In this document: positions 1 to 64,000 of the stretch, in pieces
How positions within the stretch are numbered: position 1 is the first letter of the stretch
Layout: each line of letters opens with the position of its first letter
IMG/VR virus record: IMGVR_UViG_3300028588_000015
Location: 70,721-134,720 of that record
From: a virus
DNA: 64,000 nt
Direction: 5' to 3' (one strand)
Made by a program: the position numbers and the translations under genes
Notes under the pieces: model-generated
Databases searched by the model: none
Told to the model about the DNA's origin: nothing
The model's input: only the letters and a program-made list of their open reading frames with translations

Positions 1-367
1 GGTTGCTTCCCGAGCACGTAACAACAGTGAGTTCATGTCAGTCGAGCGTGAAAATGGCATGAACAATGTGCGGTTCAGCAGTAAACCCATTACGTCCAAT
101 GCCTACGTTGAGTACTCCAAGTTGGCCGAGCGTAATGGCGCCTACTTCTCGATGCGGTGGGAACACTCGGACCAATCCTTGATTGTACCCGGCATGGTCG
201 TCAAAATCCTGTACTTGGATGGCGAGGAAATCAAAACCTTGTTCGGGTCACTCGTGAAGGTTCACCATTACGACCAGATGGCAGGAGCAGGTTACACCAA
301 CACACGCTACTACAGCCATTCAGTCCTGGTGTTTTTCGTTGAGCGTTCATTGCCCGACGAGACGTAA
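1..367 (+). CDS. 3' end of a probable virion structural protein (begins upstream of the window)
   Basis: Frame open from the window edge to TAA at 367; followed by a strong hairpin; sits ahead of tail genes. Confidence 0.55.
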   Translation, partial: VASRARNNSEFMSVERENGMNNVRFSSKPITSNAYVEYSKLAERNGAYFSMRWEHSDQSLIVPGMVVKILYLDGEEIKTLFGSLVKVHHYDQMAGAGYTNTRYYSHSVLVFFVERSLPDET

Positions 368-403
368 TAAAGGAGAGGGGAACCCCCTCTCCTTTATATG
401 CCG
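367..403. terminator. Hairpin with TTTATATGCCG tail
   Basis: ATAAAGGAGAGGGG-AAC-CCCCTCTCCTTTAT perfect inverted repeat. Confidence 0.75.
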
Positions 404-473
404 TGTATAAATGACCCAAGTAAAAATCTATTTTATGCCTGATTACCTTTTCCGTTCACCTTTTTTCTAAAGG

Positions 474-1001
474 ATGATTGACATGCTCAATCAAGAAAAG
501 CTTTTGGTGGCATTGAATGCTTTGAATTCTCCTCCAGAGCCACTTACGCTGGACAGTGTGACGTTCATGCCACCCGTGCCCTATATTGGCGCAGACCCAT
601 GCAATACCAAGATCAGTGTTGTCGCAAAGCCTGCAAAAGGTTATTCGAGTACGCTAGATTTTTATTACCATCGCATTAGTTTGACGGAAATGGGTAAGCT
701 GGAGTTTTCTTCCATGCAGCCTTACACCGTCGACAATTTGTTATTGATTCTTAATAACATGAACGCGGCGCCGCTTGACAAGACTGCTGAATTGGCGCTG
801 ACCGATTTGGAAGCGATTAAGTTACCGCAGTTTGCCGCGATCGGCGACGCACAAACGCTGGCAATCAAAGCGCACTCTGACTCGATTGGTTGGGTCGGTG
901 AAACCGAGATGCTGCTGGCATTCAATTTGCCAGACGTGTCTCGTCTCGAAATATTGTACAATGAAATATTGCCCGCTATCTTTCCTGCGGCTTCTTCTTA
1001 A
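474..1001 (+). CDS. phiKZ-like virion structural protein, paralog of 15703..16233
   Basis: NT.I.V.A...G....[FW]Y.RI.L motif shared with 15703..16233; tail gene context. Confidence 0.65.
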   Translation: MIDMLNQEKLLVALNALNSPPEPLTLDSVTFMPPVPYIGADPCNTKISVVAKPAKGYSSTLDFYYHRISLTEMGKLEFSSMQPYTVDNLLLILNNMNAAPLDKTAELALTDLEAIKLPQFAAIGDAQTLAIKAHSDSIGWVGETEMLLAFNLPDVSRLEILYNEILPAIFPAASS

Positions 1002-1013
1002 AGGGATTTTTTC

Positions 1014-1484
1014 ATGTCCACCGTAACAGAAAGTATTCAGGCGATTATCGATGTCAGTGCCATTGCCGATAAATGGGCCAATGGCTCGGCCAGTGAAACT
1101 GTGCAGACGAAAGCCGGTTCAATCAAAACATTGGCGGGGATCACTAATAGCGTTGTCGATGATTTGCTGTCGGTGCTGAGTGGCACCAGTAACTCGCAAG
1201 TCGTACTGTCAACTGGGGTCAAAACCTTTTTGACCCAACCCAATAAAGGCTTTAAAGCAGGGATGCTGATCTCGGCCACTGCGCCGGATGGCAGCTACAT
1301 GTCGGGCACGGTGATCAGTTACGGCGTCAACACGCTCGTCATGAACGTTACCGCCAACAAAGGCAGCGGCACTTACAGCAGCTGGCAACTGACCTTCAGT
1401 GGACCGGCGGGTAACAGCCCTGAACCAATTCCGGACAACCTCGGTGTTGCCCCGACGTTTGTCACTAAGCTTCCTTGGGAGTGA
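1014..1484 (+). CDS. Tail fibre-associated protein
   Basis: ETVQTKAGSIKTLAG N-terminus and YMSGTVISY...GSGTYSSW module typical of tail fibre proteins. Confidence 0.55.
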   Translation: MSTVTESIQAIIDVSAIADKWANGSASETVQTKAGSIKTLAGITNSVVDDLLSVLSGTSNSQVVLSTGVKTFLTQPNKGFKAGMLISATAPDGSYMSGTVISYGVNTLVMNVTANKGSGTYSSWQLTFSGPAGNSPEPIPDNLGVAPTFVTKLPWE

Positions 1485-1486
1485 TT

Positions 1487-3325
1487 ATGGCCACAAATAT
1501 TAAGCAAGTTACCCAAGCCCATCAGGGTGTGTTTTTCCCTCTGCGCGGCGATATGGGGATTGCTCTCGATTTTATTCCGACAGACGGATTCGATGTGGGA
1601 TTTGTTACCCACACCGATGAAGAATTCACCCTGACGAGTTCAGTTTCTCAAATCCGGCAACAAGACGGCACCCTTGCATCCGAGCTTGTAGTGGGCGGTC
1701 ACGTAATGTTGTCGTTTATGTTGATTTACAACGCAGAAGACAATATCTGGGAAATCACTCTCAACAACGTGGCGGTGCAGTCTTCAAATGACAATGGTGC
1801 CACCGGCGCCGGCAATCGTCCCGAGATGCTGTTGGAACCAGATGAAACCAATACCATCACCCCCGATGGTTTGATTTCCAATCGTTTTCGTTTTGTGATG
1901 CGATCCGATACGAAAATTGGTGACCCCATAAACTACACCAGTGCCGAACATCTTTATTTTACGGGTCACCAAGACGAAGTGGGAAATCGTAAACTGGAAT
2001 TTGCTCGGTCGATGTTGCTGCTCGACGCGCTGCCGTATACTCCCCCTGCGGTACCAAAGGCGATATTCGTCATGGAAATGCGGCCCACTGTCAACGTTGA
2101 CGACGGGTCGTTGAACTGGACAGTAAACGGCTCGCCTGATAAGGCATCGCGTGGTTTTGCCATGATCACTGAACTGGTACAAATTGGTGACAAAACGTAT
2201 TACACCGTTGCCAGCGCATTCGGTCCGGCGTATAACAACCTCCAAAATGGTGAAACTGCCATCATTCTCCGTAATGGCCGCGCCGCTGAAGCCACAGGCA
2301 CCTTGGTGGGTACCGCAGGTGCAGTGTACTATATCTACGGCGTCCCGGTGCCCGCCAATGGCGCAGACCAACGACCGGTGCTTGAATTGTTGCAGACCGA
2401 CTTTAGTTCGGGTGGTGCAAACCGACCAGCCTTCGGCAAAGCACTTCTGAACTTGGAGGGTTCTGGCACCACTTACGTACGTGACCTGAAAGTCACCGGT
2501 GCCCGTAATGACAGCAGCGATGCACGTGGTATTTGCCACAATGATTCGGGCATGAAGTTGGTGACGAACAATGTGGAAATTGCAAACTGCAACAACGGCA
2601 TTCTGACAGGCAATGCCGCCACTTGCGGCGACACGGAAATGTACGACAGCATGATCACCAAGTGCGGTATCGGCGGTCCAGCGCCCGATGACCCAGCGCA
2701 TGGCTATACCACAGTTGGTTTTACGCACAGCGTCTATTTCGGACATAACCCATCCACTGTCAGGATGGCTCGAGTATCGTTGCTCGACGCTGTCCAAGGC
2801 AACAATCTGAAGTGCCGCAGTGCCAGACTGTATGCCACCCAGATCGTCTGTACTGGCGCCAGTTTGGGTCGTGAGTTGGAACTCCCTAACGGTGGCTGGG
2901 CAGAAATCGACAATTCGATTTTCTGGAAAAAGAATCAAGAAGGCACCGGTAACCTGGCCATGGTTGGTGGTAACGGGCAAGGCGTGAATATGGGTGAAGG
3001 CTTGGACACGACGCGTCCCCGCAAATACAAGTTCACCAACGTTCTGTTCCGCAGCGATTACGTCCTCAATGGCCGCGATGGCATGTTGGTGTGTAACCTC
3101 GATCATGAAGTGCCTCTCGAATTTATCGACTGCGACTTTCAAGGTCCAGCTGTTACCAACAACAGCAATGACCCGAATGAACAACCCCTGTACGCTGGTA
3201 CGACCACGGTAAATGGCATTCGTTACAAACCGAGCGCACCACCGGTGTACACTTACACGGGGGGTCCTATCGGCCCAGTGTTGACGCCAGGCGCTACTGT
3301 CCTTCCAATGACCCCGATTAACTGA
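1487..3325 (+). CDS. Tail spike / receptor-binding protein with right-handed beta-helix (pectin-lyase-like) C-terminal domain
   Basis: NNGILTG, HSVYFG, GNNLKCRS and RELELPNGG motifs of beta-helix proteins; N-terminal PLRGDM module shared with the next gene. Confidence 0.65.
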   Translation: MATNIKQVTQAHQGVFFPLRGDMGIALDFIPTDGFDVGFVTHTDEEFTLTSSVSQIRQQDGTLASELVVGGHVMLSFMLIYNAEDNIWEITLNNVAVQSSNDNGATGAGNRPEMLLEPDETNTITPDGLISNRFRFVMRSDTKIGDPINYTSAEHLYFTGHQDEVGNRKLEFARSMLLLDALPYTPPAVPKAIFVMEMRPTVNVDDGSLNWTVNGSPDKASRGFAMITELVQIGDKTYYTVASAFGPAYNNLQNGETAIILRNGRAAEATGTLVGTAGAVYYIYGVPVPANGADQRPVLELLQTDFSSGGANRPAFGKALLNLEGSGTTYVRDLKVTGARNDSSDARGICHNDSGMKLVTNNVEIANCNNGILTGNAATCGDTEMYDSMITKCGIGGPAPDDPAHGYTTVGFTHSVYFGHNPSTVRMARVSLLDAVQGNNLKCRSARLYATQIVCTGASLGRELELPNGGWAEIDNSIFWKKNQEGTGNLAMVGGNGQGVNMGEGLDTTRPRKYKFTNVLFRSDYVLNGRDGMLVCNLDHEVPLEFIDCDFQGPAVTNNSNDPNEQPLYAGTTTVNGIRYKPSAPPVYTYTGGPIGPVLTPGATVLPMTPIN

Positions 3326-3371
3326 TCCACACTGGGTACGTCAATGTACCCAGTGTGTTTGGAGTGTATAC

Positions 3372-4757
3372 ATGGCACAAAACACATACGCAGTGACTGC
3401 GACTGACAATCAAAAGCGCATTCCCTTGCGTGGCGATATGGATGTTGCATTGAACACCGAGCAATTGCCCACTTTCATGGTGCAATTTATCACGTCTGAC
3501 TTTGGTTTTTTCAAGTTCAAAACCACCCTCGGTATCCTGGATTTCGCGGGCAATGTTGTCAGTGAAATTTCCATTGGTGGGCGCCCCAATACCTACGTGG
3601 AGCTGATGTACGACGCCAGTAAATCACTGTGGCGCATTACTGGATCGAACGTTCCTGTCCCACGACGTTTCGCCCCTAAATATCCGTGGGAACTCGATAT
3701 TCTCGCGTCGGTCACGCTGACCGCCACACCGCTTTCCCGCGCGACGGCCGGGGATATTGTGTTGCGGGCAAATGTATTTTCCTTACTGCCAATTGCCAAG
3801 GTCGAATTCTTCTGCGATAACCTGTTGATTGACACGGATGTTTTGCCGCCGTACACGGGCAAGGACACCGTCAATTATACCCACAACGGCAACCGTGTCT
3901 ATACCGCAAAGGTTACAACCTTGCTCGGCATCACGGCTACCAGTGATCCGGTGATTGTGACGGTGAACATTGCAGCGCCACCGGTGCCCGATACCACACC
4001 GCCCACTGTGGCCTTGAGTGCATCGCGCACAAGTGTTACGAGCGCTGGCACGGTCAAACTGACTGCGACGGCGAGTGATGACCGAGCAGTGAGCCGCGTT
4101 GAGATCCTGCGGGGCGCTGCGGTGGTGGCCAATCTTACAGCGCCACCCTACACGCTGGACCAACTGTTCTCTTTGGCTGAGAATGGCACCATCAGCTACA
4201 GCGCACGTGCGTACGATGCGGCCAACAATGTCGGGCAAAGTAATGTTGTCGACGTCGTGGTCAACATTGCGCCGCCGGTTCAAGTGACGCAGATGGTGAT
4301 CGACCCTGTGACTTTGGCCGAGATGTCAACCGCAGCCCTTGCGACAGCACTGGGTCCTAATCGTACTGAACGCCGTGCGGCAGTGGCCCAAGCCGTGATC
4401 GATGCATTCAAGCCGACTTATGTTCTCTATGTCTATCGCAATGGCGCTACCGTCTTTACCGTCCAGTTTGACAGCAGCTTGACCGTGGTAACCGAAGGCG
4501 TGGGTACGAATGCCGAAGTCTATATTGGCCTTGGCGACATCGTCAGCGGCCAGGCGGCCGTTGCTGCGGATATTAACACCGGCGCGTGGACGTTCTTGCT
4601 CGCTGGCGGTGCCGATGCCCAGCGCACCATCGCAGGTACGGTGGGTCCTGACGGGTCCGGCAAGAACATCACCCTGAGTGGGTCACCGTTTGTGGGTCAG
4701 GAATTTGACGCCACCGTGATGTTCCGGATCGATCGTTCCACTGACGGCCTGGCGTAA
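3372..4757 (+). CDS. Virion/tail protein with two Ig-like (Big-type) domains
   Basis: DTTPPTVAL...ATASDD.AVSRVE...PPY...ARAYDAANNVGQS Ig-like motif present twice. Confidence 0.7.
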   Translation: MAQNTYAVTATDNQKRIPLRGDMDVALNTEQLPTFMVQFITSDFGFFKFKTTLGILDFAGNVVSEISIGGRPNTYVELMYDASKSLWRITGSNVPVPRRFAPKYPWELDILASVTLTATPLSRATAGDIVLRANVFSLLPIAKVEFFCDNLLIDTDVLPPYTGKDTVNYTHNGNRVYTAKVTTLLGITATSDPVIVTVNIAAPPVPDTTPPTVALSASRTSVTSAGTVKLTATASDDRAVSRVEILRGAAVVANLTAPPYTLDQLFSLAENGTISYSARAYDAANNVGQSNVVDVVVNIAPPVQVTQMVIDPVTLAEMSTAALATALGPNRTERRAAVAQAVIDAFKPTYVLYVYRNGATVFTVQFDSSLTVVTEGVGTNAEVYIGLGDIVSGQAAVAADINTGAWTFLLAGGADAQRTIAGTVGPDGSGKNITLSGSPFVGQEFDATVMFRIDRSTDGLA

Positions 4758-4781
4758 CGCTTACCAAAAAAAGGATTGTTC

Positions 4782-7415
4782 ATGACCATCAAGACTGACC
4801 GCGTAACCTCCAATGAGTTGCGCAAAATTCCCACCCAGAAAGGGCAAGCCGAACACCTTGCCCAAGTGTTCGGTAACAGCCGTGTCTTTGTTATCCGCCA
4901 AGATACTTCTCCAACCGCCAAGTTTCCGATGCTGACTGGCGTCGAGAAAATCAACATCACCAACACGGGCGCCCTCGAAATTAAAGCGGGCGCAGTATCG
5001 AACTTCGGCGTGCTGGCCACTGTCAACAAGTTTACCGCATTCGACGTCAGTGTCGGTAAAAGTGTGTTGCGTGTCTCGGGCAATGGCCGCTTTTATCAAG
5101 GCACGATTGGCACCACGCCCGATTGTGACTTTGTGGTGCCATTCAAGAACTTCGACCCAACCAACGGTTTGGCGTTTGACGAAAGCGCTACACTCAGTGC
5201 TTACATGTACCGACCTTCAGGTACCGGTACACCGGCGCCTGATCGTACCGACGACATGGCGTACTCAGTCGAAATCTACAACCACAGTCAAGGCGGTAAG
5301 GTCACACTTGACTGCACACTGACGATCGACACACGCGATGAAAACGTCGTGTTCGAAGACAAGGATCAAGCCCGTAACATCGGCGACACCGCCATGTACC
5401 GCACATCGCAGGATGTGCAGTGGGGCAAGGTCGGCGTAGGGGCTACGCTGCTCATTTCTGACAAAAGCAACAGCGAGTCGGGTTTGGCGCCCTTGCAAGA
5501 ACTCATTATCAATTTCGCCCGCAATGGTGCTTGGGTGTCCTACCCATTCACCACCACGTACCTGCGCAACCTGATGACCATGACCTTGCCGCCGTTCAAG
5601 GCTATTTTGCGCAATCGGCGTGGTGAAATTCTCAACATCTTCCAGATGCACGGTGGCGAGGCCATTAACGATATGGCGTTGTTTTCGGGTAATCTTGCCC
5701 ACGGCGGCCGTACCGAAGTGCGCCCCCTTCAGCCGCGTTTCAATTGCGCAATGGCTTTGTTCTGGGAAAGCGATCGGCCGGCACTGAATGACATGTACGA
5801 CACGTACATGCCTGGGTTGGATCAATTCCGTGAATCGATGTGCAAAAACCAGTCGAGTTTTACGGAAACTGAACCATTGATCACCGGTGGTTATGGCGGT
5901 AACTCGCTCAATGGCTCGAACCACATGTACTATGCAGGCCGTTGGCCAGAAGCCAATGTTTACAAACTAATCAATGACCCGTTCCTGGATGATTTCATGA
6001 ACTCCAACGGTAGCTCAGCCTACCGCGCCGGTTGGATTAAAGGGTACGATGGCTCTGAACCTGGTGCGTATGCCGGCAGCAACTGGTACACGTCCCCTGG
6101 CGGTCCGCGTCCAGACCGATCGGTGTACCCATCGGTACTGGCCCTGTGGTTGGACAACCTCAATGGTGTACGCACACAAGACAATGTCCCCTACAAGGAC
6201 ATGGCGCATGGTTTCTATCGTGGACTGTATAACCACAGCAACCATTTCATGAATAACGCCAGTACCATGGAAGGCATCAACAAGAACGATTTGTTGTATG
6301 ACCGCGTCACGGCTGAAAATACCTACTACGGCAACGATCCGCGTTCAATCGGGGTATCGTTCAATGGCGACCAGCGCGATGGCACCGGTTCCTGGAATAT
6401 GGACATCGATGGCGACATGATCATGTCCGGTTGGGCCCGCGATCCACTGCACGATCACGCACAGCGCGGTATGTTTGGTATGCATGTCCGTAGTCCGGCA
6501 TATGCACTCTGGGGGCGCTTTGACACCATGAGCGCCATGATGCTGCACCAGTTCCCTGAAACGGGTGTGCGGGGTCAATACATGATCCGTACCATGGCTT
6601 GGCAGTGGTTCCAAATGCTGGTGGCGTGGAAGAATGCTACCAAACATGCCCGTGGTTTCTCGCGTGCTGAAATGGAAGCGTATTGGGTGCGGATGCTCGA
6701 AGGGGTGTACAAATACCATTACAAACCCGTTCACATCGACATGGAAGACTCGGGTTATGCACGCGGTGTTCGTAACCTCGGTATTGCCCTGCGTCAGCAT
6801 GACAATGGCTATGGTTGGGCTGACCCGGGCGGTAAGCTCGGTTATTACATGGCATGGACGCTGCAACTCATGAAGCAAACCGGCCTCTGGCATACCTTGA
6901 TCGCCAAGAACGAGCGTTGCTCGCTGGCTTTGCATGGGCTGGTGCGCGACATGGACACCCATTGCTTCGGTCTGATGACGCAAGCCAATGGCGCTGTCCC
7001 TGGCAATTACCTGTACATCCCTGGTTGGCCGTCATTGGATGTGATTCCCGTGAGCTGGCCGGCATGGTATGCAGAGCACCTCAAAGACCCGGTGGGTGAC
7101 AATGACTGGATCTACCGAAGCGGGTATAACGACGATGGTAGTGAGTACCACCGCCGCTACGAACCGAACCAAGATATTGCGTGGAACCACTTCGAGGCAT
7201 ATGCACGGATGCGCAAAAACTTCTTCCCGGAAATCGTGCACCCGCTGATGGACCAAGCGATCTCGGAATTCGATCGTTACCGTGCAGATGTTACCGGTCG
7301 CGTCAACGCGGCTGCCACACCCACCGAGAAGCGAAACATGGACTACCCGTTCCGCTCAGCCGGGATTTGCCCGGTCAAGCCACCGGCACCCGGTAAGTTA
7401 CGCATGCAGGCATAG
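4782..7415 (+). CDS. Large putative virion/tail-associated protein with an aromatic-rich C-terminal domain, possibly glycan-active
   Basis: 877-aa ORF in the tail cluster; W/Y/H-rich C-terminal half; no family recognised. Confidence 0.5.
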   Translation: MTIKTDRVTSNELRKIPTQKGQAEHLAQVFGNSRVFVIRQDTSPTAKFPMLTGVEKINITNTGALEIKAGAVSNFGVLATVNKFTAFDVSVGKSVLRVSGNGRFYQGTIGTTPDCDFVVPFKNFDPTNGLAFDESATLSAYMYRPSGTGTPAPDRTDDMAYSVEIYNHSQGGKVTLDCTLTIDTRDENVVFEDKDQARNIGDTAMYRTSQDVQWGKVGVGATLLISDKSNSESGLAPLQELIINFARNGAWVSYPFTTTYLRNLMTMTLPPFKAILRNRRGEILNIFQMHGGEAINDMALFSGNLAHGGRTEVRPLQPRFNCAMALFWESDRPALNDMYDTYMPGLDQFRESMCKNQSSFTETEPLITGGYGGNSLNGSNHMYYAGRWPEANVYKLINDPFLDDFMNSNGSSAYRAGWIKGYDGSEPGAYAGSNWYTSPGGPRPDRSVYPSVLALWLDNLNGVRTQDNVPYKDMAHGFYRGLYNHSNHFMNNASTMEGINKNDLLYDRVTAENTYYGNDPRSIGVSFNGDQRDGTGSWNMDIDGDMIMSGWARDPLHDHAQRGMFGMHVRSPAYALWGRFDTMSAMMLHQFPETGVRGQYMIRTMAWQWFQMLVAWKNATKHARGFSRAEMEAYWVRMLEGVYKYHYKPVHIDMEDSGYARGVRNLGIALRQHDNGYGWADPGGKLGYYMAWTLQLMKQTGLWHTLIAKNERCSLALHGLVRDMDTHCFGLMTQANGAVPGNYLYIPGWPSLDVIPVSWPAWYAEHLKDPVGDNDWIYRSGYNDDGSEYHRRYEPNQDIAWNHFEAYARMRKNFFPEIVHPLMDQAISEFDRYRADVTGRVNAAATPTEKRNMDYPFRSAGICPVKPPAPGKLRMQA

Positions 7416-7428
7416 CTGAATCAACAGC

Positions 7429-7463
7429 GCCAAGGCGGCTATTGTTCGCCGCCTTGGCTTTTT
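7429..7463 (+). terminator. Intrinsic terminator
   Basis: GCCAAGGCGGC...GCCGCCTTGGC followed by TTTTT. Confidence 0.75.
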
Positions 7464-7491
7464 AAAGAATATATTAACGAGGCATAAACAC

Positions 7492-10400
7492 ATGAGCGAT
7501 CCTGTATACAGCACACCAATGGGTGATCCGACTCGTTTGCGTGAGTTGGTGAAGGTGGTAGAAAGTGGCGCCGCCCCGACCTGGGTGTATACGCCTGACA
7601 GTGGTGCGGATGCACCGGCCTACGGTCAGGGTGGACTTTTCCCAAGTTTTATCAAGGCCGGCACCGATGGCTCCATCGCGGTGCGCTTCACCGGTTTTCA
7701 AAACGCCACCATTGCGTTCATTTCCGACAAGACCAAGCGTTGGGATGGTGCGACGCCGTGGCGGATCGATACGTACCAAGCGGGGCACGCCTATAAGCCT
7801 GTACTGTACGGTAACTATCTGACCGATGGCCCAAATGTCAATGCGGAAGGCGGCGACATCGTACAAATGCGCCGCACCGGCACGACGGTTTATGCAGAAG
7901 TGTCGAAAGACAATGGCGCCACCTGGATCAACATTTACACTTGGCCGAATGTTGATCCGGACATGGATCTGTACGGTGAAGTGGGCGTGTTCTATTGGAT
8001 GAGCCGCGCTGAGGGGGTATGGGCCAAAGGCTTGGATTCCCAAGTCAATCCAGTCGCGCCCACGCCCCCTGTGCTTGCTTCGGCCATTGCCTCAAACGTC
8101 GCCGGCATGGGACGGGTGGTGCTCAATTTCAATGAACCCATCGACAAGAGCAAGATTCCGGACAAGTCGGCGTTCAGTGTATCAGGGCATACCGTCGCTG
8201 CGGCTACGAATATGGCAAGCTTGGCAAACGCTATCGCTCTCGACGTCACGGGTTTGATTGCCTTGGGTGAGGTTGTCACGGTCACCTACGTTGCGCCAGC
8301 CACCAACAGCATTATCGACCTCGACGGCACGCCCGGTAACAGCTTTGGCCCAGTGGTGGCAATCAATAACGTACCGCGCCCGCTTGGTGTTCGCCGACGC
8401 CTCGGTTATGTGCCGCCCGGTATCGCAGAAGGCGGGGTGGCGCCAAATTGGACCTATGCCAATACCGATGGCAATTACACGACCTGGGCCAACACTGCCC
8501 AGGCACTGAATCGCATGCCAGCAGGTCGCGATGGATCGTTCGAACTTGTCATTGGCAACTACGCCAATGGTTCGTTCATTGGCCTCACGGCAAGTTCCCA
8601 AGTCAACACGCTCCCTGAATATTCTCTGAATATTTACCAGTTCGGCTACCCCTACACACTGTCTGCCGGTAGCGATGCGGCAGCAGTTGCTGTTTTGGCG
8701 GCGCCCGGCGATATCTGTCGTATGCGTCGTTTGGGTAACCGCATTTATGCAGAAGTGTCGAAAGACAATGGCGACAGTTACACGGTGGTTGGCACCTGGT
8801 CGAACACACCCCAAGTTGATCTGTACGGCGAAGTTTCGTTGGCCTTCAATACGAACATCAGTGCAGTTTATAGCACTGGTTTCGTGGCAGCGACGGCTTA
8901 CGACGTGTTTGTCGATAAAGCCCGAGACTTGGATCTGCGCGGAAAAAGCTGGACAGCAGAACAAGTCAGTTATCTGAACACTTCGGTTGCCACCTTGGCG
9001 CCGGATGGCAGTGGCGGGTTGTACAAGCAATCCAATGCAGCCACCCTCGGTCTGGCGTGGACGCAGCGTAACGAGGACGCTGGTTCGGCGGTTTTCTTCA
9101 CGCACGATGGCGGTAGTTACGCTGCCATTCCGCAATTGGTGGTGGCCAGCAACTTGCTGGAAACTTATACCGACGGTATCCGATGCTCGTTCACTGACGG
9201 TGGATTCTTGCTGGAAGAAATCACCAATGGTGCCGTAGGCGCCATGGTTTCCAATACGCTCGCCTTGGTGGCGGGCGAAAAGTATTGTTTGGAAATTGGC
9301 CAAGCCGATACGGTCAGTGACAAAGATTTTGTTTTGCGTATCAGCACCGTGGTCGCAGGTGAGCGCGGTTTGCTGGTGGCATACGCCTTGCTCAATGCGC
9401 GAAACGCTCATCCGGGTAAGAACGCAGGGCTGCTGTCGAGCGCGGTCGATAGCGCTTTCGATACCGTCACGCGGATCGAAACGCTGGCGCAGACAATCCC
9501 CGTGCGGATGGTCCCATCAAAGCTGCTCATCGAGGCGGCCTCGAATCAAGTGACGCAAGGATTTTCGCAACGTTTGACGGTACGGACTGACCAGTCTCTG
9601 GCGGCTTTTGAAAGCGTGGAAGTCAATATCACCGACAACGCTGGTGGCCAATTTGATGTGGCCAACTTCACGCTCTCGGGTACCAACCAGCTCCAGCAGG
9701 TTAACTGGCGGCCGAGCAACGTGATCGGTGCCCGTACGCTCACGGCCCAGCAAGTCACCGGTCTTGACGTGGACGACGGTTCGCTGCATTTCGAAGTGAC
9801 CGTACCGATTCCGGCCAGCGCACTTGTTTACACCGGCGAAAAGGAAGTCGAACTAGGAAAGACGCTGAAGTTTGTGCTGTCTACCAACCAGCCACTGCTG
9901 GTGGGCGACACCGAAGCCTACACCGTGTCCCTCGTCGGTACTGGCAGTGTGGCACCAATGTCCGGTACCCTGAACAATGGGGACCTCAGTCAGGAACTGG
10001 AATTCACACCGCAAACGGTGGGTGTGACGAAGATTAAGTTCACCCCCATGGGTTCGCCTGTCCTTCCGGCCTTGGAAGTGCAAGTGACGGTGAAGCCCCG
10101 TTCACCGACGTTTGTCAAGGGTATCAACGTCTACGAAGTCGGCATTGGTCACCAGTTTGCAACTGCCAAACAGGCGTCCGCCTACATCGCCGACAAGAAG
10201 TTGGTCGATACCCAGGCAAAAGTCTATTTTGAGTACTACGGTGATCATTATTTTGATACCGACTTTGTTGCGGGTAACACCAGCCAAGAGTACAACATCA
10301 CTCACCGGCCGGCTGCGGGTGAAGGTTACCTGGACAAAGCTACTTCAGGTTTGTTCCATTATCCGGATGCTGGTACTGAGTTAACCTTCCCGGGTTCGTA

Positions 10401-13353
10401 TGTCACTCTGCAACGCGGCACGGTGATGGAAAACTTCCGGATGAAGTTTGAAAACAATACGACACTGCTGTTCTCGCCCAGCAACGGCGCTGGCGGCCAA
10501 GCGGCAGACGCATACCTGCGCAATAACCGTATCCTGGTTCAGCGGCCGGGGACCAGTGAAGTGATCCAGTCCGGCGAGTACGCCATCAACTGCCACGTAC
10601 AAAACAATCTGTTCTTGTTGCAAACCCCGGGTATCTATATCAACCTGCGTGATAGCGCGGGTAATGTAACCGGTAACACAGTTATCGCGCAGGGAGCAGC
10701 ATTGGGCAGTGCTGTATTTGCCATGAGTGGTAACTTCGATTACAACAATACGAAAGTGCAGAACAACGTCTTTATTGACGTAGGGGCAGTGCCGTTTAAC
10801 ATCGATGTGAACCGCCCAGCACCTGAACAGGTGTACAGTAACAACTTTACCAACGCAGCGATTAGCGCAGCGGTGGCGCCAGTGTACACAGTCAATACCG
10901 TCGCACCGTTTGTTGCAGATAAAGCAACCGATCTGCGGCCAGTGGTCAACGGTCCTTTGTTCGGAAAAGCGTCTGCGTATGCGACTTCGACGATCGACGG
11001 CGCCGGCCAAAACCGGGGCTTTGCACCGGACGCAGGTGCATTCCAAGCAATTCCGGCCAGCAAATTGCCCATCGTTAAATCGACTGGGCAAACCGTCAGC
11101 GGGCAGTATGTCCGTTATACGGTCAGTGTGCTCAACGAGATTGGTTCGTTGACGGCGCGCATGATCCCCGATGCTGTTGCGCCCGATGGCGCCCAAGAAG
11201 TCGGACCTCTGCCGTTTACCGTGAATGGCGGAACAGCGTATGTGGATATTCTGGTACCAAAGGCGGGTCTGTATGCCCCGGCAGAATTTGTCGCCAGCAA
11301 TGATGGTGGCGTCGTCAAGTCGTATTCCGACCTGCCGCTGCGTGTGGTACCTTTGAAGTCGAGCGCAACATTCGACGATTTTGTCGGGGTGGCCGATGCT
11401 GTCGTGGCGGCTGGTCGACCGACGTTGCCGTTCTTCGGCACTGTCGTTGACTCCGGTGTAAATATCGTCAAGCCATTGGTGATCTTGTCAGTTGACAATG
11501 GTGACTTTTTCGCCGATGGCAGCGTTACGGTTACCGCAAGTGTTGCCAGCCCGATCGGGGTCGACCGGGTTGAACTTCTGCGTAACGGCGTGAAAGTCGA
11601 CACGAAAACGCAGGCACCGTACGCGCTCACCCAGAACTTGACGCGCGCTGATAACGGTACTGTCGTCTACAGTGCCAAAGCGTACGACACCCAAGGTAAC
11701 TTTACGGTAAGTGAAAACTTCCCAATCTATGTGAGGATACCCGCCGCTGGTGCCACGGTACCCACGGTCACGAGCATCGCACTTGTCCCACCGAGTTACG
11801 ATGGCGATGTGGCGCATCTTGAGATTAAGTTCTCGGAAGCGATGAATACCGCGCGTGAATTCGATTACAGCGGTGTTTGGAACTTCGGTATCGATGCTCA
11901 CTTTACCACCGGCTTGACTGCATTCACGGATGCGACGACGCTGCGGATGAATTACGAATACGTGGCCCCCGTGTTGCCCGGGGAGCAGGCGTATTTCAGC
12001 TACCGTAAGGATTTTCTGCACGGCTGGCGTAGTGCGGCTGGGGTGTTGGTGGAATCGTTCGATGGGTTCCCTGTCGTAAATAATCTGCCTGAACAAGGAT
12101 CGCCCGGTGCGTATGAAACATTCACCAATGTGGCCGATGGGGCGAACGTGGCCAGTGTCGGTTGGGATGGCGGAGCGGAAGATACGCAACAAGTGTGGCA
12201 TGCTTCTACGCAACTGGTGCGCGCGGCAGGCGCAGGTGGCGCGTATCCGGCCACCTCGGGACAAATCTTCGCCAGCTTCCGTCGGAAAGGACATGTTGCG
12301 CCTGGATGGGGGTATCGCGATGGCACCGGTGTGGCAGCGTTCTTTAAGTTAACTGCCGCTGGTCAGTCGCCTTACGGCATCGCGATCATGTGTGACGATG
12401 GCAATGACGGCATCAGTAGTTTCGGCCTGGTTGCAGTGCGGGTTGAGGTGACGCCGGACGGCACGCTGCAATTCCGTCACGCTAACAATCGTCGGCCGCC
12501 GCTCGCTTACCCGCCGAAAACCGGCGCAGCGCTCGATGTACTGCAAGAGTATGCGCTGGAGCTGGCCCGTGTTACCACGCAAGCTGAAACAACCTTTGCA
12601 ATGCGGTTGTGGAAAGCCACCAATGGCGTTCGCACTAGCCTGATCAATTCGGCGTCCTGCGTAGTGAACTATAAGGCCATCTTTAACGATGCGCCCATCG
12701 CGAAGCTGTATGTCACGGATGTGTCTGCACCACCGGCACTTCTGACCCGCGTGGAAGAGATCACGAATGCGTTCTCGGCGCGCGAAGTGGTGTCGCTGCT
12801 TCCTACCGGTAACCGCTCCACCTTGACCTCCATCCGTAACATTGTTGCGACCGGTTCCGGTGCTGACATGAGTTACGCGGGTAACGGCGCGGCGCTGTCG
12901 AGCCGGCCCGGCGGTATTTTCGCCATGCGTTTCTTAAATGTAGCGCAGCAATCGGGTATTTTTGCAGATGGCGGCGTATCGGCAGTAGTGGGTGCGGTAG
13001 TGGATAACATCTACCTGGGCGCATTCATCACGCCGTCGGCTGGTGTGTTCCCAACCGAACCTGTGGCCGCAGATAAGATGCACCTCGCTATCTGCGCGCC
13101 TGCCATCGGGCAAGCGTACCAGATTTACACGGAAGGCCGGAATCGTTTGCCCACTAAAAAGATGTTGGTGGCAGAGGGTGACGTCATGCGTGTGCGTACT
13201 TGCGGTCTGGAGGTCTTCTTTGAAGTGAAGAAGAATGATGTCTGGACGCGCATCTTCCGTATCCGCAATGCAGCAGGTGGTCTGACCGACTATTACACTG
13301 CGGCGCAGTTGTTGTTGCCCGGTAATTCGGCAGTATCGGCGATTTACCAGTAA
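7492..13353 (+). CDS. Giant modular tail fibre/adhesin (1953 aa; Ig-like, SwmB-like, beta-helix and repeated beta-sandwich modules)
   Basis: VLNFNEPID/IKFSEAMN...PV.NN SwmB-like repeats; Ig-like domain; N-rich beta-helix ending PDAGAFQ; repeated GD...MRR.G...YAEVSKDNG. Confidence 0.7.
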   Translation: MSDPVYSTPMGDPTRLRELVKVVESGAAPTWVYTPDSGADAPAYGQGGLFPSFIKAGTDGSIAVRFTGFQNATIAFISDKTKRWDGATPWRIDTYQAGHAYKPVLYGNYLTDGPNVNAEGGDIVQMRRTGTTVYAEVSKDNGATWINIYTWPNVDPDMDLYGEVGVFYWMSRAEGVWAKGLDSQVNPVAPTPPVLASAIASNVAGMGRVVLNFNEPIDKSKIPDKSAFSVSGHTVAAATNMASLANAIALDVTGLIALGEVVTVTYVAPATNSIIDLDGTPGNSFGPVVAINNVPRPLGVRRRLGYVPPGIAEGGVAPNWTYANTDGNYTTWANTAQALNRMPAGRDGSFELVIGNYANGSFIGLTASSQVNTLPEYSLNIYQFGYPYTLSAGSDAAAVAVLAAPGDICRMRRLGNRIYAEVSKDNGDSYTVVGTWSNTPQVDLYGEVSLAFNTNISAVYSTGFVAATAYDVFVDKARDLDLRGKSWTAEQVSYLNTSVATLAPDGSGGLYKQSNAATLGLAWTQRNEDAGSAVFFTHDGGSYAAIPQLVVASNLLETYTDGIRCSFTDGGFLLEEITNGAVGAMVSNTLALVAGEKYCLEIGQADTVSDKDFVLRISTVVAGERGLLVAYALLNARNAHPGKNAGLLSSAVDSAFDTVTRIETLAQTIPVRMVPSKLLIEAASNQVTQGFSQRLTVRTDQSLAAFESVEVNITDNAGGQFDVANFTLSGTNQLQQVNWRPSNVIGARTLTAQQVTGLDVDDGSLHFEVTVPIPASALVYTGEKEVELGKTLKFVLSTNQPLLVGDTEAYTVSLVGTGSVAPMSGTLNNGDLSQELEFTPQTVGVTKIKFTPMGSPVLPALEVQVTVKPRSPTFVKGINVYEVGIGHQFATAKQASAYIADKKLVDTQAKVYFEYYGDHYFDTDFVAGNTSQEYNITHRPAAGEGYLDKATSGLFHYPDAGTELTFPGSYVTLQRGTVMENFRMKFENNTTLLFSPSNGAGGQAADAYLRNNRILVQRPGTSEVIQSGEYAINCHVQNNLFLLQTPGIYINLRDSAGNVTGNTVIAQGAALGSAVFAMSGNFDYNNTKVQNNVFIDVGAVPFNIDVNRPAPEQVYSNNFTNAAISAAVAPVYTVNTVAPFVADKATDLRPVVNGPLFGKASAYATSTIDGAGQNRGFAPDAGAFQAIPASKLPIVKSTGQTVSGQYVRYTVSVLNEIGSLTARMIPDAVAPDGAQEVGPLPFTVNGGTAYVDILVPKAGLYAPAEFVASNDGGVVKSYSDLPLRVVPLKSSATFDDFVGVADAVVAAGRPTLPFFGTVVDSGVNIVKPLVILSVDNGDFFADGSVTVTASVASPIGVDRVELLRNGVKVDTKTQAPYALTQNLTRADNGTVVYSAKAYDTQGNFTVSENFPIYVRIPAAGATVPTVTSIALVPPSYDGDVAHLEIKFSEAMNTAREFDYSGVWNFGIDAHFTTGLTAFTDATTLRMNYEYVAPVLPGEQAYFSYRKDFLHGWRSAAGVLVESFDGFPVVNNLPEQGSPGAYETFTNVADGANVASVGWDGGAEDTQQVWHASTQLVRAAGAGGAYPATSGQIFASFRRKGHVAPGWGYRDGTGVAAFFKLTAAGQSPYGIAIMCDDGNDGISSFGLVAVRVEVTPDGTLQFRHANNRRPPLAYPPKTGAALDVLQEYALELARVTTQAETTFAMRLWKATNGVRTSLINSASCVVNYKAIFNDAPIAKLYVTDVSAPPALLTRVEEITNAFSAREVVSLLPTGNRSTLTSIRNIVATGSGADMSYAGNGAALSSRPGGIFAMRFLNVAQQSGIFADGGVSAVVGAVVDNIYLGAFITPSAGVFPTEPVAADKMHLAICAPAIGQAYQIYTEGRNRLPTKKMLVAEGDVMRVRTCGLEVFFEVKKNDVWTRIFRIRNAAGGLTDYYTAAQLLLPGNSAVSAIYQ

Positions 13354-13362
13354 CTTGAAGTA

Positions 13363-13403
13363 ACCGCATAAAGGCCGGCCATAGAGGCCGGCCTTTATGC
13401 GGT
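13363..13403. terminator. Symmetric hairpin with TTTATGC in both arms
   Basis: ACCGCATAAAGGCCGGCC-ATAGA-GGCCGGCCTTTATGCGGT. Confidence 0.75.
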
Positions 13404-13495
13404 AATGGTTAGATTCAAACAAAATATGGCCACATATTCTCCGTGTAGCATGAAGCACTATTGATGCTTCGACTACATTCATTAGTTAGGAGGAG

Positions 13496-14617
13496 ATGGA
13501 CATGAGTATCAAACAAACTATTGGACACCGTATTTCGATCCTGCGCACGCTCTTGATTTTGTGCGTTGTATTTCTTCACACCGTACTTGCGCCGAACATC
13601 CTGAAGGTGGATTTGACCGATTTTCAAACTGTCTTATCCTGCATCTTTCAAGACCGCTTAGGGCGTTTTGCAGTGCCGACCCTCACGATGATTTCGGCGT
13701 ATCTGTTGTTCGGTGCGAATCTGGACCAAGCACCGGGTAAGCTCTATAAGAAGAAATTTGCAACGCTTGTGGTGCCGTTTTTCTTCTTCAATGTTTTGTA
13801 CTTCGCTGTTGTGTATGCGGTGGCGACTGTAACGGGCATTGGTAGCTTGCAAGAGGTGGTCCATAAAAACCACGAACAGATCATCAACGCATTAACCGGA
13901 TACAACGGTATGCCACTCAATGGTGCCACGCATTTTCTGCGTGATTTGTTCGTACTGGTGCTGTTGACGCCGGTGTTCAGTTTCTTTCTGCGCCGCGCCC
14001 CGTTGGTTGGTTGCTTCCTTATTGGCTTGGTGTTTTTAACCAACATGGATGGTAACTTGATCCAGCGCAATACCATGGCAGTAATGTTCTATCTTGGCGG
14101 CTGGTGTGCGGTCAGCAAAACTGATGTCACGATACTGGACAAGCATGCGGCCTTGGCGTGTGTTATCCTGCTGTTGGCCTGCACACTGTCGGTGTTCCTG
14201 CGCATCGACAACCGGATGATTTATCTGCTCTCGCCTTTCTTGGTCTGGAGTGCAGCGTCGAAACTGGTTGGCACCGCGCTGGGTAACTGGGCGGCTAAAA
14301 ACAGCAAATACAGCTTTTTTGTGTTTCTTGCCCATGCACCGATGCTGCACGTTTTGGACTTGCTGCACGTCAATTCGATTGCACCAAAACTGCCATTGGT
14401 TTCTTCTGCCATCGAAACTGCGGTTGTTTTTATCGTGCTGGCAGCAGTCTACGATATCGCAGCAAAACGTATGCCTTCATTGTTTAACATCATGATCGGC
14501 GCACGTGTTAAAACCGTGGTCATCGCGGATCGTCGCCGTCAGCCACGTCCCGATGGTGCCCCGGTATTTTCCCCAGAATACCGGACGTCGTTCATTTCCA
14601 ATCTTTCTTTTCGTTAA
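13496..14617 (+). CDS. Membrane acyltransferase family 3 (ExoH/OafA-like)
   Basis: RISILR...VVFLH, GRFAVP...ISAYL, KKFATLVVPF, HFLRDL and YSFFVFLAH motifs; about 10 hydrophobic segments. Confidence 0.85.
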   Translation: MDMSIKQTIGHRISILRTLLILCVVFLHTVLAPNILKVDLTDFQTVLSCIFQDRLGRFAVPTLTMISAYLLFGANLDQAPGKLYKKKFATLVVPFFFFNVLYFAVVYAVATVTGIGSLQEVVHKNHEQIINALTGYNGMPLNGATHFLRDLFVLVLLTPVFSFFLRRAPLVGCFLIGLVFLTNMDGNLIQRNTMAVMFYLGGWCAVSKTDVTILDKHAALACVILLLACTLSVFLRIDNRMIYLLSPFLVWSAASKLVGTALGNWAAKNSKYSFFVFLAHAPMLHVLDLLHVNSIAPKLPLVSSAIETAVVFIVLAAVYDIAAKRMPSLFNIMIGARVKTVVIADRRRQPRPDGAPVFSPEYRTSFISNLSFR

Positions 14618-14763
14618 GGAGAATACCGTGAAAAAATGACCGCATAGCAATTGTCAGTTATTGCTTTAGTGTAAATTTTAACTGACGTTTGTCTATAGTG
14701 TGGATGTATTCAACCGCCTGGTTGAGTACACTCTACTCCCTTCACCAGAACTAGGAGCTTTCC

Positions 14764-15222
14764 ATGCAAAAATCGCGCACTCTGCGAGCGCGTACCTTCG
14801 TGGCCCTCGCCATGATTGCCGCGCTCGCGTTCTTCACCCATTCGCCGCCAGCCCAATCGACCAGCTCCGGCGCCGAGACCGTGAAATCCATCTACCCGAC
14901 CCAGACCGAAGGTGCCGGCATCGCCGCCACCAAGATCGACATCGCACCGGCCGCGGCCGTGGCTGATCGCGCCGTGCCCCGAACGCCGGCCGCGAACATC
15001 GATCTGGAAAAAATGCTGACCTCGACCGACACCCTGGCCATCGTCTCGGGCGCCGAACCGGCCGCCGCGTTCGACTCCCGATTGCGGGGCTCGACCAAGA
15101 GCGAATTGACCATGTACACCGACCTGTCGACCAACAGCATCCACAGCCACGGCGCCGGCGGTACGGAACCGGGCGGGCGATTGCGCCGCTCGATCCTGCT
15201 GACCCGTACCGACCTGACCTGA
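14764..15222 (+). CDS. Secreted/periplasmic hypothetical protein, GC-rich
   Basis: AGGAG RBS; basic N-terminus plus hydrophobic signal peptide; strong C/G third-position bias. Confidence 0.65.
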   Translation: MQKSRTLRARTFVALAMIAALAFFTHSPPAQSTSSGAETVKSIYPTQTEGAGIAATKIDIAPAAAVADRAVPRTPAANIDLEKMLTSTDTLAIVSGAEPAAAFDSRLRGSTKSELTMYTDLSTNSIHSHGAGGTEPGGRLRRSILLTRTDLT

Positions 15223-15560
15223 CCTGCCGCCGGCCTGGGCCGCCGCGACGCCCGCGAGAGGGTTGCTCCCGGCTGTTCCATTGCCACAAGTCCCTGTCCG
15301 CTGCTGTGGACAGGGCACCTTTCCTGGACCTCTGAAATAGGCCAGGTTCGACCGAACGCAGATGCCTTCTCGGGCTTGCGAGCCCCTGAACTGGGCGCTG
15401 CCGGTCAACTCGCGCAGCAGGCCGCGGCCGATCGGCGGAATCAATGTCGATGCGGTATCGCCGCCTACTGCGCGCGCTTCTCGACCAAATCCACTGTGAC
15501 GGGACACAGTTCACCACCGAATCGGATTAGCTACCCGGTTCATAACGACAACCACTGAGG
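15223..15560 (+). ncRNA. Candidate structured RNA / long 3' UTR
   Basis: Run of hairpins (CCCTGTCC/GGACAGGG, CCTGG/CCAGG, GGGCT/AGCCC, GGCGG/CCGCC, GAATCGG/CCGGTTC) ahead of the hairpin at 15601. Confidence 0.4.
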
Positions 15561-15600
15561 GTGATAGCCAAATCATGCCTCACGGGTTTTTGGAAACCAA

Positions 15601-15648
15601 ATAAAGGCCGAGAGACTACGCGTACATAGTCTCTCGGCCTTTATGCCG
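15601..15648 (+). terminator. Hairpin with TTTATGCCG tail
   Basis: ATAAAGGCCGAGAGACTA...TAGTCTCTCGGCCTTTAT-GCCG. Confidence 0.75.
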
Positions 15649-15702
15649 CTTACCTATCCTATGTTAATTTACTCACCCTTTGCCTGGATAGATAGGTGCC
15701 CC

Positions 15703-16233
15703 ATGTTTGTTTCTGATTTCACCAAATCCCCTGAAGAAGTGGTGATCGACCTCATCAACTTCGACAATGGCAAGAACTTCACACCGGCGACCTTGCGGAT
15801 CGTAGATGTGCCGCTTGCTATCCCCAAATCCCCCCCGATTTTCCGCAACACCGAAATTGTGGTGACCGCCCCTGTCGCGGTAAAGAAGCGCGGTCAAGCG
15901 CGCCTCTGGTATAACCGCATTGATCTCAACACGGTGCCCGCCAATCGCAGCACGGTCTTTGAAACGCCCACAAAAATTACCAAACTGAGCGAAGTCATCC
16001 CGGCCGTCAACGAACGGTATCGGATCAACCTCACGCCCGCTGATTATATCGACGTCCCGATGACAGTTCTGGATTTTGAACCGGTGAAAGTGACGATTCA
16101 AACTGCACCTCACTCGTTGGTTTACATCGGTTATCTGGAAATCGATGTCGTGGCACTGCCGGTCGATGTACCACCTATCGGTTCGGTCTTCCTCAACCGC
16201 TTCTTGGACATCTTCAAGTACTTCGCCAAATAA
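15703..16233 (+). CDS. phiKZ-like virion structural protein, paralog of 474..1001
   Basis: DLINFDN, RNTEIVV, WYNRIDL and SLVYIG motifs. Confidence 0.7.
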   Translation: MFVSDFTKSPEEVVIDLINFDNGKNFTPATLRIVDVPLAIPKSPPIFRNTEIVVTAPVAVKKRGQARLWYNRIDLNTVPANRSTVFETPTKITKLSEVIPAVNERYRINLTPADYIDVPMTVLDFEPVKVTIQTAPHSLVYIGYLEIDVVALPVDVPPIGSVFLNRFLDIFKYFAK

Positions 16234-16238
16234 GTGTA

Positions 16239-16274
16239 ATAAAGAGACAGGGGCACCCCTGTCTCTTTATGCCG
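16239..16274 (+). terminator. Hairpin with TTTATGCCG tail
   Basis: ATAAAGAGACAGGG...CCCTGTCTCTTTAT-GCCG. Confidence 0.75.
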
Positions 16275-16346
16275 AATGAAAGAAAAATACTTTGCTCGGT
16301 TATCTAATGTGAAAGGGTATAACCGCTATTTTTCTTTGGAGTCGTG

Positions 16347-16712
16347 ATGCGTAAATTCATCAAAAACATGCGCCACTGGTGGCCAGAACTTAAGCTGTGG
16401 TGGCGTGTCAAAAGAACCCCACTCCAGATCATTGACACCGAAGAATACTACAGTGATTATGATCTGGAAATTCTGACACTGTGGGGCGCGCACGCCATTG
16501 TAGTGCACGAATATAAACTCATGGGTGCGATCATCCGTACCGAGGAAATGGTCAAGGTCAATCATCCGCAGTTGCTGCGCGATAAGACCATGGCGGCTGA
16601 TTTTTTGATCAAGCACTATCAAAAGTTTCAGTTTGTTGTAAAGTCTGTTACTTTCCCGCAAAAGGACGGTAGCATGCTGTATTTCCCTGTCGGTCTTCCG
16701 GCAGTTCATTAA
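16347..16712 (+). CDS. Hypothetical protein
   Basis: GGAG RBS; fits operon. Confidence 0.55.
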   Translation: MRKFIKNMRHWWPELKLWWRVKRTPLQIIDTEEYYSDYDLEILTLWGAHAIVVHEYKLMGAIIRTEEMVKVNHPQLLRDKTMAADFLIKHYQKFQFVVKSVTFPQKDGSMLYFPVGLPAVH

Positions 16713-16737
16713 CTATAAAGAAAGAGGAGTTTCAATC

Positions 16738-17202
16738 ATGTTTGGTCTTTTTAAACGCAACAAAATCAATCTCAACATCCGCTTCCATACGGCTTCGGCG
16801 GGCCTACCGGAACATGGTACCCTGTTGGTCACCCACCGCGACCATGGGCTGGAAAAGAAGCCGGTGCGTTTCTCGTTCGTCGACGTGGCCACGCCGCCGC
16901 AACTGGACCGCGCCGTGTTCAACTACATCTACGACAAGGCCGAGGCCGCAGGCTTCCAGGTGCACAGCTTGCACTCGTACGCCAATGTGGCGGTGAGCAC
17001 TGCCCAGAGAGCTGCTGCCCGGCAGGCAGTGCTCGACAGTCCGAACGCAAAAGCGATCCGGGCATGGGCGGAAGAACAAAAGCCCAAGGCACCGCCCAGC
17101 GAACAATCGAACATGCAGGGTTTTGGTCGAAGCGGCCAAGTCGATACGATCGGTGCCGGCGCCAAGGGTATGCCGTACGATGAATTCAAGAAAGGGGCAT
17201 GA
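16738..17202 (+). CDS. Hypothetical protein, probable tandem paralog of the next gene
   Basis: GAGGAG RBS; shares N...FH.......G and [IY]......G[FY].V pattern with 17204..17593. Confidence 0.65.
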   Translation: MFGLFKRNKINLNIRFHTASAGLPEHGTLLVTHRDHGLEKKPVRFSFVDVATPPQLDRAVFNYIYDKAEAAGFQVHSLHSYANVAVSTAQRAAARQAVLDSPNAKAIRAWAEEQKPKAPPSEQSNMQGFGRSGQVDTIGAGAKGMPYDEFKKGA

Positions 17203-17203
17203 T

Positions 17204-17593
17204 ATGCGAATGGCTTACCGCAACGATTTCACCGCCGTGCTCGACATCTTCATGATGCTCTTGACCTGGTTCTTCAAGTCGTTTGACAACACGGTCACGT
17301 TCGTCATGCATGTGTTCAATTTCAACGTGGTGGTCGGCTTTCACAGCAACCTCGACCCGAAGAAATGCTACGGCGTGGCGTTCTACAATACGCCGAATGG
17401 TACGCAGTCACGGCCCTTCACAGTGGACCGGCCGGAGAATCTGGACGAGCCGCCGCCAGTCACCATCAAGTCAATCTTTTCACAGATCAAGCAGATGGGT
17501 TACGACGTGGTCCAAATCGAGGTGCGAACGGACCGCGAACTTCGGGTGTATCGAGATGGTGTCGAGCGCCCGCTTTTAGTGCAGGAGCGTTAA
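17204..17593 (+). CDS. Hypothetical protein
   Basis: Starts 1 nt after the upstream stop; paralog-like pattern. Confidence 0.6.
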   Translation: MRMAYRNDFTAVLDIFMMLLTWFFKSFDNTVTFVMHVFNFNVVVGFHSNLDPKKCYGVAFYNTPNGTQSRPFTVDRPENLDEPPPVTIKSIFSQIKQMGYDVVQIEVRTDRELRVYRDGVERPLLVQER

Positions 17594-17603
17594 AGGAGGT
17601 AAT

Positions 17604-18029
17604 GTGGAAAAACGAATGGACGAAGATTTGGAAGCGGCCAACGCCGAGAAGAAGCGGGTGGAGAAGTTGTTGGGTTTGCCGCCTGGCCCCGAGTATATCG
17701 GCACCTTTTCGGTCGACCAAGCAACCCACCCTGACTTCAAGGATAAGACAGCGGTTGATTGGGCTGTCGAGTTTGCGGTGGATGGTATCCTTAATGACAG
17801 CACACGGGTCAAGCATCAGAAGCTCGACGATATCGCACGTGTGCTGAAAGGAACGCCTGTCGATGTTGTCGAAAAGCGCTGGGACGATGGCACAATCGAA
17901 CACGTTCCAACGCTCGGTGCGCCATCTGAAGACTACATCAGTCTGCGCCAAGAACTGGCCAATCAAGGCTATAGCTTTCAGCTGGATGATGGCTTGCCAG
18001 AACCAAACGACGATGACGACGACCTGTAA
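17604..18029 (+). CDS. Hypothetical acidic protein
   Basis: AGGAGG RBS; followed by terminator 18043-18073. Confidence 0.6.
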   Translation: MEKRMDEDLEAANAEKKRVEKLLGLPPGPEYIGTFSVDQATHPDFKDKTAVDWAVEFAVDGILNDSTRVKHQKLDDIARVLKGTPVDVVEKRWDDGTIEHVPTLGAPSEDYISLRQELANQGYSFQLDDGLPEPNDDDDDL

Positions 18030-18101
18030 TAGGCCGTCATACAAAGCTACCCGAGATTCGGGTAGCTTTTTTTCTTTGTTCTCAACTAGGGAAATAAAAA
18101 A

Positions 18102-19451
18102 ATGCTCGACACCTTTAGCTTTTATTTCACCGCGTATTCTAAAGCGGTGGCCAGTAACCCCATGTTGGCAGGCTTCGCCCTGTATTTCACGGGCGCACTC
18201 ACATACCTTGCACGCAATCTCCCCAGGGCACTCTGGGACTGGCTGAGCCATGCGCTCACTACCAGCATGGAGATGAACAACAGTGGCTACAGTGCGGAAG
18301 AGACCCACTTCAATTCCTTCCTCATCTGGTTCATGCAGTCTCGCTGGTCGAAGTGGAGCCGCAACATTTACAGCGGCGTGGGTCACACCAACAACACGTG
18401 GGGTTCTTTCATCGGCCCAGGCCGTGGGCGCCATTTTTTCTTTCTCAACGGCCGCCTGTTCTGGTTCTATAAACGCTCGGTGGATTCACAGGGCACCAAC
18501 AAACAAAAAGAAGAAATCACGATCCACACACTGGGGCGCAAACAACAACCCTTGATCGACTTGATCAATCTCTTTGAAGTCAAAGAAACCGACGATACCA
18601 CTGCGGTGTATTGTTACAGTAAAAATTCATGGGATTTGGTGGCGCGCATTCCAAAGCGAGGCTTCGAGACGGTCTGTATTGATCCGGAAATCAAGAGTCA
18701 GCTGATTGAGCGCCTCGACCGGTTCGACCAGAACGAAGCCTGGTACCGCAGTAAAGGTATCCCCTACAAATCGACCAACCTGCTCTATGGTCCCCCGGGC
18801 ACCGGTAAAAGTACCATCACCAAAGCGGTGGCGAGTCGGTATAACCGTTCACTCTGTCTTCTCGATTTGAGTGCGATGAGTAACCGGATGCTGCAAGATG
18901 CACTGGCGTCGATGCCGAGTAAGGCAGTGCTGCTACTCGAAGACATCACGGAAGCCACCAATGCCGTAAAGGGCCAAGACGGTGGCCGTCGCACCGGCGA
19001 TCGCCCAAAAGCGGAAACAGACGAAAACGTAACGGTAACGGAAGATGCGCCGGCATTACCTAAAATACCTAGCAGTATCGATGAAATGCTGGGTACGGGT
19101 TTGACTTTGTCCGGTATCCTTAACGCGCTCGACGGTATCATTCCACTCAACGACGTCATCGTCATGATGACCACCAACCACTTCGAAAAGCTGGCAGGAT
19201 CGCTAATTCGTGGTGGTCGGGTCGATCACAAGTATTACATCGGCTACATGACCAACGACGAAATTCACGAATACGTGGCACTCATGTACCCGGGTCAAGC
19301 GTACGACCCCACGATCGTTTTCCAAAGAGCGCTCGGCTGCGATATCTTCACTGCCTTCATGGAAAGTCCACACGACCTCAAGAGCTTCCTCAAGGGAGTG
19401 TCTTATCTCCAACATGCGCCATCAAGCGCGGCGAGCGAAGCACTTTCGTAA
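18102..19451 (+). CDS. BCS1-like AAA+ ATPase
   Basis: N-terminal TM helix; PGRGRHFF BCS1_N-like motif; WY...GIPYK, GPPGTGKS, LLLEDI, LSGILNALDG, TTNH, RGGRVD. Confidence 0.9.
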   Translation: MLDTFSFYFTAYSKAVASNPMLAGFALYFTGALTYLARNLPRALWDWLSHALTTSMEMNNSGYSAEETHFNSFLIWFMQSRWSKWSRNIYSGVGHTNNTWGSFIGPGRGRHFFFLNGRLFWFYKRSVDSQGTNKQKEEITIHTLGRKQQPLIDLINLFEVKETDDTTAVYCYSKNSWDLVARIPKRGFETVCIDPEIKSQLIERLDRFDQNEAWYRSKGIPYKSTNLLYGPPGTGKSTITKAVASRYNRSLCLLDLSAMSNRMLQDALASMPSKAVLLLEDITEATNAVKGQDGGRRTGDRPKAETDENVTVTEDAPALPKIPSSIDEMLGTGLTLSGILNALDGIIPLNDVIVMMTTNHFEKLAGSLIRGGRVDHKYYIGYMTNDEIHEYVALMYPGQAYDPTIVFQRALGCDIFTAFMESPHDLKSFLKGVSYLQHAPSSAASEALS

Positions 19452-19474
19452 ACCAGAATAAAACAAATCGAGGT

Positions 19475-19484
19475 CACATATTAC
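19475..19484 (+). promoter_or_regulatory. CACATATYAC putative phage early promoter (copies at 13431, 33362, 41230, 44024, 51569, 53920)
   Basis: Recurrent intergenic motif upstream of operon starts; resembles phiKZ early TATATTAC. Confidence 0.6.
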
Positions 19485-19519
19485 CAAAGTGACCTCTACT
19501 CTGTATTGGAGAATAAGAA

Positions 19520-20152
19520 ATGAACAAAGGCGTTTTGATTACCCTTGAAGGTCCCGATGCTTGCGGGAAGACCACCCAATGTAACTACCTGGAAAAACTT
19601 TTAACCGACAAAGGCTATAAAGTGACTCGAAGCCGAGAACCGGGGGGAACAGAGGTGGCTGAAAAGCTTCGCGCTATCTTGCTACAAGAGTCTCTCACGC
19701 CGATGACAGAAATGTTCCTCTTCTTTGCGTGCCGCGCCGAGAATATCGAGAAAATCATTAAGCCGGCGATCAACCGTGGCGAGGTTGTGATCTTTGACCG
19801 ATTCATCGATTCATCAGTGGCATTCCAAGGGTACGGTCGGGGCCTGATGGATCAAGTATACGAATTGAAATCGATGCTGTTCGAACGAACTAAAGTACGA
19901 ATCGATCACACGCTTTTCTTCGACATCACGCAAGAAGAAAGTTTGAGGCGCTTGAAGAAGCGTAGCGGGGAAGATCGGTTTGAACTCGAAAACATGGAGT
20001 TTAAAGATCGCGTTTTTAAAGGGTATCAAGAAGTACTGGATGATGTTGGCCACCGAATCAGTAAAATTGACGCCAATGGTACGATCGAAGAAGTGAAACG
20101 CCAAATCTTTGATTGGGTAGAAAAATTCACTGAACAGTACCCACTGCTGTAA
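19520..20152 (+). CDS. tmk: Thymidylate kinase
   Basis: ITLEGPDACGKTTQ, REPGGT, DRFIDSSVAFQG, DRFE. Confidence 0.95.
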   Translation: MNKGVLITLEGPDACGKTTQCNYLEKLLTDKGYKVTRSREPGGTEVAEKLRAILLQESLTPMTEMFLFFACRAENIEKIIKPAINRGEVVIFDRFIDSSVAFQGYGRGLMDQVYELKSMLFERTKVRIDHTLFFDITQEESLRRLKKRSGEDRFELENMEFKDRVFKGYQEVLDDVGHRISKIDANGTIEEVKRQIFDWVEKFTEQYPLL

Positions 20153-20185
20153 TGGATTATTAAAAAAGACAATAAAGGAAATAAC

Positions 20186-20371
20186 ATGGGAACGTGGGTG
20201 GAAAATCCTAATGCCGATCAGGCATCTGCCAAGCAAACAGAAACTGATCGGTATCGTCGTCGGGAACAGGAATACAAACGCGATGGAAATAACAAATCGC
20301 ACCGTTCCAAAGAAGAACGCACCTCACAGCGTAAGACGGCCAAAGCGGCAAGAAAGCGTAATCGAAAATAG
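20186..20371 (+). CDS. Small basic hypothetical protein
   Basis: AAGGA RBS; KTAKAARKRNRK tail. Confidence 0.55.
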   Translation: MGTWVENPNADQASAKQTETDRYRRREQEYKRDGNNKSHRSKEERTSQRKTAKAARKRNRK

Positions 20372-20408
20372 AAAGCTCGTGTGGATATGAATTAACTAGG
20401 AGAAAAAC

Positions 20409-20621
20409 ATGAAACTATTTGTTTGGGCATCACCTTTCTTTGGTCACGACCATATCGCTGTTGTTGAGGAGACGGAGGAAAAGGCGCGCATTGCTGTCGA
20501 AAAGGGGCTTACGAAAGAAGGAACTCGTACCGTTGACGAACTCTCCGCATGGAGAGAAGGAAAGTACGAAGAACTCATTGTAAGTGAAGTGGGTGAACCA
20601 GTTTACTTTCCCAATTCGTAG
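20409..20621 (+). CDS. Small hypothetical protein
   Basis: AGGAG RBS. Confidence 0.6.
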   Translation: MKLFVWASPFFGHDHIAVVEETEEKARIAVEKGLTKEGTRTVDELSAWREGKYEELIVSEVGEPVYFPNS

Positions 20622-20636
20622 CAAAGGAGAAGAAGG

Positions 20637-21146
20637 ATGTATCGAAACCTGAGCAACGACGAGTTCTTGTTCTTCTTTGGGGCGGTCCATCCATTCTCCA
20701 ATTGGAACCAAGAAGCGAGCTTTAAGCTGCGTGGGATTGAGTTCTCGTGCGGTGAGCAAGCGATGATGGCATGGAAGGCAAAGTTCTTTAACGACCATGT
20801 TACCTTTGAAAAAATCATGCAAGCTACCCACCCGAATGAGCAGAAAAGTTTGGGACGTGGCGTCACGCCGTACAACGATGCCACCTGGGATGCGGCGCGA
20901 GACCGCATGATGTTCATTATCTGCGTGGAGCGAGCGCGCCAAATCAAGGCAGTGGATTTGGCGCTCCAGCTGTCAAGAGAAAAAGAAATCGTTGAAGCAT
21001 CGCCCTACGATAAAATCTGGGGTGTAGGATTGGGTGATTACGACGATCGCATTTTGGATCGTCGTAATTGGCGAGGTCAAAACCGACTCGGGAAAGCATG
21101 GATGCTGGCCCGGGAATTTAGAAAGAAAGAAAGGGGAATAAAATGA
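20637..21146 (+). CDS. NADAR family protein (YbiA-like)
   Basis: PFSNW, EQAMMAWKA.FF.D, KSLGR, VEASPYDKIWGVG, WRGQNRLG. Confidence 0.92.
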   Translation: MYRNLSNDEFLFFFGAVHPFSNWNQEASFKLRGIEFSCGEQAMMAWKAKFFNDHVTFEKIMQATHPNEQKSLGRGVTPYNDATWDAARDRMMFIICVERARQIKAVDLALQLSREKEIVEASPYDKIWGVGLGDYDDRILDRRNWRGQNRLGKAWMLAREFRKKERGIK

Positions 21147-21298
21147 AATTGAAGGCACGACTGGTTTACCTCCGGCACTGTCTTATCAATTTCTGGAAGG
21201 AGAAACTGCGTCGTCGGAATAACAAGAAAGAGTGGTTAGAACACTACCGTAAACAAGGCATTGTGCCAAGAAAGAAAGGAATAAGAAAATGGAAATAG
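21143..21298 (+). CDS. Small basic 51-aa protein (below the ORF track cutoff)
   Basis: ATGA overlap with the NADAR stop; GGGGA RBS. Confidence 0.4.
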   Translation: MKLKARLVYLRHCLINFWKEKLRRRNNKKEWLEHYRKQGIVPRKKGIRKWK

Positions 21299-21819
21299 CA
21301 AAGATGCTGGGACTGGAGCAAAGCCTCGGGGTATTGGCCAAGCAGCTGGAAGAAGCCACGCTGGAGCCGCCGAAGGATAAAGGAACAGCCTTTACGCTGG
21401 CCTGCGGTGAGATGCTGTACTTCGATCATGCAGTATTGAATCATACGCAACGCGCACAGATGGTCGAGAAGTACCGTTCCTTTGCGCGTGAGTTGACACA
21501 GAAAATCGAAGTCTTGGCTGCCCACCAAGTGCCGGGTATTTACATCTCGCCCCAAGGTGTATCAATCATGGACGAGGCTGTCGGCCGCTCAACGTTTCGT
21601 ATCCTCTCGCTCGATGCGCCCTACAAAGCGTGCTTCTCCCGAAAGCACGCTGTCATCGTGAAACTTTTTTATGGCGTGATGAATCGGAAAGATAAACCGC
21701 CGATCCTGATGCTTGATGTACGCGCGGAAGAATGGATGGTGGTACGACGTAAAGGTGAAGATACGGAATTCATTCCAAATGGTTTGCTCGAACGTGTGAC
21801 TGGCGCAGAGAAAGGATAA
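21289..21819 (+). CDS. Hypothetical protein
   Basis: Operon context, RBS. Confidence 0.6.
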   Translation: MEIAKMLGLEQSLGVLAKQLEEATLEPPKDKGTAFTLACGEMLYFDHAVLNHTQRAQMVEKYRSFARELTQKIEVLAAHQVPGIYISPQGVSIMDEAVGRSTFRILSLDAPYKACFSRKHAVIVKLFYGVMNRKDKPPILMLDVRAEEWMVVRRKGEDTEFIPNGLLERVTGAEKG

Positions 21820-21825
21820 AAAATC

Positions 21826-22125
21826 ATGACCTCCCTAGACAAAGCAATGTTGGGCGGCATCTTCTTCATTACTTCGGTGGCGGCCAGCTTCGTGATGGAT
21901 GCACGGAGAAGTGCCCAAGCGGCGCCACCAGAAATCAACTCGCAGGCTGCGATGGTCAATCCCAATCCGGCCCGCATCCTGAACCGCACAACAATAAAAA
22001 TTGATGGCCGACAGTACGAACAAGTAACCACGGAAAATATACCCGGACTTGTTTGCGTGACGACTGTTCATATGCACGCGTCCATAGAAGCAATGCAGCC
22101 CGCCATCAGCTGCGTCCGTTACTGA
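21826..22125 (+). CDS. Hypothetical membrane/secreted protein
   Basis: N-terminal hydrophobic helix; C-terminal CV...ISCV. Confidence 0.6.
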   Translation: MTSLDKAMLGGIFFITSVAASFVMDARRSAQAAPPEINSQAAMVNPNPARILNRTTIKIDGRQYEQVTTENIPGLVCVTTVHMHASIEAMQPAISCVRY

Positions 22126-22148
22126 ATTCAACCTAAGAAAGAACAATC

Positions 22149-23771
22149 ATGAATACCATGCACCAGTACTACGACCTCATCCGGAAAGTCATCACCGAAG
22201 GTAACATCCGTACCGACCGCACCAACACCGGTACCATTTCGTTATTCGGCCCGCAAATCGAATTCAACCTCGCCGACGGCTTCCCGCTCGACCCCAGCCG
22301 CCAAGTGTTCCTGCGCGGCGATCTGGAAGAACTCTTCTGGATGCTGCGTGGCTCGACTAACAATAACGAACTGACGGCCAAGAACGTCAACATCTGGACC
22401 CAGTGGGCAATCCGCCAAGAGCACGTAGAATACACCCAAGCCGAGCGTCTTGCCATGCTTCGCGAGAAGTTCATGCAAGACACCGGCGATGGCGCCGCTG
22501 GCCAGACGGTTTATTTGTCAACGATGGCCGAAGCGATCGATATCGACAAGATGCTCGACGGTCACGGTATTCCGAAGGAAAAATACGCCAAGGAGCAGTT
22601 GGCCATGCTCTTCCAGAAGCTAGTGGAAAAGAACGGTTCCAAGGAAATTGCTCTATCCCACTACGACGCGATGTTCAAAGGCGGTGTGAGCCAAGAGCAG
22701 TTCAACACCATCATGAAGAACTACGGCATCCCCGGCGCCCCGAAGATCGGCGCCCTCGGTCCCATTTATGGCGAGCAGTGGTGTAAGTGGCCTGACCCAG
22801 AGAAAGACGAGACCAAGTTCTTTTCAGTACCAGAGCGCGTCCAGATGGCCGAAGATTATCTGGCCAGCGGCGCGGCTGAAAAGTTCACGCAGGCAGACTT
22901 GGACAGCGTCAAGGACCAGTACCAACAATACCTCGATGAGAAAAGTAATGGCGCCACTGGCTCGACGATGGAAGAACTGCTGCACGATGACATCGATACT
23001 TGGGGTATCCCCAACAAGGTCACGCGACGTACCACCCACAACCAAATCGCCAAGCTGATCGAGGACCTAAAGAAGCGACCCAATTCGCGGCGTCACATTG
23101 TCTCGACCTGGAACGTACCCTACCTGCCGGACGAATCGCTGTCGCCCCAGCAGAACATCATGCGTGGTAAAATGGCACTGGCGCCATGTCACACCCTCTT
23201 CCAGTATTACGTGGAAGGACGCGCGTCCATGGAAATGTGTAAGGAACTTACGACAGAGCAACTGGACGAGTACATGCAATATTGCAGAGAAAACGAGCTA
23301 GAAGTTCATGCTTTCCAATCGGATCAGCGCGGGTTTATCGACGATCCGAAGTACTGGGAAGTAATTTTCAATTTCGACAAGAAGAAGTTGGTCAATGACT
23401 GGTTCAAAGAACGTGGCATCAAAACCCAGAAGCTGTCCTGCAAGTTGTACCAGCGTTCGTGCGATCTCCTCGTCGGTGGCGCCTTTAACATTGCCGCCTA
23501 TGCTGCACAAACCATGATGGTCGCCCAGTGCGTCGACATGGTCCCGGGCCGGTTCATCCATACATTCGGCGACGTCCACATCTACAAGGACCACATGTTG
23601 CCTAACTCGGATGGCGACTCTGTGTTCACGCAGTTGGAACGTGAAGTGCGCGCGATGCCGGTCCTCTTGATTAACCCGGAAGTGAAAGACATCTTCGCCT
23701 TCAAGTACGAAGACTTCAAGTTGACCGATTATAACCCCCACAAAAAGATCAACTACAAAGTCGCGGTTTAA
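22149..23771 (+). CDS. thyA: Thymidylate synthase with three large insertions
   Basis: DRTNTGT, ELFWMLRG, LGPIYG.QW, SRRHIV, MALAPCH, YQRSCD, FNIAAY, GDVHIY. Confidence 0.95.
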   Translation: MNTMHQYYDLIRKVITEGNIRTDRTNTGTISLFGPQIEFNLADGFPLDPSRQVFLRGDLEELFWMLRGSTNNNELTAKNVNIWTQWAIRQEHVEYTQAERLAMLREKFMQDTGDGAAGQTVYLSTMAEAIDIDKMLDGHGIPKEKYAKEQLAMLFQKLVEKNGSKEIALSHYDAMFKGGVSQEQFNTIMKNYGIPGAPKIGALGPIYGEQWCKWPDPEKDETKFFSVPERVQMAEDYLASGAAEKFTQADLDSVKDQYQQYLDEKSNGATGSTMEELLHDDIDTWGIPNKVTRRTTHNQIAKLIEDLKKRPNSRRHIVSTWNVPYLPDESLSPQQNIMRGKMALAPCHTLFQYYVEGRASMEMCKELTTEQLDEYMQYCRENELEVHAFQSDQRGFIDDPKYWEVIFNFDKKKLVNDWFKERGIKTQKLSCKLYQRSCDLLVGGAFNIAAYAAQTMMVAQCVDMVPGRFIHTFGDVHIYKDHMLPNSDGDSVFTQLEREVRAMPVLLINPEVKDIFAFKYEDFKLTDYNPHKKINYKVAV

Positions 23772-23820
23772 CAACAAGAGCCACCTTCAGGGGTGGCTTC
23801 CTTTGCCCAAGAAAGTACGT

Positions 23821-24042
23821 ATGAAATTCAATAACATTGTTGTAATCGCAATCGTGGCACTTTGTTTTATTGGTCTTCTTGGTATTGTTATGGACCACTG
23901 GAGTAAAGTGGATGCGGATAACAATGCCTTTGCCAAAGAATGTAACGACCGTGGCGGCTACGCCGAGTTTGACGCATCGGCGCGCCAATGTTTGTTCTAT
24001 AGTGGCGAAGGCTCGGTTAAAATCGAGGTGAAAGTAACATGA
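23821..24042 (+). CDS. Small membrane protein
   Basis: TM helix plus C...GG...C. Confidence 0.55.
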   Translation: MKFNNIVVIAIVALCFIGLLGIVMDHWSKVDADNNAFAKECNDRGGYAEFDASARQCLFYSGEGSVKIEVKVT

Positions 24043-24545
24043 AACAGGTAACACTCATTGCCGCATTGGATTCCTGCGGCGGCATCGGCTTCAATAACAA
24101 ACTTCCTTGGCGCATCCCCGCAGACTTAAAGTACTTCAAGGAAAAGACAGTCGGGGAGACGGTGATCATGGGCCGCAAGACCTATGAATCGATCGGCAAG
24201 CCGCTGCCGAATCGCCACAACATCGTCTTGACCCGCAACTGGGTGGACTACTACACCGATAAAGGCGTCAGTACGGCGTCGTCGATTAAAGAAGCGATTT
24301 TGATGGCAGCGCTTGACACATCGGTATTCATCATCGGCGGCGGCGAAGTGTATCAGGAAGCATTGCCACTCGCTAATCACATGCTGCTCACGCACATCAA
24401 AGGCGATTTCAATTGCGATACCTTCTTCCCCAAGTTCAATCCAGGGGAATGGAATTGCTGGGAGCAAGCCGAAGAAGTGTGTGGGCGGTCCGGCCTGACG
24501 TATTCCTTTCAAACCTACATGCGTAAACCGGGGATGGTGCGCTAA
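24039..24545 (+). CDS. folA: Dihydrofolate reductase
   Basis: IG..NKLPW.IPADLKYFK, IMGRKTYESIG.PLPNR, IIGGG, DTFFP. Confidence 0.96.
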   Translation: MKQVTLIAALDSCGGIGFNNKLPWRIPADLKYFKEKTVGETVIMGRKTYESIGKPLPNRHNIVLTRNWVDYYTDKGVSTASSIKEAILMAALDTSVFIIGGGEVYQEALPLANHMLLTHIKGDFNCDTFFPKFNPGEWNCWEQAEEVCGRSGLTYSFQTYMRKPGMVR

Positions 24546-24833
24546 ATGAAAACCGATAATTCAATCAGGGAAGCCGTTGCCGGCATTATCAAAAACAGCG
24601 TAAAGCATCCTTACTATGCGGCCGGTGTCGAGGCTGCGAATGTCTGGCAGCTTCTGGGGCAGGGAAAACCGATGATCCCAGAAGACGATACGATTCGTCT
24701 CGGCCTAGATGCAATCAACCGCGACGTGTATCTGTCGTTTGCTGAAGTTTTCAACTACCGTTGCACGATCGCCAAAGAAGTCGAACCGGGCGTGGATGCG
24801 TGGCGTTTCTCCAAGCACCCGAATGCATCGTGA
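24546..24833 (+). CDS. Hypothetical protein
   Basis: Abuts the folA stop. Confidence 0.55.
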   Translation: MKTDNSIREAVAGIIKNSVKHPYYAAGVEAANVWQLLGQGKPMIPEDDTIRLGLDAINRDVYLSFAEVFNYRCTIAKEVEPGVDAWRFSKHPNAS

Positions 24834-24891
24834 GTGTTGTCCGCTACCGTGAGGGTAGCGGATTCTTTCTATTTTTTCCGTGGAGTTAAGA

Positions 24892-25323
24892 ATGGACATT
24901 AACAATGAACCCACCTCGTGCCATTATTACAGCAAAGCGCAAGTACAAAACTTGAAGGATGCATGGCAGACGATGCGTACTATTCCATCGATTGCCGATC
25001 AAGCTAACCCGTTTTCGGCATCGCGGTTTAAGCTAGGGGAAACGGTAAAGAAGTGGTTCTTTACAAGCGCGGGTCACCACGCTGCATTGGGTGTTATCAT
25101 TGAAGTCGATCTGATCGATTGCGGACATCAAGACATCATTGCTTATAAAATCGCTTTCCCTGTCGAAGACAGTGACGTTTACTTGATGAGCCCGAATTTC
25201 ATTGCACACATCAGTCCAGCAGACACCACTGCGCCTGAGTACCCGTATTACGCGTGGCCGCTGGAAGTGGTCAAAGATCGCACTCCAAAAATCAAAGGCA
25301 GTCACCTGTCGCTGGTAAAATAG
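24892..25323 (+). CDS. Hypothetical protein
   Basis: GGAG RBS. Confidence 0.55.
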   Translation: MDINNEPTSCHYYSKAQVQNLKDAWQTMRTIPSIADQANPFSASRFKLGETVKKWFFTSAGHHAALGVIIEVDLIDCGHQDIIAYKIAFPVEDSDVYLMSPNFIAHISPADTTAPEYPYYAWPLEVVKDRTPKIKGSHLSLVK

Positions 25324-25398
25324 TTTCTGTTGTAAAAAATTAAATGTTCAAGAACTTGTATGAAAGTCCCTATTAACCACAACAACTAAGGATGTCCT

Positions 25399-25983
25399 AT
25401 GCAATTCGCTATCGCTCGTCGTAACCGCAACATTGCAGTGGTACTTTATTTCGTATCGTTGGCGGCCCTGTTGTTCGCCAGCTATCAGGACCGGTCGATG
25501 TCGCACAATGTGGAGATCGCTCTCGTCGGCCACATCGCGGCGGTTATCCTCTTGATTGCGGCCATACGCATGCACGCTATCGGTGAAGCGACCGAAGCTG
25601 GTCAGAACATCATCGCGTACACTTTCGGTGAACAAAACGAGGTGCGCATCCTCGTAGGCACTGCCTGCGGCTTCATCAACCGTTTCCAAGGCGCAGCCGA
25701 GGAAAGCGTACAGTACTTGGCGATGAAAGGGCGTGATGGCTTGATCTACGCCGCAGGCAGTGCCCTGCTGCACGAGCATATGCGCCAATATGTCAATGGC
25801 TTGAACCCGGGTCCGATCCGCAGCTACGGGTGGCTGACCAACACCGGACGATACATCGACAACGGCACCGCATGGGAACTTGCAGTGGACGCCGGTCAAT
25901 TGCAAGGTACAAACGGTGACGCCGAAGGCGTGCTCTCGCCATTGCATCTCTGGCCCCAACTCTATCAACAAAAGACTGCATAA
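25399..25983 (+). CDS. Membrane-anchored phage protein
   Basis: Two TM helices plus GWLTNTGRYID...A...A..AGQ, a motif common in small phage proteins. Confidence 0.6.
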   Translation: MQFAIARRNRNIAVVLYFVSLAALLFASYQDRSMSHNVEIALVGHIAAVILLIAAIRMHAIGEATEAGQNIIAYTFGEQNEVRILVGTACGFINRFQGAAEESVQYLAMKGRDGLIYAAGSALLHEHMRQYVNGLNPGPIRSYGWLTNTGRYIDNGTAWELAVDAGQLQGTNGDAEGVLSPLHLWPQLYQQKTA

Positions 25984-25986
25984 ACT

Positions 25987-26106
25987 ATGTACTACCCTGC
26001 TGTTAGACTCATTCTGGTTTTCCTGTTGGCAACGCTTTGTGCGTGGTTCTATCACGAATATGCACAAGAAGAAGGCACTAACAGGGGCCGTTTGGTGCAG
26101 CGATAA
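25987..26106 (+). CDS. 39-aa membrane peptide
   Basis: MYYPAVRLILVFLLATLCAWF...; ends just before a hairpin. Confidence 0.4.
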   Translation: MYYPAVRLILVFLLATLCAWFYHEYAQEEGTNRGRLVQR

Positions 26107-26192
26107 CGGCCACCCTTCGGGGTGGCTTTTATGCTGCATTTTTTACTAGGTTGCTACACTTCTATGTGCACCTTTATCCACTAGGAACTATC

Positions 26193-26768
26193 ATGCAAAA
26201 TCAAGCCAGCATCACCATCGAAACCGACGAGTTCAAATTTGACATGGACGACCGTGCATTCTACGAGAAGCACATCTTTTCGCGCTATGCGCCGGCCTTC
26301 GCCAAGGCAGCCAAACTGATGCGGGAGACGATCGAGGTCGCCGAGATGCAACCGAAGTTCAGCGTGCAGGCCGCGCTGGCTGCAAACAAGGAAGGTGTCG
26401 GGGAAAACTACACTGTGTACTTCAAGCGCGATATGCCAGCCACTGCGCTCTTGTCTGTCGGCATCCAGCAAACCGGCGATTCCTCTGACGACGGTGAAGT
26501 CTATCTGTCGAAAGAGAATGCACTGGCCAAGTTCGATGAATTCGTTGTAAAACACCACGGCATGGCACTGGTCTCGCAAGACGGTATCGACAGCGTCGAG
26601 TTTGTTTCGCTGGCGCACAAGGTGCGGGTGTTCATGCGCCTGATCGATGAACGCAGCTGCATGATCGCGTGCGCGGTCGACCTCGATGAAAATGAACCCT
26701 CGGTCACGGTGAGTTTCGATTTCGAGGAACCAGGCGCGCTCATCGTGTTTACCCTCTACGCTCGTTAA
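26193..26768 (+). CDS. Hypothetical protein (monocistronic, between two hairpins)
   Basis: AGGA RBS; strong codon bias. Confidence 0.65.
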   Translation: MQNQASITIETDEFKFDMDDRAFYEKHIFSRYAPAFAKAAKLMRETIEVAEMQPKFSVQAALAANKEGVGENYTVYFKRDMPATALLSVGIQQTGDSSDDGEVYLSKENALAKFDEFVVKHHGMALVSQDGIDSVEFVSLAHKVRVFMRLIDERSCMIACAVDLDENEPSVTVSFDFEEPGALIVFTLYAR

Positions 26769-26859
26769 GGCAACTGCCCCGCCTTCGGGTGGGGTTTTTA
26801 TGCTTGGTTTTTTACTGAGGTAGCACTGGGTATAGACATTTACCACAGGAACTTTCGCG

Positions 26860-28086
26860 ATGAGTCATAAAAAACCAAGTGCTGAGCAATACCGTCAACT
26901 CGCCGGTGAGATTTATAAAGAAGCATCAACGGTCAATAACTTGGCACAGGTAATGTCGACCAAGTTCTCCCAAGCACTGCTGATGATCGCCACCAATTTG
27001 CCGGTAGAAGGGCGCCAGGCGTTGATGGCCTTACACGAAGAGTTCCTGATCGAGATGGACCCGTTCCGTGCGCACGAACGCTTGTCTTTCGACGAAGCTT
27101 TCTCGGGTCACGGCACGCTTGCCAGTTATCTGCGTGAAAAGACCGATCTGAGTAAGATCGCCCCGCTCTATCCCGAGCATAACGGGGAAACTATCCTCGA
27201 TGCAATCCGCGCCGATTTGGTCGATTTCGATTACGGCCTGTATCAGGACGAGAAAGAAATTGAAGAGTTCAAAGCATTCTTGTCGGATTTGCATAAGAAC
27301 GCACATGAAATCATGCCGCCGTTTTTCAATAAGTGCGATGACTTCCGTGGGTTTCTGGGTGTATGCAATCAGGAAAAGATGGTCAATATTGAAAAGGAAT
27401 ACGCATCGGGTTTTTATGAGGACACCGCGCGACCATGCCATCTCGATGGTTCGTTCCCTTGGATTCTCTTCATCAAGAAGACCTTCTTCCCGCGAAGTAA
27501 ACATGCGGTCCATGCAGTACTCCTCTTGCGGCAAGGTTGGGCGCCGCAAGTGCTTATCCAACACCCGTTGGAAGATTGCTGGTATGAATGGGATCAGTGT
27601 CATTTGATTCCGGGCATGACGGAAGCACTGCTGCGTGAATACACCTTCATCAGTATTCCGCTGATGAGCACTTCCGAACGGGGTTGGGATTTCGAAGCCT
27701 TATTGGCCCAGATCAAGAAAGACAATGGCGCCCGCCTACGCCAGCACGCTGTTTTACCGAAATCGCAGATCATGTTTCAACGCGCTGCGGACAAACCGAA
27801 GCCGGTGTTTGGCGACTTTATGTTTGTCGACGGCAGCGCGCGACTGACTGTTACCGCAGGTAACGTCTGCCTTGTTATTTACTGCTCCGAAGTCAATGGG
27901 CAGTGGGGAGAGGAAATTCGTTTTATCCGCCCGCAAAATCCGAACTGCCTTATCAGTATCCCCGTGGACTTGAAGGACATCCCACTTCAACAGCAGCGCG
28001 TCTTGGTCCAACGCGCGTTCCACGCCATCGAGCGCAAGAACCAGCTGATTATCCAACACCAACAGAAAGAAAAGGAATCCACATGA
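26860..28086 (+). CDS. Hypothetical protein
   Basis: 408-aa ORF, AGGA RBS. Confidence 0.65.
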   Translation: MSHKKPSAEQYRQLAGEIYKEASTVNNLAQVMSTKFSQALLMIATNLPVEGRQALMALHEEFLIEMDPFRAHERLSFDEAFSGHGTLASYLREKTDLSKIAPLYPEHNGETILDAIRADLVDFDYGLYQDEKEIEEFKAFLSDLHKNAHEIMPPFFNKCDDFRGFLGVCNQEKMVNIEKEYASGFYEDTARPCHLDGSFPWILFIKKTFFPRSKHAVHAVLLLRQGWAPQVLIQHPLEDCWYEWDQCHLIPGMTEALLREYTFISIPLMSTSERGWDFEALLAQIKKDNGARLRQHAVLPKSQIMFQRAADKPKPVFGDFMFVDGSARLTVTAGNVCLVIYCSEVNGQWGEEIRFIRPQNPNCLISIPVDLKDIPLQQQRVLVQRAFHAIERKNQLIIQHQQKEKEST

Positions 28087-29543
28087 AAGTTAACTACGAT
28101 ATCAATAAGAAGCACCCGCAATCCATCCTGGGCTTTTTCAGCCAGTACTTCGAAGGCCGTTTTCATAACGGCTTGACCGAGTACCCGTACGAGCGGTTCT
28201 TGGAAGAGGTGTATCCCTACCATCTCACGGCCGAGCGCAACATGCTGGAAAACTGGGATGGCGTGCGTCAAGCGCTGCCCTGCGTAGCGATCCGACAGAA
28301 ACGTCCGAACGGCGAAACGCAGTACTGGGGTTTCCGCCGCACTGACAAGGTCGGCGAGGCCCGCATCGCCGGCATGGTGGCCTGCTTCTGGGGTGGTCAC
28401 GTCGATGCTGTCGACGTATCGTTTAACGACAAGTCGGTTCTCGCGCTGGATCTTACGCTCAAGGTTGGCCGTGACCGTGAACAAGGTGAAGAATACCGCA
28501 TCTTCCGTGAAGCCTCGCCCTTCGAGAAAGACTGGTCGATCAAGCTACCACTGACGCCAGCCAACCAATTCATCGCCAACAGTACGGTTGAAGTCGATCG
28601 GCACCACGTGGCAATCATCTATACGGTCGACCTGCCGGAAGACCACGCGGTCGAAGTGCGCGAAGACGAACTGGAAGACGTGCCGCCGATGACGGCGCAA
28701 GAAGCTCTCGACGCGCACGAAGCCGGCCAGTTCGAACTGGAAAGCTGGGCGCTGATCTACTTCCGCCACGTGCGTGCCAAGGAACTGCTCGACTCTGGCG
28801 CCGTAGTCGCTATCGACCCCGTACCCGAGCGGCTGGCGGACGTTTCTCTGACCCCTTACAAGCGTAGTATCGCCGGCATCGTGAAAGACGGCGAGATCAG
28901 CGAGGCCGATAAAGCGCAGGGCTACAGCTGGCCTGTCAAAATCCAATTCGGCCAAGCTACCGACTGGGACCATGGCCCGTTGTACGACGCTTACGTAGCG
29001 CGCCGTGGCAAGAACTGGGACGAGTTTAAGCGCAAGGTGATCCTGATGTTCGGCATCGAAGGCAGCAAGAAAGTCTGGGAAACACCGGAAGACACGAATG
29101 CAACGGCACTCTTTCCGGCCGAGGCAGAAGCGTACCGAATGCTGTTCCGCTCGGCGGGTGTTGAACACACAGTCGGTCAGATGCTGACGGTACTTGACCT
29201 CTTGGCGATGGACACGGTCAAAGCAATGACCCTCATCCATGTGCAGTTCGACGCCGACATGAATATCGTCGATGGCCCGTACAAGCTCGTCAACGGCGAA
29301 AAGGTGCCCCATAAGTCGGTCGCTCTCGAAAGACCGCCGCAGGTGGTCCATGAAGAAGGTGGTGACGAGGATCTGGCAGCACATACCCGCCAAGCGGCCG
29401 AAGCATGGTTCAGCGGCATCGATCATCCAGACATCGTTGAAATCCGCGAAGCCGTGATCGCCAAAATCTTGGAAAAGCAGCGGCTACAAGAATCCAAACC
29501 GGACGCATGGGATAACTTCAAGCCCAGCAAGTCAGTCGAATAA
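28083..29543 (+). CDS. NUDIX/MutT-type phosphoesterase domain fused to an unknown C-terminal domain
   Basis: RQALPC...RR..KVGEARI......GGHVD...REQGEE...V.RHH.. pattern of COG4112-type NUDIX proteins. Confidence 0.7.
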   Translation: MKVNYDINKKHPQSILGFFSQYFEGRFHNGLTEYPYERFLEEVYPYHLTAERNMLENWDGVRQALPCVAIRQKRPNGETQYWGFRRTDKVGEARIAGMVACFWGGHVDAVDVSFNDKSVLALDLTLKVGRDREQGEEYRIFREASPFEKDWSIKLPLTPANQFIANSTVEVDRHHVAIIYTVDLPEDHAVEVREDELEDVPPMTAQEALDAHEAGQFELESWALIYFRHVRAKELLDSGAVVAIDPVPERLADVSLTPYKRSIAGIVKDGEISEADKAQGYSWPVKIQFGQATDWDHGPLYDAYVARRGKNWDEFKRKVILMFGIEGSKKVWETPEDTNATALFPAEAEAYRMLFRSAGVEHTVGQMLTVLDLLAMDTVKAMTLIHVQFDADMNIVDGPYKLVNGEKVPHKSVALERPPQVVHEEGGDEDLAAHTRQAAEAWFSGIDHPDIVEIREAVIAKILEKQRLQESKPDAWDNFKPSKSVE

Positions 29544-29601
29544 ACTATCGGCATAAAACCGCTACCTTCGGGTAGCGGGTATTGACTAGGAAAAAATAAG
29601 A

Positions 29602-30360
29602 ATGGAAAAGAAGAAGGTTCCTTTGCTGTTGTTCTCGGGCGGTCTCGATTCGTCCTACATGTTGCAAACGTATCTGGAAAAGGGTGACGTTGAAACACTT
29701 TACGTCAAAGGAGCACAGCATCCAGACAAAGTCACGCTCGAATTGCGGGCTCGCACGCGCATCATTGCCGAACTGGAAAAGAAGACCGGCAATAGGGTTC
29801 TCAAGGACCGTGTCGTTAATCTCCACGATTTGTTCGAAGGCGACATGCCTGACCGTGCTTTTGTTCAACCCATCACCTGGATCACCGGTGCGCTCCAAGT
29901 ATCGAACGGAGAGAAGCATGCTCACCTTGCTATTGGCTATGTCAGTGGCGACCAAGTTTCTTCCGAAATTCCGTTCATACACGCTGCATGGGAAAACATA
30001 CAGCACTTCACGAAGCAAAATACTATCCCGGTTGAGTTTCCATTGAAGGTCACCACCAAGCTGATGATCCTCGATAACATCTGGCCTGAAGTGGTTCAGC
30101 ACGTCTGGGTCTGTGAAATGCCCGAGCGGCGCGGTGACCGTATCGACGGCGTGGGTAGTAAAAAAAGACCAAAATCATGCGAATGGTGCGCAGCATGTCT
30201 TACACAGGCTGGCACCTTGGCGATGTGGAAACAGAAACACGGTGAGCCATACAGCCATAGATTCATCGCGCGGCTGCGTTGCAATAAGTTAAGAGAAGAA
30301 GATGCGTTAAAACGAGTACTACTGAAAGAAACTATCCCTCCAAGAGAAAATTCAAGATGA
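29602..30360 (+). CDS. QueC-like PP-loop ATPase
   Basis: LLFSGGLDSS; FPL....K; W.CE.P...CEWCAAC zinc site. Confidence 0.8.
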   Translation: MEKKKVPLLLFSGGLDSSYMLQTYLEKGDVETLYVKGAQHPDKVTLELRARTRIIAELEKKTGNRVLKDRVVNLHDLFEGDMPDRAFVQPITWITGALQVSNGEKHAHLAIGYVSGDQVSSEIPFIHAAWENIQHFTKQNTIPVEFPLKVTTKLMILDNIWPEVVQHVWVCEMPERRGDRIDGVGSKKRPKSCEWCAACLTQAGTLAMWKQKHGEPYSHRFIARLRCNKLREEDALKRVLLKETIPPRENSR

Positions 30361-30683
30361 AAATCAAACGTTTCGATATCCCTATCAAAATCTTCGTCAC
30401 CCGTTTCTTCACGCCCTATCCCAAGAAAACAGTCGAACGTGAGCGCTCGACCGTCGAGACCCGAGAAGGTCGAATACGGGCACCGAAAGACATCGAAGAC
30501 GAACTGATCAAGCTCCTCGCCGACGCCAAGGCATCCAATCTCGTGATTACGGTGACCCAACAGTCCGTGTTCCCGCCGGCGATGGGCCGCATCCAAGATC
30601 ACATCGTGATTCGCGAGTCATATGAAGTTGCGCGCATGATCATGGAGCGCAAAGACTTCAACCAAGACAAGGAACAAGAGTGA
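30357..30683 (+). CDS. Hypothetical protein
   Basis: ATGA overlap; strong codon bias. Confidence 0.6.
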   Translation: MKIKRFDIPIKIFVTRFFTPYPKKTVERERSTVETREGRIRAPKDIEDELIKLLADAKASNLVITVTQQSVFPPAMGRIQDHIVIRESYEVARMIMERKDFNQDKEQE

Positions 30684-30684
30684 T

Positions 30685-31098
30685 ATGGACGATTCCTTGA
30701 TTGTGCGTGAAATCTTCGCCCACCGCGTCGACGATCACGTGTCGCCGCTCAAGATCGAGTGCCTTGGGGTTGCGGCACAGGGCGGCGCACAGAACTATTA
30801 CCGGATCACCGGTTTTAATTACGCAGCCGACGGCAAAACGGTCAATGCCCTGCCAATCTCTTTTCAGATTGGCAACCCCGAGGTGTTGGGCGTCAACGGT
30901 GTGACCATGGAAGCACTGCTGGCGGTGGTCATTGACCGCCTGTCAGGATTGCAAAAAGGGATGTACCCGTGTAGCGAAAACAATATGGCTTTGGGGCATC
31001 TCGAAGCCAGCATGACTTACCTGCACGCACGGTCGCGCCGTATTCAACAGACGCTGTTTGAAATTGAAGCCATGCCTGAACTGCCAGAAAAGAATTGA
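30685..31098 (+). CDS. tad1: Tad1-like immune-signal sponge protein
   Basis: GGA...Y.I, ISFQ.G......NGVT.E.LL.V..DRL..LQ.G.Y.C.EN..AL.HLE.....L..R matches the Tad1 pattern. Confidence 0.8.
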   Translation: MDDSLIVREIFAHRVDDHVSPLKIECLGVAAQGGAQNYYRITGFNYAADGKTVNALPISFQIGNPEVLGVNGVTMEALLAVVIDRLSGLQKGMYPCSENNMALGHLEASMTYLHARSRRIQQTLFEIEAMPELPEKN

Positions 31099-31204
31099 TG
31101 TAAATTATTACATTAATTTCCCTATGGTATGTTTAGTACTGGGTAACTCATTTTCCCCAACCTGAATAAAGGGTAACCGATGAACAAACTCGAATAACCA
31201 AAAA

Positions 31205-31808
31205 CTATCTGATGATCCGTGAAAACCGGAGCCACGTGCTGAGCACTGTGCGAGGTGTCACCGTATCCAGCGGTGTGGTACGTGGTTGGGATAATACCCC
31301 ATGAAACCCGAGGGCTCCAGAAGTTGTTCTGGGATTGCTTCTGCCGGTTGACAGACCCTTCACGGAGTCTAACAACTGAGTGTGTGTGCCTCTGGTCATA
31401 GAACGTGACGTTTTTGGGTTACGGTACGTCGCATTTTCCTTTCCTAGGAAAAGATACCATGCAAGCTTCCAACTTGTGAAAACCGTACGGCCAAACTTTC
31501 TGGGTGGAACCAGTCATGTTTGGCAAGTTGTCCACATTCCCGTGGCGGCCCTCCCTTGGGCAGCGGACAGCGGGAAAGAGCATATTACCCCGGCCCGTGT
31601 GGAGTGTGGGTGGTTGGTGCCGCGGCCTGCGGCCAGTGCTCTGTGTGCAGCCTGTAACACCTTTCTCGTGTTGGCTGAAAACAGCCGGCCTCTTTGGAAC
31701 CCGCCAAAGATGATTCGCTCGATATTGGGATACCGACGGGATGTCGGGGTCGGGGGAATGCGTGTGAGGGTGTTACGGGATGTACAGTGTTTTCATGGAT
31801 CGTGATAG
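31205..31808 (+). ncRNA. Candidate large (~600 nt) structured ncRNA, class not recognised
   Basis: CTATC/ATGATCCGTGAAAAC (31205-31226) pairs with GTTTTCATGGATCGT/GATAG (31789-31808); more than 10 internal helices; terminator downstream. Confidence 0.7.
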
Positions 31809-31825
31809 GGATGTCCGATCTTGAC

Positions 31826-31850
31826 AGTCACCCTTCGGGGTGACTTTTTT
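31826..31850 (+). terminator. Intrinsic terminator (UUCG loop)
   Basis: AGTCACCC-TTCG-GGGTGACT-TTTTT. Confidence 0.85.
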
Positions 31851-31874
31851 CCGACTACTAAAGAAAACGATACC

Positions 31875-32426
31875 ATGAAACATTTACGATTGGCATTGGA
31901 GCATAACTCACCATTAGCTAACATGGAAGAGGTGAGGGCGGAACCAGAAGGAAATATGTGGTTTCGACACACCTCGCCGTATGCGCTGGCTGAATTGAAA
32001 CCGTTGAGTTACGATGAATTGGAAAAGGTTCGGCCCGATTACGATGTTGAGGCACGTAAAAGGACAGAAAAGAAATACCATCGCTTGGCACACACGAATC
32101 CCGACACGAGTTTTCTTTACGCCACGATGGTGGGATTTCATCAGATGGAAGATGTGCTGTCTTACCCAGGTTACACATATTTCTTCAAACTGGAACTATG
32201 GCAATTGCCCGAATGTATCTTTGATGTCGTCGATCAAAAGAAGTGGATGGAGCCGACCAAAGGTATTGCTGGATACACGCTGGCACGAGACATTTGGACG
32301 CGGCATCGGCGAGAATTTAAACCGTACGAGGAAGAAGGTCTCGGCACTATTGAACCACGTATCGAGCTTATCATTCCGTATTCGGTAAAACCCAAACTCT
32401 ATGTCCCGCAAGAAGAAGACCGTTAG
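31875..32426 (+). CDS. Hypothetical protein, possible processed head protein
   Basis: N-terminal KHLRLALE resembles the phiKZ-type head protease site (S/A/G-x-E). Confidence 0.55.
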   Translation: MKHLRLALEHNSPLANMEEVRAEPEGNMWFRHTSPYALAELKPLSYDELEKVRPDYDVEARKRTEKKYHRLAHTNPDTSFLYATMVGFHQMEDVLSYPGYTYFFKLELWQLPECIFDVVDQKKWMEPTKGIAGYTLARDIWTRHRREFKPYEEEGLGTIEPRIELIIPYSVKPKLYVPQEEDR

Positions 32427-32515
32427 AAGGCAGAGGGAGGCTAACGCCTCTCTTTATGCCGGATTGTGAAAAATACCGAGGCAAGATATTTCATAGTGAA
32501 CACAGGGAGAAACAG

Positions 32516-32941
32516 ATGTGGCCGTCAGTCATCGTACTCGATACGCAGCGTATCATGAAAGCGTTTCGCGAACACGCGGAGCAGTCCGGTAAACCACTCG
32601 ATTTTCCAGATGAAATGGTACGTGAGATTGTGGTCTGTCTTCGTCATGCAAGACGCGCGACGCTGCGCCTGGACCAACTCATGTGGTGTATCTTGAGTAA
32701 CGAATTCGAGCACCATTACGCAGCGTACGCGGATTCCACCGTATTGGTATTTATTGAAGAACTGGGCAATGTACTAATGGATAGCATTATCCGACATAAT
32801 CTCTACGACCAATACGGCACGCTGCACTATCGTTATCTAGAACCCCGAGTGGTTGATTTTAACTGTATCATTTTAAAGAGGAGTGAAAATGTTGGTAGCG
32901 ACGACCCCCTCCCCAGCCCAACCCCCCGTTATCATTTTTGA
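32516..32941 (+). CDS. Paralog family A (P-x-V/I-I/V-x-L-D) protein
   Basis: MWPSVIVLD...NLYDQYGTLHY. Confidence 0.65.
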   Translation: MWPSVIVLDTQRIMKAFREHAEQSGKPLDFPDEMVREIVVCLRHARRATLRLDQLMWCILSNEFEHHYAAYADSTVLVFIEELGNVLMDSIIRHNLYDQYGTLHYRYLEPRVVDFNCIILKRSENVGSDDPLPSPTPRYHF

Positions 32942-33296
32942 TATCAGTGAAGTGATGTGGGAGTACCGAGACTGCTTTGGTCCAGAGAGCGATGCAGGCA
33001 TCGATATGGAGTATCTCTTCAATGATATTTTGCAAGCATTGAAAGTTCACCAGTATCACCCCAATGTACTCTTTATCTTGGCGAAGGCAGTGATTGCCAA
33101 TAGCCGCGAGTACTTGCCTGTCGAAGAAAAAAGAATTGAAGAAGCCATCTTACAGTTGGGTGAGGTGATTCACAAGAAGTTACAGAGCAGCGGCTTTTAC
33201 ATCAACCAACAACACCCGTACCATTTACATCGTCTTTTCATGAACAACAGTTTGGTGCTTGCTCATGAAGGGTATTCGGACTACGTGGAATTCTAA
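32889..33296 (+). CDS. Paralog family A protein
   Basis: PPVIIFD...GFYINQQHPY...SLVL. Confidence 0.6.
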   Translation: MLVATTPSPAQPPVIIFDISEVMWEYRDCFGPESDAGIDMEYLFNDILQALKVHQYHPNVLFILAKAVIANSREYLPVEEKRIEEAILQLGEVIHKKLQSSGFYINQQHPYHLHRLFMNNSLVLAHEGYSDYVEF

Positions 33297-33426
33297 TCGA
33301 TGGGCCTTCAGGCTCATCTTTTTTTTTTGTCTGTTCAAGAACCATTAGAATTAATTACAGCAACATATTACAAAGGGAGCACAAGTGAATGTGACTCTTA
33401 ACTAACTTGAAGAAAGAGGAAAGAAC

Positions 33427-33825
33427 ATGAAAATCGAAATTGCAGACTGCATGAAAGTCGCCAAAGACTTGGTGGAAATGATGAAAAAGATCGATGGGTG
33501 TGACCCGCGCGACACTTCGCAATTAAGTGTTCGCATTAACCCTATTATGCTGGAAGACAACAATGGCACGGAACGGCCGGGTATTCAGGTGCTTAATACC
33601 GAGAATAGCTCAACCGTAAGTTACATGGTCGTGGGCGGTCATCCGAGATGTTTTACGATCGAATACATGATGCTGACGCTGGCGGAACACGAGTCTGAAG
33701 AAGAAGATTTTCCAAGTAATTTCTTGGACCTCGACCGCGACGGCATGGCTTTGTTTAGTTTGCACGTATTTAATTTCCTAGGATTCGGTGTGAAACCCAC
33801 CGTACCTGGCGGCGAAGGCGATTAA
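33427..33825 (+). CDS. Hypothetical early protein (family B-like C-terminus)
   Basis: Downstream of AACATATTAC; VFNFLGFGVKP. Confidence 0.6.
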   Translation: MKIEIADCMKVAKDLVEMMKKIDGCDPRDTSQLSVRINPIMLEDNNGTERPGIQVLNTENSSTVSYMVVGGHPRCFTIEYMMLTLAEHESEEEDFPSNFLDLDRDGMALFSLHVFNFLGFGVKPTVPGGEGD

Positions 33826-33899
33826 GAAAAAAGTACGAGAAGGGGGGCAATAATGTGATTGACCTCCCCATTGTTTTGTCTAACTGAAAGAGACTTATC

Positions 33900-34196
33900 A
33901 TGACTACCGCCTGTGCAGTTGCTCAAGAGTCGTATCGTATCAGGATGGACATCGGTATCAAAAGTGATAATGGCCATGTGCTCCTTCGTGCGAGGGAATA
34001 TACGACCACGATCACGCCGCCGGTGCAGAAGTACACGACACATGCCGCAATCATGACGCGTTGTGAAAACCTCGCGCTGGCGGAATACGCCAAGCAATTT
34101 GAAACACAAATGGATGGCGACATGACCATCCAACGTCTGCTCCGTGGAAAAGATTGGAGCTTCTTCTACAAAGTCAATACGTTTAAAAAGGAGTAA
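33900..34196 (+). CDS. Hypothetical protein
   Basis: Operon context. Confidence 0.5.
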   Translation: MTTACAVAQESYRIRMDIGIKSDNGHVLLRAREYTTTITPPVQKYTTHAAIMTRCENLALAEYAKQFETQMDGDMTIQRLLRGKDWSFFYKVNTFKKE

Positions 34197-34200
34197 TACG

Positions 34201-34443
34201 GTGAAATCGAAAGAAATGATGATCAAGGATGCACGCATGTATTTGCGTTCGGCCAAAGCGGGGATTAGCGAGGATGGCGCTTCCCTTACGTTTATGGAAG
34301 CAATGGCGGCAGCTAAACAAGCCGAACAAGCCGCTGCCGAGCTTTATCGCTTGGCCGGGCGTATCGAAGTTGAAGCGGACATTAAACGAAAGAAGGCAAT
34401 CGGCAGTGCCGCCGACGAATTGAAATACATCGTCGCGGCGTAA
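34201..34443 (+). CDS. Hypothetical helical protein
   Basis: AGGAG RBS before GTG. Confidence 0.55.
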   Translation: MKSKEMMIKDARMYLRSAKAGISEDGASLTFMEAMAAAKQAEQAAAELYRLAGRIEVEADIKRKKAIGSAADELKYIVAA

Positions 34444-34467
34444 ACAAATAAAAAGGAATAAGAAGAA

Positions 34468-34980
34468 ATGAGTACTCGTAAGAAAAAGGTTGAGGAGTTT
34501 AAGTACAAAGTCAAGACGACCCAAATTCCCGTGATGACACTTGAACAAAAGCAAGAAACGCTGGTACGCGAAGAACAAAGCAAACGCTTGCTTCGTATCC
34601 AGTGCTACATGGGGCTGGAGAAGATGCAACTCGGTATCGCCACACAGGCCGATTGGTATTTGATTCAGTTGCGTCTCAGCGTCGGTGACCGGATGGTGGA
34701 TGTTTTGGAAAAGAACAACGTCGATCTGAGTACGGATGACATCCGCGATTTGAATACGGTTGCCGACGCCGGACTGAAAGCGTTATACGCGATCGGTGAG
34801 CGCATCAACGATAACTTGACGACGGAGTTCTATACCACGTTTGACGAGCGTGGAGATATCGAAGCCGCGCTGAACCTATCGGATGAACTTGAAGACCTCG
34901 TCACTGAGTTCTACGGCAGTGCGGTCTTCGCGCGTCTGTACTTGGACACCAAGAACCATTTGATCAGGATGCATCCATAG
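34468..34980 (+). CDS. Hypothetical protein
   Basis: RBS; ends at a hairpin. Confidence 0.6.
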   Translation: MSTRKKKVEEFKYKVKTTQIPVMTLEQKQETLVREEQSKRLLRIQCYMGLEKMQLGIATQADWYLIQLRLSVGDRMVDVLEKNNVDLSTDDIRDLNTVADAGLKALYAIGERINDNLTTEFYTTFDERGDIEAALNLSDELEDLVTEFYGSAVFARLYLDTKNHLIRMHP

Positions 34981-35061
34981 CGTAAGGGAGGCCCATGCCT
35001 CCTTTATGCCGTGTGGTGAAAGTTTATTGGGTCGAGATTATTATTGAGGAGGGCATCTAAG

Positions 35062-35616
35062 ATGACAATCGCTATTATCGGTACTGCGGGACGCGACAAG
35101 ACCAAACCCATGAGGCTTCCCCTCTACATGTGGATGTTGGGGGATGTCTATCAACGGGTTCCGAAAGGGGCGCACGTGAAGTCAGGTGGTGCAGCATGGG
35201 CCGACCACCTATCGGTCTCACTTTTTTTGTTCGGCCACGCAGGTGAAATCACATTGCATTTGCCGGCGCCGTTCGTGAACGGGCGTTTCGTGGACAGTGG
35301 GTTCAAAAGCGCAGGTAGCGCGGCCAATTACTATCATGGTCTCTTCAGTCAAATCATTGGCCGTGATACCTTGGGACAAATTGCTCAAGTTATTGAAATG
35401 GGGCAAGTGCAGGGAAACCGGTTTGTCCACATTGAATGTGAACCTGCTTCACCCGGAATCGGCGGCATGTTTGCCCGCAATAGCAAAGTCGCAGTCGCTG
35501 ATGAAATGCTGGCCTACACCTTCGGCAAAGGCGACATCCCGGCCGATGGCGGCACACTCGATACATGGAACAAATGTAACGGTAAGAAGACGCACATTTC
35601 TTTGCCGTATCTTTAG
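35062..35616 (+). CDS. SLOG-superfamily (YspA/DprA-like) protein
   Basis: IAIIGTAGR, SGGAAWADH, ARNSKVA, GGT..TW. Confidence 0.7.
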   Translation: MTIAIIGTAGRDKTKPMRLPLYMWMLGDVYQRVPKGAHVKSGGAAWADHLSVSLFLFGHAGEITLHLPAPFVNGRFVDSGFKSAGSAANYYHGLFSQIIGRDTLGQIAQVIEMGQVQGNRFVHIECEPASPGIGGMFARNSKVAVADEMLAYTFGKGDIPADGGTLDTWNKCNGKKTHISLPYL

Positions 35617-35640
35617 GAATAGAAAAGAAAGGATAAGAAC

Positions 35641-36477
35641 ATGTTTCAAGTGATCAAACTCAATGACGGGACCAAGGTCGAATATTACAAAGACAGTCGT
35701 CCTTTCGTCCGTGGTTTCGGTACGGTGATCAAATCAATTCTGGGCCTCAATCACGTGCTGCACTGGAAACAGATGAAGCGTAATGAAGGGTTCGAATTGA
35801 TGAAGAAGTATCCGCCCTTCATGAAGTTCTTTACACCACCCCGGCTAATCTTGGAAAAACGTAAAGAACTACGCGATGGCGAGATAGTTCACCCGTACTA
35901 CTACGTCGACGAAACAATCTTCGTGCCAGCTGGACCATGGCCGACCTGCCCGATCCACCTCTGGATGCCGCTGGATACTGACGCGTGGGTGCGTCAGCGT
36001 GTCGACATCATCGTCGACCACTGGAAGGGCGCCGAAACGGCCACAAGCGCAGAAGAATGGGTCATAACGGTGCATCAACGTACCAAGGTAGAGAAAATCT
36101 CTCCATCTTTCGAATGGGCCAGCTTTGACATACTCACAGCACGGTCCCAAGGAAAGTCGATCTATCAAGATTCTGCAAGCCGTCGGCAGTACGATGGTTC
36201 GTCGATGGCATGGCTGCGCGAACTGTTCGAGGCATCGAAAGAAGTCCCGGATCAGGAACTGCCATCGTCGTACCCGAACGTGCGTGCCAAGTGGCGCAGT
36301 CTCGCCAGCCAAGTATCCCTCGCATGGCGGCTGATCACAAAGGGCCTCACGCGAACGACCGACCTGTTCGTACTCAACATGATGAACTGGACGTCAAAAC
36401 CCAAGATCAGTCTGTCAAGCGCACTGTGGCAGCACGAACGCATGCACCATGTGCTTAATTGTATCATGCCGTACTGA
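35641..36477 (+). CDS. Hypothetical protein
   Basis: 278-aa ORF with RBS. Confidence 0.6.
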   Translation: MFQVIKLNDGTKVEYYKDSRPFVRGFGTVIKSILGLNHVLHWKQMKRNEGFELMKKYPPFMKFFTPPRLILEKRKELRDGEIVHPYYYVDETIFVPAGPWPTCPIHLWMPLDTDAWVRQRVDIIVDHWKGAETATSAEEWVITVHQRTKVEKISPSFEWASFDILTARSQGKSIYQDSASRRQYDGSSMAWLRELFEASKEVPDQELPSSYPNVRAKWRSLASQVSLAWRLITKGLTRTTDLFVLNMMNWTSKPKISLSSALWQHERMHHVLNCIMPY

Positions 36478-36488
36478 AAGAGAAGACT

Positions 36489-36878
36489 ATGATCAAAGCA
36501 GCTATCGGCAATACCGCCATTCTTGGCTTGGAAGAGAAGAATATCGAGGCACTGCAACAAAATAAGCCCATGGTGGTCAAACTCAAAGAAATTGGCTTGG
36601 CCGACATCGCAGTCGTCATTGCGTACATTGAAAGCGGGCGTGCACTAATGCCCCGGTTGCCGACTGGCGATGTTGCAGCCATTGGGCTTGACACCAACGA
36701 TATCGCAAAAATCAAGGCCGGTACGCCGGTCATGATCAAACTGAAAGACCTTGGTTTAGCCGACATTGTCGTCGGCATCATCTACGGTACTACACAAGCG
36801 GATATCGTGGCGTACATGGAGAAAGAACTCGGTCTCAAAATGCCTGCAATCAATCCAATCGACAACAAACCCATCTAA
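36489..36878 (+). CDS. Hypothetical protein with an internal tandem duplication
   Basis: GL...NI..L....P...KLKEIGLADI / GL...DI..I....P...KLKDLGLADI. Confidence 0.65.
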   Translation: MIKAAIGNTAILGLEEKNIEALQQNKPMVVKLKEIGLADIAVVIAYIESGRALMPRLPTGDVAAIGLDTNDIAKIKAGTPVMIKLKDLGLADIVVGIIYGTTQADIVAYMEKELGLKMPAINPIDNKPI

Positions 36879-36893
36879 ACTAGAAAGAACAAC

Positions 36894-37721
36894 ATGTCCA
36901 TTCTGAGCGACAAAACCATCCGTTCCCTGTGCGAGCACCCGATGGCGTACGTGATCTACTGCATCCAGGTGCCGGGCGCAGGTTTGAAAGAAGTAAAGGA
37001 GCCGGTCTATTTCCCGACCAACTGGGAAAGACTGAGCCACCGGGAATTGTTTGATCTCGCTTGGCCCGAAGGCCGCGCCATCGCACAGAAGCGCGGCGCG
37101 GTGGGCACCGTTCAAGTGATGATGAGTGACTTCGCTACGCCCGTCATGGAAAACACCATGATCGAACCGTACGAGCCGCAGCAAGTGCGGGAACGGGATA
37201 AACCTATTCCCGATGGCAGCGACGGCGTCAAGCTCGTCATGGGGAGCGAGAAAATCGTCTCCTACGGTACCTCGTCCTACGGCTACGACATCCGTTGCGG
37301 GCGCGAGTTTAAAGTATTCACGAATACGTATTCGGCTATCGTTGACCCCAAGAACTTCGATGAAAAGGCTTTCGTCGATGTAGTGGGCGACAAGTGCATT
37401 ATCCCGCCGAATTCGTTCGCGCTGGCCCGTACGATGGAATACTTCCGTATCCCGCGCAACGTCCTGACCGTGTGTCTCGGCAAGTCGACCTATGCGCGCT
37501 GCGGTATCATCGTCAACGTGACGCCGTTCGAGCCGGAATGGGAAGGGTACGTGACGCTCGAGTTCTCCAACACCACGCCGCTGCCGGCCGTCATCTATGC
37601 CGGTGAAGGCTGCGCCCAAGTGCTGTTCTTCGAGGGCGACGAGCCGTGCGAAGTGTCGTACAAGGACCGCGGCGGTAAGTACCAAGGCCAAGCGGCGCTG
37701 CCTGTGACGCCGAAGGTGTAA
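36894..37721 (+). CDS. dcd: dCTP deaminase with an N-terminal insertion
   Basis: [63 protein letters not shown]. Confidence 0.95.
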
Positions 37722-37788
37722 GGAATAAAAGGTGAGCTACTCTTGCTCACCTTTTCTAAATAACTGAAAGGAAAGAAGGAGTACTATC

Positions 37789-38277
37789 ATGGCAATTGAA
37801 ATGAAATCTGAAATTTCGGTATCCCGACCAACTGGTCGGGATGAAGAACGTCGTCAAGAAGTCCCGCATCCGAAGAAGGTCGGCTATTGGTACAACAAAG
37901 ACGACTGCCGCAACTTTCCGATGCCGAAGGCGCACCCGATTGGCTGGGAAGGTCAAGCCGAGTTTCTCGCCAAGCTCGATGCAATCGAAAAGCCACTGAT
38001 AGAACACTACGCGGCGGTAAACCGGTTCAACAACACACAGTTGGACAAGCCGCGCGATGAACGCGAACCTCGAAAAGAACACGACGGCACGGTTGAAGGC
38101 TATCGTGGATCGTCGACCTGCCGCTGCTGCGGCCACCCGTGGAATGGCAGCCATGAATACAACTTCCAAGGCTGGACTTGGCCGTCGGGGTACATGCACT
38201 ACCTGCGCGATCATAACGTACTGCCGGACGAGGGTTTCAAGCAATTCGTACTCAATTATGTCGAGGAACATTCGTGA
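37789..38277 (+). CDS. Zinc-finger-like hypothetical protein
   Basis: YRGSSTCRCC...NGSHEY....WP....HY...H. Confidence 0.65.
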   Translation: MAIEMKSEISVSRPTGRDEERRQEVPHPKKVGYWYNKDDCRNFPMPKAHPIGWEGQAEFLAKLDAIEKPLIEHYAAVNRFNNTQLDKPRDEREPRKEHDGTVEGYRGSSTCRCCGHPWNGSHEYNFQGWTWPSGYMHYLRDHNVLPDEGFKQFVLNYVEEHS

Positions 38278-38699
38278 AAACCATCACCGACGACCAAAAG
38301 AAAACGGCGCGTGAGAAGTTGATCAAGGTCGTTTCTTCCGTGGTGCCGGAACTCACGCGAGTGGAAGCAAACCCGCAATTCGGGTACGGCGTGTTCTTGC
38401 TGTCCAATGCAGGCCACGCGCGCATTTATCGAGTGCAGCGTGGATTATCGAAAGCGCACAATGAAATCGCGCCGCCGCAAGAAGGTCGTTACGTGGCAGC
38501 GACTGTCACGCTGCTGAAGAAGAACGACCTCGTCCTCGCGTACGGCGAGTATCCGAAGGACGGGGGCGAAAGTGTGCACCTCGGCATGCTCAAGTATGAC
38601 GATCACGAATACGATAAGATTCCCGACCATATCGTTGATTTCCTCGTGACCGGCAAAGTACCGATCGCCGACGATAACGCCCTACCCTTGACGTTGTAA
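38274..38699 (+). CDS. Family B hypothetical protein
   Basis: C-terminal IVDFLVTGKVP. Confidence 0.6.
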   Translation: MKTITDDQKKTAREKLIKVVSSVVPELTRVEANPQFGYGVFLLSNAGHARIYRVQRGLSKAHNEIAPPQEGRYVAATVTLLKKNDLVLAYGEYPKDGGESVHLGMLKYDDHEYDKIPDHIVDFLVTGKVPIADDNALPLTL

Positions 38700-38721
38700 A
38701 ACAGAAAAGAGGAGTCTGGTT

Positions 38722-39132
38722 TTGGAGAATGTTCCACAGTGGTTAATCCCAGTATTCAAGGGATTGCAAGAAAAAGCTTCACTAGACCCGGCAGTAATTC
38801 GCCACGGTGTCTTTGATATAAAGACTCATAACCGCGTTATCAGTGAAGGCGTATTAACGGCTGACGATATCGTAATAGGTATCAACCATGGTTTTGGTAA
38901 GTTTGCAGAAATGAGTTTCTACATCAATCGAGAACCGATGGGTAGTAACTATGGTGTAGTGTGTTTCAACATAGAAAAAGATGGTGCTGATGTTTCTCTA
39001 CTGGAAGGTAAATGCGATAGGGCGTTTGAAGAAGCACCTTCACGCACGGATGAAATCATCGATCACATTTGGGGTGTGTACGTAGCCTGGCGTGGCGTCA
39101 ACAAAATGCCGAGACTCAGCGTTGTAACTTAA
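38722..39132 (+). CDS. Hypothetical protein, paralog of 39149..39574
   Basis: GINHGFG...DHIW versus GISHGFG...NHIW. Confidence 0.6.
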   Translation: MENVPQWLIPVFKGLQEKASLDPAVIRHGVFDIKTHNRVISEGVLTADDIVIGINHGFGKFAEMSFYINREPMGSNYGVVCFNIEKDGADVSLLEGKCDRAFEEAPSRTDEIIDHIWGVYVAWRGVNKMPRLSVVT

Positions 39133-39148
39133 AAAAAGGAGAAATGAA

Positions 39149-39574
39149 ATGAACCAAATCGAGCAACTGATTCCCGAATATTTCCTCCCCGTCGTGGTGA
39201 ACTTGCGCGCAAGGGCCATGGTCGACAACAGTGGTCTCGGTTACGGTGTCATCGACGTGCTGTCGCCGCCAGAAGAGAAAGACAGCAAGTACCTCGAACT
39301 CGGTATCAGCCATGGGTTCGGCCATTACTCGGTCCACTCCGTTCTCATCGAGAAAAAACCGGAAGAAGAATACTTTTGCACGTTGCGGTTCCGGGACGTG
39401 ACCGCGTCGATCATCGACAACGATCAACACATCGTGGGCACCAAAATATTCGGTATCCCACTTTCGGCCGCCGGGGTCCCTTCCTTTGCGCTGCGCCATG
39501 AAGAAGTGGCCAATCACATCTGGGACTGGTTCAATACGAGAATTTTCCGTACCCATCTCGACGACGCGGCATAA
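39149..39574 (+). CDS. Hypothetical protein, paralog of 38722..39132
   Basis: Shared motifs; AGGAG RBS. Confidence 0.65.
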   Translation: MNQIEQLIPEYFLPVVVNLRARAMVDNSGLGYGVIDVLSPPEEKDSKYLELGISHGFGHYSVHSVLIEKKPEEEYFCTLRFRDVTASIIDNDQHIVGTKIFGIPLSAAGVPSFALRHEEVANHIWDWFNTRIFRTHLDDAA

Positions 39575-39632
39575 AACAATAGGGCGGGGTGACTCGCCCT
39601 ATTGTGCGCAATCTTAAACAAAGGAGAAAGAA

Positions 39633-40151
39633 ATGGTAGAGCACCCTAAGTGGCCAGCTTCGTGTGCGCGGCTGTATCAAAGCGTGCGCGAGGGCATGAT
39701 TGAAGTCAGTTGTCGGCATAAAGAAAAAAGTGGCCTGACCTACCCGTCCTTTGACTTTGTCAACATCGGCAAAGATCGTGTTGTGTTCTCGATGACGTGC
39801 ATGATCAAGTTCGTAAGGGATGCAACCGTCGAACAACAGAAGATGATGTTGCGCGGTCTTAACCACTACAACGAAAGGATGGTGCCGCGCAAGGTCATGG
39901 TAAGTTTACCTGACCCGGGCATCTTACCGATACTGGGCCCGGCCAAGAATGTGGTCTGTATCACGTTTGAAAAAACAAACGAATTGCCGGACCGTTTCGG
40001 TGTTCGCCCCACGCTGTCCTTCTTTTATGCCGATGACGGCGTTGAGAACAGCACACTGTGTTGGCCTTCATCCCAAGGTGGACCGCACATCACGGAATTT
40101 TTGACTCAGGGTACAATTAAGGGCAAAGACTTCTTACAACAACTGAAGTAA
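39633..40151 (+). CDS. Family B hypothetical protein
   Basis: C-terminal ITEFLTQG. Confidence 0.6.
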   Translation: MVEHPKWPASCARLYQSVREGMIEVSCRHKEKSGLTYPSFDFVNIGKDRVVFSMTCMIKFVRDATVEQQKMMLRGLNHYNERMVPRKVMVSLPDPGILPILGPAKNVVCITFEKTNELPDRFGVRPTLSFFYADDGVENSTLCWPSSQGGPHITEFLTQGTIKGKDFLQQLK

Positions 40152-40181
40152 TCTAAACAACAAAGAAAGAAGGGAAAAGAA

Positions 40182-40742
40182 ATGAGTAGTTACTACGAAT
40201 TGAGAGCCGACATACGGCTCAAGCCAGTCGAAGAAATCGGACTGGACATCCATGTGCTTTTGTTGCTATTGTTCAAAAGCCACGAAGCGCCGGAAGCTAC
40301 GAATGTCAATGAGAAAGCATGCGAGTGGTTTCCCGACCATCCTTTCTGGAAACAGGAACGGTACATGAATATCGGGTACGCCGGAATCAGTAGTTTGTGG
40401 AACAACAACGATCGTCCGGATTACCAACACCCCCTACTGAAAGTAAGGTGTGAAATCAACTATGGGCGCCAAGAGATCCTGATGTTTCTCGACTGGTTGA
40501 CGCCTTACGTTGATTCCATGGTGGAGCCCGGCGGTTACCACGATGAACACATGTACGACCGCTGCATCGAACGCACCGTCGTGACCTTTGAACCCGATCC
40601 CAGTGGCACGAAACGGTTCCTGTTCACAAAGCACAAGGTCGTTGATGGCGGTTGGGCGGGTCGAGAAACCAAGGAAGAGAAAGAGTGGATCGAAGACTAT
40701 CGGTCGCCCAAACAAACACCTGACTACCGCCAGAAACGCTAG
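40182..40742 (+). CDS. Hypothetical phage protein
   Basis: YYEL...PDHPFW..ER...EI..FLDWL.PY pattern. Confidence 0.65.
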   Translation: MSSYYELRADIRLKPVEEIGLDIHVLLLLLFKSHEAPEATNVNEKACEWFPDHPFWKQERYMNIGYAGISSLWNNNDRPDYQHPLLKVRCEINYGRQEILMFLDWLTPYVDSMVEPGGYHDEHMYDRCIERTVVTFEPDPSGTKRFLFTKHKVVDGGWAGRETKEEKEWIEDYRSPKQTPDYRQKR

Positions 40743-40787
40743 TCTTGAAAAAATACGATAGATGGTAATCAAATAAGGAGGAAGTTC

Positions 40788-41213
40788 ATGAGCACCCAAG
40801 ATCAGAATCAAGAAGTCCAGTTTGACACGGAGAAAGTTAATGCGCTGCCGGTATGGAAAGCGGAAGACCAGCTCACATCCATGGGCCTCGTCGCAGCATT
40901 CGCCAAAGAGTTCACGGCATCCGACGTTAGTGACGCCGAGCGACTCGCTGCGTTGGAAAGCATCGCCAAGACGGAACAAGCATTCGTCGATCAAGATACG
41001 CTCGTTGGGAAACTCGAGCTGGAGGTGTATTGTCAAGATCGCGCCGACCAGATGATCGCGCGTGAAGATGCACTTGCGCAGCTGGTGAGTGCTAAGAAAA
41101 GCCGGGCGTGGTTGAACATGCAAGGCCACGTACTCCAAGTGGTTATCGCGCTGGCCGATCTCGGTTACGGCGTGATCGAGTTGCCCAAGAAGGAATCCGG
41201 TAGCGATTCCTGA
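40788..41213 (+). CDS. Hypothetical protein
   Basis: AGGAGG RBS. Confidence 0.6.
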   Translation: MSTQDQNQEVQFDTEKVNALPVWKAEDQLTSMGLVAAFAKEFTASDVSDAERLAALESIAKTEQAFVDQDTLVGKLELEVYCQDRADQMIAREDALAQLVSAKKSRAWLNMQGHVLQVVIALADLGYGVIELPKKESGSDS

Positions 41214-41243
41214 TCAAAGAAGTTACGGTCACATATCACCTGT

Positions 41244-41401
41244 TTGAGATGTAGCGCTCTTATTGCGATACAGTGCCCTTTGTGCACACACCCTATTTGG
41301 CGCACTGTCCCCGTGACGTGCGTTAAATCCCGAAGGCCCTTTGTCTTCGGTGTTAACCCAGGCTTACTCCGCACCGAGTCGGACGCAGTCATTACTCTCA
41401 A
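41244..41401 (+). promoter_or_regulatory. Candidate structured 5' leader / small RNA
   Basis: Begins just after CACATATCAC; TTGAGA/TCTCAA closing helix with nested stems; ends at the RBS. Confidence 0.5.
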
Positions 41402-41413
41402 TGAGGAACTACC

Positions 41414-42295
41414 ATGCAAGCTATCAAAACCATCGATCTCCCGTTCATGTCGATCACGCTCACGTTGGCACCGGCCAAAGTGCAGCATCTCGACGAACTA
41501 CCGGATTACGTCCTCCCCTTCAAGGCGACCCGTGTGAATTCCGCCACCGAAGGAAGAACCGAAGATGAATTCGGTATCGCGTTGGACTTCAACGACATCG
41601 ACAAAGAGGTGTTCAAGGACGACCTCATTAAGTCAAATGGATTACAAGAAGAAGCGCTGTCATACAGCAGCAGCGCTTTTCTCCTGACCCAAGAAGCACT
41701 CAAGTACACGCTCAACAGTGCAGAAGTCGATAAGGCAATTCGCAACGCAGTGCGACTCGATAAAGGTCGTGTACCTGTTCTGAAATTCACTTCGCTTCAG
41801 AGCACGGTTCGGCGCCGTGGTACCGGCCGCGCAGTCCATGCACAAACGCTCATGCAGCAGATGTGGGAAGTGGCACGCGATAAAGCCATACGTACGGACT
41901 TCACCCATATTAACTTCAAGGACAACGACAACGGTGTGCTTGAACCCACCATCACGATGAGCCTCACCGGCGGCGTTGTGCTTGTTAGCCGCAGTGTAGC
42001 AAACGTCGCCCCGCTGGATAGCGCTAATCGCATCACTGGGTTAATGTCGGTGGGCGGTAGAGAACAAAACTTCTACATCACTCGCCCGCGCAATCCCTCG
42101 GTCTTCTTGAACTACCTCGAAGGCTATGGCGCACTGCAAGATGCCTACCAATTCGCCAAGGATGAAATCGAGGGGACAGTGATTGGTAAAGTACTACATC
42201 TTCCTGACCAGCTGATGTTTATCGGTACGCCCGACGTTAAGTTGGAGCCGGTCGCGGAAAACAAAGAAGGAAGCGACGAAGAATCTGCTGAGTAA
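41414..42295 (+). CDS. Hypothetical protein
   Basis: GAGGA RBS; ends before a hairpin. Confidence 0.7.
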   Translation: MQAIKTIDLPFMSITLTLAPAKVQHLDELPDYVLPFKATRVNSATEGRTEDEFGIALDFNDIDKEVFKDDLIKSNGLQEEALSYSSSAFLLTQEALKYTLNSAEVDKAIRNAVRLDKGRVPVLKFTSLQSTVRRRGTGRAVHAQTLMQQMWEVARDKAIRTDFTHINFKDNDNGVLEPTITMSLTGGVVLVSRSVANVAPLDSANRITGLMSVGGREQNFYITRPRNPSVFLNYLEGYGALQDAYQFAKDEIEGTVIGKVLHLPDQLMFIGTPDVKLEPVAENKEGSDEESAE

Positions 42296-42373
42296 TCTGT
42301 AGTAATAAGAGCCGGGTTCGCTCGGCTCTTTATGCCCATTTGCATTTATCAATTAAAAAGAAAGCGTTAAACC

Positions 42374-43144
42374 ATGAAACTTACGTTGAAAACTTTGCCG
42401 CGTTTTGAGGAGGATAAATTCGATCGTAACGTCCGTATTTTCCGTTACGTACTCGAAGGCGCTACGCTTCGCGCTGCATCCAACGCCGCCGGCGCCGGTA
42501 CTGCGGTCGGCGCGGCAGTGATCAAAAAGATGACGGAAGTCATCTCGCTCTATGGCAAACACATGCAGTATGCTCATCCGTATTCGATCGAGAAGTATCC
42601 CTACATGTGGCACCACACCCGTTTCGATAAGACCGATTCGCCGCAAATTTGTTTCGGCGACATTACCACGGCAGACTTGCGCGCTGAAAAAGCCTACTGG
42701 TTCGATATGCTGGAACGTTTCGTCAAATTCCAGAAGATGCCGCCCAATACGTCAGTTCTGAACGAGGGATCGTCAGCCGCGCTTCTGAATCTGTCGTTCT
42801 TTTCGTACCGGGCAATCGAAAAGATCTTCACCCGACGCAATAAGGACATGACGATCGTTCCGGAAAGCTTACATGTGACCGTGGGCCAAGTTGTCGATGT
42901 TATCCAGAAAGCTCCGCACTGGACACCGAAGACGGAAATTCAAACGGGCTTGAGTAAAGTGGTGCACGAAGACATCAAGCAAGAACTTAAGAAACGTGGC
43001 TTTGACATCGACGCCAAGCCCGGCACCTACAGCATGCGTGAACTGATGGCCAAAGCACTCGACTTGATCGAACACGCCCACATGTACAACAACCATCAGC
43101 GCCGTACCATTATCCACCTGCTGCGCGAAGCCACCAAAGAGTAA
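42374..43144 (+). CDS. Putative transcription regulator (HTH-like N-terminus, degenerate alpha-CTD-like C-terminus)
   Basis: RN..IF..VLEG.TL..A; LNLS..SY..I...TVGQV...GLSK...EDIK.EL.K.G. Confidence 0.45.
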   Translation: MKLTLKTLPRFEEDKFDRNVRIFRYVLEGATLRAASNAAGAGTAVGAAVIKKMTEVISLYGKHMQYAHPYSIEKYPYMWHHTRFDKTDSPQICFGDITTADLRAEKAYWFDMLERFVKFQKMPPNTSVLNEGSSAALLNLSFFSYRAIEKIFTRRNKDMTIVPESLHVTVGQVVDVIQKAPHWTPKTEIQTGLSKVVHEDIKQELKKRGFDIDAKPGTYSMRELMAKALDLIEHAHMYNNHQRRTIIHLLREATKE

Positions 43145-43241
43145 CTATCACCACAAGTCGATGCTTGTGCTTGTATTAACTTCCCCCTCGCTCGGTGACA
43201 TCGATAGCCGAGTCTTTTTTCTTATCATTACAAACTCTCCT

Positions 43242-43916
43242 ATGAACTTTCATCCTATCGTAACACCGTACGGCCGCCTCACTATCGTCCCGCCCGATAT
43301 GCCAGTCTATAACCCGCATGACATCCCAAATGCGATCATTCGCCTGACCAGGCATGACGGTGCAGATGAATCAACCGATCTCATGTTACCGTACAAGATC
43401 ACCGGCATGAACCGCACCAACGTCAATAGTCAACGCGTGGTGCATGCCCTGACTGGACTTGTTAATGCGCAGATCGAAAGCCGGGAATTTGTAGCAGTCT
43501 ATGGTCAATGCAGCCTTGGCAGTAAAAATAGGCAGTTGGCACGTGTGGGCGCAGCACTACAGCAGTCGCTGCCGGGTCGTACAGGTATCCATTACCGCAT
43601 CATGGACCCCGCCGCAAAAGACCGCGAGGTACGTAATTACCTCGTCTGCGCGGTGGTCAACGGGGTGGAGTTCCGTACTTGGCCTGACGAAGAAGAATAC
43701 AAGAGCAAGACCAACAATGCCGTCCGCACCGAGATTCACGGCACCTGCCAAATCTTCGGCCGAAAAACGCGCTGCACACTCAAGCACGATTTCTTTTCGC
43801 TTGACTTGTTCTCGCCTGAAAAATGGGAAGAAGTCACGATGAAGCGTGTGAACGAATACTTTCCCTTCCTGTATGGTACCGGCCTGTTCAGTGACCTGAT
43901 GTTCTCGGTCGGCTAA
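43242..43916 (+). CDS. Hypothetical protein
   Basis: Long ORF between hairpins. Confidence 0.55.
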   Translation: MNFHPIVTPYGRLTIVPPDMPVYNPHDIPNAIIRLTRHDGADESTDLMLPYKITGMNRTNVNSQRVVHALTGLVNAQIESREFVAVYGQCSLGSKNRQLARVGAALQQSLPGRTGIHYRIMDPAAKDREVRNYLVCAVVNGVEFRTWPDEEEYKSKTNNAVRTEIHGTCQIFGRKTRCTLKHDFFSLDLFSPEKWEEVTMKRVNEYFPFLYGTGLFSDLMFSVG

Positions 43917-44085
43917 GCTTTTCGGTTATCTGCTCCGCGAGTGGTTCACTCGCTTTGATGCCCTGTAGTTCGGGGCATCTTTTTTCTTTGGTTATTTGAA
44001 ACAGGATTCAAGTCCTTTACAGTCACATATAACCTGCCTGTACTGAGTCCAGTATTTCTATTAACCGTAAAGAAAGGAAGTAATC

Positions 44086-44367
44086 ATGAGCCAAGCCGCC
44101 GACCGTAACCTGACCTCCCATGACCTACTGCACGTTGGTATGTCGATGTTCGTATTCGGAAGCACCGACCAAAAACGCCTGCCGCCGTACATCCAAAATC
44201 AAGTGCGTGACGCCCGCGTCAACGAACTGAAAGCCAAGCAAGAACGTCTGCAAAATGCCGAGTGGACCATACCACGTTCGCTCTCTAAGGAAGAAGCCGA
44301 GGAACTCAAGACCCTGGAAGCCGAACAAGCTGCCAACCCCACCCGTACCCTTGCCGTCAAGCCGTAA
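44086..44367 (+). CDS. Small early protein
   Basis: Downstream of CACATATAAC; AAGGA RBS. Confidence 0.65.
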   Translation: MSQAADRNLTSHDLLHVGMSMFVFGSTDQKRLPPYIQNQVRDARVNELKAKQERLQNAEWTIPRSLSKEEAEELKTLEAEQAANPTRTLAVKP

Positions 44368-44474
44368 CGCTGTGAACCTCAGGAGTGACCCAATCGGGTC
44401 CTCCTGCTCGGGTAGTCATTTACTCAGTGATTGCCTTAGTTTTTTCTTGTTTGTTGACACAAAGGAAGTACATC

Positions 44475-44846
44475 ATGAAAGACAATATCCTTGCACAGAT
44501 GAAAATCTGCTTGGCCGCTTTATTAACGGTCTGCACTGTCGTCATGTTTTTCAGTGGTCCACCGGGCGTCTTAGCGCTGTGTTATATATTCATGCCGTGG
44601 GTCAAGAGCACCTACAATTACGAACTCGCTTACGACCCGCAGTATTTTGCGGTCACCGACACATTCCAAAACGTATTGACGGCCTCACTCGCCGTTGGCG
44701 TAGCGCTATTATTGGCGCGCATTGGATCGACCCATCCACGTTTCCGCTGGTGGGCGCATTTTGCTGTTTTAATGACGGCAGTAGTGACCATGGTCTTGAT
44801 GCTGTGGAGTATTGGTCAAGGCGCAATTAAAACAGGTAGTTTTTAA
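44475..44846 (+). CDS. Membrane protein (3-4 TM)
   Basis: Hydrophobic helices; directly upstream of an AAA ATPase. Confidence 0.6.
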   Translation: MKDNILAQMKICLAALLTVCTVVMFFSGPPGVLALCYIFMPWVKSTYNYELAYDPQYFAVTDTFQNVLTASLAVGVALLLARIGSTHPRFRWWAHFAVLMTAVVTMVLMLWSIGQGAIKTGSF

Positions 44847-44864
44847 AGAAAAGGGAAAATCATC

Positions 44865-46145
44865 ATGCAGTCAACTTCGTTAATGAATGTCATCAGTCAT
44901 TCGTCCAGTATCTGGACCATGCTTAGCAGTTTGTTACTGCTCTCCGGTGCTGGTTTACTCACCTACGCATTGCGGCGCATTCCTAGTAAGATCGGCCGTT
45001 TTCTTTTGGCCCGCTTTACGGTCAGCCTGACGATGCATACGGCTGATCCGACTAGTACCATGATTTCGCAATCCTTTTTCACTTGGTACATGAACAGCGC
45101 GGCGTCTAGACACATGCGGCGGTTCAGCTACGACACTGGTTGGAAAGATCGCGAACGGAATATGTCTGGCTCTGGACCTCGGCCTAACTCGGGCGTGTTC
45201 GCACCAGGTGTCGGGATTCATTTTTTCATGTTCAAGGGTACGCTGGCGTGGTTTACGCGCGAACGCAGCGCTAATTCGCTTAGCCCGAATACCCATGAAG
45301 TGGAAATCTATTTTGCAGGCACGCGCCGGCGGATTATCGAAGACTTCCTAGAAGAAATCAAACCAAAAGTCGACCGGCGCGATGTGCCGATCTACACACT
45401 TGGTCGCAAATACGGGGAAGCGAAGTGGGCCATGAGCCGCGTCAAGCGTAAACGCCAACTGGATTCGGTGGTCATTCGTCACGACATCAAAGACATGGTT
45501 GTCAACACGATTGACGACTTTTACAAGCGCGAGCATTGGTATCTCGAACGCGGTATCACGTACAAACTGTCCTTTATCCTTCATGGGCAACCAGGTACCG
45601 GCAAAAGCAGTTTCATCTTCGCGCTGGCGTCGCACTTCAATCGTCCGGTGTATATGGTGAACATGAACGCACTGAACGATACCACCTTTCAATCTGTGCT
45701 CGATGAGGTAGGTGAAAACGCTTTCATCGTGATCGAGGATGTGGACGTCGGCACAGCCACCGCTGAGCGGGAAGAGGAACCAGTCACCTTGGAAAAAGTA
45801 GTCAAGAACGGGGAAGAAAAGAAACAAGCCATTTCGATGAGCACGATTTTGAATACGCTTGACGGCATTGCCTCACTCACGGGCAATGTGATTTTCCTGT
45901 CCACCAACCACTTGCAGAATCTCGACCGTGCATTGACCCGCCGTGGCCGGATTGACCACATCATCGAAATACCACCAATGCGCCACGAAGAAATTCAAGA
46001 ATATGCGAGTTTGATGTACGAAAAAGAAGTCTTCCCGGTAGGCATCCACTTCAAGGACATGCCAGGCAGTGACGTCCAAGGGATTTTCTTGGACCACAAG
46101 GAAGACTTCGATGGCTTCGTGGCCGATATGTTGAAACACCAATAA
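44865..46145 (+). CDS. BCS1-like AAA+ ATPase (second copy)
   Basis: TM helix; PGVGIHFF; WY.ERGITYK; GQPGTGKS; IVIEDVD; ILNTLDG; STNH; RRGRID. Confidence 0.9.
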   Translation: MQSTSLMNVISHSSSIWTMLSSLLLLSGAGLLTYALRRIPSKIGRFLLARFTVSLTMHTADPTSTMISQSFFTWYMNSAASRHMRRFSYDTGWKDRERNMSGSGPRPNSGVFAPGVGIHFFMFKGTLAWFTRERSANSLSPNTHEVEIYFAGTRRRIIEDFLEEIKPKVDRRDVPIYTLGRKYGEAKWAMSRVKRKRQLDSVVIRHDIKDMVVNTIDDFYKREHWYLERGITYKLSFILHGQPGTGKSSFIFALASHFNRPVYMVNMNALNDTTFQSVLDEVGENAFIVIEDVDVGTATAEREEEPVTLEKVVKNGEEKKQAISMSTILNTLDGIASLTGNVIFLSTNHLQNLDRALTRRGRIDHIIEIPPMRHEEIQEYASLMYEKEVFPVGIHFKDMPGSDVQGIFLDHKEDFDGFVADMLKHQ

Positions 46146-46167
46146 ACTTTAAGAAAGAGGAAAGAAC

Positions 46168-46749
46168 ATGAGCAATATCGATAAACTGATTCACGAGTCG
46201 GCGCTCAAAAAGATCAAAGCTGGCATCGCCAAGCGTGGCTTTGAATGCGTGACATTCATCTCGGATGAAAACGGTGAACAACACCCGTACCACTATAGCG
46301 TGGGCTTGGCTGCCATGGGATTTGCCGAAATCTTCATCTCTGGCCGGCTGCCGCAAGAAACGGCCTACGCCTTCATCGAAAAGATGGTGGACACCTGGAA
46401 AGCCGAGAAAGGCGTGATGCTCGGTAAATTCGGCCCGTTCAAACGGCTGGTCGAAAAGGTGGCCCACAAAATGGTCAGCCGCAAGGCCACCGTAGTCGGT
46501 CACTTCCCGGCTGTTGCACGGCAGCGTAACGGTGCGGCTATCCCGATGACGGTACGCTGGGTATCGGTGGATGAACGTCGCCAAGCCGCCCCAAGTTTCA
46601 TGTCGTTCGTCTACGAAGTGTTCCCGGACCAAAAGAACATCCCGGTGGTCCAGTTGCTGTGGCCGGATGACCATGGCCAACTGCCAGACTCGCCGCATTA
46701 CACAGGTGACGAAGAGTACAAGCAAGAGTTGCTGCCGGTTCGAACATAA
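46168..46749 (+). CDS. DUF4262-like protein
   Basis: YHYSVGL...EIFISG...VVQLLWPD..G.LP. Confidence 0.65.
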   Translation: MSNIDKLIHESALKKIKAGIAKRGFECVTFISDENGEQHPYHYSVGLAAMGFAEIFISGRLPQETAYAFIEKMVDTWKAEKGVMLGKFGPFKRLVEKVAHKMVSRKATVVGHFPAVARQRNGAAIPMTVRWVSVDERRQAAPSFMSFVYEVFPDQKNIPVVQLLWPDDHGQLPDSPHYTGDEEYKQELLPVRT

Positions 46750-46758
46750 AGGAAAAAC

Positions 46759-47154
46759 ATGGCTTCCTACTATGAAGAATTGGTAGACGAAGTCGGTCGG
46801 GGTGTGGCGACTATCATCGGCACCCCTGATACGGTGATTCGCTATCAATTGCAACCAGCGCGTGTTTTATTGTTTTTGATCACTAGCGAGGACATGCGTG
46901 TCCGTATGGGTGCTGGCCATTTGAAGATGCGCGATCTGGGTTACTATGTGGTACTTCGCCCTACCTCAACTGCCGGCTATGATCCTTTGGTATATCCATT
47001 CGAAGTGGAATACACGACCGGCCAGGAGATCAAGGGTGACCCGATGATTGTCGGGACATACTCCGAAGAAATCCTCGACAGAGTCATCGGTTATGTGGCG
47101 CGATACCTGACCACGGGTCAACACCCAAACTTGGAAAAAACCATGATTAATTAA
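46759..47154 (+). CDS. Family B hypothetical protein
   Basis: VARYLTTGQHP. Confidence 0.6.
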   Translation: MASYYEELVDEVGRGVATIIGTPDTVIRYQLQPARVLLFLITSEDMRVRMGAGHLKMRDLGYYVVLRPTSTAGYDPLVYPFEVEYTTGQEIKGDPMIVGTYSEEILDRVIGYVARYLTTGQHPNLEKTMIN

Positions 47155-47166
47155 GGAATAAAGAAC

Positions 47167-47673
47167 ATGAATAAAGAAGAAAGCAATAAGAAAGAAGATA
47201 AAGACATGGCGGACAAACTGCAAGACATGCTTTTTGGCTGGGGCTTATATCTCCAGTATAAAGAGTGTATCGACCATCTTCTCCAGCTGTACGAAGTGTG
47301 GTGCGAAGAGAAAGTGTCCATCAGATTGTTCAGGGAGTACCTCGCGGCCGATCCTGACTTAGTGCGGGCAAGCTTTAAACTCATGCATGTAGCGCATGAG
47401 TACGACTCAACAATCGCCCAGGCTACAATCAAAGCCGCGATCGACAACATGATTCACAGCGCGATCGGTTCTCGGTGTCGTGAATTGGACAAGCTGGGAA
47501 ACTTTCCAATCTACACACTTTCTGTGGACAAAAAAACGTTCAGACTGGAAGTGGTAGGGTACCACTGGACGATGGTCGATACGCAGGGGCGTTTTCTCTT
47601 GGTAAAAACAGGGAACTACTTCCTGTCGAAAGAACATGCCCAAGCAGCAATTGCCCGCGCACTTGAGGAATAA
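47167..47673 (+). CDS. Hypothetical protein
   Basis: RBS, operon context. Confidence 0.55.
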   Translation: MNKEESNKKEDKDMADKLQDMLFGWGLYLQYKECIDHLLQLYEVWCEEKVSIRLFREYLAADPDLVRASFKLMHVAHEYDSTIAQATIKAAIDNMIHSAIGSRCRELDKLGNFPIYTLSVDKKTFRLEVVGYHWTMVDTQGRFLLVKTGNYFLSKEHAQAAIARALEE

Positions 47674-47769
47674 CGTGTGAAGAAATACGGGTGCTCTGTA
47701 GATATTGAATGCTAGGCAGTAATTAAAATAGCGCAGAGCACCTCTTTCTTTCTCATCTCTAGGAGCATT

Positions 47770-48189
47770 ATGTCCGAAGCCATCACTCCGACCGATCTCG
47801 CAAAACGCATCAGTTTCATCGATGCCGCGCGGTCGCTGCAATCCTACATCGGGAACAACAACCCGACCCAATTGCCGCTGCTGATCGTTTACAGCCAAGA
47901 CCAGAAGCGCATGTACATCGGTATCGTGAAACCCGGCTTCACGCCCGGCCCGATTCGGGACAATAAGTTCGCGGTTCGCGGTCATGTCTTCATCGTGTTC
48001 GATGCCAGCGAACTCTACCCCGATACCCCGATGGGCGTCATCTTCGATGATGAAAACCTCACCGAAGACCCGTCCAACGAGGTGCGCTATTACACGACAC
48101 TTGACACAGTGGTCATGGGCAACACAGCAATGGCATATCTGGGCCTGATCGACGACAGTTCGCTGGCACCGGCAGGCCCCAGCGCGTAA
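47770..48189 (+). CDS. Hypothetical protein
   Basis: AGGAG RBS; hairpin downstream. Confidence 0.65.
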   Translation: MSEAITPTDLAKRISFIDAARSLQSYIGNNNPTQLPLLIVYSQDQKRMYIGIVKPGFTPGPIRDNKFAVRGHVFIVFDASELYPDTPMGVIFDDENLTEDPSNEVRYYTTLDTVVMGNTAMAYLGLIDDSSLAPAGPSA

Positions 48190-48305
48190 ATACCACATAC
48201 AACACGGCTAGGGTTACCCCTAGCCGTTATGCCGGATTCGTAAAAGATACTAGGTTAATTTAACTATGGGACGAGACACCGTCCGCAAAAAAAGAGGATA
48301 GAACA

Positions 48306-49334
48306 ATGAATGAAAATCGTAACCCTAAATTGGGTGTGTTTGTCGACGGTGTGCTTGCCTACTTACACCAACCGGCACAACAACCCAAGCAACATGTGGC
48401 GGTGTCGTACAACGCGGACAACGACACCTACTGGTTTGTGTTGCAAAAAGAAGCAACACTGGTTGAAAACAAAACCAAAACCGAACTGGAAAGCATGCGC
48501 GGCAAGCTTCCTCGGTTAGTCCAACTGGGGTACGTGGAAAACAACTCCGCCAAGCCTTTCCTTTTGCTTTTCATGAATGAACGCGGCCCCTACAGCGACG
48601 GTACACCGCACACCCTCCCTTGCGCATCTTGCGACATAACCCAATCGCGCGACGCCATGAAGAGCATCTACAATTACTTAGTCGGTGGTCTCTTTACGCC
48701 GTCCTTAAGTTACGGAGCATACCGTCCCAGAGGGGCGGCCGACCCCAGTGTCGAGTATGTGAAAACAACAGACGCTGAGCCAGCAGTCATTGCTGCCCGG
48801 CGAGAACTCAAACAGAATCTGATGCGTGCCCAGCGCACCCGACTCATGACACGTGAACGCGCTATTTTCGCTGCCACGTATTTCCTCGACTACTCCGGGT
48901 GGGAACCGTATAACAACGAGGACTACACCAAAGAAGAACTGGACGCCATCGAAGAAAGGTTCGAAAAGAATAGTATTCCCAAGTACAGTGAAGACATCAA
49001 TGCGCAGCAGCGTCTTGCTATTTATCTTGTTCTGAACGACGCCATGAATGTGAACCATGCACTCCATGCGCAGATGCTCGCGCCAGTATTACTGGGTGCC
49101 AGTGTTCACGGGTTACGACTACGGACCCAATTGAAGAACCTCCTGACGTGGCATGGCATTTATTTTGTTGGCCAATTGACTGAACGATTTGCCCACGAAC
49201 TCATCCGGGCCGACGGTATTGGTAAAACGTCGATCGCGCAAATCGAACGCGAATTAGAGCGTGTCGGCCTGTCACTCAAGAAAACCCCCCTTCCCTTTAA
49301 AATTACTTCAAAAAGGAACAGAAAAAATGGCTGA
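48306..49334 (+). CDS. Protein with a C-terminal RNA polymerase alpha-CTD-like domain
   Basis: LRLRTQLKNLL..HGIYFVGQL......ELI...GIGKTSI..I...L...GLSL. Confidence 0.75.
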   Translation: MNENRNPKLGVFVDGVLAYLHQPAQQPKQHVAVSYNADNDTYWFVLQKEATLVENKTKTELESMRGKLPRLVQLGYVENNSAKPFLLLFMNERGPYSDGTPHTLPCASCDITQSRDAMKSIYNYLVGGLFTPSLSYGAYRPRGAADPSVEYVKTTDAEPAVIAARRELKQNLMRAQRTRLMTRERAIFAATYFLDYSGWEPYNNEDYTKEELDAIEERFEKNSIPKYSEDINAQQRLAIYLVLNDAMNVNHALHAQMLAPVLLGASVHGLRLRTQLKNLLTWHGIYFVGQLTERFAHELIRADGIGKTSIAQIERELERVGLSLKKTPLPFKITSKRNRKNG

Positions 49335-50127
49335 TACACCCTACAATCCAGATCGAGACCGGCAATTGATTCCCCACCACTTACGTACCGTGCTAGCGGC
49401 AGCATGCTATAGCGTCATGAACATCGACAATGCTAGGACCCACGTGGGCGAAGCCCGTGAAGTTCTGGCGATGAACGCACGCAAAGTGCCGGTCTGGGTG
49501 GACGAACTCACACCCGAGCAATGCACCATACTCCATGAATTCGTGGAGAGTAACAAGATTCCCGAAGGGTTCAAACGCCTGTCGCACGCGGTCCGGGCGG
49601 TCATCGCACAGAACTACTTCGACTGGGTGGTGGTCCTGTCAGCGCATGAAGAAGACCAGGTCATCGAGGCCAATGCAATGGATGCCATGGGTGTGCCGAT
49701 GTTCGAGCATCAACTCAACAAGACGCAGCGCGAATATCTCGCACTTAACCCACTCGTCGAGATGGGAAGCGAACCCATCAAAAAGATACTCGCTGCGCCG
49801 GCGCCGTTGGAATCGCCCGAGGCCGTCGTCAAGAAAATGGCTGAGGCACTCACGACCGATCAACTCGACGATCTCATCGGCATCCTGAACCTGCGGCGTT
49901 CCGCTGTCAGTCACAACGCACAAAACGAACCGGGCAAGAAGTATGAGCTGCTCACCTGGGAACCGGACGAACAGGGCTTCATTTCCGATGAACCGACCGT
50001 CGTCAGCAGCCATGCGACGCCTGACGAAGCCGATCTGGCAATGGAGCGCTTCAATGCCCGCCAAGTGTTCGCCGACATTTTGCTGTTCCAGAAAGACCTG
50101 AAAGAAGGTGGACGTGATGCTCAATGA
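49327..50127 (+). CDS. Hypothetical protein with two ~55-aa repeats
   Basis: KVPVWVDELTPEQ / GVPMFEHQLNKTQ. Confidence 0.6.
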   Translation: MADTPYNPDRDRQLIPHHLRTVLAAACYSVMNIDNARTHVGEAREVLAMNARKVPVWVDELTPEQCTILHEFVESNKIPEGFKRLSHAVRAVIAQNYFDWVVVLSAHEEDQVIEANAMDAMGVPMFEHQLNKTQREYLALNPLVEMGSEPIKKILAAPAPLESPEAVVKKMAEALTTDQLDDLIGILNLRRSAVSHNAQNEPGKKYELLTWEPDEQGFISDEPTVVSSHATPDEADLAMERFNARQVFADILLFQKDLKEGGRDAQ

Positions 50128-50518
50128 AAGTCATATCGCCGCGCTTTGGGATCTTTTGCAAGAGCGCGCACCGCTGCGGGTCATTCGTAATGACGAAGAT
50201 TACGCGGCAGTAAAAGCGACGGCCGATAGTCTGGCCGACCTAGTGGGGGATGATGTAAGCCATCCTCTCTTCCCGATGTTTGATTTGGCGATGGCCTTGA
50301 TCGACAAGTGGAAAGAGTCCATCACGATTCCGGATGTCAAATCTAAATACGTTTTGATGCACTTGATGTTCGAGCATAACCTGGCGCCGGCCCAGATGAA
50401 AGACATTGCTTCCGAGTCCCACATCATGGCGATTTTGAAAGGCAGTCGCCCCATCAGTAGCCGCTTGGCTAAAAAGTTGACCAAGCGGTTTAATGTCGGT
50501 ATCTCGGCATTCATTTAA
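50117..50518 (+). CDS. Orphan HigA-like antitoxin / XRE HTH protein
   Basis: IRNDEDY...HPL...; L..LM.EHNL......S.S....IL.G.R.IS....KKL..RF.V....FI. Confidence 0.8.
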   Translation: MLNESHIAALWDLLQERAPLRVIRNDEDYAAVKATADSLADLVGDDVSHPLFPMFDLAMALIDKWKESITIPDVKSKYVLMHLMFEHNLAPAQMKDIASESHIMAILKGSRPISSRLAKKLTKRFNVGISAFI

Positions 50519-50542
50519 CTATCATAGAAAGAGGAAAGTACT

Positions 50543-51001
50543 ATGCTGAAAGTACAAGAACAAAACAACAACGAGTCGATCCCGCAATACGTACGCGGCA
50601 TCGTGGCGACCGTTATCGAAGAACTCAAGGGCGAGGAGAACGGCGAACTGCTGGTCAATCACAATATCGGTTCGCAGCATACCTGGCTGATGTTCTCCCT
50701 CGGCAACAATGAACATCACTACGTGGCCAAGCTGTCGCATGTCGTGTATCCAGAAGAAACGCTCGTCACTGTCTTCGAAGACCGGCGCGATCCGAAGGTC
50801 ATCCCGATGGAGGCAGGGAAACACCCTATTGTTCTTCCGACGACCAAGACCCGTCATTATCAGCCGAAGAAATACTTCGGCATGAGCGAACGCGGCGGCC
50901 TGAACAGCGCCGTCTACGTGACCGATGTGACGCGGCGCGATGAATCGTTCATGCCGGCCGACATCATCGGTTTCCTCCGCCACGGCGTGATGCCGAATTA
51001 A
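50543..51001 (+). CDS. Family B hypothetical protein
   Basis: IIGFLRHGVMP. Confidence 0.65.
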   Translation: MLKVQEQNNNESIPQYVRGIVATVIEELKGEENGELLVNHNIGSQHTWLMFSLGNNEHHYVAKLSHVVYPEETLVTVFEDRRDPKVIPMEAGKHPIVLPTTKTRHYQPKKYFGMSERGGLNSAVYVTDVTRRDESFMPADIIGFLRHGVMPN

Positions 51002-51035
51002 TTTCAACCGCAGTCAACCACAGAGGAGTATTACC

Positions 51036-51548
51036 ATGACCATCGATAACAAAGAGAACGCACCACAAGAACCGATTCGCATCATCGTGACGGGTCCCAG
51101 CGCCTCAGGCAAAACAGCGATCGTGGGCCTGATCGCTGAATTACTCGAGCGCACGGCGGGATTCACTGACATCGTCATCACGAACCCAGAAGAAACGTTG
51201 AGTGGTATCCGGGAAAAGATGTCCGCGCTCGTCTCGGGCGAAATGAACGCCGTCTTCGATGTCTGCTCGCGCGCGGTCGAAATCTCGGAAACCGGGCCGC
51301 TGACATACGGTCTCGAACAAGACTTCCGCGGTCATGAACGAGCTACCGGTATCGCCTACCATGTGTGGGCGGGCGAGGACGCCGGCAAAATGGTTTCGTC
51401 CAGGGAAGCGATGGATGCGGCACAGGGGGTCGCTGAAAAGATCGACAGCGTCGATTCGGCGACCAATAACTTCGACAACAACGTCAACATCTGTAACCAA
51501 TGGGCGATTCGCCAGGAGCATCTCGACAACTACGACGTAAAGAAATAA
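51036..51548 (+). CDS. Small P-loop protein with a thyA-like C-terminal segment
   Basis: IIVTGPSASGKT; NVNICNQWAIRQEH. Confidence 0.65.
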   Translation: MTIDNKENAPQEPIRIIVTGPSASGKTAIVGLIAELLERTAGFTDIVITNPEETLSGIREKMSALVSGEMNAVFDVCSRAVEISETGPLTYGLEQDFRGHERATGIAYHVWAGEDAGKMVSSREAMDAAQGVAEKIDSVDSATNNFDNNVNICNQWAIRQEHLDNYDVKK

Positions 51549-51643
51549 GTAATCAAAAGAATTACGGGCACATATCACCTAAGGGTAAGTGTAACCCACT
51601 TACTCTTGGGGTTTTTTAACAATCACAAAGAAGGGGAAGTATC

Positions 51644-51865
51644 ATGGCACTGACAATTGAAAATGGCGACAAATTCCGTAAAGCGCTGGCGGACAAGAAA
51701 ATGACGCAAGGCGATTTGCATATTGCGATCGCTACGTATGTCGAAAAGAAAATCCATGCGGTTTCGCAGCGCGTGACAGCTGCGCACAATCTGCGTAAAG
51801 AACTGAGCCGAGGCGTGATGTCGGACAAGGTCCTCGCCAAGGGTCTCAAGATTATCGGCGCTTAA
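51644..51865 (+). CDS. Small basic early protein
   Basis: Downstream of CACATATCAC. Confidence 0.6.
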   Translation: MALTIENGDKFRKALADKKMTQGDLHIAIATYVEKKIHAVSQRVTAAHNLRKELSRGVMSDKVLAKGLKIIGA

Positions 51866-51899
51866 TTCAACAACCAATTAGAAAGAAAGAAAAAAGAAC

Positions 51900-53483
51900 A
51901 TGAACACGAACAAAAACAAAGAACTGTCGTACGAAGCCCGCATGTCGTTGGCCATCACTCTTTACGGTGCCGTCGACATCGCATCTGGCGCCATCTTCGG
52001 CAAGAACAGGGTGATCGAAAAAATGGACCAACTCGGTGTCCCGAAATTCGAATCCGAGCTTACCCCAAAACAACGACAAGTGCTGGAAGAAAAGGGCCAC
52101 CTGATTCGCGAAGTGAATCTGGAAAACCCGAAGCAAAATATCCTGTTCGATCAAGAACCATCTGTCGGTGATTTCCGCGACCGCGCGCAAAACCTTGAAA
52201 AGCCGCTCAACGACGGCGGCGTGTACCACCTCGACGTGTCGCATGGACCGAATGGTTGGCTAGTGGCGCACCATCTGTTTCATGCACTGAAAGTGCAGGG
52301 TGTTTCGATGGAACTGGCCGACGGTACTTTCGTCGATCCGACTGTCCTCGAAGCAGTGCTTGCTGAATCGGGCTGGAACTGGCAACAAAGCAAGTTCGTG
52401 ATCGTGCTGCCGGTCTTGAAGGACATCAAAGAGAAGGCCGACGCGTACAACACAATGTACCGGGAAGCAGCCGAAGCGGCCAGCGCCCTCGAAGACGCCC
52501 AAGCGAAGTACACCGAAGCCATGCTCAAGCTGGGCAAAAACCCGGCGCCGGCGATGTTCAAGCCGCAATCCTCGGGCCAGCCTTTCACCGACGACAACCG
52601 TAAGCCGAGCTGGTTGGGTGATGCGCCGGCCAGCCAAGAACATCCCAGCTTCTTTGACGTTCCACGCACCAATTCTGAGATCAATCGAGAATCGTTTAGG
52701 CACGTGCCGTTCGATGTGCTCGAGCGCGTATTTAAGACTCTTGATCGCGAGATGGTACTCAAAATGTACAGTTTGGAGCTGAACGAATACGAGGCCATCA
52801 AGGAAGCATTGAAGTGCGGTTTCCAGGTTCTCTGGCAAAAGAGTACCGCCATGTTGTATGTAACGGATATACCCATCTCGTCGCAGGCGGGCATTGAAGG
52901 CTTTGCGGCATATATCCAAGATACACGCAAGGCAGAACGTCGCCTGAATCAAGCAAGTCACCGTATTACCCGGCGCTTTATTTTGAATGCTCGTCTTGAT
53001 TCCATGCCAGTTCGCCGCATGGAATTGAATAACCTGCCGATTTCCATGGTGGTGAATGACTTCACGGGATGGCGGCGCGTTGCGGCGATGCGCTACTACG
53101 GTCTGAGCGAGGCAGAAGTCGGTGGCTTCCTGCGCAGCGTACGCAGCGGCTATCGTGCCATCATCAAGGCCGACGGTACGCTTGGCGGGGACAGCGTCAT
53201 GCCGGTCGATAAGGAAAAAGGGTTCGGTGGTCACTTGGTGTACGAAAAGGGTGCCGGTCTTATCGGCGGCGACATCAGTCCTGAGCGACACCAAGAATTG
53301 ATGTCGGCATTCCGGAAGATTCAGCAATATCCGACGGGCTTCTACATGAAGGAACCGGTTCCAACTCAGCCCGCTGATGTTAGCGATGATTTTCAGGGCG
53401 AGCAGTTGAATGGTACGATCGAATTGCCGGAGAAAGAAAATTTCGATAACCCGCCGACGCCAGAAGAACCGCCGCAATCGTAA
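51900..53483 (+). CDS. Multidomain hypothetical protein
   Basis: 527 aa; N-terminal module shared with 49327..50127. Confidence 0.7.
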   Translation: MNTNKNKELSYEARMSLAITLYGAVDIASGAIFGKNRVIEKMDQLGVPKFESELTPKQRQVLEEKGHLIREVNLENPKQNILFDQEPSVGDFRDRAQNLEKPLNDGGVYHLDVSHGPNGWLVAHHLFHALKVQGVSMELADGTFVDPTVLEAVLAESGWNWQQSKFVIVLPVLKDIKEKADAYNTMYREAAEAASALEDAQAKYTEAMLKLGKNPAPAMFKPQSSGQPFTDDNRKPSWLGDAPASQEHPSFFDVPRTNSEINRESFRHVPFDVLERVFKTLDREMVLKMYSLELNEYEAIKEALKCGFQVLWQKSTAMLYVTDIPISSQAGIEGFAAYIQDTRKAERRLNQASHRITRRFILNARLDSMPVRRMELNNLPISMVVNDFTGWRRVAAMRYYGLSEAEVGGFLRSVRSGYRAIIKADGTLGGDSVMPVDKEKGFGGHLVYEKGAGLIGGDISPERHQELMSAFRKIQQYPTGFYMKEPVPTQPADVSDDFQGEQLNGTIELPEKENFDNPPTPEEPPQS

Positions 53484-53537
53484 TTCACCAGGAGGGACAC
53501 CGAAATGTCCCTCCTTCTCATTAAGAAAGGAGAAAGC

Positions 53538-53849
53538 ATGTTTGACCTGAATGTATTGTTGGCGCAAATTCGCCAGTTTGAAGAAGTTACATGTATTCGC
53601 ATTTTCCAGAAAGATGGCATTTACGATCTGGGGGGTATCAAAAACATCACTCTGCTGTCGGATGACTTTCGTGGTCTAGTCCATGCCATTTATCTTAACT
53701 TGATAATGTACGTGCGTGGACGCGATATCAGTTTCGTACAGGAACATGCAGATGAAATGGAGAACCACGGTTACTCCGTCCGTACTGAAGGCGAAGGAAG
53801 TGATCTGGTGTGCTTCCTGAAAACATCCGTTGGCGACCTGAAGTTCTAG
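53538..53849 (+). CDS. Hypothetical protein
   Basis: AGGAG RBS. Confidence 0.55.
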   Translation: MFDLNVLLAQIRQFEEVTCIRIFQKDGIYDLGGIKNITLLSDDFRGLVHAIYLNLIMYVRGRDISFVQEHADEMENHGYSVRTEGEGSDLVCFLKTSVGDLKF

Positions 53850-53978
53850 GCATAAAAAGCAAGGGAGTTCCCTTGCTTTTTTTTCTTTGTTCGTTTAAGT
53901 GATTGGAGAATATTGCGATCACATATCATCGCCCTGTAATGACGATGGTGTCATTCTTTTTCAATCATTGGAGCAATC

Positions 53979-54422
53979 ATGGCCCGTGTTAACAAACAGT
54001 TCTCTATCCACCTGAATTTCAACTATGCGTTTCACGCTTGGTACGACATCATGCAAGAAGCCGAAGATGTCGCCACCTTGGCCAAAGCGTGCGAGCTTTA
54101 CCGCGAGTTTGAAGAAGCCGACGAATTGGGGATGAAGGAACTCATTTCGGTAAACTCCGATAAACTCATGCGCCTGAGCGACGAGGTAAGGCAGAAACAT
54201 ACCAGCACGTTGATGGTGCTTCGCACGCAGTGGGAGACAGTGGTCAAGTACAAGATTCAAGAAAGCTTGGACACCGACAAGACCATCACCCAGATCGAGG
54301 CCATTACGAAACTCACCAAACAGATCATTCGCGACGATCAACATTATCGTCACCGGATGTCCACCACGATGGCGATGCGCGTCGCACTGGAAGTGGGTTT
54401 GGAATTGATCAAGGCTCTTTGA
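53979..54422 (+). CDS. Hypothetical helical early protein
   Basis: Downstream of CACATATCAT. Confidence 0.6.
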   Translation: MARVNKQFSIHLNFNYAFHAWYDIMQEAEDVATLAKACELYREFEEADELGMKELISVNSDKLMRLSDEVRQKHTSTLMVLRTQWETVVKYKIQESLDTDKTITQIEAITKLTKQIIRDDQHYRHRMSTTMAMRVALEVGLELIKAL

Positions 54423-54476
54423 GTAGTTACGTTTTCATTTGAAGTGAATTAATTAAAAAGAAAGAAGGAAAAAGAA

Positions 54477-54881
54477 ATGGCAAAGAACGTAAAGAAAGTA
54501 AGCGCACGCAAGACAGGCCCGATGCCCGTGGTGACCAACTTCTACGGGACCAGCGGCCGGGTGGTGCTGTGGACCAACCGCGCCTACGACGAAGAGAACG
54601 CCGTCGACCGCGCGTTCCGTTACATGCGACGCAATGAGTACGGCGCCTTTGTGGCCGAAGTGTCGAACTCAGAGACCGGTGAACTCTACGCCGTGATCAT
54701 CCACTCGGTGGTGGGTGAAATCAGGGCCATCTTCCGCCGCGATCCGACCACGAAGGTGATCGTAACCGATTTCGATGTGCGCCTCGTGGAAAGCGCAAAG
54801 GGGGAAGATGTGGATCTCATCAATCTGATCCTCCAAGAGAGCCGGCTGGAAAAGAAGATCCAGGAGAAAGTCAATGGATAG
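54477..54881 (+). CDS. Hypothetical protein
   Basis: RBS; codon bias. Confidence 0.65.
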   Translation: MAKNVKKVSARKTGPMPVVTNFYGTSGRVVLWTNRAYDEENAVDRAFRYMRRNEYGAFVAEVSNSETGELYAVIIHSVVGEIRAIFRRDPTTKVIVTDFDVRLVESAKGEDVDLINLILQESRLEKKIQEKVNG

Positions 54882-55398
54882 GACTACTGAATCTGCGATC
54901 AAAAAAGCGCAACACTTATCAAAGCTAAATTTACCTCTATCCATAAGTGAAGCCGTGTACAAGTTGTATCTTCGGCTAAAGCAAATAAAGACAAAAGCAA
55001 AAAACGAAGGAAAGGACATCGCAGTCGACTTTGTTTTCAAAAGTGCCGAGAAAGACACCATGGCCGAGGTATATCTTCTCCCTAACGGGCTGGATAAAAA
55101 TGAATATCACAATCACTGTCAACATGGTGTGCTAATTGCTTCGCTGCCTAGGAGAAATTCCGACTTGGTGATAGTTTTTATGAAATTCCAAATCACCTCC
55201 GGCAAGCGGAAATTAATTAGCAATGAAAGAAAGCTCTATCCAACCAAACGCCCTAGGAAAGCGAATCTTGCTACCCAAGAAATTATTTGGGCTGCACAGA
55301 ATCAAGTAACCTTAGGTGACATGAGTAAAATGGAAGATGATGTCTTGGATTTTTTGTTCAAAGACATCGAACCGCAACAAGGAGATATCAATGGATAA
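54874..55398 (+). CDS. Hypothetical protein, paralog of 55391..55885
   Basis: A..L..L.LP.S.S.AV shared N-terminus; TL..M.....V..[FY]L shared C-terminus. Confidence 0.6.
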   Translation: MDRTTESAIKKAQHLSKLNLPLSISEAVYKLYLRLKQIKTKAKNEGKDIAVDFVFKSAEKDTMAEVYLLPNGLDKNEYHNHCQHGVLIASLPRRNSDLVIVFMKFQITSGKRKLISNERKLYPTKRPRKANLATQEIIWAAQNQVTLGDMSKMEDDVLDFLFKDIEPQQGDING

Positions 55399-55885
55399 AA
55401 GCTTTGGTTCGTTCTTGGAAACAGCAAAAGACTTAGCGGAATTACGGCTTCCACCCAGTGTATCGGACGCAGTGTTGGTAATTCAAAACACCATGCAGGC
55501 GACCAAGAAAGCGTTTCGTGATCAAAACAAAGAGCATCACGCTCTCCTTTACATCGATCGTTTGGGTCCGGAATTCAAGCGCCCCGGTGTGTCGATCTGC
55601 TGGGTACCTGACGAGCGCAAAACATTTGGCTACGAGGCCAAAGCCGTGATCCATGTCACTGAAATTGATCCCTATACGAGTGACGTCATGCTGTTGGCGA
55701 TGCGACTTAACATATCGCACCCCCTCGCTACGGTACGGTATCGCCGGTACTGCAAGGACGATTACCGTAACCTCTCACGTGCCGCAGCAACGCAAGCGGC
55801 GTCGCACGGGATTACGCTACACAACATGCAGGACATCGGCCAGTACGTAATCGCATACCTGATGAAAATCCAAGAAACCCCATAA
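55391..55885 (+). CDS. Hypothetical protein, paralog of 54874..55398
   Basis: Shared motifs; AGGAG RBS. Confidence 0.65.
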   Translation: MDKSFGSFLETAKDLAELRLPPSVSDAVLVIQNTMQATKKAFRDQNKEHHALLYIDRLGPEFKRPGVSICWVPDERKTFGYEAKAVIHVTEIDPYTSDVMLLAMRLNISHPLATVRYRRYCKDDYRNLSRAAATQAASHGITLHNMQDIGQYVIAYLMKIQETP

Positions 55886-55901
55886 CAGGAGATTTACAAG
55901 A

Positions 55902-56309
55902 ATGGCGCAGCCTATTATTGACCATCTGCTCAGCAGGATTAACAACTTAATGGAGCACACTGACAGCAATAAGTGCTGCGTCGCATCGCAGGACCCGCGT
56001 GATCTCAGCGGCATGACTGACCCTAGCTTTTTGGCTTGGCTTCGTAAGAAAGACAAGCCCACCGACAAGGTGTGCGGGCAGCATGGCGTAAAGCTAAGCT
56101 TACAGACCCGCCACGACAGCGCGGGTGAGAAAGCGTACGTATTGATGTTTGACGATAAAGATGAGATGCACTGCGCCATTCGTCAATACCGGGTCAGTGA
56201 TGATGCAGTAAGCGTACTTGCTGGCACCAAAGATTTGTCGTCGATGATTGTCGACGTCGTTGCATTTTTGTTGTGGCGCACCATGCCGGCTGCGCCACGC
56301 ACGGATTAA
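55902..56309 (+). CDS. Hypothetical protein (family B-like)
   Basis: VVAFLLWRTMP. Confidence 0.6.
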   Translation: MAQPIIDHLLSRINNLMEHTDSNKCCVASQDPRDLSGMTDPSFLAWLRKKDKPTDKVCGQHGVKLSLQTRHDSAGEKAYVLMFDDKDEMHCAIRQYRVSDDAVSVLAGTKDLSSMIVDVVAFLLWRTMPAAPRTD

Positions 56310-56327
56310 CCCAAAGGAGATATTGAC

Positions 56328-56708
56328 ATGCAGCAGCATACTGACATCAATCGCGTCATCGACACCATCTACACCTTGGCCAATAACAAGATCCAGACGG
56401 TACCGAAGAACGCATCGGTGATCCGGGCCACTTCCAGCGAGGCGCTCCATGATCTCGCTATCGCGCAGTACGAGCGCGTGGCAATGATCTTTCCCGTGGA
56501 AGACGTGGCTCACGAAGTCGATCAAGTCGGTCTCGTCCTGTACACGAGCTACGGCGGCATGGAAATGACCAAGCAACTCATTTTCATGCCAGCAGAAGAA
56601 AATGGGATGGTGAACTTTCCCTTGGCTGGGATGGACCGCCGTACCAACGCGCAGCTGGCGAACATCGTGACCGAGTTCATCTGCACCGGGAATATGCCAC
56701 CACAATAG
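56328..56708 (+). CDS. Family B hypothetical protein
   Basis: VTEFICTGNMP. Confidence 0.65.
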   Translation: MQQHTDINRVIDTIYTLANNKIQTVPKNASVIRATSSEALHDLAIAQYERVAMIFPVEDVAHEVDQVGLVLYTSYGGMEMTKQLIFMPAEENGMVNFPLAGMDRRTNAQLANIVTEFICTGNMPPQ

Positions 56709-56717
56709 GAGTGGGTG

Positions 56718-57131
56718 ATGGACAATAAACCCAAGATCGTTATCCTCGATATCAAAAAAGAGTTCGATGCTTTTTGTAAGCGGGTCGAACCTTTGCTTGT
56801 GGGTACCGATTATACGCCAAGCGGACTCATCGAGTTCGTCTGGATAAGTTTCGGGGATCGCCAGATTATGGACGACATGATCCCCGACGCTATCGATACC
56901 ATTCTTCCCGAGGAAGAGTACGACGGTCCAATGTGCCATGAAAATGTGAGGCAACTGTCAAGTGAACTCTGGAACTTTTGTAGAACACTGGCTTTTCACC
57001 TCAACAGCAACGAACTCTACGGTAGCGATAACCTCATGCCGTATCACCTGCGTTTTCATCCGCATCTCGGTTTGTATCTCAAGTACGATACTGAATGGAA
57101 AAAGGAACTCGAAAAACTGCGTAGTTACTAA
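56718..57131 (+). CDS. Paralog family A protein
   Basis: PKIVILD...ELYGSDNLMPY. Confidence 0.65.
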   Translation: MDNKPKIVILDIKKEFDAFCKRVEPLLVGTDYTPSGLIEFVWISFGDRQIMDDMIPDAIDTILPEEEYDGPMCHENVRQLSSELWNFCRTLAFHLNSNELYGSDNLMPYHLRFHPHLGLYLKYDTEWKKELEKLRSY

Positions 57132-57192
57132 TGAAAAGGCGTTACTTCGGTAACGCTTTTTATGCGTAAAAAATAAAGAAAAGGAAAGAAAA

Positions 57193-57828
57193 ATGGATAG
57201 GCATAGAACACTGTATCGCAACGAGCAGGTAGGTATTCTTCTGGTAGTTCCAGAGAAGACTTCGCCGACCACCGGCAAAATCTATAAACCAGAAAGATAC
57301 ATGGATCAGCAAGTTCTTAGCAATCTAAAACAACTGTTCGAGACGGTTGGCGATGGCGCCGAGAATCTATTGATTAACGCCACTGTCGAAAACACGCGCA
57401 TGCAGTTTGGCGAGATACAATCGCCGAACATAAAAGAAAATCCCAAATTTATCGTGGTTCATAACAACGCGGGGACTACGCATTATTTCGGCGTGTTCGT
57501 CAATCTAAAAGAAACGAGCCAAGACAGCCTTGGTCGTTTCTATGGGTTTCCTGACTGCTGTATTGATTACTTCATGTCGGACGCATTCTGGGAAGACAGA
57601 AAGAATGACTATATTGCAGTTTTTGATGGTACAGGGTACATTGCGTGTCCGTGTTGCAATCAAAAGGTGAAAGACGATTTGCAGGCAGAAATCAATGCCA
57701 AGCGCAGCGCTAGTGTACCCTTCCCAGAGGTTACGGATAGCAACTATTCATTAGTCTTGGAATATAGTGAATACGTCCTCGCTTTCGCGCAAGGAAAACT
57801 TAATCCACCTGAGGATAAAAATACGTAG
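57193..57828 (+). CDS. Cys-rich hypothetical protein (DUF483-like)
   Basis: GRFYGFPDCCIDYF...GTGYIACPCC. Confidence 0.55.
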   Translation: MDRHRTLYRNEQVGILLVVPEKTSPTTGKIYKPERYMDQQVLSNLKQLFETVGDGAENLLINATVENTRMQFGEIQSPNIKENPKFIVVHNNAGTTHYFGVFVNLKETSQDSLGRFYGFPDCCIDYFMSDAFWEDRKNDYIAVFDGTGYIACPCCNQKVKDDLQAEINAKRSASVPFPEVTDSNYSLVLEYSEYVLAFAQGKLNPPEDKNT

Positions 57829-57858
57829 TCGCTATAATGAGTGAAGGAGGAAAGATGC

Positions 57859-58233
57859 ATGGAACCAAAAATCATCGTGCTCGACGCCGGCACGAAGGTA
57901 CATGAGTTAAAGAAAGTGTGTGCAGAAGGGGTCCCTTATCTGTACGATTATCCACGCGACATCTGTTCTAACCTTGTGCGCTGTGCTACCAACCGTGTGG
58001 CGCCCTATGGCGAACTGATCAAGTACGTGGCAAAAATCAAGCATGGTTCCAACGAAAACATGCCACAGGAGATGCTAGTGCGATTAACCACTGTCGTAGG
58101 TGACCTGGGTTTTTCTTTGATCGAATCCATGAAACGATTAAAAACACACGACATTCAATTAGAAGAGGATGAATGGATGCCGTACCACTTTCACAGTGCG
58201 CGGCGGAACGTCGTGGTACTGGCGAAAAACTGA
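57859..58233 (+). CDS. Paralog family A protein
   Basis: PKIIVLD...MPYHF...VVVL. Confidence 0.65.
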   Translation: MEPKIIVLDAGTKVHELKKVCAEGVPYLYDYPRDICSNLVRCATNRVAPYGELIKYVAKIKHGSNENMPQEMLVRLTTVVGDLGFSLIESMKRLKTHDIQLEEDEWMPYHFHSARRNVVVLAKN

Positions 58234-58240
58234 GGTCACC

Positions 58241-58621
58241 ATGAAACAGCCTCGCTATGTGGTACTAGATTTGAAGGAAAAATTCCGGCGCTTTCGAAAC
58301 TACGTGGCTGACATTCCAATGACTGTGGGTCTCGTGTCAGTATCGCAGCTACTTCAAGAAGTACTGGAGAGTATTCTCAGTGATTGCCAGTACTGGGATA
58401 TATCCATTGGTACGATGTGTCGGAATTGTTTGCAGGTAGTGGACCGCTATGTGCAAAAAGGTGATTTCGAGCCGCGCTTAGACCTTTACACCGTAAGCAC
58501 CGAGTTAGCGTTTGTTGTTAGACAGAAGGTGGAGAAACACAGCCTCGAAGAAGGTGACCGCTTTTTGTATGAATACAAGCAGCACAGTCCAGACGGACTC
58601 TTGGTGCTTAAACTGACGTGA
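58241..58621 (+). CDS. Paralog family A protein
   Basis: PRYVVLD...FLYEY...DGLLVLK. Confidence 0.65.
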   Translation: MKQPRYVVLDLKEKFRRFRNYVADIPMTVGLVSVSQLLQEVLESILSDCQYWDISIGTMCRNCLQVVDRYVQKGDFEPRLDLYTVSTELAFVVRQKVEKHSLEEGDRFLYEYKQHSPDGLLVLKLT

Positions 58622-58654
58622 AAGCCATACATGACATGATCGAATGGGGGGAAC

Positions 58655-59032
58655 ATGCGGCAGCCTAAAGTCATCATCCTCGATTTGCGCGAAGCCAGTG
58701 GTGAATTTTTAGAGAACTTGAAAACAGAATTTGCGGCACCCCAAGAAAGCTGTTTGCAAGCCCTCACAGGCACGCTCGAAGGCGCTTTCATGACAGGCAT
58801 CGGGGCATTGGCGTTTCGCTCCAATGAAAGTCGAAAGTTCTTTTCGAGTACGCCTGTCGACAGTGAACGTATGTTGTTTCGTTTGTACAAGACGCGCCTA
58901 GTCAATGAACTCGGTACCAAGATGTTGCAGCACGGTATCGTAGACGTCGATGACGGTGACTACTACTTAAGTGGTGTCGTACAACAGGGTGTTCTTGTAC
59001 TCAAAGCAAAGGACACTCATGGTAAGACCTAA
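58655..59032 (+). CDS. Paralog family A protein
   Basis: PKVIILD...YYL...GVLVLK. Confidence 0.65.
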   Translation: MRQPKVIILDLREASGEFLENLKTEFAAPQESCLQALTGTLEGAFMTGIGALAFRSNESRKFFSSTPVDSERMLFRLYKTRLVNELGTKMLQHGIVDVDDGDYYLSGVVQQGVLVLKAKDTHGKT

Positions 59033-59387
59033 GATCGTTTTGCTTGATACCGCAGCGGTCTTAGAGCGTTTCCAAGACCACGTAGGGGATTACTTCGACG
59101 AGGAAGAGGAAACGCTCCTAATGACCATTGTGAGGCAAATCTGCGAGCTTTTAGAAGACTGGGACACCGCAGACTTTTTACTCCGAGAAGTGGCCAGCGA
59201 TTTGATCGAGTCACTCAACCTCAAAGAGGGGTCAGAGAAAGCGGTTGCGCTGCGTAAGGGTGTGCTGGAAATCGCGCACACCATTATCGGTAAAATCGAG
59301 CAACACCGCTTGCTCGAAGATGGTATCCTGTATTACAACTTCAGTGGTATGCATGGGTACAATGTTGTATTACGTTCTATTTTTTAG
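59019..59387 (+). CDS. Paralog family A protein
   Basis: PKIVLLD...HRLLEDGILYYNF...VVLR. Confidence 0.65.
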   Translation: MVRPKIVLLDTAAVLERFQDHVGDYFDEEEETLLMTIVRQICELLEDWDTADFLLREVASDLIESLNLKEGSEKAVALRKGVLEIAHTIIGKIEQHRLLEDGILYYNFSGMHGYNVVLRSIF

Positions 59388-59395
59388 GAGGTATT

Positions 59396-59854
59396 ATGGT
59401 GCCACATATTCCCGGTGCCGTGATTCTGGATATACGGCCGGCGTATCGTCAATTTATCAAAGAAGCCAACCCATTTCTCATCGGCACCGATGTTAAACCT
59501 GAAGCAATTATTGAAGAGATTTGGGAAGCCTTCTTTGACAAAGACACGGTCGATGATCGTTTACTTGACACGGTTTGCGACATCGGACGACGTTCTATTT
59601 TTGAACGCGCCAATAACGATTCAGAATCTTTCGTACATGTTCTCACTGACTTCGCACAGGTCATGCAGGCGCGGCTTGAGAGTCATCGTCTGTACGATGG
59701 ACGCGGTTATCTGCCATTCAATATCGAGGTCGAGCCAGACGGTTTGATTGTTTTGAAACGTGATGACCATCTCGACCAGATCCAGCAAGAATGGGACAAG
59801 GGCCAAGAAGAAGTAGAAGAGAACCCAGATGACCTTGAATACCTCGACGAATGA
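59396..59854 (+). CDS. Paralog family A protein
   Basis: PGAVILD...HRLYDGRGYLPF...DGLIVLKR. Confidence 0.65.
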   Translation: MVPHIPGAVILDIRPAYRQFIKEANPFLIGTDVKPEAIIEEIWEAFFDKDTVDDRLLDTVCDIGRRSIFERANNDSESFVHVLTDFAQVMQARLESHRLYDGRGYLPFNIEVEPDGLIVLKRDDHLDQIQQEWDKGQEEVEENPDDLEYLDE

Positions 59855-59900
59855 TATAGGTTCATGTATTCAGTGAACCCAATCCACTAGGGACGCTGTC

Positions 59901-60026
59901 ATGAAGTCATTCGCAGGTAAAATGTTGTTCTGGTTTATCGGTAGCTTCGTTGCCGGTAGTTTTCTTATTCTCTACGCCTGTACCGACCAAGCCGATCAGC
60001 GGGCGCTGGAGTCATCTTCGCAGTAA
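59901..60026 (+). CDS. 41-aa membrane peptide
   Basis: AGGGA RBS; single TM helix. Confidence 0.4.
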   Translation: MKSFAGKMLFWFIGSFVAGSFLILYACTDQADQRALESSSQ

Positions 60027-60028
60027 AG

Positions 60029-60100
60029 CGGCATACACCCCCTCTCTACCCTTCCCAATAACGGGATGGCTGTAGAGAGGGGGTGTATTGCTTTTATGCC
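60029..60100. terminator. Long hairpin between convergent genes
   Basis: ATACACCCCCTCTCTAC...GTAGAGAGGGGGTGTAT, flanked by CGGCAT and TTTTATGCC. Confidence 0.75.
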
Positions 60101-60125
60101 TTATTTTTTGTTTCCTTGGTGCAAC

Positions 60126-60548
60126 TTACTCTTTGATGTACTGATCGAACTCACGGTCGATCAGGTGGCCTTTTTTGCTACCGCCGATCTTTTTCTTGAA
60201 CCCAGCTTTCGTGAAGACAGCAATCGATGCATGGTTATCGGACTCGATCCATGCACGGCCTTTCTTGTTCATATAGAAAATCGTCAAAAAGCCAACGGCT
60301 ACACCTTTGCCACGGTACTTGGGATCAACGAAGATTGAGTCGGTCTGGTAGTACCCATCTGATTTTCGTTTTACCCAAGCCAAACCCGCTAACTCACCCT
60401 CATGGTAGATCAGGTGCATATTGGAGTCAGGCTCTTCGAGAACGCTCTCACCCAAGAAGCGATCCTTCGACGCCATGCGGATAAGTTCGCGGATGCGATC
60501 GTCTTCCTTGTGGCCTTCTAGCGCCATGCGCAAGTATTTACTCATCAT
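60126..60548 (-). CDS. GNAT acetyltransferase
   Basis: IFVDPKYRGKGVA...N.ASI.VF.KAGF; N-terminal LRMALE. Confidence 0.85.
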   Translation of the reverse strand: MMSKYLRMALEGHKEDDRIRELIRMASKDRFLGESVLEEPDSNMHLIYHEGELAGLAWVKRKSDGYYQTDSIFVDPKYRGKGVAVGFLTIFYMNKKGRAWIESDNHASIAVFTKAGFKKKIGGSKKGHLIDREFDQYIKE

Positions 60549-61282
60549 CGTGCCCAAGCCACGAGTGGATTGTCGTGACTCAACATGGCAGCGCGCAAGA
60601 CCTTCTCGCCCATGTATTCCCCCTTGGTGATCGACACGGCTGTGAACTCTTGGTCGTGTTTCCAGCTTTCGGTGTTTTGGTCCACCGGGCCTTCGATCTT
60701 CCAGTACCCCTTGTCGAGGTGAATATTCTTGGAGAACCGAATTCCACCCTCCTTCACGATCTCCGCGTAAAAGGTCATGCGACCCTGCGGGGTCTTTCTT
60801 GAACGCGCCACGTACTGCAAGGAAACACAGAAGAACCGCCCCGCAGTCTCAGGAATGAATTCCGTCGTCTCGGGGCTGTATGACACCATCCAGTGTTCAT
60901 CCGAGGCCGCTTGATCGTGCACCATGCTCTTGTTGGGTTTGAGCGCAGCACCGAAGGGGAGGGCATAAATCTTGTACCCGCCTTTATAGTCCTTCTCTTC
61001 CCCGTCGGAAGCATACTCGAAGAAGTCGCTCTCGGTAGCTGCGTAACCGAGGATACAGCCCAACAGCGTCGGTGCCACATAGACCCGTGTGATGTCCCGG
61101 CATTCGCTGGGTGCACCCCGCAGGGTCAGCTGCGGGATGAATTTGCGAATGTTGGTGTTGGTACTGATGTGGATGAAGTAGTCGATTCCCACTTCCTCCG
61201 GCGTCACCACCGTGGTGTTCTTTTGCACCCGGGCACTACAGTGCTCTAGGTGTTTTTCTAACTTATCCCGATCATTGGCCAT
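60545..61282 (-). CDS. Hypothetical protein
   Basis: FIHIS...F.P...E...I.RV.VAPTL.GC..G motif; coupled to the helicase and GNAT genes. Confidence 0.65.
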   Translation of the reverse strand: MANDRDKLEKHLEHCSARVQKNTTVVTPEEVGIDYFIHISTNTNIRKFIPQLTLRGAPSECRDITRVYVAPTLLGCILGYAATESDFFEYASDGEEKDYKGGYKIYALPFGAALKPNKSMVHDQAASDEHWMVSYSPETTEFIPETAGRFFCVSLQYVARSRKTPQGRMTFYAEIVKEGGIRFSKNIHLDKGYWKIEGPVDQNTESWKHDQEFTAVSITKGEYMGEKVLRAAMLSHDNPLVAWAR

Positions 61283-61294
61283 AATTGTCCTTTT

Positions 61295-62845
61295 CTAGTG
61301 CATGCTGGCAGTTTCCCAAAACTCTTCGCCACCGCCATCAGCCGACAACGCACCGCCACCCACACGTGACAGCGTCGAGTCTTCTTTACCCACGTCATCG
61401 CGCAGTCCACCGATGGGATGGAATCCTATCACCACATGATGAAACTCTTCCGGCAGCGGATCGTTCACACGCTGCTTACCACGCTGGATCGTAAGGTAAG
61501 ATCGCCCGTTGAACTTTTCGATGTGGATGAAGATTTCGCAATCGAATTCGTTGTCGAGCGACGCACAGCCCTTGTAGTAACCCTTGCCGACCAGTTCCTT
61601 GACAAAGCCCGAAGTGTTGAGGCGCAAGATATTACGCTTGGCATCGGTCGAGATTTGGTGCGGGGTGATCAGGGTGATCTTACGGGTGTTGCAGAATTCG
61701 CGCATCCGGGCAAACATGTCTTGCATGTCACCGCCAGCGACACCACCGCCGAAGCAACCGATCGCCGGTACCAGGCCAAGATAGTCGAGGATCAGGGCGT
61801 GGATTTCGTAACCCATGCTCTCGTACTTGATGATCTCGTTACAGATGTCGCGGTACGTCATCTGCTTGGCCTTCATTCGCAGCATCTTGACTTTGTAGCC
61901 GTTGACACCCATCTTCAGGCGCACGTACTTGGCGATGTCTTCTGCGGAAAGACCTTGCAAATCGGCCTTCTGGCCGGTTTCATTCTCGTACAGCGACTTG
62001 TACAGGAACTCGTAGTTCTTCTCCAACGTATCTTCAAACGAGATACGCAGGATGAGTGGCTGCTTAGTGTCGGTCGCATCAAACATGAACGGCTTGTTGT
62101 ACAACGCGATGTGCTTCATGAGGTTCAGCGTAAACCCCGTTTTGAAATTGTGTTGCAGCGCCGCCACGCACACCAAGTCACCACGACGCATGCCGCCTGA
62201 GAGCATGCGGTTCACACCCTGCCAGCCGGTCTTGAGCAGGGATTCGCCGCTTTCTTCCATCTGGACTTGGGTACCGATTGCCGTCATCTCGTCGATGTTG
62301 TCCAGATCGATCTCAGCCACTAGCGCCGGGTGCTTGGTGTTGGCACTGTCAATCGTGTAGGGGTCGAGTTCCCCTTGCAACTGTTGCAGGTACTTGGCCC
62401 AGTTGTCGATCTTCTCCGGTTCGAACTTGGCGGTACGGGCAAACTTCTGGAGAATCTCTTGCGACTTTTCAAACGCAAAATGGTTGTTGAGTTTGCGGTT
62501 CAGGTTGATGCACGTCTTTTGCAGCGTGCGCTCGTCCATGTCGTGTTCGATACCGTCACGGACGGCTTCGTACGAGATGTTGTCTTCGCGCAGGTTCATG
62601 CGCAGTACTTGCAGCATCTCGGTCAGTTCGTAACGATGCGTTGGTGGGTCATTACACATCATGATGGCCGTGTCCTTGAGGCCTTGCAAAATGTCGCGCT
62701 CACTGTCCACACCGAGGTTAATCTCGGGCATCTTAATACGTTCCAGAACTTCGCGCACCAGCTTGTCCGATCGATCGCCGTTGTTCAGTTGACTCTGGCG
62801 ATAGAGTAGGGTAATGCAGGTGATCAAGAGGAGTTTGTTCGTCAT
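61295..62845 (-). CDS. DnaB-like replicative helicase (phiKZ gp118-like)
   Basis: LKTGWQGVNRML.GG.RRG; variant Walker A ALQHNFKTG; ILDYL; ITPHQIS; QRGK. Confidence 0.9.
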   Translation of the reverse strand: MTNKLLLITCITLLYRQSQLNNGDRSDKLVREVLERIKMPEINLGVDSERDILQGLKDTAIMMCNDPPTHRYELTEMLQVLRMNLREDNISYEAVRDGIEHDMDERTLQKTCINLNRKLNNHFAFEKSQEILQKFARTAKFEPEKIDNWAKYLQQLQGELDPYTIDSANTKHPALVAEIDLDNIDEMTAIGTQVQMEESGESLLKTGWQGVNRMLSGGMRRGDLVCVAALQHNFKTGFTLNLMKHIALYNKPFMFDATDTKQPLILRISFEDTLEKNYEFLYKSLYENETGQKADLQGLSAEDIAKYVRLKMGVNGYKVKMLRMKAKQMTYRDICNEIIKYESMGYEIHALILDYLGLVPAIGCFGGGVAGGDMQDMFARMREFCNTRKITLITPHQISTDAKRNILRLNTSGFVKELVGKGYYKGCASLDNEFDCEIFIHIEKFNGRSYLTIQRGKQRVNDPLPEEFHHVVIGFHPIGGLRDDVGKEDSTLSRVGGGALSADGGGEEFWETASMH

Positions 62846-62992
62846 TTTCTTAAGACTTTCGTTTTTCGTGGCACTATTTATTGTAAGGCTGTCTGCTCGG
62901 CGCAAGGTTTTCTTAGGATGACTCTTGGCTTCGTTCATACATGGAGTAACCCATTTTTTAAATTACTGTTCTACTACTTAGGGGGTTCTCAA

Positions 62993-63625
62993 GTGAGCAT
63001 TGGGAATGTGAAAAACAAGCTTTCTTCGGTGATTTTTATCCCGTATTGGATTGCCGAAACCATCCAGCGAATGGGTCTGGCGTTGAGCGATGTCGTGGAC
63101 TACGAAAAGATTCGCCCGACGCTCTCCATGCATGATATGGCAGGCTTCATGGCCGTGCAGTATGAATCCGACCGTTTGCTGTATTCCGGATCGCCCGGCG
63201 ACGGTCCGGTCAGCTGTATGGGAAACGACCTCATCACGGTGTGGCGGTTCCTCACCCACGCTTGGCCGGTTGAGCAAGGCACGTTCAGTGTCGGCAAAAA
63301 AACGTCGGAAGATTTCAACCGGACGTACGAATATGCGGGCGATGCCACCGTCAAAGGCGACGTTGTATCCAGATTGTATGGACAAGCTGTAAAGCAAGCG
63401 CGCTATGACCATGCCTTCGATGTGGTCAATCTGGCACCGCAAGTGGTCGGGGTGGTTGTTTATCCCGGTTACTTTGACCAAGCCAAAATCGATCTGTCCC
63501 TGCAACACCAATTGATCTGTTCCTTGATGCAAGTATTTTATGCACAAGGTGCGCCCTACGAACAAATCGCGGCTACCGCAATTTATCGTAGACATCTCGA
63601 ACTATTATCTGGCGAGCAAAGCTAA
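62993..63625 (+). CDS. Putative virion protein (phiKZ gp119 position)
   Basis: Synteny between the helicase and the capsid gene. Confidence 0.55.
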   Translation: MSIGNVKNKLSSVIFIPYWIAETIQRMGLALSDVVDYEKIRPTLSMHDMAGFMAVQYESDRLLYSGSPGDGPVSCMGNDLITVWRFLTHAWPVEQGTFSVGKKTSEDFNRTYEYAGDATVKGDVVSRLYGQAVKQARYDHAFDVVNLAPQVVGVVVYPGYFDQAKIDLSLQHQLICSLMQVFYAQGAPYEQIAATAIYRRHLELLSGEQS

Positions 63626-63690
63626 GTAATACTTTGAGGCCACATGCCCCAAAAGCACATTTCCATTAACTAGGATAAGGTTCCTGAACC

Positions 63691-64000
63691 ATGTCGAAAT
63701 TCTCCACCAAAGCCGGCGGTCAACGCACCGACGCTTCCCAAGCAAACCTGACCGGCCTGGCGACCATGGTGTCGCAACTGAAAGCCGACACCCAACACAA
63801 GCCGGGCGCCACGCTGGTACCGGCCTCCGTCGCCCAGACCGTCGTCGCCATGGAAGGTTACAGCGACGCCGACGTCAACGACATGACCAGCGCCCTGAAG
63901 GGCCTGAAGTCGTCGCTGGAAAGCTATTTCGGCGGTTTCCAGATCCAGCCGACCGAACACCAGAAAGAAGCCGCCATGTTCGGCGCCGCCCTGGCTGCGG
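63691..64000 (+). CDS. Major capsid protein, N-terminal part (phiKZ gp120-like; runs off the window)
   Basis: Open frame MSKFSTKAGG...VAMEG...QKEAAMFGAALA with extreme codon bias; AME processing-type site; synteny with the helicase. Confidence 0.75.
   Translation, partial: MSKFSTKAGGQRTDASQANLTGLATMVSQLKADTQHKPGATLVPASVAQTVVAMEGYSDADVNDMTSALKGLKSSLESYFGGFQIQPTEHQKEAAMFGAALAA

Follow-up and report, generated by a model that had tools for sequence, protein, structure and literature searches.

A large RNA family with a hammerhead-derived 5' domain, predicted to self-cleave, in phiKZ-like jumbo phages

What does a jumbo phage keep in a gap between its protein genes? The window, that is, the whole stretch of 64,000 nucleotides that we analyzed, covers positions 70,721 to 134,720 of a 225,547-bp record (G000, the genome under study). 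The gap that the first-pass annotation had described, from the sequence alone, is present at 31099 to 31874. It was read there as a structured RNA of unrecognized class beside a Tad1-like gene. Our comparison of this locus with its homologs points to a new large phage RNA family and, in its 5' part, a new hammerhead architecture whose cleavage is predicted.

Virion and helicase PHROGs among the window genes indicate a phage of the phiKZ-like jumbo type. The best cultured relative is Burkholderia phage FLC9 (helicase identity, 48.5%), and three uncultured close relatives, G001 to G003, have helicases 76 to 78% identical to that of G000. The genes around the RNA are the following.

29602 to 30360, plus strand: QueC-like gene (PHROG 1550, E = 1.6e-26), found 5' of the RNA in each of the four phages
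30357 to 30683, plus strand: 108-aa clade-specific gene, the constant upstream neighbor of the RNA
30685 to 31098, plus strand: Tad1-like or phiKZ gp184-like gene (PDB gp184, E = 2.7e-11; Tad1, E = 1.4e-6)
31875 to 31901: start of the gene after the terminator, compared with L005 2231 to 2608 and L006 608 to 982 (minus strand)

Homologues of the QueC-like ORF were found in L005, L006, and L007, and the L005 copy matches Pfam QueC. The 108-aa gene adjoins the RNA directly in G002 and G003, with one gene between them in G000 and G001; the large protein database holds five such proteins, the fifth homologue being P0003, and a fold search with the product gave no match. The Tad1-like gene occurs in two of the four phages (G000 and one of its three relatives) and is absent from G002, whose record is complete. 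Hence, it is an optional and not a fixed partner of the RNA, and a functional link between the two is unsupported. The Tad1-like domain of FLC9 makes up the C-terminal portion of a longer protein, gp131 (338 aa; L033 5377 to 6393). The first gene 3' of the terminator varies: a gene of unknown function in G000, an HAD-like gene in G002 and G003, and the ribonucleotide reductase small chain in G001. The first nine residues of three post-terminator proteins are similar (MKHLRLALE in G000, MDYLRIALL in G002, and MNHLRMALE in G003). Elsewhere in the window, the thymidylate synthase (22149 to 23771) has 540 aa against the 335 positions of its PHROG profile, pointing to a large insertion or a fused domain. 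A rough dicodon filter marks other long stretches of G000 as lacking coding-like ORFs (1 to 1611, 8826 to 10222, 125602 to 127047, and 136625 to 137765); these are possibly further RNAs or atypical genes.

Is the gap an RNA gene? The whole RNA, predicted at about 720 nt, lies in a gene-free stretch, and the 15 helices named in the first-pass annotation are all present and fully complementary, G-U pairs allowed. Folding stability was proposed there as a check, and the z-score of −4.26 (20 shuffles, terminator included; −3.86 without it) does lie below the shuffles, but it is weak evidence because 2 of 16 control windows of 624 nt had z ≤ −3.9 (range, +0.29 to −4.96). The homologs gave −3.15, −2.52, and −1.67. 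With a background that reaches about −5, we rejected the z-score as proof. We regard homology with compensatory change as the decisive evidence for an RNA. All three close relatives carry a collinear copy, preceded by the same genes and closed by a conserved terminator, at a mean column identity of ~68%. Across these four sequences, from which the structures themselves were drawn (one by RNAalifold), 50 of the 122 modeled base pairs show a compensatory change, counted with MAFFT register errors left in and with the middle region (~31537 to 31611) set aside. By segment alignment, the counts are 8 of 25 pairs, 10 of 26 (the stem III segment, 31303 to 31397), and 13 of 30 and 19 of 41 (both in the 3' RNA), each reached by 0 to 1 of 500 shuffles. 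Paired cells amount to 92 to 95%, versus 28 to 49% with the partners slid. Conservation, covariation, and the lack of a conserved ORF thus uphold the proposal of a stand-alone large structured noncoding RNA without a protein gene, and we are close to certain that the locus holds a real, selected large RNA.

Rfam gave no match at the gathering level in the window and sub-threshold noise only, both locally and in the three homologs, and ARAGORN found 0 tRNA and 0 tmRNA genes in the window or genome. Lying between intact genes and ending in its own terminator, the RNA matches no tmRNA, RNase P RNA, or group I or II intron, of which the first-pass annotation had seen no hallmarks either. "Unrecognized class" is right in that Rfam has no match for the RNA but not for the 5' domain, which holds a complete hammerhead core. 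Likewise, the helix that had been drawn to close the RNA from end to end (31212 to 31226 with 31789 to 31803, extended by CTATC/GATAG) is present in G000 (duplex, −26.2 kcal/mol; p = 0.006 against tail shuffles) but not conserved (p = 0.91 in G002, 0.48 in G003, and 0.19 in G001). We rejected it as a family feature; the comparative structure instead pairs 31205-31208 with 31398-31401.

These four pairs form stem I of a type I hammerhead layout in which every core base is present, a feature absent from the first-pass annotation. Core bases (A9, G12, U16.1, C17, etc.) follow the hammerhead numbering. The parts of the RNA, 5' to 3', are as follows.

31099 to 31134, plus strand: AT-rich stretch with TATG, a candidate late promoter (putative start, G31131)
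31180 to 31197, plus strand: five-codon leader ORF (MNKLE), preceded by purine-rich, SD-like sequence
31205 to 31215, plus strand: 5' strand of stem I (31205-31208) and core CUGAUGA (31209-31215)
31216 to 31230, plus strand: hairpin Pa, the equivalent of stem II, with a UGAAA-type loop
31231 to 31302, plus strand: inserted helices Pb (31231-31286) and Pc (31287-31301), which separate stem II from G12
31303 to 31397, plus strand: core GAAA (31303-31306), branched stem III, U16.1 (31396), and C17 (31397)
31398 to 31401, plus strand: 3' strand of stem I, with cleavage predicted at 31397/31398 from hammerhead geometry
31398 to 31851, plus strand: predicted 3' product, an ornate RNA of 454 nt (442, 442, and 445 nt in the relatives)
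31466 to 31509, plus strand: candidate kissing loops UUCCA (31467-31471) and UGGAA (31505-31509)
31527 to 31786, plus strand: two-state element, from constrained folds
31789 to 31808, plus strand: tail able to base-pair with the hammerhead core, in G000 only
31826 to 31851, plus strand: intrinsic terminator, conserved in all four phages

In a type I hammerhead, three helices surround a conserved core (PMC6155905). A strict descriptor of this arrangement, with limits chosen after the motif had been seen, required four Watson-Crick stem I pairs, CUGANGA, at most 150 nt, GAAA, two further pairs in stem III, and UH. Of the 118 CUGANGA sites on the two strands of the 225-kb genome, it matched a single one, at 31209/31303/31396. 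It also matched once in each of the three homologs and in 0 to 2 of 2000 shuffles of each sequence. All 12 core positions (CUGAUGA, GAAA, and U16.1) are invariant in the four phages, against 81 of 204 positions over the whole domain. In every phage CUGANGA follows directly 3' of the first strand of stem I, and GAAA leads into stem III with an A15.1-U16.1 pair. The NUH triplet between stems III and I reads GUC, CUU, CUU, and GUA, with C, U, U, and A, never G, at position 17; pair 1.1-2.1 is U-A or C-G, and pair 15.2-16.2 is C-G or G-C. These free positions vary as a working hammerhead allows.

Stem I pairs in 19 of 20 cells, with compensatory changes in 2 of 5 pairs, and Pa has three invariant CG/GC pairs. 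Pa is the same hairpin as stem II of the type III hammerheads scored by Rfam on contigs L034 and L062, and its loop, conserved here, matches the Rfam consensus; a search near stem I showed no receptor for a tertiary contact of this loop. CUGAUGA was also considered as part of a kink-turn, a reading dropped because no GA faces it on the opposite strand. None of the Rfam hammerhead models scored above its threshold. With no single stem II joining A9 to G12, the domain is, on its sequence, best described as a hammerhead-derived variant and not an ordinary member, and we consider this derivation highly probable.

The junction is unusual. After Pa come Pb, Pc, one pyrimidine, and then GAAA, so that three tandem helices replace the single stem II leading to G12, and the span from A9 to G12 reaches 87 (G000), 111 (G002), 128 (G003), and 120 nt (G001). 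The G10.1-C11.1 pair is absent; the opposed bases are U.U, U.C, U.C, and C.C. Stem III is a branched domain of ~90 nt with an invariant UGGGA loop (31330) and an invariant bulged G, and the whole hammerhead domain measures ~195 to 240 nt. Pb ends in a sub-hairpin (4 of 5 pairs compensatory) whose AYCCA loop at 31265-31269 is complementary to the invariant UGGG of stem III, with 16 of 16 cells paired and one one-sided change. We infer a four-way junction in which Pa would be stacked under the core, beneath the A9-G12 pair as in ordinary hammerheads, and Pb on Pc, while the AYCCA-UGGG contact would tie the insertion to stem III and brace the fold.

Can such a core cut? Nearest-neighbor models, which ignore tertiary contacts, place the hammerhead state of the isolated domain within 1.2 to 2.3 kcal/mol of the minimum free energy in the three sequences computed. 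Stem I has only 4 to 5 bp, a length that may suit product release. Just after its synthesis, with the leader included, its probability is 0.56 in G002, 0.22 in G003, and 0.91 in G001, and only 0.01 in the short transcript of G000; in the full-length RNAs of all four phages it is 0.00 to 0.02. The value peaks directly after synthesis of the stem in three of the four. The G000 tail, which is the 3' strand of the rejected closing helix, would sequester the core, an effect significant in this phage only. Together, these stem I probabilities and the G000 tail argue that any cleavage would be cotranscriptional or conditional. The absent G10.1-C11.1 pair and the indirect link between stem II and G12 could silence the core. 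A U10.1-U11.1 mismatch occurs in natural hammerheads and leaves more activity than other mismatches, and for phage hammerheads transcript processing has been proposed and cleavage during in vitro transcription shown (PMC3088659). We consider it probable that the 5' domain is catalytically active, constitutively or conditionally.

The RNA has candidate signals for its own transcription. The TATG sites noted in the first pass are found at 31123-31126 and 31128-31131, and TATGTT with its upstream T/A tract is kept in all four phages. The late promoter consensus of phiKZ is −3 TATG +1 (PMC7618050), and the candidate fits this short consensus, which is weak evidence alone, yet it is conserved in four of four. 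The leader ORF is kept in length and place in three phages with differing codons (MNKLE, MKQNY, and MNYTR), ends 7 to 9 nt before stem I, and is deleted in G001. At the other end, the UUCG terminator was confirmed (31826-31845 plus a U tract). In each of the four phages, the last bases of the U tract are CCG (TTTTTTCCG; window 31846-31854).

The 3' RNA is the steadier part of the transcript: its length is 454, 442, 442, and 445 nt (range, 442 to 454), versus 267, 292, 308, and 266 nt (range, 266 to 308) in the same order for the 5' piece. Rfam has no match for it. The UUCCA and UGGAA loops sit in a covarying multihelix domain and could pair with each other at 5 of 5 positions; these pairs are invariant in all four phages and hence outside covariation testing, which cannot support the kissing. 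Farther on, the invariant UGUGUGCAGCC (31642-31652) can pair either with the upstream GUUGU.C (31527-31536) or with a downstream strand near 31777-31786. The two constrained folds differ by 1.4 (G000), 6.2 (G002), 2.1 (G003), and 1.5 (G001) kcal/mol, and we infer from these models that the element may switch. A long covarying helix encloses the loop GAACCCG, which is invariant, and a conserved bulge, UGGGAU. The 3' domain resembles the P4-P6 junction of group I introns, but this reading was dropped, as no conserved P3, P7, or guanosine-site elements were seen in the alignments.

As far as seen in sequence searches, the family appears confined to one clade. With blastn, isolate phages gave two short chance matches and plasmids none. 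Three RNA patterns drew 12, 6, and 34 stretches from IMG/VR, of which the real homologs were G001 to G003 only, and neighbor-protein searches in IMG/VR added no RNA homologs. In GTDB, none passed among 120 of the ~300 chance stretches. In 50 of 78 more distant records (helicase 37 to 50% identical), blastn, a pattern, and two covariance models reached best E values of 0.026 to 0.049; the three pattern hits inspected, of six, all lay in other contexts. The metagenomes yielded 32 stretches and no full homolog, several being ordinary hammerheads. Two metagenome contigs, L034 (1671 to 2569) and L062 (1978 to 3896), carry four and seven type III hammerheads, 230 to 500 bases apart and apparently between short ORFs.

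Built on the observed conservation, covariation, hammerhead core geometry, terminator, and absence of a conserved ORF, our preferred model is a self-cutting hammerhead front domain that releases a ~450-nt RNA with a scaffold role, and we give it as a whole a probability of about 0.5. Transcription would start at the TATG site or read through from the upstream genes. The RNA would cut itself at 31397/31398 during transcription, in a short window once stem I has been made, leaving a ~450-nt 3' RNA with an exact 5'-OH end. We hypothesize that the released RNA would serve as a structural scaffold held by its kissing loops; by analogy, a scaffold role for the 3' RNA is likely.

The alternative that survives best, although we think it unlikely, is that the hammerhead-derived fold cuts rarely or never and is kept for structure or protein binding within an intact ~720-nt RNA. 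The broken stem II junction, a stem I predicted to be unformed in all four full-length RNAs, the blocked core of G000, and an inserted domain elaborate far beyond what cleavage requires would all fit this. It does not sit well, however, with a core invariant at 12 of 12 positions and with changes at position 17 and in the stem pairs that all obey hammerhead rules, or with the U10.1-U11.1 mismatch reported in natural hammerheads, which supports more activity than other mismatches (PMC3088659).

Somewhat less likely still is conditional cleavage, in which Pb and Pc, the branched stem III, and the two-state element would form an allosteric switch thrown by a ligand, a protein, a ribosome on the leader ORF, or a second copy of the RNA. 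Several invariant features are dispensable for catalysis (the bulged G of stem III and the UGGGA and AYCCA loops), alternative pairings lie within 1.4 to 6.2 kcal/mol in all four phages, and in three the five-codon ORF stops just before stem I; but no ligand or partner was identified, the anti-core tail is significant in one phage of four, and evolutionary drift may explain the alternative pairings. An equally tentative extension is an allosteric hammerhead in a multiway junction, switched by a signal or a partner RNA, that would mature a 450-nt RNA of a new class, whose kissing loops would let it assemble as a cage or ring during infection.

Could the RNA instead be a domesticated relic of a mobile RNA (a retrozyme, a viroid-like circle, or an intron), its hammerhead mainly trimming the upstream operon transcript? 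Hammerheads are frequent in mobile elements (PMC6155905), and the stretch that separates the RNA from the genes before it showed no strong terminator. Against this, the RNA is single copy and occupies the same locus in all four phages, with its own promoter-like site and terminator and strong covariation in the 3' domain. Nor does it have the tandem or both-strand ribozymes, repeats, or copies of retrozymes and viroid-like RNAs: the descriptor found one match and no second or minus-strand hammerhead, and there are no long repeats. Reverse transcriptase (PF00078) was found in none of the four phages (control positive in 3 of 14), and RtcB and Rnl2-type and T4 Rnl1-type ligases in none of the four records (the T4-type search ran without a positive control), three of which are 82 to 85% complete; hence, circularization or retro-mobility has no support, and we judge this origin improbable. 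As a further candidate RNA-repair partner, a small HAD-like gene occurs close to the RNA in three phages, not in G000, and has only a weak PNKP-phosphatase score (E = 0.076).

More improbable again is a role in titrating a host RNA-binding protein (CsrA/RsmA, for example) as a decoy, or in regulation by base pairing. GGA does occur within the conserved loop motifs UGGGA, UGGAA, and UGGGAU, and rsmX scores weakly (16.8 bits versus a gathering score of 56), but this match is mostly terminator, and the hammerhead core would be left unexplained. For two of the GGA loops there is an invariant loop of complementary sequence, and the third neighbors the invariant GAACCCG loop, which suggests RNA-RNA contacts at these sites. 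Finally, a protein encoded by ORF 31380-31805, with an incidental fold, has a negligible chance: the frame is open for 141 codons, but it is not conserved in the homologs (longest plus-strand stop-free runs of 92, 98, and 79 codons), which appear already to contradict the protein reading, its dicodon score is −0.34 versus −0.01 to 0.38 in neighboring genes, Pfam and PHROG searches found no match, and the covariation across the region argues against it.

How does the RNA compare with known systems? With the hammerheads (Rfam clan CL00010; RF00008, Hammerhead_3), the 5' domain shares the placement of CUGAUGA, GAAA, and UH against stems I and III, an open stem I, and the stem II hairpin of the Rfam consensus. 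It differs by two helices between stem II and G12, no G10.1-C11.1 pair, a branched stem III, and a total length of ~195 to 240 nt versus ~55, and the Rfam models miss it. Published variants also depart from the compact fold: hammerheads with insertions near C3, a U10.1-U11.1 mismatch, or a stem II that is weak (Perreault 2011, PMC3088659), a pseudoknot hammerhead (PMC12192606), and the discontinuous Clec2 hammerhead (PMC6155905), with core substitutions and a very long helix I among their departures. In the parts of these papers compared, helices between stem II and G12 occur only in the RNA described here, and a precedent could sit in the supplementary alignments of the variants. Titles and abstract openings of CC-licensed PubMed Central and bioRxiv papers name no inserted-helix hammerhead and no ribozyme-linked large RNA in phiKZ-like phages; in the passages compared, PMC10914365, PMC8244752, and PMC12908238 go no further than short ncRNA candidates of phiKZ or a reference to a group I intron.

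Among large phage RNAs, ROOL and GOLLD are of similar scale and form cages through kissing loops (PMC12286853). Like them, the RNA is phage encoded, several hundred bases long, and rich in helices, with candidate kissing loops and no obvious protein partner. Unlike them, it carries a ribozyme core, has no Rfam match (the ROOL, GOLLD, and OLE covariance models found nothing in the window or the three homologs), and lies in a genome with 0 tRNA genes, whereas ROOL and GOLLD locate near tRNA islands. The likeness is, by this comparison, one of style and not of membership. Theta ribozymes, self-cleaving phage RNAs with an HDV-like fold beside tRNAs (PMC10879173), are arguably the nearest functional precedent: they are likewise placed to excise a neighboring functional RNA, here a 450-nt RNA with a hammerhead at its 5' end. 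In our model the RNA works like a hammerhead-matured large RNA, although it falls outside the strict hammerhead, ROOL, GOLLD, and OLE models.

If it cleaves, the domain would be a hammerhead architecture that Rfam misses, with whole helices set into the link between stem II and G12, beside the active site. Similar inserted-junction hammerheads may hide in other genomes, and a cleaving version would give the design of switchable ribozymes a template from nature. What prokaryotic hammerheads do has been called an open question (PMC6155905); cleavage here would give a phage hammerhead a specific job, the maturation of a large noncoding RNA. For the phiKZ-like phages, the finding adds a new family of large structured RNA.
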